A stretch of 64,000 bases of DNA from Chloroflexota bacterium (GTDB taxonomy: Bacteria; Chloroflexota; Anaerolineae; JAAYEA01). The DNA lies in the NCBI GenBank assembly GCA_019873665.1, contig JAIOAV010000004.1, forward strand, positions 6,580 to 70,579, read 5' to 3'. The notes beneath the pieces were generated by a model. It was not told the DNA's origin. It did no database searches and saw only the letters and a program-made list of their open reading frames with translations. Positions 1-64,000 of the stretch are shown here, one piece after another (the first letter of the stretch is position 1; each line of letters opens with the position of its first letter). A program made the translations under genes and the position numbers.

Positions 1-879
1 CAGCGCCACGAGCAGCTTCTCGTCATTCTCGCCAAAGACACGGTTGCTGACCTGATTGTCCACGCACAACACGCCGATGACGCGCTTGCCCGCCTTGAGC
101 GGCACATTCAGAAGCGACTTGACCAGATAGCCGGTCTTGATCTTGATCCCCTGGTCGGTCGTCACATTCTCGATGCGGATCGGCTTGCCGGTGCGCACCA
201 CCTGGCCGGCCAGGCTATCCTCCACCTTGAGGCGAAAGCCACGCGCAAAGGTCTCACCCAGTCCTCGCGCCGCACGCAAGTAGAGCTCCCCGCTGGCCTC
301 ATCTACCAGAAGGAGTGATGCCTCCTCCGCGCCAGTGATATAAGACGCTGCTTCGACCACTCGATTCAGCACCGTCTCGACATCCACCAGCTGCGCCACG
401 GATTTGCCGATACTGGAGAGTATATCCAGCTCGCGGACACGCTGCGCCAGCTGTCGGTTTATGCGGACCACGCCCCCCTCAAGACGTTCCTTTTCTTGGC
501 GCAGCCGCCTCTCCGTCAGGGCGCGTTCCACCGCCTCCGCCGCTTCGGTTACTGTGAAGGGCTTGACGAGATAGTCCTTGGCACCAAGGCGGAAGGCCTG
601 GATGGCGGTTTCTTCCGACCCGTAGAAAGTCATGAGGATCGTCGGGATATCGTGCCCCTTGCTCTTCAGGACCTTCAACACCTCCAGTCCTGTGAGCCTG
701 GGCATTTTCAGGTCAATTAGCATGAGGTCAACGGCCCCGGTCAGGGCATAGTTCAGGCCGGTCTCACCGTCATGCGCGACCACCGTCTTGTAGCCACGGG
801 GCTCCAGCACGTACTGGCAGAGGAACTTGACATTTTCTCGGCTATCATCTACAACGAGAACGGTTTCGTCAGGCATCAT
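1..879 (-). CDS. Receiver (REC) + GAF domain signalling protein, 3' end outside the window
   Basis: Manual translation, absent from the ORF track because it runs off the edge: MMPDETVLVVDDSREN...LMLIDLKMP...DYLVKPF, then a coiled coil and a GAF domain (EEASLLLVD...VPLKAGKRVIGVLCVDN). GGAGGA RBS at about 882-888. Confidence 0.85.
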   Translation of the reverse strand, partial: MMPDETVLVVDDSRENVKFLCQYVLEPRGYKTVVAHDGETGLNYALTGAVDLMLIDLKMPRLTGLEVLKVLKSKGHDIPTILMTFYGSEETAIQAFRLGAKDYLVKPFTVTEAAEAVERALTERRLRQEKERLEGGVVRINRQLAQRVRELDILSSIGKSVAQLVDVETVLNRVVEAASYITGAEEASLLLVDEASGELYLRAARGLGETFARGFRLKVEDSLAGQVVRTGKPIRIENVTTDQGIKIKTGYLVKSLLNVPLKAGKRVIGVLCVDNQVSNRVFGENDEKLLVAL

Positions 880-888
880 TTCTCCTCC

Positions 889-1293
889 CTAACAAGAGGA
901 GTGCCCCGTCGCCAACGTGCCCTCGATGGAATTCATCAGCTCCTCTATGGTGAAGGGCTTGCGCAGATACCCCTTTGCCCCCTCCCGCATCGCATCATTC
1001 AGGAGCTGCTCAACGGCATAGCCGGTCATCATGATCACCGGGACGTTCGGTCGTATCTGCTTCAGAGCACGCAGGATCTCCAACCCGTCCATGTACGGCA
1101 TACGAACGTCCAGGAACACGAGGTCATACGGAGAACCCTGGACGCTCTGGAGCGCTTCCTGACCGCTCCCCGCGGTGTGCACCCCATACCCCTTCGCGCC
1201 CAGCATGAACGAGAAGAGCGCGCGCATCCCCGGCTCGTCATCCACCACCAAGATAGTCTTGCGCCGCGAAGCACCTGGGCTCTGCTGTGCCAT
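889..1293 (-). CDS. Single-domain response regulator (CheY-like)
   Basis: ILVVDDE, FLDVRMP, MMTG, LRKPF. Start moved to MAQQ, which follows an AAGGAGG RBS. Confidence 0.88.
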   Translation of the reverse strand: MAQQSPGASRRKTILVVDDEPGMRALFSFMLGAKGYGVHTAGSGQEALQSVQGSPYDLVFLDVRMPYMDGLEILRALKQIRPNVPVIMMTGYAVEQLLNDAMREGAKGYLRKPFTIEELMNSIEGTLATGHSSC

Positions 1294-1364
1294 GGCCACC
1301 TCCTTGTTGCCCGCCGCCTCAGCACGTGGCGGACTCCACGCTCTACCGCCCCGCTCTCGCCCAC

Positions 1365-1775
1365 CTAACCCTGATATCCCAGACGGCGTTTCTCTGCCGC
1401 AACATCCTGTAAAGCCTTGTGCACGATCTCGCGCAGTTTGTAGTACGAAAAGGGTCGCACCAGGCAATCTGCGATGCGCAACTCACGCACGGCGCGGTCA
1501 ATCAGCGGGGAGTAATGGTCAGTCATCAGGATAAAGCGCGTGCGTGGCGATAGATATTGCACAAGGCAGGCGAGCTCTAGGCCACTCATATCCGCCATCT
1601 GCATCTCGGCAACGATAACATCAAAGAAAATGTGCTTGACTTTCTGCTCGGCTTGCCGGCAGGTTGAAACAAGCGAGATGTCAAGATCGTCGCCGATAGT
1701 GGCTAGCGTGCGTCGCAGCAACAGGGGGGTGTGCGACTCGCTGTCTACGATGAGAACTCTCTGCAATGGTGACAT
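1365..1775 (-). CDS. Atypical (pseudo) receiver domain protein
   Basis: REC fold pattern (VLIVDS...DVIVAEMQM...SGLEL...ILMT...LVRPFS) with the phosphoacceptor Asp replaced by Glu and the conserved Lys by Arg. Confidence 0.75.
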   Translation of the reverse strand: MSPLQRVLIVDSESHTPLLLRRTLATIGDDLDISLVSTCRQAEQKVKHIFFDVIVAEMQMADMSGLELACLVQYLSPRTRFILMTDHYSPLIDRAVRELRIADCLVRPFSYYKLREIVHKALQDVAAEKRRLGYQG

Positions 1776-1924
1776 GCGGCCCTTGCGGCATCCCTTCTGC
1801 GCGCTGGCGAATTCTCTCACAGAAGAAACAGCCTTGCATGGCGCAACGCCATCTCTTGACGCTAGCCAATATTCTCGACAAATCAGTCAAAAACGCAAAT
1901 CATGCGCTTGTTTGCGTGTGATCG

Positions 1925-2338
1925 CTACTCGCGCAGCAGCAGTTTGTAGCATCCCTGCCAGGTCTCCGGCCCCCGCGTGAGCTTGGTGATGCGAATGTCC
2001 GCAAAGTGTGGCAGGAGCGCAGCCAATTGCGGGGGGAGCTCCGCCCAGTGATCCGCCTTGATCATCTTCGCCATGCGCTCGGCAGTCTGCCCGGCCCACT
2101 CCCACTCCATGCGAAAGCGATCCGCCTTCAGATAATAGTCGCGTTTCTCCCAGGCCTCGGTGGTCTGCTCGATAGTCGCGGCGATGCCCCGCAGGCCAAT
2201 GACCACCAAAGCGGCGAGGTCCTTCGACTCGGCATCCAGTTCCCTTTTGCTCATCAGATGACGCAGCGCCTCCGCAACGGTGCGACGCCACCGATTGCGC
2301 TCGGTTCCCGGATTGTTCGTGTTGATCACCCGACTCAT
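1925..2338 (-). CDS. Hypothetical helical protein
   Basis: 137-aa ORF with protein-like composition and its own sigma70-like promoter upstream. Confidence 0.75.
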   Translation of the reverse strand: MSRVINTNNPGTERNRWRRTVAEALRHLMSKRELDAESKDLAALVVIGLRGIAATIEQTTEAWEKRDYYLKADRFRMEWEWAGQTAERMAKMIKADHWAELPPQLAALLPHFADIRITKLTRGPETWQGCYKLLLRE

Positions 2339-2378
2339 GAAACTACCCCCCAGATGGTTTCCGAGAAGAATCGTGAAT

Positions 2379-2407
2379 AGTATAGGTTCTTTCGCTCACG
2401 CGGTCAA
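2379..2407 (-). promoter_or_regulatory. Sigma70-like promoter for 1925-2338
   Basis: Minus strand TTGACC-N17-TATACT. Confidence 0.6.
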
Positions 2408-2418
2408 ATGCAGACAGC

Positions 2419-2452
2419 AAAAGCCAGGTTCTCTTTCCCGCAAGAACCTGGC
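2419..2452 (-). terminator. Intrinsic terminator
   Basis: Perfect 10-bp stem GCCAGGTTCT/AGAACCTGGC followed by TTTT on the minus strand. Confidence 0.6.
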
Positions 2453-2518
2453 CTGTGACTAGTATGAGATTGCCAGGAGGCTCACGCCTCAGCGGCAAAC
2501 CGCCTCTACCCGGTGATG

Positions 2519-2593
2519 CTAGATTCGGATCACGCTCAAGCCCACAAACACAACAGCAAGCCCCAATGCCCAGAGCAGCGACAGGTTCTCCAT
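2519..2593 (-). CDS. Putative 24-aa single-TM small protein MENLSLLWALGLAVVFVGLSVIRI
   Basis: ATG preceded by AGAGGAG, almost entirely hydrophobic, terminator just downstream. Below the ORF-track size cut-off. Confidence 0.5.
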   Translation of the reverse strand: MENLSLLWALGLAVVFVGLSVIRI

Positions 2594-2755
2594 GGCGGCA
2601 TCTCCTCTTGCATCATCCTCTTTTGCCAGCATTATGCGCAAGATGGGTTAAGGACATGTTGCCGTGTTGTTAAATCATGGTAAAACCCACACTCTCTTTG
2701 CTGTCGCGTGGCTTTGCGTGTATTATATGCGCGAATCACGGCAACGGGAGGAAAG

Positions 2756-3817
2756 ATGCTCTACAAAGAGGATTGGGAGATGGCACAAAAGCGCCTCATG
2801 GCGTGGTGGGAGCGCGAGATCATAGATCGTGTCGTGATCCAGGTAACGGCGCCGCGATCAGGTGAACGCACAGTGCCCCCACCAACGAGTCTGGAGCAGC
2901 AGTGGTTGGATATCGAATACCGCCTCGACGCGGCAGAAGACCGTATGCGCCACACCTATTACGGCGGCGAGGCGTTCCCTGCCTTCTGGCCAAACCTGGG
3001 GCCCGACATCTTTGTGGCATATCTCGGCGCAGAACTGATCTTTGGCGAGCATACCAGTTGGTCAGTGCCACTCCTGAAGGACTGGTCGCAACTCGACCAA
3101 GTGCGTTTCGACAAAAGCAACCGCTGGTGGCAGCTTAGAGAGCAGATGCTAGAGGCGGGTGGGCAGCGCTTTCAGGAGAAAGCCGTCCTGGGCATCACTG
3201 ATCTGCATGGTGGGGGCGACGCGGTGGCCGCCCTGCGCGACCCGCAGGTTTATGCTGTTGACCTGATCGAGCACCCGGACAAGGTCAAGGAGGCAACCGC
3301 GCTTGTCGAGCGCGCATGGTTCGAGATATTCGAGGCAGAGCGGGAGGTGGTCGCCAAATATTCAGAGGGCATGACCACATGGATGAATCTCTGGCATCCC
3401 GGCAACTGGTATCCGGTGAGCTGCGACTTTATCTGCATGATCTCCCCCGCGCTATTCCGCGAATTCATCTTGCCGGAACTGCTGGCAGAGATCAATTATC
3501 TTGACCGCAGTATCTTTCATCTCGACGGCCCCAAAGCGGCTGCGATCCACCTGGACGCACTCCTCGCCATCGAAAAGCTGGATGCGATCCAGTGGGTGCC
3601 GGGAGCCAATTCAGGGCCAATAGCCCAATGGTTCCCCATGCTAAAGCGCATCCAGGCGGCGGGCAAGGGGCTATTGCTGCATATCGAGGCATGGGAGTTG
3701 GACGAGGTAATGACGACGCTCTCGCCGCGTGGGCTGTGCATCTCCACATCCGCCCCTTCCATCGCCGAGGCGGACGCGCTCATCGCAAAGGCCGCCAAGT
3801 TGACGCGAGCGCGATAA
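2756..3817 (+). CDS. URO-D/CIMS-like (MtaA/CmuA-related) TIM-barrel protein
   Basis: GITDLHGGGD, SCDFICMISP, IFHLDG and IQWVPG motifs. GGGAGG RBS before MLYKEDW. Confidence 0.7.
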   Translation: MLYKEDWEMAQKRLMAWWEREIIDRVVIQVTAPRSGERTVPPPTSLEQQWLDIEYRLDAAEDRMRHTYYGGEAFPAFWPNLGPDIFVAYLGAELIFGEHTSWSVPLLKDWSQLDQVRFDKSNRWWQLREQMLEAGGQRFQEKAVLGITDLHGGGDAVAALRDPQVYAVDLIEHPDKVKEATALVERAWFEIFEAEREVVAKYSEGMTTWMNLWHPGNWYPVSCDFICMISPALFREFILPELLAEINYLDRSIFHLDGPKAAAIHLDALLAIEKLDAIQWVPGANSGPIAQWFPMLKRIQAAGKGLLLHIEAWELDEVMTTLSPRGLCISTSAPSIAEADALIAKAAKLTRAR

Positions 3818-3840
3818 GAGCAGACGCTAGAGGCGATTCC

Positions 3841-5493
3841 CTATGTTGTGACAAGGGCGATCACCATAGGCCGGCGTCCGGTCTCTTGCAAGAGAAAGCT
3901 TTCCAGGCCGCGCTGCACGCGTTCGCTGATCGAGCGGTCGGTAAGAGGCCCCGCTTGCGCGACGCGCATCGCTTCGGCGCGCATGCGCTGCAGAAGGTCC
4001 TCCGCCTCACGCAGATAGACAAAGCCGCGTGAGACGATCTGCACTCCCCCAACCGCCTGCCCGCCGGGCAACAGGCTGACAACGGCGACCACAAATCCAT
4101 CGCGCGAGAGGATCTCACGATCCCGCAGCACCGCCGGCCCCACATCGCCCACTCCCGCGCCATCCACAAAGACCTCTGCCTGACTGATAGGCTCTCCCTT
4201 TTCCGCGGTTTCCTCCCCCAGCTCCAGCACATCGCCGTTTTGCATAATCAAGATCCGCTCCGGCGGGATGCCCATCTGGCGCGCGAGACGCGCGTGCTGG
4301 TACTGGTGGCGAGGCTCGCCATGGATCGGCATGAAATAACGCGGACGCAGCAGCCGGATCAACAGCTTTTGATCTTCCTGGCTGCCATGGCCCGACACAT
4401 GCACCTGCGCCATCTCGCCATAGATCACGTTCGCGCCGCGCTGGATCAACTGATTGATGATCCGATTGACCATCTCCTCGTTGCCGGGAATCGTCTGCGC
4501 CGAGACGATGATGGTATCGTCAGGGCGAATCTCGATCTGCCGGTTTGTGCCCGCAGCCATGCGCGCCAGCGCCGCGCGAGGCTCCCCTTGGCTGCCCGTG
4601 GCAACGATGGTAACACGCGAAGGGGGAAGGCTATTGGCCTTGCGAATGTCCACCAACGTGTCGGGCGGAATGCGCAGATAGCCCATCTCCTGTGCCATCG
4701 CTACGTTATCCGCCATACTGCGCCCTTCCACCGCCACCTTACGATTGTGTCGCGCCGACACGTCAATCACCTGTTGCACGCGCGAGAGCAGAGACGCAAA
4801 GGTGGCGACGATGACGCGTCCCGGCGCCTCGGCGAAAATCCGTTCAAAGGTATCCTCCACAACCCGCTCCGGCGGCGTAAAGCCGGGTCGTTCCGCGCCG
4901 GTGGAGTCGGCCATGAGGAGCGAGACCCCCTCGCCACCCAACTGCGCCAGCCCCGCCAGGTCCAGTTGCGAGTCCAGGCCAGCGCCAAGATCCAACTTGA
5001 AATCTCCCGAGTGCACCACGTTGCCCACCGGCGTACGGATCGCCAGCCCGATCCCGTCCGGAATCGAATGGTTCACGCTGAAGAAGCTGAGATCGAACGG
5101 CCCGAGACGTAGTCGCTCGCCCGCTTGAATCGTCTGCAGGTTCGCGCGATTCCTGATCCCGGCGCGATCCACCTTCACCTCCACGAGCCCGCGCGTCAGG
5201 CGCGTGCAATAGATCGTCAGCGAGGTCTCTCGCAGGAGATAGGGGAGCGCACCGGTGTGATCCTCATGGCCGTGCGTCAGGATAACGCCACGGACCTGCT
5301 CAAACTTGTCGCGGAGATAGCCAAAGTCGGGGATTACGAGGTCAATGCCCCACATGTCGTTTTCGGGAAACATGGACCCGCAATCAACGATGAGGATATT
5401 GCGGCCATACTCGAACAACGTCATATTCTTGCCGATCTCCCCCATGCCACCCAGGGGAATAATGCGCAGTCTGTTGGCCATGGAAGAGGCCAT
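3841..5493 (-). CDS. rnj: Ribonuclease J
   Basis: IIPLGGMGEIGKN, THGHEDH, HSIPD, GSQGEP, HVSGH, PIHGE. Confidence 0.95.
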   Translation of the reverse strand: MASSMANRLRIIPLGGMGEIGKNMTLFEYGRNILIVDCGSMFPENDMWGIDLVIPDFGYLRDKFEQVRGVILTHGHEDHTGALPYLLRETSLTIYCTRLTRGLVEVKVDRAGIRNRANLQTIQAGERLRLGPFDLSFFSVNHSIPDGIGLAIRTPVGNVVHSGDFKLDLGAGLDSQLDLAGLAQLGGEGVSLLMADSTGAERPGFTPPERVVEDTFERIFAEAPGRVIVATFASLLSRVQQVIDVSARHNRKVAVEGRSMADNVAMAQEMGYLRIPPDTLVDIRKANSLPPSRVTIVATGSQGEPRAALARMAAGTNRQIEIRPDDTIIVSAQTIPGNEEMVNRIINQLIQRGANVIYGEMAQVHVSGHGSQEDQKLLIRLLRPRYFMPIHGEPRHQYQHARLARQMGIPPERILIMQNGDVLELGEETAEKGEPISQAEVFVDGAGVGDVGPAVLRDREILSRDGFVVAVVSLLPGGQAVGGVQIVSRGFVYLREAEDLLQRMRAEAMRVAQAGPLTDRSISERVQRGLESFLLQETGRRPMVIALVTT

Positions 5494-5669
5494 CCTTCTC
5501 CATTCGTGTCGTGTCGCCGGCGTCAGCGTCAAGGCTCATCTCGCCGCCAGCCGCAGCCAGAACGCTACATTAGACGATCCGCCTGATGCTCTCGATCAGT
5601 AATCATATACTAGCACGAAAAGCGGGGGCGGCCAAATCCTGTCTGGGCGAGCCGAGCCGCAACAGCGGG

Positions 5670-5697
5670 TTGACGTCTATATGCTGCTGTGTATAAT
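5670..5697 (+). promoter_or_regulatory. Sigma70-like promoter for pfkA
   Basis: TTGACG-N16-TATAAT. Confidence 0.6.
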
Positions 5698-5778
5698 CGC
5701 GGCAAGAATCTGCAACCGATATCCGCGACATCCCATGGTGCGAGGATGCCGCGGCCATGCGTATGGTGGGAAAGCGAT

Positions 5779-6750
5779 ATGAAGAGAGTGGCAGTCCTGA
5801 CGAGCGGGGGAGATGCCCCTGGGATGAATGCGGCCATCCGGGCAGCAGTCCGCCTGGGTCTCGCCCAGGGATGGGAGATGTACGGCGTGCGTCGCGGATA
5901 CGCCGGCCTGATCGCCGGCGATTTCGCGCCGATGTTAGCGCGAGATGTCAGCGGCATCTTACAGCTAGGTGGCACGGTGTTGGGCAGCGCCCGCTGTCCC
6001 GAATTCGAGACGGAAGAAGGCCGCTGGCGCGCATTGCGCGAGCTCCGCCAGCACAGCATCGAAGCGCTGATCGTCATCGGCGGCAATGGCTCACAGGCGG
6101 GAGCGTATGACCTATACAAGATGGATTACCCGGTGGTGGGCGTGGCCTCGACCATTGACAATGATCTTGCGGGCAGCGACATCAGCATCGGCGTGATGAC
6201 GGCGCTGGATATCGCCCTGGAGGCAATTGACCGGCTGAAGACAACAGCGGCGGCACACCAGCGAGCATTCTTGCTCGAGGTGATGGGACGCAAGTGTGGC
6301 TATCTTGCGCTGATGGCGGGGATCGCCGGTGGGGCAGAAGCGGTGGTGATCCCAGAGCGGGATGTAGCGCCAGAAAAGATTGCCGAAGAGATCCGCCAGG
6401 CGTACTTGCGCGGCAAATCGCATGCCTTGGTCGTGGTGGCCGAGGGCGCCAGGTACAATGCCGAGATGATGGCCCAGCACTTTGCGGAGAATCGGGCGCG
6501 ACTCGGCTTTGATTTGCGCGTAACCAGGCTGGGCCATGTGCAACGGGGTGGCGCGCCGGGCGCGTTCGATCGCCTGTTGGCCACTGATCTCGCGAACGGG
6601 GCGGTGGAAGCGTTGGCACGGGGTGAATTCGGTTGCCTGTCCGGCTTGGTGGGCGGACGCGTCGTTACGACTCCCTACAAGGATGTCATCGGCGTCGTCA
6701 AGCCGCTTCCCGCGCACTTCCTGGAGATGGAGCCGCTCCTCGCGCGTTAG
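5779..6750 (+). CDS. pfkA: ATP-dependent 6-phosphofructokinase
   Basis: VLTSGGDAPGMNAAIR, TIDND, EVMGR, LGHVQRGG. Confidence 0.93.
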   Translation: MKRVAVLTSGGDAPGMNAAIRAAVRLGLAQGWEMYGVRRGYAGLIAGDFAPMLARDVSGILQLGGTVLGSARCPEFETEEGRWRALRELRQHSIEALIVIGGNGSQAGAYDLYKMDYPVVGVASTIDNDLAGSDISIGVMTALDIALEAIDRLKTTAAAHQRAFLLEVMGRKCGYLALMAGIAGGAEAVVIPERDVAPEKIAEEIRQAYLRGKSHALVVVAEGARYNAEMMAQHFAENRARLGFDLRVTRLGHVQRGGAPGAFDRLLATDLANGAVEALARGEFGCLSGLVGGRVVTTPYKDVIGVVKPLPAHFLEMEPLLAR

Positions 6751-6796
6751 AGCGGCCTACCCCTGCCGCAGCCAGAGCCAGGCCCAGGGGCTTCCC

Positions 6797-7690
6797 CTAT
6801 CTGCGCTCACTCTCTCGAGGGTGCAGCAGACCCGCGCCGCTGACGAGATCGAGCATCTCCATCGTGATGGCGTGTTGCCGCGCCGCATGATAGCTCAGCG
6901 TCAGCTCCTCGATCAGGCGCTGGCTGTTACTGCTCGCTCCGTCCAGCATCTGAAAGCGCGCCGATTGCTCACTCGCTGCCGACTCGATAACACAACGGTA
7001 AAGCTCCACGATAGACCACTGCTCCAACACGCGGCGATAAAGGATCAGCGGATCGGTGTCGATCAGCGGCGGAGGCCACGAGGTCGTCTCCTCTGGCGGC
7101 ACCTCCAGCCGGGCGGGAAAGAGCTGCGCCATCTGCGGACGCAACGCAGCGCGGACCTGATACGGCGTATAGACCACATAGACTGTGTCGTAGCGACCCG
7201 CACGATACGCCGCTGATAGCTGCCGCTGTACGTGTTGTACAAATGCCAGAGAGGGCACCGAGGTCACCGGCAAGCTCTCCGACCAGAGGGGCGCGACGCC
7301 TCGCCGCTCAAAATGGATGGTGGCGCGCGCGCCGAGCGTCATCAGCTCAACAGCGCGGCCAAGGTCCCGCTGCTGCGCCAGATACCGCTCCGCCGCTTCC
7401 AGAACCGTGCTGTTAAAAGCGCCACACAGGCCACGCTCCGAGGCAATCACCAGCATCCCCACGCGCCGCGCTTGCTCCACAGTTTCGGCCGGCTGCAACT
7501 CCTCTTGCGGCAGATGCTCCAGCAGGGCACGAAAGACGCTGCTCAACTCTTCCGCAAAAAGCCGTACAGCAGATAGGCGCGTCCGCGCCGCGTGCCAGCT
7601 CCCGGCAGAGATCGTGCGGAGCGCCGTCAGGATCGGCTCTACGCTCCTGATGTTATCGAGTCTCTCTTTAATGCGCTCCAGATCTTCCAT
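6797..7690 (-). CDS. atpG: F/N-type ATPase gamma subunit
   Basis: SERGLCGAFN, SEQSARF, ARQHAITME. Start at MEDLERIKERL. Confidence 0.92.
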   Translation of the reverse strand: MEDLERIKERLDNIRSVEPILTALRTISAGSWHAARTRLSAVRLFAEELSSVFRALLEHLPQEELQPAETVEQARRVGMLVIASERGLCGAFNSTVLEAAERYLAQQRDLGRAVELMTLGARATIHFERRGVAPLWSESLPVTSVPSLAFVQHVQRQLSAAYRAGRYDTVYVVYTPYQVRAALRPQMAQLFPARLEVPPEETTSWPPPLIDTDPLILYRRVLEQWSIVELYRCVIESAASEQSARFQMLDGASSNSQRLIEELTLSYHAARQHAITMEMLDLVSGAGLLHPRESERR

Positions 7691-9381
7691 GTGCCTTCCT
7701 GGAAAGTGGAAAGGAACTCCTCGATCGTCTGGTGCAACTGGCCAGCGAACTCGGCATCCAGCTCGTCCTCTTCCGTCAGGCGGCGGATGAGGTATGGATG
7801 CTGTCGGCTCGTGTAGCTCCATAAGGCCGCCTCAAATGGCAAGACGCGGCTGAGCGGGAGTTCGTCAAGGTAGCCCTGCGATGCAGCATACAAGCCCAGA
7901 AGCTGCCGTGGCAGGGGGAGCGGCGCGTAGCGCGGTTGTTTCAGGATCTCTTGCAGACGCTCGCCACGCACGATCTGGCGGCGAGTCGCCTCGTCCACCT
8001 CGGTGCCAAAGCGGGCAAAACGCGCCACTTCGCCGTATTGCGAGATCTCCAAACGGAGATTGGACGATATGCGTCGCATCAGCCGGCTTTGCGCTGCGCC
8101 GCCCACGCGAGACACAGACAGGCCGACATCAACGGCGGGACGGATCCCCTGGTTGAACAGGGATGGAGAGAGGAAGATCTGCCCGTCAGTGATCGAGATC
8201 AGGTTCGTGGGGATGTAGGCGGAGATATTGCCACGTCGCGTTTCCACAATCGGTAGCGCCGTCAACGACCCGCCCCCCAATGTGTCCTTCATCCTGGCGG
8301 CGCGCTCCAGCAGGCGGGCATGAAGGTAAAAGATGTCACCTGGGTATGCCTCACGCCCTGGCGGGCGTCGCAGGAGGAGTGCCAGCTCGCGGTAAGCGTC
8401 AGCGTGCTTGGAGAGATCGTCATAGACGATCAACACATCCTGGCCTGCGTCCATGAAGAACTCGGCGATGGTGCACCCGGCATACGGCGCCAGATACAGG
8501 AGTGCAGGTGGATCATCCGGCGATGCCATGACGACGACCGTGTAGCCCATCGCGCCATGCTCTTGCAGCGCCTCAATCGCCTGGAGCGCGGACGTTTTTT
8601 TCTGGCCGATGCTCACATAGACACAGATCACTTCCTTGTCGCGCTGGTTGATGATCGTATCAAGGGCAATAGTGGTTTTGCCAGTCTGGCGATCGCCGAT
8701 GATTAGTTCTCTTTGCCCGCGGCCGATTGGAACGAGAGCATCAATCGCCTTGATGCCGGTCAGCAACGGTGTGTCGATAGGCTGTCTCTCGATGACGCCC
8801 GGCGCCGGGCGCTCGATAAAGCGTGTCTCATCGGCAAAGATGCGACCCTTGTGGTCCAGCGGGCGGCCCAGTGGATCAACCACGCGGCCGAGGAGCGCCT
8901 CCCCCACCGGCACCTCCAGCCGTTCTCTGGCCTCTGTTACCATGTCGCCACCCTGTATGCCCTCATCCGATCCGAGCAGGATACAGTCAATGGTAGTGCC
9001 ATTGAGGTTAAGTATCATCCCCAACGTGCCGGTCGGGAAATGAACGAGGCTGTCGGACTTGGCTCGCGGCAGACCCGACAGGGTCGCAACGCCATTGCCC
9101 ACCTTGAGAACGGTGCCGATGTCCATCACTTCGGTGTGATGGCGGTATCCGGTTACCTCCTTCTCCACATTAGAGAGAATCTCTTTTACATCAAAGACGA
9201 TCGGCCCCTGACTCAAAAACGCTTGAGGTATCCGCTGTGCGGCAGCACGTGATGGCGCCGGCGGCCGCGATGTTATCTGCTGCGCAGCCGGGATCTTTTC
9301 CTCCCCTCTCGTCTCTGCGTGCAGCCGCGCCGTTTCCTCGCGAATCCGCTTCAGGAGCGCATCAAGGTCGAATTCTCTCAT
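7639..9381 (-). CDS. atpA: F/N-type ATPase alpha subunit with N-terminal extension
   Basis: GDRQTGKT Walker A, RRPPGREAYPGDIFYLH, ISITDGQIFL, SVSRVGGAAQ. Confidence 0.96.
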   Translation of the reverse strand: MREFDLDALLKRIREETARLHAETRGEEKIPAAQQITSRPPAPSRAAAQRIPQAFLSQGPIVFDVKEILSNVEKEVTGYRHHTEVMDIGTVLKVGNGVATLSGLPRAKSDSLVHFPTGTLGMILNLNGTTIDCILLGSDEGIQGGDMVTEARERLEVPVGEALLGRVVDPLGRPLDHKGRIFADETRFIERPAPGVIERQPIDTPLLTGIKAIDALVPIGRGQRELIIGDRQTGKTTIALDTIINQRDKEVICVYVSIGQKKTSALQAIEALQEHGAMGYTVVVMASPDDPPALLYLAPYAGCTIAEFFMDAGQDVLIVYDDLSKHADAYRELALLLRRPPGREAYPGDIFYLHARLLERAARMKDTLGGGSLTALPIVETRRGNISAYIPTNLISITDGQIFLSPSLFNQGIRPAVDVGLSVSRVGGAAQSRLMRRISSNLRLEISQYGEVARFARFGTEVDEATRRQIVRGERLQEILKQPRYAPLPLPRQLLGLYAASQGYLDELPLSRVLPFEAALWSYTSRQHPYLIRRLTEEDELDAEFAGQLHQTIEEFLSTFQEGTWKIWSALKRDSITSGA

Positions 9382-10154
9382 TCAGGCATTCCCATACGCT
9401 GTCGTAGCTCTCGACCGATCTCGTTGCGGATCAGGTCCAGTTGCTTGCGGAGGCTGTTGTCAACGATCCGATCACCCAGGCGCACACGCAGCCCAGCGAT
9501 CAGCGCGGGGTTCACCTGCATCTCCACCTCTATGTGCCGATCTGCCAGGGACGACAAGGTGTCGCGGATGACCTTCATCTGGCCCTCGGTCAACGGCACC
9601 GGGCTGTACACAAAGACCGTCGGGTCGCGCTCAGCCAAAGCGCGGCGGTACTCGTTGACCTCTTCTGGTGGACGCTGCCAGATATACGCAGCAAAGCTGT
9701 TGACCAGATCATCGTGCGTCTGGCGCGTCGTCACAGAACGCAACACGCCACTGGCGAGGTCAATGATCGTGTCCAGTGTCTTCTCATAGTTTTCTTGCAG
9801 CGCCTCAAAGCGCTCCTGCTCGGCTTCCTGTTTGGCTTTGGCTATCAATGCTTCCGCTTTTTCTTGGGCGCTATGCAGGATGGCCTCCGTCTGCTTGCGC
9901 GCCTCTTCCTCCGCCTGTTTCATCAGGGCTTCAGCTTCGCGCTCTACCTCCTCTAGACGACGCTCGATCTGCCGCTGCAAGGCATAGCTCTCTGCCTCGC
10001 GCTTGGCCGCATTGTCCAGCATTCCTTCCACTTCCGCGGCGCGTTCCGCGATCCTGGCCTGCAGCGGCTTGTAGAGAAACCGCGACATCAGATAGACAAG
10101 CGCCAAAAAGTTGATGATCTGGAGGAGGATGGTGACTCCCACTATCTCTAGCAT
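9378..10154 (-). CDS. atpF: ATPase b subunit fused to a delta-like C-terminal domain
   Basis: N-terminal TM (LQIINFLALVYLM..FLYKPL), coiled coil, then delta-like SPVPLT...VNPALIAGLRVRLGDRIVDNSL. Confidence 0.88.
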   Translation of the reverse strand: MLEIVGVTILLQIINFLALVYLMSRFLYKPLQARIAERAAEVEGMLDNAAKREAESYALQRQIERRLEEVEREAEALMKQAEEEARKQTEAILHSAQEKAEALIAKAKQEAEQERFEALQENYEKTLDTIIDLASGVLRSVTTRQTHDDLVNSFAAYIWQRPPEEVNEYRRALAERDPTVFVYSPVPLTEGQMKVIRDTLSSLADRHIEVEMQVNPALIAGLRVRLGDRIVDNSLRKQLDLIRNEIGRELRQRMGMPE

Positions 10155-10178
10155 GTGGCGTCTCCTTTCCTCTCTGCG

Positions 10179-10442
10179 CTAGCCAAAGAGCGCCGCGAAA
10201 GGGTTGGCAAAGAGCAGAATGAGGCAGATCAGCAACACATAGATAGCGCCCGACTCGATGATGGCGAGCAGAACAAAGAGCAGGCCAGAGATGCGATCGG
10301 CGACGCTTGGCTGTCGCGCCATGTTCTCAAAGGCCGCAATGACGGCACGGCCTTCCATATATGTTGCTGTGATGGTGCCAGCCACGATAGCGACTCCGGT
10401 AATCACCGTCGTTACAAGCATGTAGATAGTGTTTGGCTCCAT
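10179..10442 (-). CDS. atpE: ATPase c subunit (N-ATPase type)
   Basis: Two TM helices, ARQP loop, ESGAIY, C-terminal LLFANPF. Confidence 0.92.
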   Translation of the reverse strand: MEPNTIYMLVTTVITGVAIVAGTITATYMEGRAVIAAFENMARQPSVADRISGLLFVLLAIIESGAIYVLLICLILLFANPFAALFG

Positions 10443-10507
10443 GTGTGTTATATGACTCCTTTCTCAACCGGTATGTATGCTGCCAAATGCTGCTCCGCCA
10501 TCGCGTG

Positions 10508-11221
10508 CTAGCGCATCGGTTCCTCTTCCGATTCCAGAGTGCCTACCTCCTCCTCTTCTTCCTTTCCTACCGCATCTGCAATGAACACCACGGTCAAGAA
10601 CGTGAAGACGAGCGCCTGCAAGACGCCGGTGATGCTCCCCAGCAGATTGAAGGGGATCGGCGCCAGCAGTGGTAGGAGCCTGAACATGACCTCACCCACG
10701 ATCTCGCCTGCGACGACATTGCCAAAGAGGCGCAGCGCCATCGCCACAGTGCGACTGACTTGTCCCAGGATATTCAGTGGCAACATGCAGCCAAGCGGCT
10801 CGATAAAACTGCGCGCATAGCGCACCGCGCCGCGCTCTTGAACGCCAAAGTACTGGGCCGCCAGGAATGATACGATGGACAGCGCTGCCGTGGTGTTCAG
10901 GCTCCGCGTCGGGGCCCGCAGCACGGGGATCAGGCCCAGCAGGTTGGCCACCAGCACAAAAAGCATCAACGTGGTCAGCAACTCAAACAGCCCATCTATA
11001 TGCCGCCCCACGCGCTGGTTGATCAGGTTGACGATGTACTCGTATCCCATCTCCAGCGCCGCTTGCCAGCGTGTCGGCCTTTTGCGCAGATTGCGCCCTG
11101 CAACAAAGGCAAGCGACACCAGCACTGCCATGATGATCCATGTATGGACCACCACATCCTGGATCGGGATGCCAAAGACGGTGAATACAGTGTATGGAAA
11201 GACATCTTGGATGCCGTCCAT
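10508..11221 (-). CDS. atpB: ATPase a subunit
   Basis: ANLLGLIP, PTRSLNT, ALRLFGN (essential Arg), LQALVF. Confidence 0.93.
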   Translation of the reverse strand: MDGIQDVFPYTVFTVFGIPIQDVVVHTWIIMAVLVSLAFVAGRNLRKRPTRWQAALEMGYEYIVNLINQRVGRHIDGLFELLTTLMLFVLVANLLGLIPVLRAPTRSLNTTAALSIVSFLAAQYFGVQERGAVRYARSFIEPLGCMLPLNILGQVSRTVAMALRLFGNVVAGEIVGEVMFRLLPLLAPIPFNLLGSITGVLQALVFTFLTVVFIADAVGKEEEEEVGTLESEEEPMR

Positions 11222-11222
11222 G

Positions 11223-11506
11223 CTATCTGCCCCAGTCCTGTGTGCGGCGATAGATGACAACGCGCCCCACCACCAGCGCGACCACTACGACCGCGACGGC
11301 GATCAACCCGTGCGCGCGCACAATCCAAGCGAGCGTTACGCCCAGCACAAGGAAACGCAACGGGAATGAGAGTGCCAGCAGAAGCGCTGCATGCGTGGGT
11401 TGCAGGACACGTGTCCTCTGCACCAATACCGCCAGAAACACAAGATACCCCCAGATCACCGCCAAACCGAGGCCAAGATGCCATAGCGAGGCCCATGTCA
11501 GCGCCT

Positions 11507-11510
<4 letters not shown>
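11223..11510 (-). CDS. AtpR/AtpI-like membrane subunit
   Basis: About 95 aa with three hydrophobic segments (LSFPLRFLVL). Lies between atpC and atpB, where N-ATPases carry atpQ/atpR; ATGA-coupled to atpC. Confidence 0.65.
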
Positions 11511-13323
<1,813 letters not shown>

Positions 13324-13391
13324 CTATCTCACTGGGATAGCCTGAACAGCGGTCTCGGGACAGATCACGCGACCAAACGGGCATTGGGCCT

Positions 13392-13420
13392 ATCATACGA
13401 GCATTCGGTTGAGGTGTCAA
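13392..13420 (-). promoter_or_regulatory. Sigma70-like promoter of the atp operon
   Basis: Minus strand TTGACA-N17-TATGAT. Confidence 0.7.
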
Positions 13421-13434
13421 ATGCGCCCGCCGAT

Positions 13435-13463
13435 TTGACCTGCTCTCTGCACTTGAGTATACT
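13435..13463 (+). promoter_or_regulatory. Sigma70-like promoter of the lar/hyp operon
   Basis: TTGACC-N17-TATACT. Confidence 0.65.
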
Positions 13464-13549
13464 CCATGAAGGGTCAAAATGGTCGCCAGACGAGCCCGTG
13501 CCCCGCTCTGGCGCTTTTTGTTGCAGAGATCAAAGCGAGGACAAGAGAC

Positions 13550-14398
13550 GTGCCAGATAAGATCGTCTATTTTGACTGTTTCTCCGGCGCTAGCGGCAAT
13601 ATGCTTCTGGGCGCGTTGCTGGACGCGGGACTTGCGTTCGAAGATCTGCAGGCAGACGTGGCCACGATAAGGCTGGAGGGCTTTCATCTGCACATGGAGC
13701 GCCAGGTCAAGCACGGCATCAGCGGTATCTACTTTGACGTGCACGACGAGGCGCGGGAGCATCCGCTGCGTCACCTGACGAACGTGCGCGAGATCCTGCA
13801 GCGCAGCGACCTGCCGCCCGCGGTGTGCGCGCGCGCCGACGCGGTGTTCACTCGCCTGGCAGAAGCAGAGGCGCGCGTGCACGGCGTGGGGATCGAGGAG
13901 GTGCATTTTCACGAAATCGGCGCAGTGGACACGCTGGTGGATATCGTCGGCGTGATCGCGGGCCTGGAGCGGCTGGGAATCGCGCAGGTGTATGCGTCGG
14001 CATTGCCAACTGGCCAGGGAAGCATCACGACGCAGCACGGGCGACTGCCGGTGCCCGCGCCGGCGACGCTGGCATTGCTTGCCGCAGCGGGCGCGCCGCT
14101 TGTGCCCAACCCGATCCAAGCGGAGCTAGTGACGCCGACCGGCGCCGCGTTGTTGGCGGAGCTTGCCATCTTTGCCCAGCCCGCGATGCGCATCCAGCGG
14201 GTCGGCTATGGCCTGGGAAAGAAGGACCTCCCCTGGGCCAATGCGCTCCGTGCCTGGATCGGGGAGAGCCTGGCGACGGACGAGCACGCGATCCCGCACG
14301 CGCACAGAGACGACGCGCCGGCCCATGAACACGCGTATGCTCATCATAACCACGATGACGCGGGCCATGGCGAGAGCAAACAGCATCATCATGAGTGA
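13550..14398 (+). CDS. larC: LarC N-terminal half (nickel insertase) with His-rich C-terminal tail
   Basis: YFDCFSGASGNMLLGALLD, VHFHEIGAVD, HGRLPVPAPAT, ELVTPTGAA, GYGLG. No ETNIDD C-domain. GTG start after GAGGA. Confidence 0.88.
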   Translation: MPDKIVYFDCFSGASGNMLLGALLDAGLAFEDLQADVATIRLEGFHLHMERQVKHGISGIYFDVHDEAREHPLRHLTNVREILQRSDLPPAVCARADAVFTRLAEAEARVHGVGIEEVHFHEIGAVDTLVDIVGVIAGLERLGIAQVYASALPTGQGSITTQHGRLPVPAPATLALLAAAGAPLVPNPIQAELVTPTGAALLAELAIFAQPAMRIQRVGYGLGKKDLPWANALRAWIGESLATDEHAIPHAHRDDAPAHEHAYAHHNHDDAGHGESKQHHHE

Positions 14399-14414
14399 GG
14401 CAGGGGGAATCAAC

Positions 14415-14837
14415 ATGAGGGCGGTCGGCATTGTGCACAACGAACTCAAGCGCGGCATCACTCCGCCTCGCCAAAAGTCGCCGCGCTCGGTGATCGAGAT
14501 CCTGCCGAGCTATGCCGAAGGATTGCAGGGAATCGAGCCCGGGCAGGCTCTCGTCATTGTATTTCAGTTCCATCTCTCCCAGGCGCCGGCCCCGCTGCTG
14601 CAATACCCACAGGGGGACACCTCGCGGCCACGACGCGGCGTATTTGCGCTGCGTTCCCCGCTGCGCCCTAACCCGATCGGGCTGACGACGGTGCGCGTGC
14701 TGGACGTGAAGGAGAACAAGCTGATCGTTGCCGGACTGGATGCTTTTGACGGCACACCGGTGTTGGATATCAAGCCATATGTCGCGTGGCTGGACGAGCC
14801 ACCGGCACCAGAGCAGGCCGCAGCCAGCACGACCTAG
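14415..14837 (+). CDS. TsaA/TrmO(YaeB)-like SAM-binding beta-barrel protein
   Basis: GVFALRSPLRPNPIGLT, LDAFDGTPVLDIKPY. Alternative start at 14391. Confidence 0.85.
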   Translation: MRAVGIVHNELKRGITPPRQKSPRSVIEILPSYAEGLQGIEPGQALVIVFQFHLSQAPAPLLQYPQGDTSRPRRGVFALRSPLRPNPIGLTTVRVLDVKENKLIVAGLDAFDGTPVLDIKPYVAWLDEPPAPEQAAASTT

Positions 14838-14848
14838 AAAGGACCACC

Positions 14849-15526
14849 ATGGGGCGGATTCCCATCATGAGCGATGTTACCAGCGCGAACGCCGCGCTTG
14901 CTGACGCCCTGCGGCGGGAGCTGGCGGAGCGCGGTATCCTCACCCTCAACCTGATCGCCTCGCCGGGCGCCGGCAAAACGGCCCTCATCGAATGGACGAT
15001 CAAGCGCCTGGCGGGCGAATACCGCATAGCCGTCATCGAAGGCGACCTGACAACCCGCCTGGACGCGGATCGCATCATCGCTGCGGGCGCGCCCGCCGTG
15101 CAGATCAACACGGGGGGCGGGTGCCATCTCGAGGCGCGCATGATACGCGATGTGCTCGCGCAGCTCTCCCTGGATGAGGTGGACATCCTCATCATCGAGA
15201 ACGTGGGTAACCTGGTCTGCCCAACGGGCTGGGACTTGGGCGAGGATGCAAAGGTGGTTGTCGCCAGCCTGCCGGAGGGCGATGATAAGCCGCTCAAGTA
15301 CCCCGGTGCCTTTGACACAGCGCAGGCGGCGGTCATCAACAAGATAGATCTGGAACCATACCTGCCGGCCCGCGTTGAGCGGCTACGCGCCAATATCGCC
15401 CGCATCAATCCTGAGCTGGACGTTTTCGCCGTCTCGTGCACCACCGGTGCAGGCGTTGAGGCGTGGCTCGATTGGGTGCGGCAGCGCGTGCAGCGCAAGC
15501 GGGCACAGGGCAACGAGGCAAGCTGA
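14849..15526 (+). CDS. hypB: Nickel-insertion GTPase HypB
   Basis: SPGAGKT, INTGGGCHL, ENVGNLVCP, EGDDKPLKYP, NKID. Confidence 0.95.
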   Translation: MGRIPIMSDVTSANAALADALRRELAERGILTLNLIASPGAGKTALIEWTIKRLAGEYRIAVIEGDLTTRLDADRIIAAGAPAVQINTGGGCHLEARMIRDVLAQLSLDEVDILIIENVGNLVCPTGWDLGEDAKVVVASLPEGDDKPLKYPGAFDTAQAAVINKIDLEPYLPARVERLRANIARINPELDVFAVSCTTGAGVEAWLDWVRQRVQRKRAQGNEAS

Positions 15527-15894
15527 TGCACGAGATGAGCCTGGCGCAGGCGATGCTAGCGTTGGCGCAGCAGCACGCGGCTGGCCAGCGGATCGTGGCG
15601 CTCAGAGTGCGGGTTGGGGCGCTCTCTGGGGTCGTGACGGACTCGCTGGAATTCAGCTTTGAGCTGTTGAGCCAGGGCACATCCGCTGCCGGGGCGCGCC
15701 TGGAGTACGAGTTTGTACCGGTGCAGATGACGTGCCGCGCCTGCGGCGCTGATGTGCCCACCGACAAGTGGTGCGAGCTGCCAGGAAATGAGGCGGTGCT
15801 GATGGCGCTGGAAAAGGGGTGCGCCTGTGGCTGCAAGGAGCTCAAGATCACCGGCGGGTACGACTTTCAGTTGGTCGAGATTGAGGTAGCATAA
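15526..15894 (+). CDS. hypA: Nickel metallochaperone HypA
   Basis: MHEMSLA N-terminus, VGALSGV..DSLEFSF, CRAC...CACGC Zn site; TGATG-coupled to hypB. Confidence 0.9.
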   Translation: MHEMSLAQAMLALAQQHAAGQRIVALRVRVGALSGVVTDSLEFSFELLSQGTSAAGARLEYEFVPVQMTCRACGADVPTDKWCELPGNEAVLMALEKGCACGCKELKITGGYDFQLVEIEVA

Positions 15895-15895
15895 G

Positions 15896-16738
15896 ATGCC
15901 AGAAGACGCGGTAGCTAAGACAGAGCCGCACATCACGCCAGAGACGTTGGCCAAAGTCGCGCGCGCACGGCAGATCCTGCGCGAGATGGGCAGCGTTCTG
16001 GTCTCGTATTCAGGCGGCGTGGACAGCACGCTCTTGCTGCGCCTGGCGCACGACGAGCTGGGCGACCGCGCCGTGGGGGTGTATATTGACTCGCCGATCA
16101 TGGTGGGTTGGGAGAGAGAAGAGGCGCTAATGCTCGCGCAGCAGATAGGCGCGCGGGTGCGGGTGGTGCAGGGGGTGGAGCTAGGAACCGCCGAGTTTGC
16201 GCAGAATGCGCCGGATCGCTGCTATTATTGCCATGCGGCGAACTATCCCCTGCTGGCTCAAGTGGCGGCGGAAGAGGGTGCGGCGGCCATCGTGGACGGC
16301 TCCAACCTGGACGATCTCGGCGATCACCGCCCGGGCCGGCGGGCGAACGTGGAGCGGGGCATCCGTGGCCCCCTGCTGGAGGCTGGACTAACCAAAGCCG
16401 AGATTCGCGCCGTCTCAAGGCGACTGGGGTTGCCCACCTGGGACAAGCCCTCCATGCCATGTCTTGCCTCGCGCATCCCGTATGGCACGCCGGTAACCGT
16501 CGAGACCCTGCGTCAGGTGGAGCAGGCGGAGAACGCGCTCCGCGCGCTGGGCCTGCGCGAGCTACGCGTGCGGCATCATGGTCAGGTGGCGCGGATCGAG
16601 GTGCCCCCTGCCGACTTTGCGCGGGTGCTGGCGGAGCGCGAGACGATCGTCGCGTGCCTGAGGGAGGCGGGCTACCTATATGTCACGCTGGACCTGGCCG
16701 GCTTCCGCTCCGGCAGCCTCAACGAGACATTGAGCTAA
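15896..16738 (+). CDS. larE: ATP-dependent sulfur transferase LarE
   Basis: PP-loop SYSGGVDS, RCYYC, DDLGDHRPG, PSMPCLASRIPYG, RVRHH, GFRSGSLN. Confidence 0.93.
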   Translation: MPEDAVAKTEPHITPETLAKVARARQILREMGSVLVSYSGGVDSTLLLRLAHDELGDRAVGVYIDSPIMVGWEREEALMLAQQIGARVRVVQGVELGTAEFAQNAPDRCYYCHAANYPLLAQVAAEEGAAAIVDGSNLDDLGDHRPGRRANVERGIRGPLLEAGLTKAEIRAVSRRLGLPTWDKPSMPCLASRIPYGTPVTVETLRQVEQAENALRALGLRELRVRHHGQVARIEVPPADFARVLAERETIVACLREAGYLYVTLDLAGFRSGSLNETLS

Positions 16739-16764
16739 CGACGCCGAGGAAAGGCCACAAGAGA

Positions 16765-17499
16765 ATGGACACATCTTTGGAAGGGTGGCGGGCTTTGCTG
16801 GAGCAGGTGCGCAGCGGCGACATGCCCGTGGACGAAGCGTTGGCCAAGCTGCGCGATCTGCCATACGAGGACTTGGGTTTTGCGCGCGTGGACCATCACC
16901 GGCCCATGCGGCGCGGCTTCTCCGAGGTGGTCTTCTGCCAGGGCAAGACGCCAGAACAGGCAGCGCGCATCACCCAGGCGCTGGCGGCGCGCAGCCCGCG
17001 CGTGTTGGCCACTCGTTGCGCGCCAGAGACGGCAGCGGCGATCAAGGAAGCGCTGCCGCACGCCGAGTACCACCCGCTGGGGCGCTGCGTCATCGTCGCG
17101 TCGCAGCCGATCCCGGAGCCGCCCGCCGATGCGCCACTGGTGCTCGTCGTGTCCGCCGGCACATCGGACCTGCCAGTGGCCGAGGAGGCGCTGCTCACCG
17201 CCAAGGTGATGGGCAGCCGCGTCGAGCTGCTATGCGACGTGGGCGTGGCAGGGCTGCATCGCATCTTGAGCGCGCGCGACAAGCTGCAAGAGGCGCGGGT
17301 GTTGGTGGTAGTGGCCGGCATAAGCTGTCCAGTGATCGCCGTGCCCACGAGCATCGGCTACGGCGCGAGTTTCGGCGGCATCGCCGCGTTGCTTGGCATG
17401 CTGAACTCGTGCGTGCCGGGGGTGGTCGTCGTCAATATAGACAACGGTTTTGGCGCAGGCTATGCCGCGCATCTGATCGCGGCGGGAGAGAAACGGTGA
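16765..17499 (+). CDS. larB: NPN biosynthesis carboxylase/hydrolase LarB, with an internal in-frame deletion
   Basis: FARVDHHR..RRGFSEVVFCQGKT, SAGTSDLPVAEEA, DVGVAGLHR, VPTSIGYGASFGG, MLNSC, VNIDNGFGA. The usual MEGALPSVV segment is missing. Confidence 0.88.
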   Translation: MDTSLEGWRALLEQVRSGDMPVDEALAKLRDLPYEDLGFARVDHHRPMRRGFSEVVFCQGKTPEQAARITQALAARSPRVLATRCAPETAAAIKEALPHAEYHPLGRCVIVASQPIPEPPADAPLVLVVSAGTSDLPVAEEALLTAKVMGSRVELLCDVGVAGLHRILSARDKLQEARVLVVVAGISCPVIAVPTSIGYGASFGGIAALLGMLNSCVPGVVVVNIDNGFGAGYAAHLIAAGEKR

Positions 17500-18647
17500 A
17501 AGTCGCCTATGGTGACGCGCGACATGGCGCCAGCGCGGTCAGCATCTTGGCAGCGCTGCTGGATGTGGGCCTGTCTGCGGACATCGTGCAACAGGAGCTG
17601 GACGCGATCGCGCCCGGCGCGCGCCTTGTCGCCGCGCCGGTATCCGTTGCCGGGATACGCGCCACCAGCGTCTGCTGCGATGCCCCCCCATCGCTGGCAT
17701 GGCCCACGTGGCGCGAGCTCTTCGCCTGGCTGCAGGGCCAGGCGCTGTCGGAGCGCGCGGCGTCTGATATCTGGCACGTCTTGCGCTGCTGGCGCGAGGC
17801 GGAGGCGCATGTGCAGGACGTGGCGACGGACGAGGCACATGTGCTGGCCGTGGCGCCGGGCGAGCTCCTGGCGCTGTTGGGCGCGATCACGGGCGCACAC
17901 CACCTTGGTGCGGTACGCTGGGAGACATCGCCGCTGCCGGTGGGCATCGCGCAGACGCCAGCGGCGGCAGTGGTTGCCACGTTGCTGACCGGTCAACCGG
18001 TGCACGGCGCAGATGCGCCGCAGCCGCTCACCCCCGCCGCTGCTGCCTTGCTGACCACTCTCGCTGCCGCATCCGGCCCTCTACCTGCTATGACCCTGCA
18101 CAAGGTGGGATACGGCGTGGACCAGAACGCCGAGGCGTCGCTGTTCCGCCTCTGGTTTGGGGAAAGCCCAGGCGCAGGCCTGGAGTGCCGCACCCTGCTG
18201 ATCGTCGAGACGAACATTGACGACATGGACCCCGAGTTCTACGATTATGTCATGTCGCGCCTGCTCACGGCGGGCGCGTTGGATGTTGCCCTGCTGCCGA
18301 TGCAGATGAAGAAGAACCGCCCTGCCACGTTGCTGCGCGTGCTTTGCGCGCCGGACAAACTCGACTCGGTGCGCGATATCGTATTGCGCGAGACGACCAC
18401 GCTGGGCGTGCGAGTGCATGAGGTGCAGCGTTTTGCCCTGCCGCGGCGCAGCGTGTCGGTGCAGACGCCCTGGGGGAGCGTGCGCGTCAAGGTCGCCGGG
18501 CTGACGGATGGCCTGAGCCGCCCGATACCCGAATACGACGACTGCCGCCGCCTCGCTGAAGCCCATGGTGTCCCGCTCTGGCAGGTGTACACCACAGCGC
18601 AAGCGCTGGCCGCCAACGCAGAACACAAAGACGACCGAGCCGGATAG
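17496..18647 (+). CDS. larC: Second LarC paralog: degenerate N-domain plus intact C-terminal (LarC2-like) domain
   Basis: GTGA-coupled to larB. Eroded N-domain (GASAVSILAALLD, LTPAAAALL, GYG); C-domain with ETNIDDM, MKKNRP, ETTTLGVR, PEYDDC. Confidence 0.85.
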   Translation: MKVAYGDARHGASAVSILAALLDVGLSADIVQQELDAIAPGARLVAAPVSVAGIRATSVCCDAPPSLAWPTWRELFAWLQGQALSERAASDIWHVLRCWREAEAHVQDVATDEAHVLAVAPGELLALLGAITGAHHLGAVRWETSPLPVGIAQTPAAAVVATLLTGQPVHGADAPQPLTPAAAALLTTLAAASGPLPAMTLHKVGYGVDQNAEASLFRLWFGESPGAGLECRTLLIVETNIDDMDPEFYDYVMSRLLTAGALDVALLPMQMKKNRPATLLRVLCAPDKLDSVRDIVLRETTTLGVRVHEVQRFALPRRSVSVQTPWGSVRVKVAGLTDGLSRPIPEYDDCRRLAEAHGVPLWQVYTTAQALAANAEHKDDRAG

Positions 18648-18681
18648 CCCAGCTCGGTCGTCTGCTTGCGAACATCAGCCT

Positions 18682-19569
18682 CTATGGCGTCGCTCCTGGC
18701 AGCAGCGAGCGCACGTCCAGCATGATCCCTTGACCAGATGGCAGCATGATCGTGTTCACGGTCGGCGCGAGACGCCGCGCCCACTCGTACTGGATCAGGT
18801 CTGGGCTTTTGCTCAATTGCGCCGCGATCATCTCCAGGGCCGCGGCTTCGGCTTCTGCTTCCAGCTTGCGCGCTGCCGCCTTGCCTTCAGCTTCGATCAC
18901 GGCAGCCTTCTTTTGCCCTTCCGCCTTGGCCAACTGGATTTCTACATCCTTCTGCGCAGCCTGCAGCTCGTATTGCTTTTGCAGCGCCGCCTGCTCTGCG
19001 ATCTGCTTGCGCTCGATAGCGGCATCAAACTCGGCTGAGAACTTGACGTCTGCCAGAGAGAACTGGTCAACGATGATAAAGTACTCGCCGAGGCGTTCGC
19101 TCAGGGTGGACTGAATCTTGTCCTTGATGATGGGCCGTTCCACAAGAATCCGCTCCACCTTGAACCCCGCCGTCGTCGCCTTGATCGCTTCCTGCATCGC
19201 CGGCCGGATGATGATGTCCTCGTAGCTCAGGCCGACCTGCTGATACAGCCGGTTCACATGCGTCGGATCGAGGTGGTAGTTGAGCACGCCGTTGACCTGT
19301 ATGAGTTGCAGATCCGATGAGGCGGCCTCAACCGTCTCCTCGATCTTCTTTGTGCGCACGTCAATTTGCTTGACGACGCGCACGCCGGGCGGGATGATAA
19401 GGTGGAAGCCTTCGGACAGCGTCGTCCCCTCCACGCGCCCCAACATCACCACCACACCGCGATGCCCCGGGTCAATGATCGTATAGCTGGAGTACACGAT
19501 CACGAGCGCGAGGATGATGAGCAGGATGGTGATCACCATTCTTCCGGGAATCTGAATCTGTTTCTTCAT
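18682..19569 (-). CDS. Prohibitin-like SPFH/Band 7 protein
   Basis: N-terminal TM, PGHRGVVV..G, SSDLQ, FDAAIERKQIAEQ, EA-rich coiled coil. Confidence 0.9.
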   Translation of the reverse strand: MKKQIQIPGRMVITILLIILALVIVYSSYTIIDPGHRGVVVMLGRVEGTTLSEGFHLIIPPGVRVVKQIDVRTKKIEETVEAASSDLQLIQVNGVLNYHLDPTHVNRLYQQVGLSYEDIIIRPAMQEAIKATTAGFKVERILVERPIIKDKIQSTLSERLGEYFIIVDQFSLADVKFSAEFDAAIERKQIAEQAALQKQYELQAAQKDVEIQLAKAEGQKKAAVIEAEGKAAARKLEAEAEAAALEMIAAQLSKSPDLIQYEWARRLAPTVNTIMLPSGQGIMLDVRSLLPGATP

Positions 19570-19669
19570 TGCTTGGCTCCCTTCGCTTGATCGGACGCTG
19601 ACAATTATAGCACATTCTGGCCGCGGCTGAAAGCGATGCTACATGCTGCCTACAGCAACCTCTCTGGCC

Positions 19670-20761
19670 TTATAGCGCTGTCTCGATGATCCCTCCTCCC
19701 AACACCACCTCGCCCCGGTAAAAAACCGCCGCCTGACCCGGCGTGATGTCTCGCAAGGGACGCGCCAGACGCACCTCCACTTTGCCGTCGGCAGCGGGAT
19801 GCACCGTCGCTGCCACCTCCGCGCCGGCATAGCGTATCTTGGTAGTGACGGACTGCGGCAACGGCGGCGCCACGCCCGACACAAAACTCACCTCTTGCAC
19901 CAGCAGGCGGTCGCGGCCCAACTGCGCCGCAGGCCCGACGATCAGCGCGTTCCGCGCCGCGTCCATCGCCAGCACATACAGCGGCTCCGGCCAGGCGATC
20001 CCCATTCCCTTGCGCTGGCCGATGGTGTAAAAGGCGAGCCCCTGATGCTCCCCGATCTGCTCGCCGCTGGTGAGCAGGATCGGTCCTGGGTGAGCGATGC
20101 CCGCCGCCCACGCACGAAGGAAACGCCGGTAGTCGTTGTCGCTGATAAAGCAGACTTCCTGGCTTTCCCCCTTGTCTGCCACCGGCAGCCGCTTGGCGGC
20201 AGCAATCGCGCGCACTTCTGTTTTGGTGTGATCGCCAAGGGGGAAGAGAACGCACGCAAGCTGTTCCTGGCCGAGCATGTAAAGCACATAGCTCTGGTCC
20301 TTGCGGCGATCCCGTCCCCGCCAGAGCTGGAGGAGGCTCTCGACCCGGCGCACGCGCGCATAGTGGCCGGTTGCCAGATAGCGCGCCCCCAGCGATTGCG
20401 CCACATCTAGCAGAAAACCGAACTTGATGTGGCGGTTACAAGCCAAACACGGATTCGGCGTGCGCGCACACGCGTACTGCCGCACAAAGTACTCGACCAC
20501 GCACTCTCTGAAGCGCTCCCGGCAATCCACCAAATGAAAAGGGATGCCGAGGAAGGCAGCCACCTGCCGGGCATCCTCTGCAGGCTCCGGCCGCGCGCCG
20601 CCGGAGGGCGACGGCTCCCGCCACATCTGGAGCATGACGCCGACCACATCGTATCCCTGCTCCACGAGAAGCATTGCTGCCACCGAGCTATCCACACCGC
20701 CGCTCATGGCGACCACAACGCGCTCTTCACTCCTGCCCGACTCTATCAGCGAATCACTCAT
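19670..20761 (-). CDS. mnmA: tRNA 2-thiouridylase MnmA
   Basis: AMSGGVDS, TPNPCLACNRHIKF, ATGHY, KDQSY, ESQEVCF, YTIGQRKG, TPGQAAVFY. Confidence 0.96.
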   Translation of the reverse strand: MSDSLIESGRSEERVVVAMSGGVDSSVAAMLLVEQGYDVVGVMLQMWREPSPSGGARPEPAEDARQVAAFLGIPFHLVDCRERFRECVVEYFVRQYACARTPNPCLACNRHIKFGFLLDVAQSLGARYLATGHYARVRRVESLLQLWRGRDRRKDQSYVLYMLGQEQLACVLFPLGDHTKTEVRAIAAAKRLPVADKGESQEVCFISDNDYRRFLRAWAAGIAHPGPILLTSGEQIGEHQGLAFYTIGQRKGMGIAWPEPLYVLAMDAARNALIVGPAAQLGRDRLLVQEVSFVSGVAPPLPQSVTTKIRYAGAEVAATVHPAADGKVEVRLARPLRDITPGQAAVFYRGEVVLGGGIIETAL

Positions 20762-20950
20762 CTCCCAGCCCCGCGACTTTTTCCGCTTTCGACTCGTACT
20801 ATATACGAAAGGAGGAGAGAGAGGTTGCGCCGAAAGAGCGTATTGTGCGGCAGCGCGCCTTGCAGATATGCTGTTTGGCGAAAACATATGACTGTGTTAG
20901 AATGGGGTTGTGGTCTGGAAAGAGCAGCACCGCAGATTAGGAGGCGTGGG

Positions 20951-21472
20951 ATGGAAGAGAAGCTCGAAAAGGCCAAAAGCCAGCAGGGGGCACTGGAAAA
21001 ACTGGCTAGCAAATTGCCCTTTTACAAGGGATACAAAGAGAAGGAGCTGCGCCGCGAGACCGACAAGCTCTTGCGGGAGGATCTGGCAGCACAGGTCAAG
21101 GTGCAATGGCAGCGCGTGGCGGATCTGCAGCGGCAACTGGTGGACGAAGGCCTGCTGGTCTATGTGGATGACCTCCAGGCCGCCGAGAGCCGTCTTCGCC
21201 GCTTTATGAACCGGATTCGCAACGCCAGCTACGGCTACGGCGGCGTCTTTGACGCGGCCAAGGTGGACGAGGCCACGCTAGATGCGCTCTACAACTTTGA
21301 CATGTCGCTGATCAACCAGATCAACGCCATCGCGGCGAGCCTCGATGGTGTCCAGGAAGCGATAGACGCCAAGTCAGGCATTCCTGGTGCCATCCGCGAG
21401 GCCGTGAGCGTGATCGGCGTCGCCAACGACATTTTAAGTGATCGCGAGAAGATCCTACGAGGCACAGCCTAA
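20951..21472 (+). CDS. Hypothetical helical protein
   Basis: AGGAGG RBS before MEEKLEK; KGYKEKELRRETDKLLR...ASYGYGGVFD. Its stop overlaps the next RBS. Confidence 0.75.
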   Translation: MEEKLEKAKSQQGALEKLASKLPFYKGYKEKELRRETDKLLREDLAAQVKVQWQRVADLQRQLVDEGLLVYVDDLQAAESRLRRFMNRIRNASYGYGGVFDAAKVDEATLDALYNFDMSLINQINAIAASLDGVQEAIDAKSGIPGAIREAVSVIGVANDILSDREKILRGTA

Positions 21473-21483
21473 GGAGGTAACGC

Positions 21484-22533
21484 ATGATACGCGGACTTGA
21501 TGTTGTCCTACAGTATGACAACGAAATGACACAGGTGGTTGCCTATCACCACCCGATTCAGGATCTGCGCATCGGCTCGCAGATCACGGTTGGTCCCGGC
21601 CAGGTCGCGGTGTTTGTGCGCGACGGCAAGGCGTTGGACCAGTTTGGCCCCGGTCGTCACACAATTACGACAGCCAACATCCCACTGCTCACCGGCCTGC
21701 TGAGCAACATCGTCTTTGGCGGGCAAACTCCCTTCCAAGCCAGCGTCTTCTACCTCAGCACCCGCGAGTTCCCGCAGCTGCGATGGGGCACATCACAACC
21801 GATCGCCCTGCAGACGCCAGGCACTGGTCTCGGCTGGCTGCTGATCGGCGCGCATGGCACCTTTGGCACTCGTCTGGACGATCCAGTAACCTTCCTCAAC
21901 CAGTTCGTCGGCTTCATCGGCCCCGGCCAGGCCTATACCATCGAGCAGCTTCGCGAGCGGATGGTGCACATCATCACGCAGAGCCTGACCGACATGCTCA
22001 CCGAGACCGCGCCGGGCTCGATGCAGAAGGCACAGGCGATGATGAACGAGCTGCAGGCAGGCGTGCAGGCCAAAGTCCAGGACGACTTTGCGGCAATGGG
22101 CTTTATGCTCACCTTCCTCCGCATAGGCGGCCTCAGCCCGCTGGAGACCTCCGCAGACAAGCTGCGCCAGATGGGCCTGCTGGACATCGGCACCTACTCG
22201 CAGCTACAGCAGGCGGACGCTATCCGCGCCGCCGGCGAGAAGGGTGTGGACAATCTGGTAGGCATCGGCGCTGTGCTGGGCGGCTCTGGCCTGGCGCGTG
22301 CCGGTGGCATCCCGGTCGTGCCAGGAGCGCCGCAGAATCCGGCGCAGGCGCAGCAAGCACCCGCCGCGGCTGAAGTGCCCGACGTGATGACTCCGGCCCA
22401 GGCTGCCGCCTATATGCAACTGACGGAGGCGGATGTCATCGCCGCTATCGAGGCGGGTCAGCTCAAAGCGAAAAAGATCGGCACGCAGTACCGCATCGCC
22501 AAAAAGGCGATTGACGACTTTTTGGCCAGCTAA
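21484..22533 (+). CDS. YdjI-like SPFH protein with C-terminal excisionase-type HTH
   Basis: GSQITVGPGQVAVFVRDGK..D.FGPGRHTITTANIP, WGT..PI; C-terminal VMTPAQAAAYMQL...GQLKAKKIGTQYRI. Confidence 0.85.
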   Translation: MIRGLDVVLQYDNEMTQVVAYHHPIQDLRIGSQITVGPGQVAVFVRDGKALDQFGPGRHTITTANIPLLTGLLSNIVFGGQTPFQASVFYLSTREFPQLRWGTSQPIALQTPGTGLGWLLIGAHGTFGTRLDDPVTFLNQFVGFIGPGQAYTIEQLRERMVHIITQSLTDMLTETAPGSMQKAQAMMNELQAGVQAKVQDDFAAMGFMLTFLRIGGLSPLETSADKLRQMGLLDIGTYSQLQQADAIRAAGEKGVDNLVGIGAVLGGSGLARAGGIPVVPGAPQNPAQAQQAPAAAEVPDVMTPAQAAAYMQLTEADVIAAIEAGQLKAKKIGTQYRIAKKAIDDFLAS

Positions 22534-22545
22534 CACACAGACAGC

Positions 22546-22578
22546 GAGCAGGCAGACCCTTGCCGGGTCTGCCTGCTC
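22546..22578. terminator. GC-rich hairpin after the SPFH-HTH gene
   Basis: Perfect 14-bp stem GAGCAGGCAGACCC/GGGTCTGCCTGCTC with no U-tract. Confidence 0.5.
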
Positions 22579-22605
22579 CCTCCTGCGGAGAAATCCCCAC
22601 CTGCC

Positions 22606-22854
22606 ATGAGAACGATCCTCTTTATCGGCGCGCTGGTCTGGGGCGCGGTGATGCAGATGGGCTATGGACGCCTGCTGGCGGATGAAAGCCTTGGCGACCA
22701 GACCATCGGCCTGGTTACCATCATCTTTTACGCCGTGGCGCTGCTGTCATTGATCGGCGCTTTCCTGGCGGGTGAGGCCGCGCTTTTGGGTTATATCATC
22801 AGCATGGTGTTCGTGGGGGCCTACCGCAGCAGCCGCCCTCGCCGTCGCTCATAG
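22606..22854 (+). CDS. Small membrane protein (about 3 TM)
   Basis: 82-aa hydrophobic ORF with a basic C-terminus. Confidence 0.65.
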   Translation: MRTILFIGALVWGAVMQMGYGRLLADESLGDQTIGLVTIIFYAVALLSLIGAFLAGEAALLGYIISMVFVGAYRSSRPRRRS

Positions 22855-22863
22855 GCCCGCCCC

Positions 22864-23892
22864 TCAGCGTCGCGCATACCCCGGCACCAGCAGCTTGGCG
22901 CGCTGGGCGATTGCTTCCGCTGCCACCAGCGTTGCCACCGTCGAGTTGGCCCCATCGTAAAAGTCGCAGCGCGGCAGCCGGTCCTCCGCGATGGCATCCA
23001 GCCAATCGGCCACCTCGGGGTCATATGGATGCCCCGCAACACGCTCCGCCTCGATCTGCACCAGCGACGGGTGCACGTCTCCTTCATCCTTTGCCAACGC
23101 CACCTGCTCCCGCTCCACAGTGCCGCGGGTGCCATAGATGCGCAGGTTATTGAAAGGCGGCATCGCCAAGCGCGGCCCGTAGAGCGCCGCCACCTTGGCG
23201 ATAGCGCCGTTGTGCAGGCGGAAGAGCGCCACCTGACAATCATCCGCTTTCATCGCGGGGAAGGCCACATGATTCGAGTACCCCTGCACTTCGACCACCT
23301 CGCCGCCGGAGAACCAGCGCAGCAGGTCGAGCGGATGGCTGCCACCGCCCACGATCGGCTTTTCCATCTCCAGATACCAGTTAACGCCGGTATGGGTGTC
23401 GGTTTGGTTTGCCTGATAGAGGAGGTTGTGGATATAGTCTCCTTCCAGATAGTAGATCCGCCCCAACTGACCGCTGGCGCAGAGCGCATGGATTTGCTCA
23501 TAGACCGGGTTGAAGCGGAGAATATAGCCAACGGCGATTTTGAGGCGTGGATCGGCGGCGCGCGCCGCGGCCACCATCATCTCGATCTGTGACACCGTAT
23601 TCGCTACCGGCTTTTCCACCAGCACGTGCTTGCCATGTTGCAGCGCCGCCACAAACGGCTCCACATGAAAGGGATCGCCGGTGTGGATGCTGACCGCGTC
23701 AATATCCGGCTGGACACACAGCTCTTCCGCCAAGCGGTAGAGGCGCGATACGCCGAAGCGTTCCCCGGCCTGCTGCAGCCGATCCGGATTGATATCGCAA
23801 AAGGCGACGACCTCCGATTTCCCCACACGCCGATGCGCCTCAATGTGGCCGATGGCGTTGTGACCAATGCCGACGAACCCGACGCGGATCAT
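22864..23892 (-). CDS. Gfo/Idh/MocA oxidoreductase
   Basis: VGFVGIGHNA, KHVLVEKP, GYILRFNP, GSHPLD. Confidence 0.9.
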   Translation of the reverse strand: MIRVGFVGIGHNAIGHIEAHRRVGKSEVVAFCDINPDRLQQAGERFGVSRLYRLAEELCVQPDIDAVSIHTGDPFHVEPFVAALQHGKHVLVEKPVANTVSQIEMMVAAARAADPRLKIAVGYILRFNPVYEQIHALCASGQLGRIYYLEGDYIHNLLYQANQTDTHTGVNWYLEMEKPIVGGGSHPLDLLRWFSGGEVVEVQGYSNHVAFPAMKADDCQVALFRLHNGAIAKVAALYGPRLAMPPFNNLRIYGTRGTVEREQVALAKDEGDVHPSLVQIEAERVAGHPYDPEVADWLDAIAEDRLPRCDFYDGANSTVATLVAAEAIAQRAKLLVPGYARR

Positions 23893-23928
23893 AAGACCTC
23901 CTTGCATCCGACTGTAATCACGATGAGG

Positions 23929-25107
23929 CTACCAACGTGGCCGCAACGGCAGCCAGCGTGGGTCTCGCTTCATCATCTCGCTGCTGTCATCGCGCGCACG
24001 CGGGGCGCGATTGCGGTAATAGTCCGCATAGCGCTCCACCCTGGCCTCGTCCAGCTCGACGCCGAGCCCCGGCCCGGTGGGCACCGCCAGGCTCCCCTCC
24101 GCGAAACAGAACCCCGGCCCGGCGATGATATCCTCTTCCAGCCATGGGTAATGCGTGTCACAATTGTGAAGCAGGTTGGGGATCACCGCCGCCACATGCA
24201 CCATCGCCGCCAGCGAGACGCCCAGATGCGAGTTGGAGTGCATGCCGACCCCCAGGCCAAAGGTCTGGCACACCTCTGCCAGCCGAATGCAGCCGGTGAG
24301 GCCGCCCCAGTAGTGGACGTCGCTCAACACCACGTCCACCGCGCCCGCGGCGACTGCTGCCGGTATCTGCTCAGAGTTGCCGCGCCAATGGTTCGTGGCT
24401 AGCAGCATCCCGGTCGTCTGCCGCACCCGCGCCATCCCTACCATAGACTCGGTCGGATCCTCCACATACTCCATGTCGAGGTCCATCAGCGCCCGGCAGA
24501 CGCGGATCGAGGTCTCCGCCGACCAGGCGCAGTTGGGGTCCACGCGCAGCTCGTAGGCCGCGCCGAAATGTTCGCGCATCAGCCGCAGAGCGCGGATATC
24601 CACTTCTGGCGGGTACACGCCGCCCTTCACCTTGAGCGATTTGAAGCCGTAGCGTCGCACGAACTCCTTGGCTTCGTCGAGCATCGCCTCTGCGGTTGTT
24701 ACCGCGCCCCGGCCGTTGGCATCCGCCAGCTTGTAGAACAGGTACGCCGAAAAGGGGACGCGGTCGCGCACCGCGCCGCCAAGGAGATCGCACACGGGCC
24801 GGCCCGTGGCCTTGCCGACAATGTCGAGACATGCCATCTCGATTGGCCCGTAGGTGCGCGGGTTGCCGATCTTGAGCCGAATGCGGTTGAGCTGGTAGGG
24901 GTCCTCGCCGATGAGATGGCCGCGCGCGCCCTCTAGCGTCCGCACCATCTGCTCGCCGCCGGCTGTCTCGCCCACGCCGGTCAACCCTTCATCCACGGTG
25001 ATCTTGACGAGGGTGCGCAACGCGAACGGGGCGTGTACGCCGAACGAGTTCAACAGCGGCGGATCGGGAAAGGCAAGGGGGATGACCTGCAGGTTCGTGA
25101 TCTTCAC
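23929..25107 (-). CDS. Glucarate dehydratase-like enolase superfamily protein
   Basis: DPPLLNSFGVH, FSAYLFYK, KVKGG, VDPN, EDP, HSNSHLG, DTHYPW. Confidence 0.88.
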   Translation of the reverse strand: MKITNLQVIPLAFPDPPLLNSFGVHAPFALRTLVKITVDEGLTGVGETAGGEQMVRTLEGARGHLIGEDPYQLNRIRLKIGNPRTYGPIEMACLDIVGKATGRPVCDLLGGAVRDRVPFSAYLFYKLADANGRGAVTTAEAMLDEAKEFVRRYGFKSLKVKGGVYPPEVDIRALRLMREHFGAAYELRVDPNCAWSAETSIRVCRALMDLDMEYVEDPTESMVGMARVRQTTGMLLATNHWRGNSEQIPAAVAAGAVDVVLSDVHYWGGLTGCIRLAEVCQTFGLGVGMHSNSHLGVSLAAMVHVAAVIPNLLHNCDTHYPWLEEDIIAGPGFCFAEGSLAVPTGPGLGVELDEARVERYADYYRNRAPRARDDSSEMMKRDPRWLPLRPRW

Positions 25108-25919
25108 TGATTCACCTCCTCCATCTTGGCGCAGTGCCACGCGCGCAGCTCGTCCGGCGACAGCATGTCTGCCTCCCGCAGGCCGATCTCGCGTGCCCAC
25201 TGCGCCGCCAGCTCCACGCGCCCCAGGTCCGCGGGACGGTGCGCGTCGGAGCAGACGGTAAAGCGCGCGCCCACCTCCTTTGCTAGCAGAAAGAAGCGCA
25301 TTACACCCTCTTTGTACGTCTCTGCCCTGAGCGCGGGGCCGCCATTCAGCTCCAGCGCCACGCGACGATCCCGCGCCAAGACGGCCAGTTCCACCAACTC
25401 CTCATCGGTCAGCGCATCCATCAGCGGCGGCAACGGCAGCAGTGTGTTACAGGCAAAGGGATGCGCCAGGATCGAGACGCCGGGAAGCAAGACCGCCCGC
25501 CGCGCCATCGCCAGCATGTGCGCGGCCACCGTGCGCGGGTCGCGGGCCGCCGGCTGAGGTGTCCCCGGCAGATGATAGTGGCTCGCCGCGATGATGATAT
25601 AGTCCACCTCGCCCCACACCTGCTGCGGCGCGGCCTGTTCGCCCAGCACGGCGTAATCCGCCTCGATGCCGATGAGGGTGTCTGGCTCCGATGGCAGTCC
25701 TCGCAACTCGGCACGCAGCGCGTCCAACACCTCCTGTCCTGGCCGCGCATAGAAGGCACAGGTCGGCACCGGGCCAGGGGAATAGTGATCGGTGAAGCCG
25801 ATGGCGGACAGCCCCATCTCCTGCGCCGCCCGCCACATCACCAGCGGCGTTGCGGCGCGATCGCCGCAGGGGGAGAGGTTGGTGTGGACATGCGAATCAA
25901 AGCGGAACGGATCGCTCAT
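25104..25919 (-). CDS. PHP-domain metal-dependent phosphoesterase
   Basis: DSHVHT, FTDH, GIEAD, AHP, SDAH. Confidence 0.88.
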   Translation of the reverse strand: MSDPFRFDSHVHTNLSPCGDRAATPLVMWRAAQEMGLSAIGFTDHYSPGPVPTCAFYARPGQEVLDALRAELRGLPSEPDTLIGIEADYAVLGEQAAPQQVWGEVDYIIIAASHYHLPGTPQPAARDPRTVAAHMLAMARRAVLLPGVSILAHPFACNTLLPLPPLMDALTDEELVELAVLARDRRVALELNGGPALRAETYKEGVMRFFLLAKEVGARFTVCSDAHRPADLGRVELAAQWAREIGLREADMLSPDELRAWHCAKMEEVNQ

Positions 25920-27289
25920 CGCAGCTCGTTCACATTCCCGACTAGATGCTGCACATTAAGCGGCAACTTGTTGAAGGCCTCCACGCGCGCGCCAAACTTG
26001 CCCAGCGTGTTCTCGACGACCACGTAATCCATGCCGGGGATCACCACATCATCCCAATAATCGCCCACGCCCCGGATCGCCACATCCAGCATCGTAACAA
26101 TCTGGTGGCCGAGCGGCGCGTCCGAGTCCAGCGTGATAGCGCCGTAGAACTCCTGGCACTCGGTGTAGCCAGCGTTATGCGTGCCGGTATATGGTTTTTG
26201 CCGCACGAGGTCCACCGGCTTGCCGATGCGCGCCGACACCTCTGCCTGGCGCGACCGGAAATAGTCCACCAGCGCCTGCTCCTGCAAGCGCGCTGGCAGG
26301 TTCTCCGCCGCCACCCTACGATATGCCTCATCGCCGACGCGGTAAGCGCTCTCCACAAAGTCAAACCAGAAGCGCTGCTCCGGCGTCACCTGCGCCGGAT
26401 GGGACACGGCGATCACCGAGCGCCGCACGCACGAGTTGAGGCCATCCCGTTTGGGCGCCACGCCCAGGTGCACATAGTCGCCCTCCTGGATGGGCCGGTT
26501 GAGCGCCTTGCCGATCAGGGTGCGGTTGGCAACATTGGCGCCCACCATGATGTCCCAGCCATTCTCCTCCGCGCCCAGCTCCTTGCCCACGAAATAACCC
26601 CATGCCGCCACCTGCGTCTCGAGCTGCCCGGGGCGCAGCACCGCCAGCATGGCGCGTAACATGGCGTCAGCGATCACATTGGCATCGCGGATCAGCGCCA
26701 TCTCGATGTCGGACTTTTCATACTTGATCCTGTAATAGATCTCCTGCGCGTCCACCACATTCGTCGGGCCAACCAGCCCTTCCAGATAACGCACGATGCC
26801 GTCCGGCACTACCTGACGTGGCGTCAGCAGCGCGATCCGGTCCACCGGCCCGCCCGCAGCCGCCTGCAGCACATCCTCCAGTCGCTCCGCCTGGATCGGG
26901 TACTTTTCGTCGGCCAGTTGCAGCAGCTCCGCCTTGTGGACGATTGCGCCGGCGCGGGGCGCGAGCTGCTCCGCCACATAGCCGCCTTCCAGGCCGGCGA
27001 CGATGTGAAAGCCGGTCGGGCCGATCACGCCGGCGACCTGCTCGATGCTGATGTTCGTGTTGCCGCCCAGATACGGCACATCCCCGTCATAGTGCTCATC
27101 GGAAAAGACCAGGCCAACCGGCAAGCCCGCCGCGGCCAGCCTCTCCTGCACAGCGCGCTGCCGCCGGAGATATTCGCTCTTGGGCACCTCCAGCGCCTTG
27201 TCCACCGTGTCGTAATGCTCCAACACCGCCAAAACCATCTCGAAATCGCGGCGCAGCTCGCCTGCGCGCATAGCGCCAATGCCCTTCAT
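25916..27289 (-). CDS. M24/creatinase-fold hydrolase (divergent)
   Basis: Creatinase-N-like region, then KSDIEMALIR...LRPGQLE..., RPIQEGDYV, VVENT. Confidence 0.7.
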   Translation of the reverse strand: MKGIGAMRAGELRRDFEMVLAVLEHYDTVDKALEVPKSEYLRRQRAVQERLAAAGLPVGLVFSDEHYDGDVPYLGGNTNISIEQVAGVIGPTGFHIVAGLEGGYVAEQLAPRAGAIVHKAELLQLADEKYPIQAERLEDVLQAAAGGPVDRIALLTPRQVVPDGIVRYLEGLVGPTNVVDAQEIYYRIKYEKSDIEMALIRDANVIADAMLRAMLAVLRPGQLETQVAAWGYFVGKELGAEENGWDIMVGANVANRTLIGKALNRPIQEGDYVHLGVAPKRDGLNSCVRRSVIAVSHPAQVTPEQRFWFDFVESAYRVGDEAYRRVAAENLPARLQEQALVDYFRSRQAEVSARIGKPVDLVRQKPYTGTHNAGYTECQEFYGAITLDSDAPLGHQIVTMLDVAIRGVGDYWDDVVIPGMDYVVVENTLGKFGARVEAFNKLPLNVQHLVGNVNELR

Positions 27290-27310
27290 CTCGTGCCTCC
27301 CCTCTCCAAA

Positions 27311-27349
27311 GCGAGAGCACGGAATCTCCTGCACGCTCCGTGCTCTCGC
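27311..27349. repeat. Intergenic inverted repeat
   Basis: 13-bp perfect arms GCGAGAGCACGGA/TCCGTGCTCTCGC. Confidence 0.6.
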
Positions 27350-27367
27350 AAGCTCGTCCCCCGCCGA

Positions 27368-28240
27368 TCACACCGACTTGAGGCCGTCAATGCCTGCCAG
27401 CGCGGTGTGATATGGCCTGTAGTCCAACGCAGGTCGCGGGTCAAAGGCCAGGTATACCTCGATGACGCGGTCCCGCTCCCGCCGCCCTTGCCGTGCGGCC
27501 AACAACCCCTCGATGATCTGGCCCTGCGAGGCAAAGCAGTGCAGGCTCGCCGAGATCGCCTCTTCCACCGCCAGCGGCGCGGCGATGACGCGGTTTCCCC
27601 GCAGGCGCGGCGAGCGCCCCGTCACGAGTGCGTCCTCTGGCGTCAGGTCGCCCCATACCGCATACACCGCCATGGAGCGCACCGGCTCCGCCCGCCCCCA
27701 ATCCACCAGGATGGGGTCGCCCACCTGCGGGCCGTCATACGCCCCCGCGCGATAGGTGGCCTCGTGGTCAATGTGCTCACGATAGCCGTTCGGCACGAGG
27801 ATGCGCGTGATCCCCAGACGGCGCAGCGTGGGCAGCGTCTGCGCGATGGTGCCTTGTTTGCCGTTCGGCAACAGCCAGCCGAGCCAGCCGGTTACGCTGA
27901 AATCGGGATAGTTGAAGCGGATGATATGCTCCGCCGGCACCCCCAGCGCCCCATACGCCGCCCGCGACTCGCGCTTGCGCGTGGCAACGATGGTGTCTCT
28001 CTCCTCCAGCGAGCTATAGCCCGCGCGGCCATCGCAAAAGATGCAGACGTACACCTCAGCGCCATTCGCCTGGGCCGCCAATAACGCGTACCCCGCACCC
28101 AGTATGCCGTCATCATCGTGCGGACAAAACACCGCCAGTCGCTCGTCCCCCGCTTTCCATTCGGGGAAGAGCACCTCTATCTGGCCGCTCTTGCGACGAC
28201 GTTGCAGGTCATAGTAAAGGAAATCCTCAGGTCTGAACAT
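27368..28240 (-). CDS. PIG-L/LmbE family deacetylase
   Basis: PHDDD, R..E...A..LGV, EHIDH, FASQ. GGAGGAGG RBS before MFRPED. Confidence 0.85.
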   Translation of the reverse strand: MFRPEDFLYYDLQRRRKSGQIEVLFPEWKAGDERLAVFCPHDDDGILGAGYALLAAQANGAEVYVCIFCDGRAGYSSLEERDTIVATRKRESRAAYGALGVPAEHIIRFNYPDFSVTGWLGWLLPNGKQGTIAQTLPTLRRLGITRILVPNGYREHIDHEATYRAGAYDGPQVGDPILVDWGRAEPVRSMAVYAVWGDLTPEDALVTGRSPRLRGNRVIAAPLAVEEAISASLHCFASQGQIIEGLLAARQGRRERDRVIEVYLAFDPRPALDYRPYHTALAGIDGLKSV

Positions 28241-28292
28241 GACCTCCTCCAGAAGATATCTCTCCGCGTGCTCTGCGCCTCGGCGGTGCAGG

Positions 28293-29003
28293 CTACTCCG
28301 CGAACCACTCCAAGTGACCGCAATCTCGGCAGACAAAGGGACGCAATTGCAGCGCTGCGCCGCCCTCTTTTGGCTGTGCCGCCAGAACTTCGCCAGCCAC
28401 CGTTACAGCCTGCAGATCCCGGCCGCCGCAGTTGGCACAGCGCCGGCGCGGCGCACGGATGACAGCGTAAGGGTTCCACACCAATTCCTTTTCGCCGCGC
28501 TCCAGCTCCTCATCCAACTGGATCCACGTTACCTCGCCAATGAACCAGTCGTGGCTCCCCATGTTGATCACGGAGGTCACTTGGCACTCGAAATTCACCG
28601 GGCATTCCACAATGATCGGCGCATTCACGGTGGCCGCCGGTGCTGCCGTCAGCCCATAGGCCGTGAACTTGTCCTCGATCTCCCAGCCGGAAATGCGCCC
28701 GGTCAGCGTGATCGCCTCCGAGAGCTTCCGATCCGGCACGTTGCAGACAAACGCCTGTGTCTCCAGCATCATACGATACGACTTGCGCTCCCAGTAGCGC
28801 TCGTTGTAGTGATCCTGGCAGATGGCAGTGCCGATGGTGAGCGGCGACTTGCTCATCACCGCGACAGCGATGACCGGGATGATGTTCGGACGCCCATCCC
28901 ATCCCTGGCACGAGATCATGATCGCCGTCGAGGGGAGAAAGAGCGGCCAGTCGCTCTCTTCGCGCGGGCCGCGTGGTTCCTTTTTGACTTTGTACTTGTA
29001 CAT
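28293..29003 (-). CDS. Flavin reductase-like protein with C-terminal zinc ribbon
   Basis: FVCNVP, APIIVECPVNFEC, GSHDWFIGEV, then CANC...CRDC. Confidence 0.85.
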   Translation of the reverse strand: MYKYKVKKEPRGPREESDWPLFLPSTAIMISCQGWDGRPNIIPVIAVAVMSKSPLTIGTAICQDHYNERYWERKSYRMMLETQAFVCNVPDRKLSEAITLTGRISGWEIEDKFTAYGLTAAPAATVNAPIIVECPVNFECQVTSVINMGSHDWFIGEVTWIQLDEELERGEKELVWNPYAVIRAPRRRCANCGGRDLQAVTVAGEVLAAQPKEGGAALQLRPFVCRDCGHLEWFAE

Positions 29004-29528
29004 TTACCTCCCCTCCCGCGCGCGCAACAGCGGCGTCTGATACCACTCTAGTGAGCGGCGGCGCTCCAGCACGTCAATATCGGTGTGGGCCAGCACCAAT
29101 TCGCCCACGACAAAGTCATAGTCGCCCACCGGCCAGTAATGGCGCAGGCGACACTCCATCACCACCGGACATTCGTCAATCATCACCGTGTCGGTCATCA
29201 GCGCGCGGCGGGGCGTTAGCCCCAATGCCCCGAACTTGTCGCCGGGAGTGCCGTGCAACGCCTCGCAGCGCGCCACGACGTCCGCCATACTGCTGTCCGG
29301 CACATTCAGCGCAAAGGCGCGCCGGGGAAAGATCTCCTGATAGACATCACGGTACTTGCGGGGAACCGCGAACCCGATCATGAAGGGATAGCGGTTGACT
29401 CCGCTATGCTCTTCCAAGCTCATGATCTCGCCATGTCCGTCGCGATGCCGAAAGCTGAGCAGCAGCTTGCCCACGGGATAGTAGGCATCGGCATCTCCGG
29501 GGCGCGGCGCACGTCCAATCTTTGCCAT
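29004..29528 (-). CDS. Flavin reductase-like protein (divergent)
   Basis: FALNVP, DKF, IDECPVVMEC, GDYDFVVGE. Confidence 0.75.
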   Translation of the reverse strand: MAKIGRAPRPGDADAYYPVGKLLLSFRHRDGHGEIMSLEEHSGVNRYPFMIGFAVPRKYRDVYQEIFPRRAFALNVPDSSMADVVARCEALHGTPGDKFGALGLTPRRALMTDTVMIDECPVVMECRLRHYWPVGDYDFVVGELVLAHTDIDVLERRRSLEWYQTPLLRAREGR

Positions 29529-29563
29529 TTTACTTTTCCCTTTCCGCGTTGCTGAGATATACC

Positions 29564-30790
29564 CTATGCCTTCGCTAACTGGATCTTGCGGATCGCCGTG
29601 GCGATGTCTTCCATATCCCGCTTCTCCGCTAGCAACATGGACTGCGACAGCCATACCGTCTCCTGGCATGCCTTCTCGGTAACCGGGCACGGCACAACCT
29701 GTGGCAGTGATCCCACATCCTGCTGCCACGGGGCGAGCACGCCCGCCTGCTCCGCATAGGCACGGCGCATCCCCGGCGATCTATACAGCGGCTGATAGCC
29801 AGGACTGCAGGGCACTCCCTCTGCGCCCATCAGGTGGATGAACTCCTCCCGACTCAGGCCACCGAATGCCTGCGCGTCGTAGAAGAACATGTAGAGGTGC
29901 CATGCGTGTTGCGTGACGTGTGGATCGCGGGTGCGTGGGGTGATCCCCGGGATTTCTTCCAATAGCTCTGTCAGGTAAGCGGCGTTCTCCTCCCGCTTGG
30001 CGATGTGCTGTGGCAGCCGCTCCAGTTGCGCCAGCAGCACTGCGCCCTGCCATTCGGTCATGCGATAGTTGTAGCCCATATAGTTCTGCTCGTAGCGCGA
30101 GACGCCAGGAACGCGCCCCACGTTATGCAATGCCCACGCCCGCTCATAGAGCGTCGGATCATTGGTAACGATGATGCCACCCTCACCCGCATTGATATTC
30201 TTACTTGCCTGGAAGGAAAAGCCGCCCAGGTCCCCGATGGGGCCAACGCGCTGGCCATTCCATTCAGCGCCCCATGCCTGGCACGCATCCTCGATGACAT
30301 ACAGGTTGTGCCGCTTGGCGACGGCGTTGATGGCGTCCATATTTGCCGGGCAGCCGCCGATATGCACCGGCATCAGCGCCTTCGTGCGGCTGGTGATCGC
30401 CGCCTCGGCGCAGGCAGGATCCAGGTTCAGCGTCCCCGGCTCCACATCGGCAAAAACCGGCGTCGCCCCCACCTTGAAGATCGCGCCAGCAGTCGCCACA
30501 AAGGTGTAGGGCGAGGTGATCACCTCATCGCCGGGGCCGATCCCCAGCGCGCGCAGGGAAAGCTCGAGCGAAGGCGTGCCGCCGGTCACGCAGACGCCAT
30601 ACTTGGCACCCTGAAACGCCGCAAACTTGCCCTCGAACTCGATCACCTTCGGGCCGTTCAGCGTGCCCCACTTGCCAGAGTGAAGTACTTCCAACAGGAG
30701 CTCTTCCTCCCGTTTACCCCACACCGGCCACGACGGCCACTCGGCCGTGCGAACCGGTGTACCCCCATCCACTGCCAGTCTGTCGGACAT
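29564..30790 (-). CDS. DegT/DnrJ/EryC1/StrS PLP aminotransferase
   Basis: PYTFVAT, IEDACQA, FSFQASKN..GEGG, NYRMTE. Confidence 0.93.
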   Translation of the reverse strand: MSDRLAVDGGTPVRTAEWPSWPVWGKREEELLLEVLHSGKWGTLNGPKVIEFEGKFAAFQGAKYGVCVTGGTPSLELSLRALGIGPGDEVITSPYTFVATAGAIFKVGATPVFADVEPGTLNLDPACAEAAITSRTKALMPVHIGGCPANMDAINAVAKRHNLYVIEDACQAWGAEWNGQRVGPIGDLGGFSFQASKNINAGEGGIIVTNDPTLYERAWALHNVGRVPGVSRYEQNYMGYNYRMTEWQGAVLLAQLERLPQHIAKREENAAYLTELLEEIPGITPRTRDPHVTQHAWHLYMFFYDAQAFGGLSREEFIHLMGAEGVPCSPGYQPLYRSPGMRRAYAEQAGVLAPWQQDVGSLPQVVPCPVTEKACQETVWLSQSMLLAEKRDMEDIATAIRKIQLAKA

Positions 30791-30820
30791 CTCGATTCCT
30801 CCTTTGCCATTCACCGAGTG

Positions 30821-31681
30821 CTATTCCGGCTTCTCGTCCGCTCTTCGCTTCATCTCGGCGATGATTTGCTCCCAATATAGTTTCATGAAAGGCGGATGCT
30901 CCAGGCTGTCCAGCGCATAGTAGCGCGTGGCGCGATCCAGCTTGAGCGTCGCCGTGATGATCCCTTCCTCATAGTAACCCGCCTCTGCCAGCGGCAGGCC
31001 AGTGGGGTCCTTGATATACGACTGGCCGCTGGAAGTCTGCGCGCCATCCGGGGATGTGCCCACCGTGTTGGCGACGCAATGGTATATGGCGCTGTTCGGG
31101 CCGGCTGGCTGCTGCGCCCGGCCAGAGATCCGTTTCCAATGCACCGCCTCCAGCGAGTCAGAGCTGCACGACGGCTGGAAGAGGATCTGCGCTCCCGCCA
31201 TCGCCGGCACGCGATAAAGCTCCGGGTGGCGCCCGTCGCGGCAGATGACGAGGGTGCAGGGGATGCCATCAATCTCAAAAAACGCCATCTTGTTGCCACC
31301 GCGGCAGTACTTGCGTTCATCCGCGCCCGCCATGTGCACCTTGGCATACTGGTAGGTGATCTCGCCTGCCGGGTTGATCACGTGCGCCAGGTTGAGGAAG
31401 CGATCATCCGTCGCCTCGATCGTGCCGATGATCACCCAGAGGTTCGCTTCTTGCGCCGCGCGTTGCACCTCAGCCAGTGCCGCGCGCACCTGCTCGCGCG
31501 GCAGGGTGATGAGATAGGGAAAGTAGTAGCTGGTGAGGGTAGCCTCCGGAAAGCAGACGACGCGACTTCCCTCCGCCGCCGCCTCGCGGATAAAGCGCAG
31601 CGTCATCGCCAGGTTGCGCTCCAAGGGCTTGGCCCAATGCATCTGCACACACGAGACCTGCAACACATCAGGTGGGTTCAT
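30821..31681 (-). CDS. Nitrilase-family carbon-nitrogen hydrolase
   Basis: E-K-C triad: FPE, YAKVH, ICRD. Confidence 0.88.
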   Translation of the reverse strand: MNPPDVLQVSCVQMHWAKPLERNLAMTLRFIREAAAEGSRVVCFPEATLTSYYFPYLITLPREQVRAALAEVQRAAQEANLWVIIGTIEATDDRFLNLAHVINPAGEITYQYAKVHMAGADERKYCRGGNKMAFFEIDGIPCTLVICRDGRHPELYRVPAMAGAQILFQPSCSSDSLEAVHWKRISGRAQQPAGPNSAIYHCVANTVGTSPDGAQTSSGQSYIKDPTGLPLAEAGYYEEGIITATLKLDRATRYYALDSLEHPPFMKLYWEQIIAEMKRRADEKPE

Positions 31682-31711
31682 CTCCGCTTGCGCCTCCAGA
31701 TATGAGGGTTC

Positions 31712-33004
31712 TCAGATAGTCAGATAATCCGCATGCGCGACGAAAAGTTCGTCCACCATCTTGCGGATGTCAGGCAGCGCCACCGTGGCGGCCGTCAGCG
31801 GATCGAGCTGCACGGCGCGATAGACCAGCTCGCGATTGCCCGTAAGCAGCGCCTGGACCGCCAGTTCTTGCACATAGATATTGGACGCGTTCAGCGCCGC
31901 CAGCTCCGGCGGCAGCTTGCCAACGTGGCACGGGTGCAGGCCGGTGCCGTTCGCCAGTATGGGCACCTCCACCACGCAATCGGGCGGCAGGTTGGTGATC
32001 AAGCCCGTGTTGCGCACGTTGCCATTGAACGAGAAGGGCGTGTCGGTCTCGATGGCGTTCAGGATAAAGGTGCAATACTCATGTGTCCGCTCAAAGGGGA
32101 TCTCCGCGCCGCTGGCCAGCAGCTCTCGCATCCGCTGAAAGCTCTCATCGCGCTGCGCGCGCCACGCTGCATAGTTCTCCAAGTTCGCCGCGGACGGCGG
32201 CGCATACTGCGCCGTAAGCTCGGGGGTACGGCGAAAGTAAGGCACATATTCGGACATGTGCCGCGTGGACTCGGTTACAAAGTAGCCAAAGTGGCGCATG
32301 ACCTCGAAACGCACCTTGTCGCGGGCATAGATGTCGGGATCCTGCATCGCCTGCCAGAGCATCGGATAGGCATCTTTGCCCTGCCAGGTGAGTTGGAGAA
32401 ACCACGCCATATGATTGATGCCGGCCACCCAGTAGCGCACCTCATCCCGCGGCGCGCCGATGTATTCGGCCAGCCGAAACGCCGTGCCCTGCACACTGTG
32501 GCATAGGCCGACGTTGCGCACCGAGGTCGCCTCGTTCGCCAGCCAGCAGTTCATCGCCATCGGGTTGGTGTACTGGATCACGAGCGCGTCCGGCGTCAAC
32601 TTCTCGACATCGCGCAGGATCTCCAGGATGGCAGGGCCATTCCGCAAGAAATAGAACACGCCGCCGGGGCCCATCGTGTCGGCCACCGAGTGGTCAACGC
32701 CGTACCGCATGGGGATCTCGTGGTCCTTGATAACCCCCTCCACGCCGCCTACGCGGATGGAGATGATCACATAGTCTGCACCCGGCAACACATCGCGACG
32801 GTCCGCGCTCGCCTCGATGCGCGTGTTCGTCCCCGCCTGCTGCGCCATGCGACGTGCTACCGCCGCCATGGTATCGAGCTTCTCCGGGTCAATATCCACG
32901 AGGCCGATGGTGCCATCGCTCAAGGCGGGGAACGTCAGGATGTCGCCGATCAAACGCTTGGCAAAGACCATGCTTCCCGCACCGATCAGGACGATCTTGG
33001 GCAT
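31712..33004 (-). CDS. GH4 NAD-dependent glycosidase (alpha-galactosidase-like)
   Basis: IGAGSMVF, DTMGPGG, YTNPM, GLCHSVQ, GINHM, TESTRHMSEY. Confidence 0.92.
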   Translation of the reverse strand: MPKIVLIGAGSMVFAKRLIGDILTFPALSDGTIGLVDIDPEKLDTMAAVARRMAQQAGTNTRIEASADRRDVLPGADYVIISIRVGGVEGVIKDHEIPMRYGVDHSVADTMGPGGVFYFLRNGPAILEILRDVEKLTPDALVIQYTNPMAMNCWLANEATSVRNVGLCHSVQGTAFRLAEYIGAPRDEVRYWVAGINHMAWFLQLTWQGKDAYPMLWQAMQDPDIYARDKVRFEVMRHFGYFVTESTRHMSEYVPYFRRTPELTAQYAPPSAANLENYAAWRAQRDESFQRMRELLASGAEIPFERTHEYCTFILNAIETDTPFSFNGNVRNTGLITNLPPDCVVEVPILANGTGLHPCHVGKLPPELAALNASNIYVQELAVQALLTGNRELVYRAVQLDPLTAATVALPDIRKMVDELFVAHADYLTI

Positions 33005-33147
33005 ATAGCTCCTTTCCACCGCTGTACATCAGCTTCCGGCCGCAAATGCCCGCGAGCCGGATAACTGCGCCCATTATACTCGGTTTTCGATTCCCGGCTA
33101 TCACAGTGCCCATGCACCGCAACGCTACCACGTCCCCGATGCAGAGA

Positions 33148-33176
33148 TTGGCGCTTCAGGGCAAATCACGTATAAT
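33148..33176 (+). promoter_or_regulatory. Sigma70-like promoter
   Basis: TTGGCG-N17-TATAAT; tandem AATCACGT copies overlap the -10 element. Confidence 0.45.
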
Positions 33177-33233
33177 CACGTGTGGCAACCGACGCTCCAC
33201 GAGCGGCGCGATGTATCCAGCGAAAGGAGCAGA

Positions 33234-33452
33234 ATGGAAAGCACCACCCCCTCGATCTGGGAGACCATCCGGCAATGGCTGCCCTTTATCATCCCCGTCC
33301 TTGTCCTGCAACTGGGACTGCAGATCGTCGCGCTTGTGGACCTGGCGCGGCGAGAGACCACGCGCTGGCCCAAGTGGGTGTGGGCCGTGATCATCATCGC
33401 GGGCGAGATGTTGGGACCGATCCTGTACTTTCTGCTTGGGAGACAGGAATAG
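33234..33452 (+). CDS. PLDc_N-like small membrane protein
   Basis: ALVDL.RR...KWVWAVII...LGPILYFLLGR; AAAGGAG RBS. Confidence 0.85.
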   Translation: MESTTPSIWETIRQWLPFIIPVLVLQLGLQIVALVDLARRETTRWPKWVWAVIIIAGEMLGPILYFLLGRQE

Positions 33453-34397
33453 ATGGCTGCCATCCAGACTGAGGGGCTGGTCAAGACGTTCGGCCGTGTG
33501 CGCGCGCTGGATGGCCTGACGCTCACCGTGGAGCCGGGGACGATCTACGGATTTCTCGGCCCAAACGGCGCGGGCAAGACCACCACCATTCGTATCCTGA
33601 CTGGCCTGGCACGACCCACTGCGGGATGCGCCACAGTGGCCGGCGTAGACGTGGGGCGTGACCACCGCGAGGTGCAGCGCCGCATCGGCTACCTGCCGGA
33701 AGAGCCTGCCTTTTACCCGTGGATGACGCCCCGCGAGTTTCTGGATCATGTGGGACGCGCGTTCGGGCTGCCGAGCCGCGACCGCGCGCGCCGCGCCGAA
33801 GAGCTACTGTCGCTGGTTGGATTAGCAGAGGTCAGCAAGCGGCGCATCGGCGGCTTTTCGCGCGGCATGCGCCAGCGTCTGGGCATCGCGCAGGCGCTGG
33901 TGAACCAGCCGACGGTGCTTTTCCTGGATGAGCCGGCCAGCGCGCTGGATCCGGCGGGGCGCAAAGAGGTGCTCGATCTCATCAGCCGGTTGCGCGGCCA
34001 GGCCACCGTGTTCATGTCCACGCATATCCTGGCGGATGTGGAGCGCGTCTGCGACACGATTGGCATCATCGCTCACGGGCGCATCGTGGCGGAAGCCAAA
34101 CAGGAGGAGTTGCTAGCGCGCTATGCGGTCCCTGCTTTTGAGGTCGAATGCGACCACGGCGCAGAGGCGCGACTCACCGCCTGGGCCGACGCGCTGCAAC
34201 AACGCTCCTGGGTAGACAGCGCCGCCGTCAATGGCGCTGTCGCTCACATCGTGGTCAACGACATCGAGATCGCCAAGCGCGAGCTTCTCCGCTCCGCTGT
34301 CGCCGCGGACCTGGTGCTGACGCACTATGCGATGGTGCGGCCATCGCTGGAGGATGTCTTTCTGCGGCTGGTCGGAGAAGGGAGGGCAACATCATGA
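33453..34397 (+). CDS. ABC transporter ATP-binding protein
   Basis: GPNGAGKT, FSRGMRQR, FLDEP, STH. Confidence 0.95.
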   Translation: MAAIQTEGLVKTFGRVRALDGLTLTVEPGTIYGFLGPNGAGKTTTIRILTGLARPTAGCATVAGVDVGRDHREVQRRIGYLPEEPAFYPWMTPREFLDHVGRAFGLPSRDRARRAEELLSLVGLAEVSKRRIGGFSRGMRQRLGIAQALVNQPTVLFLDEPASALDPAGRKEVLDLISRLRGQATVFMSTHILADVERVCDTIGIIAHGRIVAEAKQEELLARYAVPAFEVECDHGAEARLTAWADALQQRSWVDSAAVNGAVAHIVVNDIEIAKRELLRSAVAADLVLTHYAMVRPSLEDVFLRLVGEGRATS

Positions 34398-35152
34398 TCC
34401 TCGGCGTCGCACTGCGCAAGGAGCTCCTGGAGCAATGGCGGACACACCGCCTCCTGGTGCTGGCCGTGGTATTTGTCCTGATGGGGCTTATCTCACCTCT
34501 TCTGGCCAAGCTCACGCCAGAGTTGTTGCGGCTCATCCCCGGCGGCGATCAGTTCGTGCCGCTGATCCCGCCGCCCACGGCGGCGGATGCGGTGGCACAG
34601 TATGTCAAGAACATCAGCCAGTTTGGCATCATCTTGGCGCTTCTGCTGGCGATGGGCGCGGTGGCCGGAGAGAAGGACAGGGGCACGGCGGCGTTGATGC
34701 TGGCCAAGCCGTTTCCACGGGGCGCGTTCCTCCTGGCCAAGTTCGGCGCGCTGGCGCTCACCTTCCTCGTCAGCCTCATCGTCGCGGGTATCGTAGGATA
34801 CTATTATACCCTGCTGCTCTTCACAGCGCTGCCGCCGGGCGGCTGGCTGGCGCTGAACGCGCTAGTGTGGCTCTGGTTGCTCGTGTATCTGGCGCTGACC
34901 CTGTTTTGCAGCACGATCACCCGCTCGCAGGCGGCAGCCGGGGGACTGGCCTTTGGCTTTCTGGTCATCCTGTCGCTGCTCGGATCACTCCCCAGGGTCG
35001 GGGAGTATCTGCCGGGACAACTGCTGAACTGGGGCAGCGCGCTGGCGCTGGGCAGCACGCGCAGCGCCTGGCCCGCGGTCGCGGTCAGCGTTGGCCTCAT
35101 TGCGCTATCCCTGCTCGCCGCCTGGCTCCTCTTCCGCCGTCAGGAGCTATAG
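34394..35152 (+). CDS. ABC-2 type permease
   Basis: Six hydrophobic segments, GEKDRGT; ATGA overlap with the ATPase gene. Confidence 0.9.
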   Translation: MILGVALRKELLEQWRTHRLLVLAVVFVLMGLISPLLAKLTPELLRLIPGGDQFVPLIPPPTAADAVAQYVKNISQFGIILALLLAMGAVAGEKDRGTAALMLAKPFPRGAFLLAKFGALALTFLVSLIVAGIVGYYYTLLLFTALPPGGWLALNALVWLWLLVYLALTLFCSTITRSQAAAGGLAFGFLVILSLLGSLPRVGEYLPGQLLNWGSALALGSTRSAWPAVAVSVGLIALSLLAAWLLFRRQEL

Positions 35153-35203
35153 AGGGACAGCCGCATTGTCATTCAATTGCTCATCTTGTAGAAAGGAACT
35201 CGA

Positions 35204-36724
35204 ATGAAACGTGCTCTGCTGAGTGTCTGGGACAAGACAGGACTGGTTGATCTAGCCCGCGGCTTATCTGGCTTGGGATATGAGCTGATCTCCACTGGCG
35301 GCACCGCCCGCACCTTACGGGAGGCGGGCCTGCCGGTGGTGGAGGTGGCCGAGGTAACCCGCTTTCCCGAGATCCTGGATGGCCGCGTCAAGACGTTGCA
35401 TCCTGCCATCCATGGCGGCATTCTGGCGCAGCGCACCGAATCGCATCTCGCCGAACTGGCGCGCCATGGAATCACGCCAATTGACCTAGTCGTCGTCAAC
35501 CTGTATCCCTTCGAGGCCACCGTTGCCAACCCGGACACGACGCTAGCAAAGGCGATCGAGCAGATCGACATCGGCGGCGTCACGCTGCTGCGCGCAGCGG
35601 GCAAGAACCACGCCTACGTCGCCGTTGTGGTGGATCCGCGTGATTACGAGCCGATCCTGGCCGAGTTGCAACAGCATGGCACTGTGTCAGCCGAGACCCG
35701 GCAACGTCTCGCCATCAAGGCGTTCCGCCACGCAGCGAACTATGATATCGCCATCGCCAATTATCTGGAGCATCGCCTGGGCGGCAACGGCAGCCTGTTC
35801 CCTTCCGTGCTGCAGCTCTCCATCCCCAAGCTGGAGGATCTGCGATATGGCGAGAATCCGCACCAGTTGGCGGCAGTCTATGGCGCGAGTCCGCTGGGTG
35901 GGCGGCTGCTGCTGGGCGAATCGCTCTCCTATAACAATCTGCTAGACATTGACGCAGCGTGGCGGACGGCGACAGACTTTGTCGAGCCGACCATCGCCAT
36001 CATCAAGCACAACACTCCCTGCGGCGTTGCCAGCGACGATGATCTGGTCGTCGCCTTCAAGCGGGCGCTGGCCACCGATCCGGTGTCGGCGTTCGGTGGC
36101 ATCATCGCCGTGAATCGGCCGCTGGACGAGCGCATTGTGGCCGCGTTTGGCGACCTGATGCTGGATGGCCTGGCCGCGCCCGCAGTGACGCCGGCAGCGC
36201 TGGAGATGCTGCGCAAGCGCAAGCGCCTGCGCCTTATCGAAATCCCACTCGACAGCGCCGAGATCCTGCCATGGGACATCCGCACTGTGCACGGCAACAT
36301 CGTCACGCAACAACGCGACCGTATGCCGGAGGATGAAAGCGCCTGGAAGGTGGTTACGCAGCGCGCGCCAACGGCAGAAGAGTGGGAAGGACTGCGCTTT
36401 GGCTGGCGCGTCGCCAAGCATGTCAAGTCCAATGCCATCGTGCTGGGCCGCGGCAAGGCCACCATCGGCATCGGCGCGGGGCAAATGAGCCGCGTGGATT
36501 CGGTCAAGATTGCCATCATGAAGGCACAGCAGGATGTCGCAGGCAGCGTGATGGCCTCTGATGCGTTCTTCCCGTTTGTCGACGGGATCGAGGAGGCCGC
36601 CAAGGCCGGCATTACGGCCGTCATCGAGCCTGGCGGCTCGCTGCGCGACGCCGACGCCATCGCGGCGGCGAACGCTCACCAGATGGCAATGGTATTCACC
36701 GGCACGCGGCATTTCCGACACTAG
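35204..36724 (+). CDS. purH: AICAR transformylase/IMP cyclohydrolase
   Basis: RALLSVWDK, GRVKTLHP, IDIGG, LRYGENPHQ, GQMSRVDS, TGTRHFRH. Confidence 0.97.
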   Translation: MKRALLSVWDKTGLVDLARGLSGLGYELISTGGTARTLREAGLPVVEVAEVTRFPEILDGRVKTLHPAIHGGILAQRTESHLAELARHGITPIDLVVVNLYPFEATVANPDTTLAKAIEQIDIGGVTLLRAAGKNHAYVAVVVDPRDYEPILAELQQHGTVSAETRQRLAIKAFRHAANYDIAIANYLEHRLGGNGSLFPSVLQLSIPKLEDLRYGENPHQLAAVYGASPLGGRLLLGESLSYNNLLDIDAAWRTATDFVEPTIAIIKHNTPCGVASDDDLVVAFKRALATDPVSAFGGIIAVNRPLDERIVAAFGDLMLDGLAAPAVTPAALEMLRKRKRLRLIEIPLDSAEILPWDIRTVHGNIVTQQRDRMPEDESAWKVVTQRAPTAEEWEGLRFGWRVAKHVKSNAIVLGRGKATIGIGAGQMSRVDSVKIAIMKAQQDVAGSVMASDAFFPFVDGIEEAAKAGITAVIEPGGSLRDADAIAAANAHQMAMVFTGTRHFRH

Positions 36725-36776
36725 TTCACACCGTGGGCAAAAGCACTACCCACCTTCACCCGCTAGGAGGCTCAAC

Positions 36777-38057
36777 ATGCCTGGTACACTCGTCCTCGGC
36801 GCTCAGTGGGGCGACGAGGGAAAAGGAAAGATCACCGATCTGCTCGCCTCGCAAGTGGATGCGGTCGCACGCTACCAGGGAGGAGATAACGCCGGCCACA
36901 CGGTCGTTGTCGGCCAAGAGACTTTCAAGTTGCACCTCATCCCCTCTGGTATCCTGTACCCCAAGGTGACCTGCTTTCTGGGAAACGGCGTCGTCATCAA
37001 CCCGGCAAGGCTGCTAGAGGAGATGGCGCAACTCGCCGCGCGAGGCGTTGATATTTCGCCCAGCCGACTCAAGATCAGCGATCGGGCGCACTTGGTCATG
37101 CCGTACCACCCTGTGCTGGACAAAGCATCCGAGGCGAGCCTGGGGCGCAGCGCCATCGGCACCACCGGCCGCGGCATTGGCCCGGCGTATGTGGATAAAG
37201 CGGCGCGGCAGGGGATCCGCGTGCATCAAATGCTCCGCGATGATTTCGCCTCGCGTGTGCGCGAGGCAGTAGAAGCCAAGAACAAGGTGCTGCAAGGACT
37301 GTATGGCCTGCCGCCGTTGGATGCAGGACAGATCGCCGACCAATACGCCGGCTACGCGGCGCAGCTCCGCCCCCACATCGCTGACGTGTCGCGCGCGCTG
37401 GATGATATCTACCGCCACGGGCGGCACATCCTATACGAGGGGGCGCAGGGCACGCTGCTCGATGTGGACCACGGCACTTATCCCTACGTTACCAGCTCTT
37501 CACCGACGGTGGGTGGCGTCTTTACCGGACTGGGTATCGGCCCTCAGCATCTGGATCGCGTCCTCGCCGCGGCCAAGGCATACCAGACACGTGTCGGCGC
37601 GGGGCCATTCCCCACCGAACTACTGGACGCGATCGGCGACCGAATGGTGGAACAGGGGCAGGAGTTCGGCACGACCACGGGCCGGCGGCGGCGCACCGGC
37701 TGGCTGGATATGGTGACGCTGCGCTACTCGGCGCGCCTCAACGGCATCCAGGAAATCGCCCTGACCAAGTTGGACGTGCTCTCCGGGCTGAACATGCTGA
37801 AGGTGTGCGTCGCATATCGGCGACGGGGCGAGCGACTGGAGGATTTCCCCGCCGACCTCGAGGTGCTCGCGGAATGCGAGCCTGTCTATGTGGAGAGCAA
37901 GGGGTGGGAGGAGGATCTCAGCCAGGCAAAGGAGATGAGCGATTTGCCGCCAGAAGCGCAAGATTATGTCAAGCTCATCGAGGACAGCCTGGGGTTGCCG
38001 ATCACTCTGGTTTCTGTCGGCCCAGATCGTGAGCAGACGATCCACCGAACGGCATAG
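36777..38057 (+). CDS. purA: Adenylosuccinate synthetase
   Basis: QWGDEGKGK, GGDNAGHT, GTTGRGIGP, EGAQG, GTTTGRRRR. Confidence 0.97.
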   Translation: MPGTLVLGAQWGDEGKGKITDLLASQVDAVARYQGGDNAGHTVVVGQETFKLHLIPSGILYPKVTCFLGNGVVINPARLLEEMAQLAARGVDISPSRLKISDRAHLVMPYHPVLDKASEASLGRSAIGTTGRGIGPAYVDKAARQGIRVHQMLRDDFASRVREAVEAKNKVLQGLYGLPPLDAGQIADQYAGYAAQLRPHIADVSRALDDIYRHGRHILYEGAQGTLLDVDHGTYPYVTSSSPTVGGVFTGLGIGPQHLDRVLAAAKAYQTRVGAGPFPTELLDAIGDRMVEQGQEFGTTTGRRRRTGWLDMVTLRYSARLNGIQEIALTKLDVLSGLNMLKVCVAYRRRGERLEDFPADLEVLAECEPVYVESKGWEEDLSQAKEMSDLPPEAQDYVKLIEDSLGLPITLVSVGPDREQTIHRTA

Positions 38058-38107
38058 AGCTCGCCGCAGCGCCCTGGACCGCTGCCATCTGAATGGAGGT
38101 TTTGCCC

Positions 38108-38773
38108 ATGCTACCGCGCGTGATCCTGCACAGTGGCGCGAGCGTGGATGGGCGGCTGGACTGCCCCACACTCGATGTCGGCCTCTACTATGAGCTGACG
38201 GGAACATGGGACGCGGAAGCGATCCTCTCCGGCAGCAACACCATCCTCGCAGCATTCGCCGAGATGGCCGCCTCAGTCCCCGAAGAGCCGCTGCCCGAGC
38301 CGGGCGCGAATGACACCCGTCCGTGGCTCGTGATCGTAGACAGCCGCGGGCGGCTGCCGGAGCTGGCGCCGGTGCGTCGCCAGCCGTACTGGCGCGACGT
38401 CATCATCCTTTGCTCTCGCGCCACACCGCCATCTCATCTGCGCCGCCTGGAGGAGCAAGGCGTGACGTATATCATCGCCGGAGACGAGCGGGTTGACCTC
38501 CAGCTTGCGTTGGAGACGCTGCACGCGCGTTTTGGCGTGCGCACCGTGCGGGTGGATAGCGGCGGCGTGCTGAACGGCGCGCTCCTCCGTGCCCGATTGG
38601 TGGATGAGGTGAGTGTGCTGATCAGCCCCTGCCTTGTGGGCGGCACGACGCCGCGCTCGCTCTTTGTCGCGCCCGACCTCACGACTCCTGATGGAGCGAT
38701 CCCATTGCGCCTGGTGGACGTCCAATGGCTGCGGGGCGACACTGTCTGGCTGCGGTACCACATAGCCAAGTAG
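38108..38773 (+). CDS. RibD C-terminal/DHFR-fold reductase
   Basis: SVDGRL, IVDSRGR, VDSGGVLN, LVDEVSVLISP. Confidence 0.85.
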   Translation: MLPRVILHSGASVDGRLDCPTLDVGLYYELTGTWDAEAILSGSNTILAAFAEMAASVPEEPLPEPGANDTRPWLVIVDSRGRLPELAPVRRQPYWRDVIILCSRATPPSHLRRLEEQGVTYIIAGDERVDLQLALETLHARFGVRTVRVDSGGVLNGALLRARLVDEVSVLISPCLVGGTTPRSLFVAPDLTTPDGAIPLRLVDVQWLRGDTVWLRYHIAK

Positions 38774-38855
38774 GAGGCAAGATCACGCTGTCGGGCACGA
38801 TGATACCAGGACGTGCATTATGCCACCAGTATTGCCGTGGCGTGGATGGTGCAGG

Positions 38856-39317
38856 ATGACTGACACGGGCATTGTCGTCCGCCCCTTTCGGCCCACAGAC
38901 CAGACAGCAGCGCAGGAACTGATCCTCTCAGGGCTGGCCGAGCGCTGGGGTCATCTCGACCCCGCCAAGAACCCGGACCTGGACGATATCGCCACCGCAT
39001 ACGCCGCTGGGACCTTTCTGCTAGCCTGGGATGGAGACGAGATTGTGGGCACGGGGGCGCTGATCCATGAGGCGGAGGGGATGGCGCGCATCGTGCGCAT
39101 GTCCGTCGCCGCTGCTAGACGACGCCAAGGCATCGGCAGCCTCATCTTGCGCCATCTGCTGGCGGCGGCGCGCGCCGCGGGTTACCGACAGGTCACGTTG
39201 GAGACAACCAGCACGTGGCATGACGCCATCGCCTTTTACGAGCGGCACGGCTTTCGCCAGATCGGCGCATGGGACGGGGACACGCACTTTGTCCTCGACC
39301 TTGGCGAGGGTGTATGA
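38856..39317 (+). CDS. GNAT acetyltransferase
   Basis: RRRQGIGS motif A; [10 protein letters not shown]. Confidence 0.88.
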
Positions 39318-39361
39318 TCACCGAGTCGGCCGCACCTATCATGAAAGAATTGGAGGCTGCC

Positions 39362-40027
39362 ATGCACCAAGGAAATCAGATCCCCCTGACATATCACGAG
39401 TATCCCGCCGAGGAAATGCGAGAGCGTGCCTGCGCGTTCTATGCCGAGATGCGGCGGCGGCGCAGCGTGCGCCAGTTCAGCCCGCGGCCCGTGTCACCAG
39501 AGGTGATCGCCGATTGCCTGCGGGCCGCCGGGACAGCCCCCAGCGGCGCGAATATGCAGCCTTGGCATTTCGTTGTCATCACCGATCCCGCGGTCAAGCG
39601 GCAGATTCGTGAGGCCGCCGAGGCAGAGGAACAGGAATTCTATCGCCGACGCGCGTCGCAAGAGTGGCTTGACGCGCTGGCGCCGCTGCAGACAAACGCG
39701 CAAAAGCCCTTCCTGGAAGCCGCACCGTGCCTGATCGCCATCTTTGCCCAACCGCATCGCGTGACGCCAACGGGAGAGACGATCAAGCACTATTACGTCA
39801 ACCAGTCAGTGGGTATCGCCACTGGCATCCTGCTCGCCGCCGTGCATCACGCAGGACTGGTCGCGCTCACTTACACTCCCAGCCGCATGGCATTTCTCAA
39901 CCAGCTCCTGCACCGCCCAAGCTACGAACGCCCCTTCCTGCTCCTCGTGGTCGGCTATCCGGCGGCAGATGCTACTGTCCCCGCCATCGGCAAGAAACCG
40001 TTGGAAGAGATCGCCACATTCATCTAG
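39362..40027 (+). CDS. Iodotyrosine deiodinase-like nitroreductase
   Basis: [43 protein letters not shown]. Alternative start at 39314. Confidence 0.85.
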
Positions 40028-40047
40028 CCTGATCTGCGAGGTGAGAC

Positions 40048-40794
40048 TTGGTCGCTGCGACATATCGCCCTGACAACACTGCTGCCTACCGCATGTCATA
40101 CGACGACCCATACCGCGAGCTGGAGCCACCAGCGCAGGAGATCGCGATCGTCCAGGAAGCGCTACAGCTCCTGCACCAGGTCGGAGTGCTTCCTCACACA
40201 CGCTATGACGAGCACAAGCTGCAAGCCTTTCGGCGTGCTGTCCAGGAGCAGTTCGAAGTTCCCTGGACAGCCATCACGCCGCGCATGCAGCGCCTGCTCT
40301 ATGCCATCAACGCTATCCACCAGCCCCAGAACATGATCGCCGCGGGGGTCTTTTGCGGGTTCACCTTCATCTGCAATGCCGGCGCAGCGGTGGGGCCAGG
40401 CGCGGTCTATACCGCGCAGCACCTGCTCGGCGTCGAGATCCGCCCCGCCGAGGCCGAACGTGCGGAGCGCAACGTGCGGCGGCTCGATCCCACCGGCGCG
40501 GCGCGCATCGTCGCTGCAGATGCTGTGGAGGTGGTAGCGCAATTCCCACACGACATCCACCTGCTTTACCTGGACGCCGATGGCGACCAGGGGCGCGGCA
40601 AGGGCATCTACCTGCAGATCCTGGAGGCGGGCTATGCCAAGATGCCGGAGGGAAGCCTCATTCTGGCGCACAACAGCGCCAATGGCGGCGCTCGCCTCAC
40701 GCCATACCTGGAGTACGTGCGCGACCCAGCGCACTGCCGCGCCAGCGTCAACGTGCTCTTGGACATTGAAGGGCTAGAGGTTTCAATCAAGTAA
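40048..40794 (+). CDS. Class I SAM-dependent methyltransferase-like protein
   Basis: GVFCGFT, LGVEI, ADAV, LLYLDAD, LILAHN pattern of O-methyltransferase folds. Confidence 0.6.
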   Translation: MVAATYRPDNTAAYRMSYDDPYRELEPPAQEIAIVQEALQLLHQVGVLPHTRYDEHKLQAFRRAVQEQFEVPWTAITPRMQRLLYAINAIHQPQNMIAAGVFCGFTFICNAGAAVGPGAVYTAQHLLGVEIRPAEAERAERNVRRLDPTGAARIVAADAVEVVAQFPHDIHLLYLDADGDQGRGKGIYLQILEAGYAKMPEGSLILAHNSANGGARLTPYLEYVRDPAHCRASVNVLLDIEGLEVSIK

Positions 40795-40811
40795 GGAGGA
40801 TATGCGACCCG

Positions 40812-41291
40812 ATGTCATCCGATCTCAGCGCGAGCGCCCGTCGCGTGCAAGAGACGCTCCAGAAACATGGGCTGGATTGCCAAGTCGTCGAACTGCCCAA
40901 TAGCACGCGCACCGCGCCGGAAGCAGCGGCAGCGGTCGGTTGCCATGTGGCGCAGATCGTCAAGTCGCTGGTGTTTCGCGGTCGTCACACCGACCGCCCC
41001 ATCCTGGTGGTCGCCAGCGGCGCGAACCGCGTGAACGAGCGTAGACTGGGTGAGCTGGCCGGCGAGCCGGCGGAAAAGGCAAGCGCCGACTTTGTCCGCG
41101 AGCGAACCGGTTTTGCCATCGGCGGCGTGCCGCCACTTGGCCATGCCGAGCCGCTGCTGACGTTCATAGATGAGGATTTGCTCCAGTATGACGAGATATG
41201 GGCGGCAGCTGGCACACCACACGCGGTCTTTTGCCTGACGCCGCAACAGCTAACGCAGATCACCAAAGGAGAAGTTACGCGCATCACCTAG
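40812..41291 (+). CDS. YbaK/EbsC aminoacyl-tRNA editing domain
   Basis: AQIVKSLVF, TGFAIGGVPP, WAAAG. Confidence 0.92.
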   Translation: MSSDLSASARRVQETLQKHGLDCQVVELPNSTRTAPEAAAAVGCHVAQIVKSLVFRGRHTDRPILVVASGANRVNERRLGELAGEPAEKASADFVRERTGFAIGGVPPLGHAEPLLTFIDEDLLQYDEIWAAAGTPHAVFCLTPQQLTQITKGEVTRIT

Positions 41292-41434
41292 CCACCCTCG
41301 CGCCACGGCCCAGGCCGCAACAAACCCCGTGCGCTCCAGTTGGAGTCCAGGTCAGAAACGCCTATACTAACAGCCGACAGCCATCGTCCGCGCGACCGGG
41401 CGATTCTGCCAAAACTCGTTGAGGAGATGCCCTA

Positions 41435-42397
41435 ATGCCACTGATGTTCGACATGCCTCTGGAGAAGCTATACACCTACCAGGGCCGGAATCCCCGCCCC
41501 ACCGATTTCGACGCTTTCTGGGATCGCGGCCTGGCAGAGATGCGGGCCATTGACCCCCAGGTGGAGCTCAAGCCTGCGCCTTTCCAGACCCCCTTTGCCG
41601 AGTGCCTGGACATGTTCTTTACGGGGGTGGGAAATGCGCGCGTGCATGCCAAGCTGCTGCGCCCACGTCATGCCCCCGCGCCGCATCCCGCCATCCTGAT
41701 GTTCCACGGCTATTCGGGAAACTCGGGCGACTGGTACGACAAGCTCGGCTATGTGGCGCGCGGGTACACGGTGGCGGCGTTGGATTGCCGCGGACAGGGG
41801 GGCCTATCGCAGGATAGTGGCGGCGTAGTGGGCACCACGCTGCGCGGTCACATCGTGCGCGGATTGGATGACAAACCGGAGAAGCTCCTCTTTCGCCAGA
41901 TCTTTCTCGACACGGCACAATTGGCCAAGCTGGTGATGGAGATGCCGGACGTGGACCCGGATCGCGTGGGGGCCACCGGCGGCAGCCAGGGCGGCGGTTT
42001 GACTCTGGCGTGCGCCGCGCTAGAGCCGCGCATTGCGCGCGCCGCGCCGGTCTTTCCCTTCCTCTCGGACTATCAGCGGGTGTGGGAGATGGATCAGGCC
42101 AAGGATGCGTATATAGAGTTGCAGCAATACTTCCGCCTCTTTGACCCGCGCCACGAACGTGAGGATGAGATATTCACCAAGTTGGGCTACATTGACGTGC
42201 AACACCTGGCAAATCGCATACGCGGCAAAGTACTGATGGCCACCGGCCTGATGGATACCGTCTGCCCGCCTTCGACGCAATTCGCCGCCTACAACAAGAT
42301 CCAATCTCCCAAGTCGCTTTCCATCTATCCGGATTTCGGGCACGAAGGCTTGCCGGGCAACGCGGATCGCATCTATGAGTTCATGGGCGAGCTGTAG
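41435..42397 (+). CDS. CE7 acetylxylan esterase/cephalosporin-C deacetylase
   Basis: [32 protein letters not shown]. Confidence 0.93.
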
Positions 42398-42426
42398 AAG
42401 GCTATGCCGCATATAGGAGGGGCGCG

Positions 42427-43251
42427 ATGTGGACGGTGAATCAGTCCGTCTCGTTTGATCGTCCGGCGCGCCAGTGGGTTTGGCGCGATGGCAGGCTCGT
42501 GGGCGCGGTGAACGTGGGCGAGCTGCGCGCCTATGTCTTTCCCTTGTACACGCCGCGCGGGCGGCTTGTGATCCAGGAGAGCCCGGTAGATCACCCACAC
42601 CACCAGGGGCTGACCGTCGGCGCGCAACTGAACGGCTGGGACATGTGGAACGCCGGGTCGTTCGGCATCCCGCGCAGCCGCCAGGTGGTGGTGCCGGACG
42701 AAAGCCATGCGACCGCCGATGCTACGGGCGCGCGCTTTCTGCTCATGCTGGATTGGACCACCGCCGGCGGCGTCAAGATGCTGCGGGAGCGAAGGGCGAT
42801 CACCTTTGCCGCCGCTGCCTACGGCCACATCGTTGACGTGCGCACTACGTTGATCGCGGCCTATGGCGATGTGCACTTTGCGCAAACCAAAGAGGCCGGT
42901 CTCTCGCTGCGCGTCCCGCCCGAGTGGGAGACGGCCAATGGCGGCATCATCCTCGACGCGCGCGGCAGGGTGGGCGAGAGCCAGATCTTTGACCAGCTCG
43001 CCGAATGGATTGACGTGAGCGGCGAGGGGCCTGCTGGGGTGTGGGCGGGCATCACGATGATGCCACATCGTCACTCTCCGGCGGTGCCATGGATGGTGCG
43101 CGACTATGGGCTGCAGAACTATGATCCATGGCGACACCAGCGCATCTCGTTGGCCGCCGGCGACACGCTGACGCTGGGCGTGCGCTATGTCGCGCACGAT
43201 GGCCGTGGCACAGTGGGTGACATCGCGGCGTGGTACAGAGATTGCCCCTAG
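42427..43251 (+). CDS. DUF6807/PmoA-like beta-sandwich protein
   Basis: YVFPLYTP.G...[20 protein letters not shown]. Confidence 0.65.
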
Positions 43252-43329
43252 ACGTGCGGGAAAGGAGCAAGGATGCGCCTGATGGGACACTGGTGACAGA
43301 TAGATTGCCCCTAGACGTGCGGGAAAGGA
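43239..43329 (+). repeat. 28-bp exact direct repeat, 63-bp period
   Basis: AGATTGCCCCTAGACGTGCGGGAAAGGA at 43239-43266 and 43302-43329. Confidence 0.9.
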
Positions 43330-43334
43330 ACAGG

Positions 43335-43835
43335 ATGAAAAGAGCGGTCTATGCGGGAAGCTTCGACCCGATCACAAACGGCCACCTCTGGATGATCGAG
43401 CAGGGCGTGCGGCTGTTCGACGAGCTGGTAGTGGCGATCGGCTCGAACCCAGACAAACGATACACCTTTACGCAGGCGGAGCGGATGACGATGCTACGCG
43501 AATCGCTGCAGCACCTGCCGCGCGTGCGCATCGAAAGCTTTGAGCGCCAGTTCCTGGTGCATTACGCACACTCCATCGGCGCGCAGTACATCCTGCGGGG
43601 CATCCGCAGCCAGGCCGACTATGAGTACGAGCGAGGTATGCGCCACCTGAACAATGATCTGCGCCCCGAGATCGTTACCGTCTTTCTCATGCCGCCACGC
43701 GAGATCGCGGAAGTCAGCTCTAGCATGGTGAAAGGATTGGTCGGGCCAGAAGGTTGGGAGGAGGTCGTCCGCCAGTACGCGCCGGCCGCAACCTGTCGTT
43801 TCCTGAGCAAGTTCGCGCGGGATAATGGCTTGTAA
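43335..43835 (+). CDS. coaD: Phosphopantetheine adenylyltransferase
   Basis: [24 protein letters not shown]. Confidence 0.95.
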
Positions 43836-43852
43836 GAGTGCAAGGAGGCATC

Positions 43853-45205
43853 ATGCGCAATGAGGATCGGATCCAACCGTATGTCGGGAATCGGTTCTAC
43901 TGGCAGTACAAGGGAAAGCCGATCCTGCTGATCGGCGGCAGTGTGGAGGATAACCTCTTCCAGATCCCCAACCTGCGTGAGCACTTGGATCTGCTCGCCT
44001 CCGTGGGCGGCAATTACGTGCGGTGTACCATGTCCAGCCGCGACCCGGGGGATGTCTGGCCTTTTGCCCGCGACCCACAGACCGGCCTTTATGACCTGAA
44101 CAAGCCCAGCGAGGAATACTGGCGGCGCTTTGCCGAGTTTCTGGCGCTCACTGCGGAGCGAGACATCATCGCGCAGTTCGAGATGTGGGATCGCTTTGAC
44201 TTTAGCCGTGCCCCTTGGCAGGACAACCCGTACAACCCCAAGAACAACATCAACTATACCGCCGCGGAATCGGGTCTGATGGAGGAGATCAACACGCATC
44301 CGGGACGGCGGGAGAACGCCTTCTTCCGCTCTGTGCCCGCACTGGAGAACAACCAAGTGGTGCTCCGCTACCAGCAGATGCAGGTGGACAAGATGCTATC
44401 GCTATCCCTGCCCTACGGCCACTGCCTCTACTGCATGGACAACGAGACAAACGAGTCGCCCGAGTGGGGCAAGTACTGGTCGCTCTACATCCAGAGAAAG
44501 GCGGCAGAGCTGGGCGTCAGCGTGCAGACCACCGAGATGTGGGATGCCCATAGCGTACTCGATGACGAGCACCGCAACACCATTGACCATCCAGAGCTAT
44601 ACTCCTTCATTGACCTGTCTCAGAACAACCACCGGCCGGCCGACGAGCACTGGGAGAACCCACAACAGATACGGCGCTATCTCATTTCGTCCGGACAGGT
44701 GCGGCCGATGAACAGCGTCAAGATATATGGCGCGAACAGTGGCCAGTACGGCTCCACCCGAGACGCCCAGGAGCGCTTCTGGCGGAACATCTTTGGCGGG
44801 TTCGCATCCTCCCGCTTCCACCGCCCACCGTCCGGATTGGGGCTGAACGAGATCGCACGGGCGCACATCAAGTCTATGCGGATATTCACCAACGAACTGG
44901 ACATCTTCACCTGCGAGCCGCACAACGACTTGCTCAGGAACCGGAGCTGGAATGAGGCGTATTGCACGGCGCATCCTGGCGTCGAGTACGGGCTGTTCTT
45001 CCCCGACGGCGGCAACATCCTGCTTGATGTGTCGGCAGCGGGCGACAAGCCCTTAACCATCCGTTGGCTGGATATCCGCACCAGCCGGTGGACCGGACCC
45101 GCGGTGCCCATCGTCAGCGCCGACAGGGACGCCAGCGGCATGCTGCACGTCATCACGCCCAGCGAAGAGGGCTACTGGGCAGCGCATATCCGCACTGTGC
45201 CATAG
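43853..45205 (+). CDS. Glycoside hydrolase-like TIM-barrel protein of unknown specificity
   Basis: WQYKGKPILLIGGS, GGNYVR, DNET, C-terminal beta domain (IRWLD). Confidence 0.55.
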   Translation: MRNEDRIQPYVGNRFYWQYKGKPILLIGGSVEDNLFQIPNLREHLDLLASVGGNYVRCTMSSRDPGDVWPFARDPQTGLYDLNKPSEEYWRRFAEFLALTAERDIIAQFEMWDRFDFSRAPWQDNPYNPKNNINYTAAESGLMEEINTHPGRRENAFFRSVPALENNQVVLRYQQMQVDKMLSLSLPYGHCLYCMDNETNESPEWGKYWSLYIQRKAAELGVSVQTTEMWDAHSVLDDEHRNTIDHPELYSFIDLSQNNHRPADEHWENPQQIRRYLISSGQVRPMNSVKIYGANSGQYGSTRDAQERFWRNIFGGFASSRFHRPPSGLGLNEIARAHIKSMRIFTNELDIFTCEPHNDLLRNRSWNEAYCTAHPGVEYGLFFPDGGNILLDVSAAGDKPLTIRWLDIRTSRWTGPAVPIVSADRDASGMLHVITPSEEGYWAAHIRTVP

Positions 45206-45382
45206 ATAGGGCCACAGATACCGCTGGCGCGTGAGACCTGACCGTCACGCAGATCAGGCGGCATTGGCTTTTGGCGCTGACGAAAAGCCGAATATACTTG
45301 GGCTGCTGCCATGTCATTGGCAGTCCGACTGAACCCCGTCAGCGACGCATCTTTTTGCAGCTCGGAAGGGCAGGGAATAGCC

Positions 45383-45961
45383 ATGGCGACCCCTTATACA
45401 AGTATCAAGAGTGATGAGGCGCTGGCCACGGCTGCGGTCAGTGGCGAGAGCTGGGCATGGGATGCCCTGGTGGATCGCTACAAGGGCCTGGTGTATTCTA
45501 TCCCGCTGCGCGCCGGACTGTCGCCGGAGGATGCGAGCAGCATCTTCCAGACCGTTTTTGTGCGTTTGCTGCAGCACCTTCCTGCTATCCGGGAACCGCA
45601 AGGGCTGCCTGCCTGGCTGATCGCCACCACAAAGCGACTGAGCTGGCAGACGCTGCGTCGGCGGCATCCAGAGCCGGCGACGGAAGAGATCGCCGCCATG
45701 ATCGAGAAGGCGGAGGCGTGGCTATTGCACCCGCATCGCGACGAGGCGCTCTGGGTCGATCAGGCCCTAGTGCGCGACGCGATGGCACAGGTAGGCGATC
45801 GGTGCCGCACGCTTTTGCAGCTACTGTACTATGATCAGGAGGAACCCTCCTACGAGACCATCGGCCTGCAGATGCAGATGCCGGTGGAGAGTATCGGCCC
45901 GACTCGCGCGCGCTGCCTGCAGAAGATGCGCGAGATCCTACGTCGTATGGGAATGGGTTAA
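45383..45961 (+). CDS. ECF sigma factor
   Basis: [26 protein letters not shown]...[10 protein letters not shown]. Confidence 0.9.
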
Positions 45962-45963
45962 GC

Positions 45964-47793
45964 GTGGCTCACTACCCTGTTAGCTTCGAGAACCTCGTGG
46001 ACTGGCTCGACGGGCGTCTGGACCCGGAGACGCGCCAGATACTGGAGGCGCACCTAGCAGAAGGGTGCGCAGAATGCGATGCGGCGCTGGCGTGGCTGCG
46101 TCGCGTGATCACCGCCATCACACTGGACGAGCTGGTTGACCCGCCACCAGCGTTGGTCACGCAGGTCAAGGCCGCGTTCAAGCCGGTTACAGCGCCGGTG
46201 GCCCCACGGCCAGTAGCGCCACCGGTGGCTGCTCCGACCAAGCCGCGCTCTTTTGCCTGGACCCCTGTGATCGTTCTGGCGGCGATCATGCTAGTGTTAG
46301 GGCTGAGTATAGTCTTCTTCCTCGCGCAGTGGCCCGGGCTGTCTGTCCAGCCCGCACGGCTGATTACGCTCGTCGGCAGTCCTGATGTCAGGCTTACCGC
46401 CGACGGCGAAACAGTACGCCCGGGTGGCGTGGTGGGTGAAGGCAGCGACCTTCGTGTAATCGGGGGCCAGGCGATCCTGACCCTCTTTGACGGCAGTATC
46501 CTGGAGATGCAGCCCAACGCGGAGATTCGCCTGACGACAATGCGCACTGGGCTATTCAAACAGCCCTACAAGATCAGCATTACCCAGCATTCTGGCGCGG
46601 TCCGGTACGAGGTTGCCGCACTGCCTAGCAGCCGCTCCAGTTTTCAGGTGCAAGGCCCAAACGCCCTGATTTCTGTGCGCGCCACCAGCTTCACGGTCAT
46701 TGTGCCCAGCGCGCTAGAGACGCAGGTCGAGGTTCGCAGCGGCGAGGTGCAGATGCTTGGCCTGGTGGATAGCGTGACCATCCGGGCGAACCAAATAGCG
46801 CTGGCAGTGGGAGGCGCGCCCATCCGCGTTCTCGGCGCCGCCGAAATTGTTGCCACACCGACACCCACTCCTACCTCCACACCACCTCAGACGGCGACAG
46901 CAACAGACACGGCGACCATCACCGCGACGCCAAGTGGCACGCTGTTAACAGCCACACCCACACAGACACCAACTGCCACAGGCACGTCAACGCCGACTGC
47001 AACCGCCACCGAGACCGGTACTGCCACGGGTACGCCAACCACCACAGAGACTGCCACCGTTACCGGCACGCCAACAGCGACAGCTACACCTTCGTCCACA
47101 CCAACCGAGACCGCGACGCCGCTGGCTACGGCGACAGTTACTTTGTCACCGACGGCAACAGACACCGCCACGTCGACGCCAACCGTGACGGCCACGCCGC
47201 AACCGATCAGTCAGAGCATGACCCTGCAATATGGCCTTGACGGCTACACGGGCACGGAGGATGTCAGCATTGTCTCCTGGGAGCCGGACGCCAATTTCGA
47301 CGGAGGAAGCAACGACACGATGCTGGTGCAGACGAACGACCAGGCGGCGGCACTGCTGCGCTTCGATCTGCTCAGCATCCCCACCAACGCTACGATCACT
47401 CGTGCCGTGCTAAGCCTCTATGCATTGGAACGCACTGGGCCGCAAGCCATTACCGTGGGCGCCTACGAGGCTTATCGGCCTTGGGCGGCAGCGCAAGCCA
47501 CATGGAACCAGGCAGCCGCGGGTACCCCCTGGGGCGCGCCGGGAGCCAACGACGTGACCAGCGATCGAGCGCCCGATCCGGAGCGTGACAACGTCATCCT
47601 CGCCGTGCCGCAGTGGTACAACTTTGATCTCACGCGTCTTGTGCAAAAGTGGGTACGAGATCCCAGCGTGAACTATGGGCTGATCTTCAAGGCGTTTGGC
47701 GATCCCACCAGCGTAAGATTTGTCGCCGCCGAACATGGCGGCCGCGACATCCACCCCAAGCTGACCATCGAGTATACTGTGCCAAGCCCGTAG
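45964..47793 (+). CDS. Putative anti-sigma: ZAS + TM + FecR-like + Pro/Thr stalk + DNRLRE-like domain
   Basis: HLAEGCAEC; [21 protein letters not shown]; FecR-like LFDGS...[11 protein letters not shown]; Thr/Pro repeats; LLRFDL..IP..A.I..A.L.LY, ATWN, NYGL, PKLTIEY. Confidence 0.8.
46850..47200 (+). repeat. Pro/Thr/Ala low-complexity linker
   Basis: About 115 codons of TPT/TAT repeats. Confidence 0.85.
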
Positions 47794-47915
47794 CGAGCTT
47801 CCGGACCGCCCGGCTCAGGCCGCGTGTCTCGTGTGCCCGTGCCTGCGTCGCCTGCCGACGCGATGATTGGACATTCATCTACCACTGATCCTGCACATGT
47901 GGTGGCAGGAGGGAA

Positions 47916-47957
47916 AGAGAAGACCCCGGGGATGCCAGATCCCCTGGGGTCTTCTCT
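47916..47957. terminator. Hairpin between convergent genes
   Basis: AGAGAAGACCCC-GGGGAT / ATCCCCT-GGGGTCTTCTCT. Confidence 0.6.
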
Positions 47958-48589
47958 CAATCGTAATCGGTCGGCCAGTCGGGATGGCGCAGGTGTTCGA
48001 ACAGCCTGGCGATTTCCGAGGGGGTCGTGCGAGGCAGCGAGAGCTCCGGCAGCGCATCCTCGGCGAAAAAGCCGACATCTGCTGTCTCGATGCTGCGCCG
48101 GGGTGCGCCGCCCAGCAGCTCGCAGCGGAAGAACACCTTGTAGATAGCATGCAACGAGGGCGGATGTCCGTGCAGGCTGCGATCCCAGAGCGCTAGCAGC
48201 TTGGTGGCGCGCACCTCATAGCCGGACTCTTCCAACACCTCGCGCTCGGCAGCGCGACTCGGCCGGTCGAACACATCCACCCAGCCGCCCGGCAACGTCC
48301 ACTTCATGTCGCGCCGCTCCTGCACCAGCAGGATCTTGTCGTCGGCAAAGACCACGCCGCGCACGTCAACCTTGGGTGTCGCGTAGCCCTTTTCCTCGTG
48401 AAAGAGGCCGCGCAGCCGCGCCACATCGTCATCCGCCTGCACAGCCAACATCTCGATAGCGATCTCACGCAAGGCCTCGTAACGCTCGCGGTCGAACGGC
48501 CCATCGCTATACGCCAGGCCGTTCTGCGCCAGCGCCTGAATCGTGCGCGCCCACTCCAGCCATTTGGGCTCCATTTGCTCGTCTTTCAC
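47957..48589 (-). CDS. NUDIX hydrolase with Nudix_N domain
   Basis: ALAQNGL..FDRERY, GYATPKVDVR, LPGG...AAEREVLEESG. Confidence 0.92.
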   Translation of the reverse strand: MKDEQMEPKWLEWARTIQALAQNGLAYSDGPFDRERYEALREIAIEMLAVQADDDVARLRGLFHEEKGYATPKVDVRGVVFADDKILLVQERRDMKWTLPGGWVDVFDRPSRAAEREVLEESGYEVRATKLLALWDRSLHGHPPSLHAIYKVFFRCELLGGAPRRSIETADVGFFAEDALPELSLPRTTPSEIARLFEHLRHPDWPTDYD

Positions 48590-48639
48590 AACGATGAACC
48601 GCGGGGCTCTTCCCTCGCCAGCCTCCGAGGCTCAATCCA

Positions 48640-49512
48640 TTACACTTTCAGGATGCGCGCCGCGTTTTGTCGCGCCACCTTGGCAAAGACTGCTGGGTCC
48701 AGGTTCAGGCTGCGTAGCGTATCTACCTGCGGCACGGCCTGCCCAGGCATGAGAAAGTCCGTGCCGAAGAGCACCTGATCCTGATGTCGCGTGACGAAAT
48801 CGCGCGCATATTCGGGATCGCGCGCCAGGCCGTTGTTGCCAGAACCGGCGGAGATGTCCGCGTACAGGTTAGGATACTCGGTCAACAGCCGATCCAGCGC
48901 ACCACCTGGCACGACAGGGCCCCTGGGGTAGCCGCTGCGGTACTCGGGGCGCATCTCCGCCGAGATCTCGGCCCAGAAGTGCGGCCCATGCCCTATGAAA
49001 ACCGTGTCGGGAAAGCGCTTGAGCATCCGCTCCAGGCCCAGCAAGCCAAGCTTGTCGCGACCAATCCAGTGATCCATATGTAGCATGATCGGCAACTCGA
49101 GTTTGCCGCACGCGCGGTAGATCACCTGGCTCAGCCGGCTGTTGATGGGCAGGCCCACCAGGAACTCGCCGAAACCCTTGCACCCTTGCGCCACGTACTC
49201 CTCCAGGATCGGCACCGGATCAAAGCGTCCCGGATAGCGATGGCGCGGATCCACGCTACAAAATGGGATAAAGCGATCGGGATGCTGCGCGCAGACTTTC
49301 AAGATCTCGGTTGTCGGCACATAAAAGTCGAGCTCCTCTGGCGTCTCGACCGCCAGGAGAACGCTCTTCTCGATCTCCAGCTCATCCATCTTGGCCAGGA
49401 GGATCTCCGGCGTGGCGGGCAGCCGTCCCACCATCAGCCGCCCGGTATGCATGTGAACGTCGATGAATGTCAAAATGGCCTCCAGGTGAGCCTTCAGCAT
49501 GTCAGCGATCAA
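48640..49512 (-). CDS. Amidohydrolase_2 family protein
   Basis: DVHMH, FCSVDP, GFGE, LH, GHG, ADIS, FGTD. Confidence 0.85.
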   Translation of the reverse strand: MIADMLKAHLEAILTFIDVHMHTGRLMVGRLPATPEILLAKMDELEIEKSVLLAVETPEELDFYVPTTEILKVCAQHPDRFIPFCSVDPRHRYPGRFDPVPILEEYVAQGCKGFGEFLVGLPINSRLSQVIYRACGKLELPIMLHMDHWIGRDKLGLLGLERMLKRFPDTVFIGHGPHFWAEISAEMRPEYRSGYPRGPVVPGGALDRLLTEYPNLYADISAGSGNNGLARDPEYARDFVTRHQDQVLFGTDFLMPGQAVPQVDTLRSLNLDPAVFAKVARQNAARILKV

Positions 49513-49554
49513 CCGTCGCTTTGCGGCTTCTGGCTGATCGCTGACCGCTGACTG

Positions 49555-50811
49555 CTATTTGTTCTTGAGATAGTAGTTGGCGACCTTGGCGACGCCGCCG
49601 GCGATGTCGCGCACGTCCTCTTCAGTCATGCCCTCGTTCCAGCTCGTCACAAAGGTCGTGCTGAGGAACTGCATCGTGCCCGGATAGTCCTTGTCCTCAT
49701 AGGTGATCCCCTGGCGCGCCTGCGGCAGCGTCCACGGAATGCCAGACGTGCCAAACGTTTTGCGCTCCTTGATCACCGGGTAGTCAAAGATCGGGTTGGG
49801 GATATAGCCGACATGGAAGGGCATCCCCTCCGCCTGGAGCGCCGCGGCGAAATCCTGCGGCGAGACGCCCAACACCTTCTCCTCAATGGTGAAGGAAAAG
49901 ATCCACCAAGACGGATTCGTGCCGGGAACTAGGTATGGCGGACGAATGCCGGGGATGTCGTCCAGCATCTCGGCCAGCATTTCTGCGGTATGGCGGCGAC
50001 GTGCGACGATCTCGTCCAGCTTGTGCAACTGCGCCAAGCCCACTGCGCCCTGCAGCTCCGTCAGGCGATAATTAGGCCCCAGGAACAGATGCCCCCGCTC
50101 GCCAGTGCCACGCGGCCAGCCCTTGTCCGCAAAAAGCCGCGCCCGATACGCCAGTTGATCGTTGTTCGTGATGATCATACCGCCGTCGCCAGTGGTCATC
50201 TGCTTGGACTGCTGGAAGCTAAAGCAGCCGATATCGCCGATCGTGCCCGCCAGATGACCCTTGTACTCCGACAGATGCGCCTGCGCGCAGTCCTCGATCA
50301 GCCAGAAGCCCTTCTCGCGCGCCAGAGCGCGGATCGGATCCATGTCGCACATCTGGCCGAAGAGATGCACGGCGATGATGGCCTTGGTCTTGGGCGAGAT
50401 CTGCTTGGCGATCGTCTCCGCCGTGACGTTGCCGGTGCGCGGGTCCACATCCGCAAAGATCGGCACGAGATTGCACATCAGGATGGCGATGACCGTGCCC
50501 ATGTCGGTAACGGTGGTCGTGATCACCTCGTCGCCCGGCTCCAGATTGAGCGCGCCGACTGCCACGTGCAGCGCCGCCGTGCCGGATGTCGCGGCGACGG
50601 CGTGTTTGGTGCCATACTTGGCCGCAAACTCAGCCTCGAGCTGCGGCACTTTGGTGCCGCCAACCCGATTCAGGCTGCCGGATTGGATCACCTCAGTCAG
50701 GAGCTGGATCTCCTCCTGGCCAAACATGCGACCCGACGCATTCCCCACCGAGGGCCAGGGCTTGGTGCGGTACTTTTCCCCGCCGTGAATTGCCAATTTC
50801 GACTCTGTCAC
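49555..50811 (-). CDS. DegT/DnrJ/EryC1/StrS PLP aminotransferase
   Basis: SGTAALH, IEDCAQA, FSFQQSKQMTTGDGG, NYRLTE. Confidence 0.93.
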   Translation of the reverse strand: MTESKLAIHGGEKYRTKPWPSVGNASGRMFGQEEIQLLTEVIQSGSLNRVGGTKVPQLEAEFAAKYGTKHAVAATSGTAALHVAVGALNLEPGDEVITTTVTDMGTVIAILMCNLVPIFADVDPRTGNVTAETIAKQISPKTKAIIAVHLFGQMCDMDPIRALAREKGFWLIEDCAQAHLSEYKGHLAGTIGDIGCFSFQQSKQMTTGDGGMIITNNDQLAYRARLFADKGWPRGTGERGHLFLGPNYRLTELQGAVGLAQLHKLDEIVARRRHTAEMLAEMLDDIPGIRPPYLVPGTNPSWWIFSFTIEEKVLGVSPQDFAAALQAEGMPFHVGYIPNPIFDYPVIKERKTFGTSGIPWTLPQARQGITYEDKDYPGTMQFLSTTFVTSWNEGMTEEDVRDIAGGVAKVANYYLKNK

Positions 50812-50820
50812 AGGAACCTC

Positions 50821-52389
50821 CTATTCCTCCGCCGCCAGACGGCGTTTTACGTTCTCCCAACGCCGGCGATCCAGCTCATCCCGCACATCATAAGGCCGAA
50901 AACCAGCGCCCCAGTACAGGCGGATGGCCTGCCAGCGAAAGTCATCAGTTGACAACATGCAGCGCTTGAACCCGCGCTCCGCCAGACAGTTGAGCACCGC
51001 CACGACCAGCGCCAGCCCAAGGCGCTTGCCGCGATGCTCCGGCTGGACGGCGATATAGTGCAGGCTACCAGTCTCGGTCTCCTCCTCGGCCGACTGCCAC
51101 GCCGTCGCCACGCCAACCGGCTGGCCCTGGTAGGTGGCAAAGAACATGTGCTCCGGGCGAAACCACGGCTTGTCCAAGATGCTCTCGTGCAGCCTGGCCT
51201 CGTCCCACGACGCGCCAAACTCGGGCCGACAGATGCGCAGCCAGTGCGTCTCGTCACCCGCTTGAAACGTGCGCAGCCCATATCGCTCCGGCAGCTCGGG
51301 CAGCGGCTGTGGCTGGATGTCCTCGCGCATCATGAAGAGCTGGCGAGGACGCGGGATCGCCTGCACGGCGACCGGCTGGCCGCTCTCCAACGAAGCCTGC
51401 GCCGCCGCCATGATCGCAACGGTTCGCGCCCCCTGCACCACATCCACCAGCGGATGGCGGCCGTAGCGGATGCAATCGGCAAACTGCTGCAGTTCGGCCA
51501 GCACCGGCTTGGATTCGCCAGGCGTGATGGGTATCGTCGCCCAGGCGTTCTGGCCGGGGATCATGCCGTCAATGTAGAGGCGCACCTCCGCATGTTGGCT
51601 ATCGGCGCGGATGCTCCCCTGCGAGCCATAGATGTTAAACGGGATCTGGTTATGGGGGCGCTGCTGAATGCCGAGACACACCCACACCTTGCCGATGCAG
51701 CCGTTGGCGAACTTGATGCTGATCAGCACGTTGTCCATCTGGTGATATTCGGGCAGCGTCTTGTGGTTGCCGTAGGCAAAGACCTCCACCGCCTCACCCG
51801 CCACCCAGCGCAGTAGATCAATGGGGTGCACACCTCCGCCGTAGATCGGGTTTTGCGGGCGCTGCGGATCAATGCGCCATGGCGTGCGCACAAACACCTC
51901 GCGCATGTCGTGGATATAGTCCGACTCGACGAAAAAGAGCTCGCCCAGCTTGCCCTGCCGCGCCTGCTCCGCCGCCGCCGCGAACTGCGGCATAAAACGG
52001 CAGACGTTCCCAACCGCAAAGAGGACGCCGTGCTCATAGACCAGCTCGACGATGGAGCGCGCCTGTTGTAGCGCCACATCCGGCGATGGATCACAGACCA
52101 TCGGTTTCTCGCAAAAGACATGTTTGCCCGCGCGGATCAGCGCCGCGGCCTGCTCATAGTGCATGTGATCCGGCGTGCAGAGCGAGACCACGTCCACGCT
52201 GCCGTCCGCCACCACGTCTTGCCAGCGTGTGGTGCGACCGGCAACCCCCAGCCGCTCTCCCACAGCCTGCAGCCGCTCCTCGTTCGTATCGCACAGCAGC
52301 GCCAGCTCCACCTCCGGGATCTGCTGATAGGCCTGGGCGTGTGTGTTGCCAACCCCCAGCCCGATCACTGCAGCGCGCAACGTCCTCAT
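50821..52389 (-). CDS. Gfo/Idh/MocA oxidoreductase fused to a GNAT domain
   Basis: IGLGVG, CEKP, GVHPID; C-terminal IAVQPEHRGKRLG...AIRLYWGAGF. Confidence 0.88.
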   Translation of the reverse strand: MRTLRAAVIGLGVGNTHAQAYQQIPEVELALLCDTNEERLQAVGERLGVAGRTTRWQDVVADGSVDVVSLCTPDHMHYEQAAALIRAGKHVFCEKPMVCDPSPDVALQQARSIVELVYEHGVLFAVGNVCRFMPQFAAAAEQARQGKLGELFFVESDYIHDMREVFVRTPWRIDPQRPQNPIYGGGVHPIDLLRWVAGEAVEVFAYGNHKTLPEYHQMDNVLISIKFANGCIGKVWVCLGIQQRPHNQIPFNIYGSQGSIRADSQHAEVRLYIDGMIPGQNAWATIPITPGESKPVLAELQQFADCIRYGRHPLVDVVQGARTVAIMAAAQASLESGQPVAVQAIPRPRQLFMMREDIQPQPLPELPERYGLRTFQAGDETHWLRICRPEFGASWDEARLHESILDKPWFRPEHMFFATYQGQPVGVATAWQSAEEETETGSLHYIAVQPEHRGKRLGLALVVAVLNCLAERGFKRCMLSTDDFRWQAIRLYWGAGFRPYDVRDELDRRRWENVKRRLAAEE

Positions 52390-53222
52390 CGCGATGCCCC
52401 TTGGTCGCGACGCGACATCACCCCGTCGCGCAGTTGCTTGAGGTATGCCACACTCTTGCGCGTCCCCTCTTTGTAATCGCCCTGTCCTTCGAACTCGCTG
52501 ACGACACCGCCCTGATACCCAAGCGCGGCCAGATCAGCAAACAGCTTCTTCAGGTCCAGCTCACCTTCGCCTGCCGGCACGAACTCGAACTTGCCCTCTT
52601 TCCAGACGCCATCTTTGATGTGCACGCTGAGCACATACGGCAGCAGCTCCACAAAGTAGCGCCTGACAGTCTCTGGTGGATGGCCCACCCAGGCATAGTT
52701 GCCGGTGTCCAGCGTGAGGCCCAGCAGCGGCGAGTTGATCTCCTGCACGATGCCCTTGAGAAAGTCCCCGTCGTTCGCCAGTAACCCGTGGTTCTCGATC
52801 CCCATGCGCACGCCCAGACCCTCGATGCGTCGGACTGCCTCGGCAAAGCCGCGGATGATGCTATCGCGGAATTCGTCGCGCGTGTGCCCCGGTTTGACGT
52901 CGGCGCACATCGCCCGAATCACGGGGATGCCCAGATCGGCAGCACGCTGGGCATAGCCAACCAACTGTTGCACCTGCGCCTCCAGCGCGTCCGCGTCGAG
53001 CTGGGCGAAATCGTTATAGCTGCCCAGGCTGGTCGCCACGATACCCGCCTCGCGTAACATCTTCTTGACCTTCGGGTAATCCTCCGGCGTCCATGTGATG
53101 TCGGGATGCACGCCGGGGCGACCGTTGAGTTCGGTGCATTCTGCTCCCACTTCGATCATCGTCCGCAGTGCCTGAGCCAGCGGCAGGCCCGCCATACCGA
53201 GGCTGGTTACCCCGATTCTCAT
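52386..53222 (-). CDS. Sugar phosphate isomerase/epimerase (AP-endonuclease-2 TIM barrel)
   Basis: IENH, LDTGN, HIKD, SEFE. Confidence 0.88.
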   Translation of the reverse strand: MRIGVTSLGMAGLPLAQALRTMIEVGAECTELNGRPGVHPDITWTPEDYPKVKKMLREAGIVATSLGSYNDFAQLDADALEAQVQQLVGYAQRAADLGIPVIRAMCADVKPGHTRDEFRDSIIRGFAEAVRRIEGLGVRMGIENHGLLANDGDFLKGIVQEINSPLLGLTLDTGNYAWVGHPPETVRRYFVELLPYVLSVHIKDGVWKEGKFEFVPAGEGELDLKKLFADLAALGYQGGVVSEFEGQGDYKEGTRKSVAYLKQLRDGVMSRRDQGASR

Positions 53223-53223
53223 C

Positions 53224-54417
53224 TCACTCCTCCTTCCATACGCTGCGGTCAAACACCACCTCGCCGCCGACGATCGTCTTGTCCACATTGATCCGCTCAT
53301 CAAAGATGACCACGTCCGCATCCAGTCCCGCAGCCAGACGTCCCTTGCGGTTCTCGATGTGCAGCACCCTTGCCGGCACAGCGGTCGCCATCTGGACAGC
53401 CTCCAACAGCGGCATGTCGATCAGCATCATGAGATTGTACACCATGCGCCCCAGCGGCGTGACGCTGCCCGCAAAGCAGGTCATGTCGGCCATCATCGCC
53501 ACGCCATCCTGGATGACCACCTCCGCCCCATCGCTTTCAAAGCGCTCTCCTTCTGGCCGACCAGCGGCGCTGATGGCATCCGACACGATGCAGGTGCGAT
53601 CTGTGCCGCGCGCGCGGGTAATGAGGCGCATGAGTGTCGGCGGCAGATGCTTGCCATCGGCGATCATCTCGACGGTAAGCGCGGGGTGGGTCAGCCCGAC
53701 CTCGACCAGGCCGGGCACGCGATAGAGCCCCTCGCGGATCACCATAGAGGAGCCACTGTAGATGTGCGTAACGTGCGAGAGCCCCGCCTCAATCGCCGGC
53801 AGGATCTCGTACTCTTTCGCCGCGCTATGCGCCGCCGCAACGACCACGCCGTGCGAGGACAGCTCGCGCGTCAGCGCCACGTTGCCCGGCACCTCTGGCG
53901 CCAGCGAGATCTCGGTGATAATGTCGAGATTGTCGCGTAGTAGCGCCAGGTCGTCTGGCCCGGGGGCACGGATATACGCCGGTGGCTGCGCACCGCGCTG
54001 TTCGTAGCTAAAGTACGGCCCTTCCAGATGTACGCCCAGGATCTCGCTGCCGCCCCGATACTTGCCATCGCGCCACTGGCGGTAGGCATCCAGCACGCGG
54101 CGCATCCCCTCCAGCGGCAGCGCGCTCGGCGTCGCCTGCAGCGCGGTGATGCCGTAACGCGCATAGAAGCGCGTCAGGATGTCAAATGATTCGATCGTGG
54201 CGTCGGAAAAGCTCCGCTGTAACGCGCCATGCACATGCAGGTCAATAAACCCGGGCGAGACATAGCGGCCGGTCGCGTCTATCACGGTGGCACCAGGAAC
54301 AGTCAGGAGGCCCGGGCTGACGGCGGCGATCTTGTTGCCCCGCAGGTGCACAGAGCCGCCTTCCAGAAGGGTCCCGTCCACAATGACGCGACCGCCCTTG
54401 ATCACGATATCGGTCAT
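53224..54417 (-). CDS. nagA: N-acetylglucosamine-6-phosphate deacetylase-like
   Basis: PGFIDLHVHG, HLEGPY, LAPE, AHS, THIY, ADGKH, SDA. Confidence 0.88.
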   Translation of the reverse strand: MTDIVIKGGRVIVDGTLLEGGSVHLRGNKIAAVSPGLLTVPGATVIDATGRYVSPGFIDLHVHGALQRSFSDATIESFDILTRFYARYGITALQATPSALPLEGMRRVLDAYRQWRDGKYRGGSEILGVHLEGPYFSYEQRGAQPPAYIRAPGPDDLALLRDNLDIITEISLAPEVPGNVALTRELSSHGVVVAAAHSAAKEYEILPAIEAGLSHVTHIYSGSSMVIREGLYRVPGLVEVGLTHPALTVEMIADGKHLPPTLMRLITRARGTDRTCIVSDAISAAGRPEGERFESDGAEVVIQDGVAMMADMTCFAGSVTPLGRMVYNLMMLIDMPLLEAVQMATAVPARVLHIENRKGRLAAGLDADVVIFDERINVDKTIVGGEVVFDRSVWKEE

Positions 54418-54442
54418 TACACCTATTCCTCAGGGTTAATGA

Positions 54443-55309
54443 TTAGAGCTTGACGGCCTTGCGAGCCTGCAAGCTGCGCTCGACCGCGTCAATGATCCGC
54501 ACCGACTCTACCATCTCGTCGTATGGGAGCGGTGGCTTGCCGGTGCGCAGCATCTCCAGGAACACTTTGAACCCCTCGCGATAGCAGGTCGAGGCGTCCA
54601 CTTCGATCTTGCGACGTCCCTTGTCCCCGTAGGCCATCATATCAAAGCCGTATCCGGAGGCGATCAGGTTGAGCGCGCAGAGGATGCCTGACTTGTGCCC
54701 CATCACCGCCATCACGTTCTGGCCATATTGCGCCGCCTGCACCTCTTCGATGCCCGGCCCGATCATCTCCAGCAACAACTCGGAGGCATGGATGGCGTAA
54801 AAGACGAGCCCGCCGTATTCACTGCCACGATCGGCAGGGCTGGTAACGATGGTGGTGCGGACCGGCGCGATGTCGGCCAGGCCCTTGACGAACTCGGGCA
54901 CGCCGGTGGCATAGCGCAGCGTAGAGAAGGAGGTGATGGGCGTGCCGGTGCGCTGCGCCAGCTCGACGATTGCCTCAGCGTCTGCCGGGTCCGCCGCCAG
55001 CGGCTTGTCAATAAAGGTGGGGATGCCGGCCTTGATGAACGGCTCGGCGTACTGACGGTGCAGCCCGCCGTGTCGGAACACCACCATCACCGCATCTACC
55101 ATGCCCAACATCTCTTTGGGATCAGAGACGATCTTGGGAATGCGCGTCTTGGTCGCCACCTGCTCGGTACGCACAGGATCCAGGCCGAAAAGGGCCACAA
55201 CCTGCGCCCCGTCCACATGCTTGTCCGCCGGCTGGTCCGGCAGGTTGGTCAGCTCTGGAAATCGCTCCGCATGAGAGTTGTCCGAACCCACGATACCGAT
55301 GCGAAACAT
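54443..55309 (-). CDS. Gfo/Idh/MocA-like oxidoreductase (short form)
   Basis: IGIVGSDNSHA, FIDKPLA, STLRY, FYAIH. Confidence 0.8.
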   Translation of the reverse strand: MFRIGIVGSDNSHAERFPELTNLPDQPADKHVDGAQVVALFGLDPVRTEQVATKTRIPKIVSDPKEMLGMVDAVMVVFRHGGLHRQYAEPFIKAGIPTFIDKPLAADPADAEAIVELAQRTGTPITSFSTLRYATGVPEFVKGLADIAPVRTTIVTSPADRGSEYGGLVFYAIHASELLLEMIGPGIEEVQAAQYGQNVMAVMGHKSGILCALNLIASGYGFDMMAYGDKGRRKIEVDASTCYREGFKVFLEMLRTGKPPLPYDEMVESVRIIDAVERSLQARKAVKL

Positions 55310-55372
55310 ATCCACCTCCTGACAGATGATAAGGCGAGCGACACGCTGGTCAGCTCGCCGTCGGATAGCCCC

Positions 55373-55401
55373 AGTATACCACCATTGAGAGAGCCAGCCA
55401 A
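55373..55401 (-). promoter_or_regulatory. Internal promoter for the catabolic genes
   Basis: Minus strand TTGGCT-N17-TATACT with an extended -10 TG. Confidence 0.45.
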
Positions 55402-55549
55402 AAGAGCCGTCTCGCGGGCACTCGTCGTGCCCAGTCGGCCCACAACACAGAAGGAGCGTGGGAAGCCGATAGCCGATCCTCCCACGCCCACATCGAGCAC
55501 AGAGCATTGCGAAGCGCCGGCATGCCTCATCCCGGATGCAGCATAGGCT

Positions 55550-56707
55550 CTACCGCGAGTAGGGGTCCGCCGCGTCGCGCAGCCCGTCGCCCATAAAATT
55601 ATAGGCGAGCACTGCGATCACCACAAAAAGACCCGGGATCAACAGCCAGGGAGCCAGCGCCACCGCGTGGAGGTTCTGCGCATCCTGCAGGAGCACGCCC
55701 CAGCTGATGACAGGTGGGCGAAGGCCCAAGCCGAGAAAGCTGAGGCTTGTCTCGCTGAGGATGACACCGGGGATAGATAGTGTCAGCGAGGCGATAATAT
55801 AGCTCAGGAACGAGGGTACCAAGTGACGGAAGATGATGCGCCATTCGCTGGCGCCCGAGATACGCGCCGCCATGACGAAATCCTCCTCACGCAGCGACAG
55901 GAATCGCCCGCGCACCACTTGCGCCAGTCCGGTCCAGCCGATGAGCGAGAGGATAATGGTGATGCCAAAATAGACGCGCAGCGGCGGCCAGGTCCCTGGC
56001 AGCGCGGCGCTCAAGCCCATCCACAATGGGATGCTGGGAATGGAGCGGAGGAACTCGATGATCCTGCCGATCAGGATGTCCAGATTGCCGCCGAAATAGC
56101 CCGCCGCGCCGCCCAGCGTAATCCCCAGCATAAAGCTGAGGGCGATACTGACTAACCCTACAGACATGGAGATGCGCGTGCCGTACATCACCCGGGAAAA
56201 GACATCCCGCCCCAGCGTGTCGGTGCCAAACAAAAAGATCGTGGCGCCCTCGCCTTCCACGCCGAAAAGATGCACATCAGTGGGAATGAGCCCCAGGAGC
56301 TTATAGGGCAGGCCATGGACAAACAGGCGCACCGGGTACTTCTTGTTCGGGTCAGGAGTGTAGGTCAGGCGCAGCGTGACCGGGTCCCGCTTGCGCTCAT
56401 AGCCATAGACAAAGGGCGGCCAGGTGAATTTGCCTTGATCAAAGAAATGGATGCCCTGCGCCTGTACCACCGACAGCAGCTTGCGGCTCTCGTTCGGGTC
56501 GTAGGGCGCGAGGAACTCACAGAAGATGGCGATCAGATAGAGGCCGATCAAGACGATGGTGCCCACCATGGCCATCTTGTGCTTGCGAAAACGCCACCAC
56601 ATGAGCTGCCATTGGGTGGCGACAAAGATCCTTTCTTCGGCGGATGTCACCGCGGGCTCAACAGCAACCTCGGGCAAACTGCTGTCCAGTGATGGTGATG
56701 CTGTCAT
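55550..56707 (-). CDS. Opp/Dpp-type ABC permease (C subunit)
   Basis: WWRFRKHK, GTDTLGRD, EEDFVMAA...GA, SWG, GDGLRDA. Confidence 0.93.
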   Translation of the reverse strand: MTASPSLDSSLPEVAVEPAVTSAEERIFVATQWQLMWWRFRKHKMAMVGTIVLIGLYLIAIFCEFLAPYDPNESRKLLSVVQAQGIHFFDQGKFTWPPFVYGYERKRDPVTLRLTYTPDPNKKYPVRLFVHGLPYKLLGLIPTDVHLFGVEGEGATIFLFGTDTLGRDVFSRVMYGTRISMSVGLVSIALSFMLGITLGGAAGYFGGNLDILIGRIIEFLRSIPSIPLWMGLSAALPGTWPPLRVYFGITIILSLIGWTGLAQVVRGRFLSLREEDFVMAARISGASEWRIIFRHLVPSFLSYIIASLTLSIPGVILSETSLSFLGLGLRPPVISWGVLLQDAQNLHAVALAPWLLIPGLFVVIAVLAYNFMGDGLRDAADPYSR

Positions 56708-56839
56708 CACGCGCACCTCACTTCTTGGCAAAGGTATAGAAGACGAACTGACGAATTTTGACTACTGGATCGTTGCGCCGGGCAACAGTGCGCCTTACAA
56801 CACACAAGAGTTGCCCCTGCAAGATCTACGAACCGGGCG

Positions 56840-57826
56840 CTATCGCTCCAAGCGTATGCGTGGATCCAGCACGCCCAAGAGGATATCCGAGATCAACGTG
56901 CCGATCACGGTCAGGATACTCAACAACATGATGAACGTGCCGGCCAGGTACATATCCTGGGACAAGAGCGCCTTGTAGAGGATCGGCCCCGTCGTCGGCA
57001 GGCTCAGCACCAACGAGATGATCGTCGCGCCAGATACCAGGCCCGGCAGGGTCCAACCAATGGTGGCGACAAAGGGGTTCAGCGCCACGCGCACCGGGTA
57101 CTTGAGGATGAGCTTGGTCTCCGGCAGCCCTTTGGCGCGCGCCGTAACCACGTATGGCTTGTTCAGCTCGTCGAGCAGGTTAGCGCGCATCGTGCGGATC
57201 ATGCCTGCCGTACCGCCGATGCCCAGCACGATCATTGGCACCCACAGATGGTTCAGCATATCCAGGAATTTGGCCCAGCTCCACGGTTGGTCAATATATT
57301 TGTCAGAAAACAGGCCGCCCAGATTCACCCCGAAGCGCGAAAACGCGATCCAGAGGAGCACCAGAGCGATCATGAACTCGGGGATGCCGCGCCCGATAAA
57401 GCTGAACATGCTAAAGACATAGTCTGCAATGGTATATTGGTGAGTAGCGGAATAGATGCCGATGGGCAGGGCCACGACCCATGTAAAGACTAGAGCGGCC
57501 AGCGAAATCACGATCGTCAACGCCAGGCGATCGCCGATCACCTGGCTCACCGGCGCATTCCACTCGAAAGACACGCCATAGTTGCCATGCAGTGATTGCC
57601 AGGCCCACTTGAGATAGCGCATGTAGAGCGGCTGGTCAAGACCATACTGCCGCTTCAGGGCATCCAGCACTGCCTCATCCACCATCTCGCCGGCCACCTG
57701 CATGCCAGCCACCATCGAGGTCAGATAGTCCCCGGGCGGTAATTCGATGATCGCAAAGCTCACGATCGAGATAGCGATGATTGTCGGGATAAGGTAGAGG
57801 ACCCTGCGTATGATATATTGCAGCAT
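56840..57826 (-). CDS. Opp/Dpp-type ABC permease (B subunit)
   Basis: YIIRR, PPGD, GLDQP, YVVTARAKG, LDPRIR. Confidence 0.93.
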   Translation of the reverse strand: MLQYIIRRVLYLIPTIIAISIVSFAIIELPPGDYLTSMVAGMQVAGEMVDEAVLDALKRQYGLDQPLYMRYLKWAWQSLHGNYGVSFEWNAPVSQVIGDRLALTIVISLAALVFTWVVALPIGIYSATHQYTIADYVFSMFSFIGRGIPEFMIALVLLWIAFSRFGVNLGGLFSDKYIDQPWSWAKFLDMLNHLWVPMIVLGIGGTAGMIRTMRANLLDELNKPYVVTARAKGLPETKLILKYPVRVALNPFVATIGWTLPGLVSGATIISLVLSLPTTGPILYKALLSQDMYLAGTFIMLLSILTVIGTLISDILLGVLDPRIRLER

Positions 57827-57900
57827 ACCCGCCGTCCTTTGTCAACCTCCCGTAGAGGCATGGGAAGAGGGTTCTCGCAGTATAGTCAGATCGGAATGGC

Positions 57901-57999
57901 AGGGCGGGTCCGAGACCCGCCCTTGTGAAACGCTCCTTGTGCGCACATGCGTGCGAACATCAGCGTGGGAGAAGGCCATACACGTGTGGCCTTCTCCCA
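57901..57999. repeat. Two hairpins between the SBP and permease genes
   Basis: AGGGCGGGTC/GACCCGCCCT (57901-57923) and TGGGAGAAGGCCA/TGGCCTTCTCCCA (57966-57999); position typical of mRNA-stabilising or attenuating stems after SBP genes. Confidence 0.6.
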
Positions 58000-58014
58000 A
58001 GTCGAGCTAGATGC

Positions 58015-60048
58015 TTATTGGTCAATCCACCACTGCTCGGGCACCTTATACCACGGCGACCGGGTCAACCAGCCGTCGTTGGCGACCTTGGCCACGTTCC
58101 GCATATAGTTCTTGACGATCATCGGCTGCGGATAGCGGCCCACGGTGATGATGGACCACATGTTCTTGATATAGTACCGGAAGACCTCAGTCCAGAGCTC
58201 CATCTGCTTGTCAGGATTCGTCTCCAGCTTGACCTGATCAAAGAGCTTCTGCGACTCGCGAATCTCTCCAGGCGGCTCCTCGCCAGCCGTGCCGTTGGTG
58301 GCATACCAGTAGCCATAGTTGGGCGCCCAGTAGGTGCTGCGGTCCACGGCGCAGACATCGCGCGCGTAGGCGACCTGGAGGATGCCATCATGGCTGACGT
58401 TATAGTAGGCAGCCACCTGGTACTCAGAAGCATACACCCAGTTCCACCAGAGATCATAGGTGATGGGCTTGACGCCGGCGTTGATGCCGATCTTCTGCCA
58501 GTAGCCCGCCACCAACTGGGAGACCTCGGGCACGTTCGGGAAGGTAGCAAAAGCGCCAATCTCCAGGGAGAGCTCTTTGCCATCCGGGCGCTGGCGCCAT
58601 TGGCCAACCTTCTTCAGGCCGATTTCGTCCAACAGGGCATTAGCCTTGTCCACGTCATAGTTGAACGGCTCCCAGAGCTCCTTCTGCGCGCGGAGCTTCT
58701 CCGGGAAGCAGTCCTGGACGGTGCCGGCCATGCCGTTGTAACGGAGCTCGTTGATCTCCTCACGGTCAATGGCATAGGAGAGCGCCTGGCGGAACTTCAG
58801 GTTGTGGAAGAGCTCGCGCAGCACATCATCCTTCAGGATACTCAGGTTCGGGAAGAACACCGCGCCGGTGCCCGCCACTTCCCAGTCATAGACCTTGTAA
58901 TCGCCCTTGGCCTCGTTCTCCTTGAACAGGGCATAGTTGGTGAAGGCGATGCCGCGGAAGGAAGCGTCTATCTCGCCCGCGATGGCCTTCATATTCAACA
59001 GGTCCACGTTCTCGACCAAGGTGAAGCGCAGGTGGTCAATGTATGGGAGCTGATTGCCCGCGGTATCCACCTTCCAGTAGTACGGGTTGCGGTCGTAGGT
59101 GGGGTTGGGATCCGGCAGCGGCTTGACGACAATATATGGTGCCAGGACCGGCAGATCAGGGTTGGTGTTCTGGTTGTTCTTGTTGCCGTGCAACTGCACC
59201 CACGTCTCGAACTTGGCATCGGCGACAGCCTTGTCGAGGTCTTCCTTCTTGGCGTATTTGGGATGGAACTGCTGGAAGTAATGCTTCGGATACGCCAGCG
59301 TGCCAGCGTTGTTCACCATGAAGAGGAGCAGCAGGCCATACGGCTGAACAAAAGTCATCTTGAAGGAATAGTCGTCGATCTTTTCCACCTTGACCGGCTC
59401 TTTGTTGACGGTTAGCCAGCCGGGGAACGAGGGGCTGGCCTCTTTGTTGAGCGCCATGTCCTCGTACCAGTACAGGATATCGGCAGTAGTGAAGGGCTCG
59501 CCGGTGGACCACTTGAGGCCCTTGCGCAGATAGAAGGTGAAGACCTTGCCATCACCGGAGACTTCCCATTTGCTCACGAGCTGCGGGCCAACGGTCACAC
59601 CATCCGTCTCCCAGAAGAGCAGATATTGTCCGTTGATACGGCCCGCCCAACCGGGGAGGTCGCCCGCGCCGGCGACGACGTTGCGCCACGTGCCGCCGTA
59701 CTTGCCGACGCTATCCTGCGGCTTGACAATCATCGGATCGCTGGGCAGACGCTGCTCCACAGGAGGCAGCTTGCCGGCTTTGACCAATTCCGCCAGCATC
59801 GGCGACTCGCTGAAGGCCGGCTTGGGAGTCGGAGTCGGCTGGGCCGGCTTGGGAGTCGCGGTCGGGGGCACCGGTGTTGCGGTTGCCGCAGCCGGAGCCG
59901 TGGTCGGCTGGGCCGGAGCTGTGGTCGCGGTGGGCGGAGGCGGGGTGCTCGTGGGCGCAGCGGGCTGCGCGCACGCCTGGATTCCGGCCGCCATCGCGAG
60001 CAGCGCCGAAGCTTTGAGGAAACTACGACGGGTCAACTTCTCGGACAT
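58015..60048 (-). CDS. Family 5 ABC substrate-binding Tat lipoprotein
   Basis: TRRSFLK Tat motif, lipobox-like IQAC, Pro/Thr linker, GKLPPVEQRLP, RNPYYWKVD..GNQLPYID. Confidence 0.93.
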   Translation of the reverse strand: MSEKLTRRSFLKASALLAMAAGIQACAQPAAPTSTPPPPTATTAPAQPTTAPAAATATPVPPTATPKPAQPTPTPKPAFSESPMLAELVKAGKLPPVEQRLPSDPMIVKPQDSVGKYGGTWRNVVAGAGDLPGWAGRINGQYLLFWETDGVTVGPQLVSKWEVSGDGKVFTFYLRKGLKWSTGEPFTTADILYWYEDMALNKEASPSFPGWLTVNKEPVKVEKIDDYSFKMTFVQPYGLLLLFMVNNAGTLAYPKHYFQQFHPKYAKKEDLDKAVADAKFETWVQLHGNKNNQNTNPDLPVLAPYIVVKPLPDPNPTYDRNPYYWKVDTAGNQLPYIDHLRFTLVENVDLLNMKAIAGEIDASFRGIAFTNYALFKENEAKGDYKVYDWEVAGTGAVFFPNLSILKDDVLRELFHNLKFRQALSYAIDREEINELRYNGMAGTVQDCFPEKLRAQKELWEPFNYDVDKANALLDEIGLKKVGQWRQRPDGKELSLEIGAFATFPNVPEVSQLVAGYWQKIGINAGVKPITYDLWWNWVYASEYQVAAYYNVSHDGILQVAYARDVCAVDRSTYWAPNYGYWYATNGTAGEEPPGEIRESQKLFDQVKLETNPDKQMELWTEVFRYYIKNMWSIITVGRYPQPMIVKNYMRNVAKVANDGWLTRSPWYKVPEQWWIDQ

Positions 60049-60203
60049 TTGAAACTCTCCTTTGGGCTTGTGTAGCCTGCAGTGTCTCTAACAGCATATT
60101 CAAAGGTGCCACATCGCTAACTGAAGAATGACCTGGTCTCATCATCTCCTTTCTGTGCATCCATAGAACTCGTTCTAGAGTGCATTGGTTGATACTGTAC
60201 CTT

Positions 60204-60232
60204 AATATACTCCGAACAAGCTCTTTTGTCAA
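60204..60232 (-). promoter_or_regulatory. Sigma70-like promoter of the ABC operon
   Basis: Minus strand TTGACA-N17-TATATT in an AT-rich intergenic stretch. Confidence 0.7.
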
Positions 60233-60368
60233 CTGTTTGCCCATGATCATAATTTCCTTGTGCCAAGCCAGATATCGCATTCAAAACGAGAGCCGCGTCC
60301 ATGTGCCGCCGGGAGACGCAGCGTGAGGGCGCTCGCGACCTCTCTATGGCCCGGCGGCAGGCCCAACG

Positions 60369-63300
60369 CTACGGGCCGCTGCGCCGGATGCCCACATCCA
60401 CCCTAACAAAGACCAATCCGCCCGCCGGATACGAAGGAAGGAGCGCATAACCCAGGGCCGGGCTATAGCCGCCCTTGCTGGCCAGCACGTCCACCCGCCA
60501 GCCGGAGATGTCCCCCACTACCTCAAAGCGCACGCTGTACGCTCCCGCCGCATCGCTGGCCCCCGCCGACTGACGCCCCATGAGATAGGCGATGACGTCT
60601 GCCCCGCCGATACCTGCGTCCGGACCGCTATCCGCGTCGTAGATCGTGCCATGCACGTAGACCACGGTGGAAGCGATGGCTGTCGCCGTAGGCGTCGGGG
60701 TTGCGACAAGCGGCGAAAGGGGCAGATCCAACACGAGTTCGCTTACGCCTCCGGGCGCATCCGCGCCGAGCGCGCCCTGATTCCAGCCGTTCTGGTAGCC
60801 CTCGCGCTCGCCCATCACGTTCACCTGCGCGCCGGGCACGTAGAGCGGCACGGCGAACTCGATCCGATACTCGCCCGCAGCGCTGCTACGTGCTTCTCCG
60901 GTCAGATTCAGCGCGGGGACAGAGGCCACGACGTGCACGTCCGCCAGCGGCCCGTCTATCCTGCGCACGGCATCATACGCTTTGCCGCGGATAATGATGG
61001 TGATGCGCGCTTCCGGCGCTGGCGTGGCGGTCGCTGGCTCTGGCGTCAGGCTGCGCGAGGTGTCGTAATCGCGCAGAATCAGGGGCAGAGTCACCACCCG
61101 CACCCCTGCCGGCTGGCTGGTAGGCGTTGCGGTGGTGGTCGGCGTCGCACCCGGTCGCACTGTGGGTGTGACCGTTGGCGAGACGGGCGTGTTGGGCGAG
61201 ACGGCATAGGCGGGGCTAACCGACTCGTTGCCCGCGCGGTCGCGCACGCGGAAACGGATGTAGCCCGCGTTGCCCACGCTGCCACGTATCATGGTGGCGA
61301 TCGTCGTGCCCGGTGGCGCCGAGATCGTGGCGGGCTGCCAGGCGGACCAACTCTGCTGATCTGCCGAGGTGGCATACGTACCGCTGTTCACATCGAGCCC
61401 GGAGAGCACGTCACTCACCAGCGCGTACCCATCGCCACCACCGCCCAGCCAGACCGGCGGCGTCATATCCAGCACCGTCGTCGCTGTATAAACCGGCGAC
61501 CGGTTTCCGGCGTCATCAACGTAGCACACCTGTATCTCATGCTGGCCTTCCGCCGCGCTCAACTGATGCGTCAGTGTCGGGGCAAAGGGCTGAGGCGCGG
61601 TGAAGACATGGACGCGATCCAGATAGAGATCAGCGACGTTCATGAAGCGTGCGCGAAACTCCAGGCCATCATCCACTGCGGGATCGGCACAGGTGTTTCC
61701 CTGACTGGCATACGTGAAATCGAGTGGGATCTCGACATAGCGATTCGCCGCCTCGAAATCCTGTGCAGTGAGCGAGCGCGTGAGCAAGACATGGCGGCCC
61801 TCATCATCCACCACATCGAGTCGCGCGATCTCGCTCGTCCCCGAGCTGGCAGCGGTCTTGAGTCGGAAGTACACCTGATAGCTCTGCCCCAGCGGCAGGC
61901 CGCAGTAGTAAGGACCGTACCAGAGCCCCGGTTGGTCGCTCCCCGCCCGGCCATACCATGCTTTCCCGTTGAGCGCCGCGGCGTCCGCCACCTCGCGCCC
62001 GGTATTGATCTGATGATAAAGCGCCTCGCCCTCCCAAAGCCACCCCGCGCTCCATTGCACATACGACGCGCCGGTGGCATCCAGCGCCAGCGTCACATCG
62101 CGCGCGTTGACGAACGGAGCCAGCGAGACGCCGCCCGACGGCGGCGTATTATCCACGCGCACCTGCACTGTCTGCTCATGGCTCCGACCAGCGGCGGTCG
62201 TAGCCGAGATGCGAAGTTGGTGGACGCCATCGGCCGATGCGGCGGTATCCCAGCGCCAACTCAGAGCAGTGGTCGCGCTGCTGGCCTGCTGCACGTCGTC
62301 CAACCAGAGACGGAGCGATGTGACCGCCGGGCTGCCCCGCGCCGACACCGTCAGCGGGCCCCGCAAGAGCGCGCCATTCACTGGCTGCATGATCTGCGCG
62401 TTCGGCGTAAGCTGCTGCATGCGACTCATGACCTGGGCGCGGATACTCGGTAGCAGGGCGTAGAAGCCATCCCCTGGACAGGTAGTGCTCGACGAGGTGT
62501 CGCGGTGCCCCATGATGTTGGGCAGCACCTTGTCAATGAAGAAGCCGCTCTGTTGCGGATGAATGAAGTGCAAGTTACCTTTGGCTGCGAGCAGCTCCCT
62601 CAGCGCAGCAACAGCCGCTGCAGAGGGCGCAGAGCTGGTGTAGTCGCCCAACACGGCGACGCCAATGCTGCCCCAGTTATACGACCGCGCATGGCCGCCG
62701 ACCACGCCCTCGCCGCCGTAGCGCCCCTCGTAGATGTTGCCACGGTCGTCTATGAGATAGTTGTAACCGATGTCTCCCCAACCGTTGGTGACCGCGTGAT
62801 AGTAATAGATGGCCCGCACCACCGCGGCAGGGTCGGTCCCTCCGCTGGAAGTAACGGTATGATGGATGATGAAGGTCTTGGGCGCGCGATATTCCGGATC
62901 CCATGTCATCCAGTCAGGCCGCGCGCCCCATTCCGCCCGCGAGATGATGACCGGCCCCTCTGCAGGGGCGGGGCTACGCGAGAGCGCCTGCAGCCGCGCC
63001 TCCGCTGCGCTGGGGCCGCCCACCGCGTCAATATAGGTGATGGTGAGCGAATGCAGCAGCGGCTCTTGCATCAGATCCGCGCGCTGCAGGGCCATGCGAT
63101 ATTGGATGTAGCGCCCAGCGACAAAGATGAGTTCGCCGTATGGCGGCCCCGCGTCGCGTTCGGCGTCGAGAGGTTCGACGGTCTGCCAGTCGGACCACGT
63201 TTGACCATCCTCGCTGGCGCGCAAAGCCAGCGATAGGCTCGTACCAGCAGGTAGATCCGCCAGCCAGTTGGAACCTAGTGCCATGAAACGCTGTGCCGCG

Positions 63301-64000
63301 GCAAAGGGCGGAGAGGTATACGCGCCATCCTGCGCGGCGGGCGCCAGCGCCAAAGCCCCATTTCCCACGCTCTTGACGACCATGTTATCCAACACGCCGT
63401 CTGCCCAGTCCTGGATCGTCGTCTGCGCCCACTGCCCCGCGCGCGTTTCGCCAGGCTGTGCCGTCGGCGTCGGCGTCGGAGTCGGCGCGTCGCGGGGCGC
63501 TTCCATCACCTTCAGCAACGCCGTCCCGCCCACGGCCGGCCACTGCGCCGTGTGGCCAAAGCCATCATCAAAGGAGAAGCGAAAGGCATGATCGCCCGCC
63601 GCCAACGTGGTCTCAAAGGCATATTGCGCGCCCGTGCGGAAATCGCCGCTGCGACGCATCATGGCATACGCCAGCCCATCTATGATCACCACCGCCTCGG
63701 CAGGGGGATCGCCATCCGCGTCGCGGTAGGTTACCGCGAAGGTGAAAAGGGTGTAGGTGTTGCCGCTGGCCGGCGATACTTGCCCAGCCTCGAGCTGTGG
63801 TGGCGCGGACGCGATCACCTGAATGCCGGTGTAATAGTGCTGGAGGATCTCCTGGTAGCCCTTGCCCCGTTCTGCCAGGACGCGCGCCCCATGCTGGCAC
63901 ATGCCGACGCCATGCCCCAGCTTTTCGGCAAAGCCGCAGGGGCATGCCACGCTGCGGCAGTACGGCAAATAAGCCGTCCAGACATCCTCAACGTTGCGCG
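60369..64000 (-). CDS. Large multidomain peptidoglycan hydrolase: SpoIID-like domain (partial) + Amidase_2 + Ig-like/beta domains; 5' end outside the window
   Basis: Frame open to the edge (RNVEDVWTAYLPYC); GHGVGMCQHGA...YQEILQHYY; IISRAEWGA, IIHHT, GWGDIGYNYLI, GHRD..TTCPG. Confidence 0.85.
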   Translation of the reverse strand, partial: RNVEDVWTAYLPYCRSVACPCGFAEKLGHGVGMCQHGARVLAERGKGYQEILQHYYTGIQVIASAPPQLEAGQVSPASGNTYTLFTFAVTYRDADGDPPAEAVVIIDGLAYAMMRRSGDFRTGAQYAFETTLAAGDHAFRFSFDDGFGHTAQWPAVGGTALLKVMEAPRDAPTPTPTPTAQPGETRAGQWAQTTIQDWADGVLDNMVVKSVGNGALALAPAAQDGAYTSPPFAAAQRFMALGSNWLADLPAGTSLSLALRASEDGQTWSDWQTVEPLDAERDAGPPYGELIFVAGRYIQYRMALQRADLMQEPLLHSLTITYIDAVGGPSAAEARLQALSRSPAPAEGPVIISRAEWGARPDWMTWDPEYRAPKTFIIHHTVTSSGGTDPAAVVRAIYYYHAVTNGWGDIGYNYLIDDRGNIYEGRYGGEGVVGGHARSYNWGSIGVAVLGDYTSSAPSAAAVAALRELLAAKGNLHFIHPQQSGFFIDKVLPNIMGHRDTSSSTTCPGDGFYALLPSIRAQVMSRMQQLTPNAQIMQPVNGALLRGPLTVSARGSPAVTSLRLWLDDVQQASSATTALSWRWDTAASADGVHQLRISATTAAGRSHEQTVQVRVDNTPPSGGVSLAPFVNARDVTLALDATGASYVQWSAGWLWEGEALYHQINTGREVADAAALNGKAWYGRAGSDQPGLWYGPYYCGLPLGQSYQVYFRLKTAASSGTSEIARLDVVDDEGRHVLLTRSLTAQDFEAANRYVEIPLDFTYASQGNTCADPAVDDGLEFRARFMNVADLYLDRVHVFTAPQPFAPTLTHQLSAAEGQHEIQVCYVDDAGNRSPVYTATTVLDMTPPVWLGGGGDGYALVSDVLSGLDVNSGTYATSADQQSWSAWQPATISAPPGTTIATMIRGSVGNAGYIRFRVRDRAGNESVSPAYAVSPNTPVSPTVTPTVRPGATPTTTATPTSQPAGVRVVTLPLILRDYDTSRSLTPEPATATPAPEARITIIIRGKAYDAVRRIDGPLADVHVVASVPALNLTGEARSSAAGEYRIEFAVPLYVPGAQVNVMGEREGYQNGWNQGALGADAPGGVSELVLDLPLSPLVATPTPTATAIASTVVYVHGTIYDADSGPDAGIGGADVIAYLMGRQSAGASDAAGAYSVRFEVVGDISGWRVDVLASKGGYSPALGYALLPSYPAGGLVFVRVDVGIRRSGP

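Follow-up and report, generated by a model that had tools for sequence, protein, structure and literature searches.

Why should the nickel chaperones HypB and HypA be encoded in the midst of genes for the nickel-pincer (NPN) cofactor? HypA and HypB mature [NiFe]-hydrogenase in E. coli and Thermococcus kodakarensis and also serve urease in Helicobacter pylori. In a hot-spring member of the Anaerolineae, the NPN cofactor genes and the genome's only hypB/hypA copy share one operon, which lies in a 64,000-nt stretch of a MAG (hereinafter designated the window). This arrangement is suggestive, though not proof, of a further role for the chaperones in supplying nickel to cofactor synthesis. Our literature search found no paper describing a coupling of hypAB with lar genes or NPN synthesis, and the cluster is a new, variant form of the lar operon. 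In-cell nickel acquisition by LarC is unaddressed in the NPN literature examined, the word "chaperone" occurring 0 times in the available portions of PMC13510736 and PMC11796402.

The operon comprises larC1, a trmO/tsaA-like gene, hypB, hypA, larE, larB and larC2', all on the forward strand and spaced, in that order, by +16, +11, -1, +1, +26 and -4 nt. A tightly packed lar/hyp cluster with overlaps or gaps below 30 bp had been predicted for this DNA, and both points are borne out by the reading frames, their family matches and measured gaps of at most 26 nt. Translation of larC1 starts at a GTG at 13550 that is kept in G001, the only sequenced relative with the same operon; an ATG lies upstream at 13466. 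A promoter-like site (13435..13463, +; TTGACC, 17-nt spacer, TATACT; 10 of 12 positions, a consensus match only) is located upstream of the GTG, and a terminator-like 16-bp hairpin (18629..18663, -; likewise a consensus match only) separates the operon end from a convergent SPFH gene. As also predicted, larA, hydrogenase, hypCDEF and urease genes are missing from the window: none of these families, nor an aldo-keto reductase, was returned when 52 window ORFs, chosen greedily, were scanned with Pfam, and every genome-wide match to LarA, the NiFe large subunit, HypD or HypF falls outside the window coordinates. Urease alpha was not found anywhere in the genome, which is 91.5% complete.

The product of larC1 (13550..14398, +; 282 aa) is a free-standing LarC N-terminal (nickel-insertion) domain ending in a His-rich C-terminal tail that is also found in G001. 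It covers positions 1-264 of the 375 in the Pfam Ni_insertion model, scores 209 bits with NCBIfam LarC1, and aligns over residues 4-240 with M. thermoacetica LarC (PDB 12bi; E 1e-60). In the numbering of the latter protein, the essential His patch (H72, H108, H116, H118 and H160) is fully retained, as is the acidic pocket (R71, E104, E119, D124, D128 and E187) except for D15, which is replaced by N in the window protein and likewise in 6 of 43 homologues; these residues are those listed in the part of PMC13510736 available to us. While the predicted two-part LarC is indeed encoded here, the last gene, larC2' (17496..18647, +; 383 aa), is not the LarC C-terminal part alone but a full-length LarC paralogue, in which an intact LarC2 (CTP-binding) domain (NCBIfam LarC2 157.5 bits, cut-off 50; alignment to 6bwo at E 9e-31) is joined to a decaying LarC1-like domain. 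The latter domain scores 49.9 bits with the LarC1 model (cut-off 90), retains just E104 and H116 among the 15 residues checked, and is, as far as its residues tell, catalytically dead. Identity to the G001 protein is 35% in the N domain and 73% in the C domain, and another genome, G002, carries the LarC2 part only. A flexible LarC1-LarC2 linker is essential in M. thermoacetica LarC, according to the accessible text of PMC13510736. By contrast, no linker is present in the window, where LarC1 ends in the His-rich tail and LarC2 bears the inactive LarC1 remnant. This fully split LarC constitutes a natural experiment on the linker dependence of the M. thermoacetica protein.

The remaining lar genes encode a PP-loop sulfur insertase, LarE (15896..16738, +; TIGR00268 317.5 bits), and a predicted NaAD carboxylase/hydrolase, LarB (16765..17499, +; NF033503 239 bits). 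The LarE translation contains SGGVDS, CYYC and PC(LASR), and the CXXC-C cysteine pattern defines the [4Fe-4S]-type enzyme in the portion of PMC9283937 at hand, in agreement with the Fe-S type originally assigned to this protein. In the proposed pathway, LarB would carboxylate and hydrolyse NaAD, the [4Fe-4S]-type LarE would insert two sulfurs, and nickel insertion would fall to the split LarC, with LarC1 contributing its His patch and His-rich tail and LarC2 remaining fused to the presumably dead LarC1 remnant. Nickel-supply genes are kept beside the pathway as in Lactiplantibacillus plantarum, whose lar operon holds nickel transporter genes. The window operon further resembles that of L. plantarum in its LarB, LarE and LarC family members, which build NPN, and in having LarC1 and LarC2 as separate reading frames (PMC13510736, in the part available). 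It differs in that larA is absent, LarE is of the [4Fe-4S] CXXC-C type rather than the sacrificial single-Cys type, LarC1 and LarC2 are separated by 3 kb and not fused by a frameshift, LarC2 carries an apparently dead N domain, and the HypB, HypA and TrmO-like genes lie inside the operon.

HypB (14849..15526, +; 225 aa) belongs to the G3E GTPase nickel chaperone family (TIGR00073 262 bits, cut-off 121), and its translation shows a P-loop (SPGAGKT), a metal site (GCH...VCP) and NKID. By these motifs it qualifies as a member of the family, which is characterised by a P-loop, an NKxD motif and a Cys-His...Cys nickel site in the G domain; its N-terminus carries neither CxxCGC nor a His stretch. 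HypA (15526..15894, +; 122 aa) scores 88 bits with PF01155 (cut-off 28.9) and 81.2 bits with TIGR00100, which is under the NCBIfam equivalog cut-off of 88.1. It begins with MHE, and its zinc site pairs CxxC with CxC in place of a second CxxC; MHE and the four Cys are invariant in the HypA alignment. The pair thus shares profile membership, the MHE of HypA and the nickel-site residues of HypB with the hydrogenase chaperones, and is the only pair in a hydrogenase-bearing genome. It departs from them in lying beside neither hypCDEF nor a hydrogenase, in the order hypB then hypA, in a 13-residue insertion in the HypA zinc domain that accompanies the CxC and is common to HypA of the non-hydrogenase clade, and in the separate clade of its HypB.

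Are these chaperones dedicated to LarC? The original prediction was that HypAB may have been repurposed to load a two-part LarC, unused by any hydrogenase, and several features agree with such a dedication: the pair is tightly embedded between larC1 and larE, its HypB clade never adjoins hydrogenase genes, and the HypA zinc domain is unlike that of hydrogenase-linked HypA. However, the genome encodes a [NiFe]-hydrogenase on contig C121, together with the small subunit and protease, and hypF-hypC-hypD-hypE on contig C107, yet hypA and hypB each give a single genome-wide match, namely the copy in the lar operon. The C107 cluster is truly without hypAB at hypF, because an unrelated gene, and not the contig end, precedes hypF. 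G001 repeats this pattern, with hydrogenase and hypFCDE genes and with hypA/hypB only in the lar operon. Exclusive service to LarC is therefore very improbable, and repurposing is not supported for the window genome. At 91.5% completeness and 6.15% contamination, the MAG could still lack a second hypAB that went unassembled.

Possible nickel-consuming partners other than hydrogenase are also encoded in the genome. The predicted NPN enzyme elsewhere is matched by three LarA homologues outside the window, the nearest of which lies ~17 kb past the window end on the same contig, and two Prismane-family genes and a Cys-rich Fe-S protein (contig C20) are further possible nickel clients. The last of these connects to the neighbourhoods of related hypB genes. 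In the HypB tree, the window protein falls in a clade of 45 sampled rows (SH-aLRT 97). Every lar-linked row (5) and every row with a Cys-rich Fe-S neighbour (29) belongs to it, and none of the 43 rows linked to hydrogenase or hyp genes does. Within searched flanks of 8 kb (GTDB loci) or 1.5 kb (class loci), hydrogenase or hypCDEF neighbours occur in 0 of 45 rows of the clade, compared with 40 of 50 more distant loci. A Cys-rich Fe-S protein adjoins hypB in 24 of 30 loci of the clade, and NikA-like ABC or NikM/CbiM importers, Fur-family regulators and CooC-like ATPases are further neighbours. In short, members of this HypB/HypA clade accompany lar genes, nickel importers or Cys-rich Fe-S proteins and not hydrogenase genes.

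That HypAB can serve an enzyme other than hydrogenase has a precedent in the isr operon of Acetobacterium wieringae, which encodes the IsrA oxidoreductase, two HypA, HypB and a 350-aa ferredoxin-like protein (PMC10134865, in the sections available); the same text argues that in Acetobacterium a service of HypAB to Lar enzymes is improbable. The window pair resembles the isr case in that HypA/HypB stand beside a non-hydrogenase client. The Cys-rich proteins flanking the nearest HypBA relatives (270-400 aa, with a Pfam-blank N-terminal region and a C-terminal 2x[4Fe-4S] domain) fit the isr ferredoxin, a likeness drawn from the published description only, as far as PMC10134865 was available. In the window, by contrast, the neighbours are lar genes and the Cys-rich protein is encoded on another contig.

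Linkage of hypB to lar genes is rare but recurrent. Within 2 kb of larE, hypB occurs in 4 of 201 Anaerolineae genomes (G000, G001, G157 and G081), which represent three families and account for 4 of 8 genomes in which the window's HypB clade and LarE occur together. This is a small set, and it includes two closely related genomes. At a further locus, L065, hypB-hypA is followed 2.8 kb further on by larE-larB-larC. Conservation of the linkage, part of the original prediction, accordingly fails for the exact gene order, which is confined to a single family (f1), and holds for a same-clade hypB near larE. A recent rearrangement could have placed trmO-like-hypB-hypA in the lar cluster of that one family with no functional meaning, and the confined order, a 2.1-kb insert between larE and larB in G001 and the rarity of the TrmO-like gene beside lar/hyp genes (2 of the 30 best loci) agree with a chance mosaic of this kind. 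Such an origin is nevertheless improbable, as two genera whose proteins are 64-76% identical both retain the arrangement, tightly spaced, and hypB-larE adjacency appears independently in two further families and at L065.

The TrmO-like gene itself (14415..14837, +) encodes a single-domain TrmO/TsaA-like (UPF0066) protein of just 140 aa (TIGR00104 120 bits, cut-off 93), in which TrmO_N is the sole Pfam match. The TrmO/TsaA tRNA m6t6A methyltransferase consists of an N-terminal beta-barrel SAM-binding domain and a C-terminal domain. Solved relatives of the window protein are single-domain UPF0066 proteins, the best being 2nv4 (AF_0241). Among the 30 best loci, its gene adjoins lar/hyp genes only in G000 and G001, and any role in the operon would be conjectural.

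HypB is not generally required for the NPN pathway. Comparison of the genome tables by eye shows HypB above cut-off to be absent from 14 of 109 LarE-positive Anaerolineae genomes, and the window's HypB clade from 101 of the 109. HypA, HypB and TrmO-like genes occur in 0 of 80 metagenomic loci around the nearest LarC relatives; of 80 loci holding the nearest HypB relatives, only 2 include lar genes. These data fit co-regulation alone, whereby nickel-consuming functions are switched on together, HypBA serve hydrogenases, with the Cys-rich Fe-S protein or CODH-like enzymes as possible further clients, and LarC draws nickel unaided from the free pool. The absence of hyp genes from most lar clusters, the HypB-less genomes, the alternative clients and the single hypAB of two hydrogenase-encoding genomes (the window's and G001) make this a substantial possibility, to which we give roughly one chance in three. 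G157 argues against it: this genome has a separate classical hypA-hypB-hypF set, yet places a second, same-clade HypB between a nickel importer and the lar genes (nik-hypB-larE-larB-larC), and the query used for the Cys-rich Fe-S client finds nothing in it. On the HypB tree, hypB-lar linkage has at least two or three separate origins, which also speaks against co-regulation alone. The linkage could mirror a common nickel regulon instead of physical hand-over, in which case it would be an ordinary lineage-specific gene arrangement.

As the sole HypA/HypB of a genome with [NiFe]-hydrogenases, the pair would act as a shared GTP-driven nickel distributor that serves the hydrogenases and, via co-expression, loads LarC1. 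We consider this the most likely explanation, although our confidence in it stays a little below even, and a shared nickel supply for the lar pathway is plausible. In its favour stand the make-up of the operon, the single copies of hypA and hypB, the position of HypB in the tree, the repeated proximity to lar genes, the His patch and acidic pocket kept by LarC1, and the isr precedent. The hand-over from HypB/HypA to LarC1 is the step that we infer; as a counterpoint, nickel binding by LarC is thought to use LarC's own histidines (PMC13510736, in the part available). In a broader version, the Anaerolineae HypB(/HypA) clade would be a GTP-driven nickel distributor with flexible clients, supplying hydrogenases and Cys-rich Fe-S enzymes and additionally loading LarC1; this version is more speculative and on balance rather unlikely. 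If nickel were indeed handed over, NPN synthesis would have a dedicated, previously undescribed metallochaperone step, the reach of HypAB would extend beyond hydrogenase, urease and the putative isoprene reductase, and NPN yields in heterologous hosts could rise. The HypB/HypA-larBCE operon supplies concrete constructs for testing G3E GTPase chaperones as possible nickel loaders of a carbon-nickel cofactor pathway, and G157, with its extra HypB between nickel importer and larEBC, is a second lineage offering such constructs.

One irregularity of the operon concerns larB. The window LarB is without 12 residues of the conserved core (AGMEGAL motif) seen in PDB 7mj0, L051 and L065. A contig from run X1 that matches the window exactly downstream of the larB break has 35 additional letters at 17321, and with these the motif is restored.

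A lar operon, for synthesis of the nickel-pincer (NPN) cofactor, lies in the window; nickel-chaperone genes are embedded in it, and its LarC is fully split. Its seven genes, called from an ORF listing, Pfam, NCBIfam and inspection of start codons, all lie on the + strand: larC1 (13550-14398), a trmO/tsaA-like gene (14415-14837), hypB (14849-15526), hypA (15526-15894), larE (15896-16738), larB (16765-17499) and a second larC gene, here called larC2' (17496-18647). The intergenic distances of +16, +11, -1, +1, +26 and -4 nt agree with the tight packing read from the sequence at the outset, the widest gap being +26 nt. All seven proteins are single-copy in the source genome (tblastn, E <= 1e-3, weak paralogue matches aside), an assembly of 4.16 Mb in 185 contigs with 91.5% completeness and 6.15% contamination; the sequencing run in which 96% of the words sampled from the region are found comes labelled as a hot springs metagenome. 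The operon is flanked by a divergent ATP synthase operon and by convergent SPFH and mnmA genes, with a promoter-like site at 13435-13463 upstream of larC1 and a 16-bp hairpin overlapping the 3' end of larC2'.

The window and G001, a relative in the same family (f1), agree in the GTG start of larC1 and in a short leader motif. The 5' leader block CTGGCGCTTTTT (window 13468-13549; about 150-190 in L051, the G001 locus) is kept in G001 and resembles a small terminator; the 88-nt leader folds no better than its shuffles (z = 0.84), and an Rfam search of 12500-19500 with E up to 1 gave two sub-threshold matches and no nickel/cobalt riboswitch. In G001, larE and larB are separated by a 2.1-kb stretch (L051 3523-5352) holding a 609-aa open frame with no Pfam match.

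The window LarE combines a PP-loop SGGVDS with a CXXC-C triad, the cysteine pattern that PMC9283937 shows in Thermotoga maritima LarE, a [4Fe-4S]-dependent enzyme, and its assignment to the Fe-S type stands. LarC1, a protein of 282 aa with a His-rich C-terminal tail that is longer still in G001, can be aligned with M. thermoacetica LarC (PDB 12bi) over residues 2-237 of the latter (E 1e-60). It retains the His-patch and acidic-pocket residues given as essential in a 2026 cryo-EM study of LarC (PMC13510736), except D15, whose position is N in the window and also in 6 of 43 homologues.

The last gene had been taken for the C-terminal part of LarC only, which is ruled out: larC2' encodes a LarC paralogue of full length whose N domain is dead, having lost D15, H53, H70, R71, H72, H108, H118, E119, D124, D128, H160 and E187. 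The LarC2 part, at 157 bits, remains intact. In a comparison of the window with G001, the N domains are 35% identical (75/213), against 73% (106/145) for the C domains, and in G002, the third member of family f1, the LarC2 part alone is left. The two-part LarC that had been proposed is thus functionally right, the N domain of larC2' being a remnant in decay.

The window LarB lacks 12 conserved residues found in L. plantarum LarB (PDB 7mj0), in L051 and in L065 (a further hypB locus), the result of an in-frame gap of 36 nt at window position 17321. A contig (depth 10.6) from X1, the sequencing run that best covers the region, is identical to window 17321-18224 and has 35 extra letters at 17321 that restore the LarB motif; an assembly or strain variant is therefore the probable source of the gap, and the idea of a larB pseudogene is rejected, as the gap is in frame and the X1 contig has the full motif.

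A P-loop, an NKID motif and, in the G domain, the Cys-His...Cys site can be read in the translated window HypB, which has neither an N-terminal CxxCGC nor a His stretch. HypA has MHE at its N-terminus and four zinc cysteines. In an alignment of HypA sequences, those of the non-hydrogenase clade, the window's (15526-15894) included, share a zinc domain enlarged by a 13-residue insertion, and their second cysteine pair is CxC where hydrogenase-linked HypA has CPxC. The TrmO-like protein is a single-domain UPF0066 protein with matches in 114 of 201 sampled genomes of the class Anaerolineae; among the 30 best loci, lar/hyp neighbours occur only in the source genome and G001, and its linkage to the lar/hyp cluster is limited to family f1.

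The 64 kb was correctly described as free of larA, hydrogenase, hypCDEF and urease genes. In 52 window ORFs scanned with Pfam, no LarA, hydrogenase, Hyp (CDEF), urease or aldo-keto reductase family was found; NiFe large subunit, HypD and HypF have no match within the window, their genome matches all lying on other contigs, and urease alpha is not found in the genome at all. The search for the NPN client LarA that had been proposed turned up three homologues in the source genome, all outside the window, on contigs C43 and C46 and at C4:87434-88045, about 17 kb past the window end. The last of these adjoins an FAD-linked oxidase resembling D-lactate dehydrogenase. Two Prismane-family (CODH or Hcp-like) genes (C7:66993-68618 and C6:87996-89669) and one Cys-rich Fe-S protein (C20:42074-43123, - strand) are possible further nickel clients.

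The source genome has exactly one HypA and one HypB match, both inside the lar operon. It also encodes a [NiFe]-hydrogenase, accompanied on contig C121 by its small subunit and a maturation protease, several more large-subunit-like genes and a hypF-hypC-hypD-hypE cluster (contig C107), in which hypF is preceded by an unrelated gene and not by the contig end, so that this cluster truly lacks hypAB at that position. In G001, with the same operon, a single HypB likewise occurs along with a hypD and two large-subunit-like genes. The original prediction, that HypAB had been repurposed away from hydrogenase, therefore does not fit this genome, given the finding that these are the only hypA and hypB of a hydrogenase-encoding genome. 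The same finding weighs against HypAB as a dedicated loader of LarC, which the operon's layout had suggested and which we now consider very improbable. The data do fit a nickel distributor untied to hydrogenase.

The HypB tree comprises 96 rows, 7 of them duplicates, sampled by similarity to the window, grouped by gene neighbours and built by a quick method; it places the window in a 45-row clade (SH-aLRT 97) that takes in every lar-linked row (5) and every row linked to a Cys-rich Fe-S protein (29), plus 11 others. All 43 hydrogenase- or hypCDEF-linked rows fall outside this clade, and hydrogenase/hyp neighbours are present at 40 of 50 more distant HypB loci versus 0 of 30 clade loci. Directly adjoining hypBA in 24 of these 30 loci (L052-L069, L071, L072, L074, L077, L079 and L082) is a Cys-rich protein of 270-400 aa with a CNCCxCCC motif, an N-terminal part without Pfam match and a C-terminal 2x[4Fe-4S] domain, a candidate nickel-iron-sulfur protein. 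By description it fits the ferredoxin-like protein of the Acetobacterium wieringae isr operon, in which, according to PMC10134865, HypA and HypB are found with an enzyme other than hydrogenase, the genome having no [NiFe]-hydrogenase.

Other clade HypB genes sit in nickel-uptake clusters with a Fur-family regulator, NikM/CbiM with PDGLE, CbiQ, a CooC-like ATPase, or NikA-like and ABC proteins. Clusters of a Fur-family regulator, hypB, a CooC-like ATPase, NikM/CbiM with PDGLE and CbiQ recur in other Anaerolineae (L076, L078, L024 and L277) and have the look of an island for nickel uptake and trafficking.

On the HypB side, G001 is the only one of 40 relatives with the same arrangement of hyp and lar genes, and of the nearest 80 HypB loci from 185,579 species genomes, 2 have lar genes within 8 kb; L051 has lar genes embedded with hyp genes, and L065 reads hypB-hypA, Cys-rich protein, YhfC, larE-larB-larC. 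On the LarC side, HypA, HypB or TrmO-like genes occur at 0 of the 80 loci that surround the closest metagenomic LarC1 relatives, and LarC1 and LarC2' matches coincide in 80/80, as in unsplit LarC. By comparison of place tables by eye, in which 169 weaker cobW-family matches have no listed place and a few cases may be missed, HypB and LarE are no more than 2 kb apart in 4 of the 201 class genomes: the source genome and G001 (family f1), G157 (f42) and G081 (f38). In three more, HypB and LarE share a contig at a distance of at least 370 kb, and the G002 contig ends inside larE. The neighbourhood search that had been suggested thus recovers the linkage in three families, but most lar clusters lack hyp genes. 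Three changes of the lar label are required on the HypB tree. A chance mosaic, in which hyp and lar genes came together by accident, seems unlikely to us.

Most telling is G157, where a single strand carries genes for fused ABC ATPases and a NikA-like binding protein, then hypB, larE, larB and larC1/larC2, with 340 nt lacking HypA between hypB and larE; its larC1 and larC2 are two overlapping frames (L274, contig C261, 1824-2874, - strand) that resemble the frameshift arrangement of L. plantarum. A classical hypA-hypB-hypF lies on another contig, and the Cys-rich protein has no match in this 97% complete genome at E <= 1e-10. The G081 cluster consists of NikM, a CooC-like ATPase, hypB, hypA, an SIS protein and a truncated larE.

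At a membership threshold of at least 59% identity to the window HypB, the clade is found in 14 of the 201 class genomes; 8 of the 14 also have LarE, and hypB and larE are adjacent in 4 of these 8. Of the 109 class genomes with LarE, 14 have no HypB over the cut-off and 101 lack the window's HypB clade. These counts, with most lar clusters lacking hyp genes as well, speak against a direct role, and HypBA is at most an optional helper of the NPN pathway. Pure co-regulation, in which hyp and lar genes would share expression and nothing more, is a realistic explanation, if not one we would bet on. Our tentative reading, held at a little under even confidence, is a shared nickel supply by HypBA with hand-over to LarC1: HypBA would be a nickel distributor not tied to hydrogenase, which in a few Anaerolineae lineages is physically linked to NPN synthesis. 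The modelled LarC1-HypA complex scored zero and gave no verdict, neither for nor against binding. The operon yields a testable, unproven hypothesis on nickel delivery to LarC.

As first supposed, a search of the full main texts of the literature found HypAB within or beside lar clusters nowhere described, and no paper was found that treats LarC, HypB and nickel-pincer together. Among the matches listed, PMC10134865 is the only paper bearing on both systems; it argues that Lar enzymes are unlikely to be served by HypAB in Acetobacterium. The main text of the lar-neighbourhood study PMC13524815 has no TrmO, TsaA, HypA or HypB, and nothing relevant was found for TrmO/YaeB/UPF0066 together with nickel.

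Fusions of aldo-keto reductase and 4Fe-4S dicluster domains sit a few kb from clade hypBA clusters (L053:2309-3469, L054:5588-6817, L059:3064-4197 and L061:5225-6418) and may merit a look, because NPN-dependent aldo-keto reductases were found by lar-neighbourhood mining in 2026 (PMC13524815). On a contig titled Bathyarchaeia (L060), a hypB-hypA pair, its HypB 65% identical to that of the window, is found with a LarA homologue located 4 kb upstream of it; the pair's presence there could stem from gene transfer or from an error in binning.
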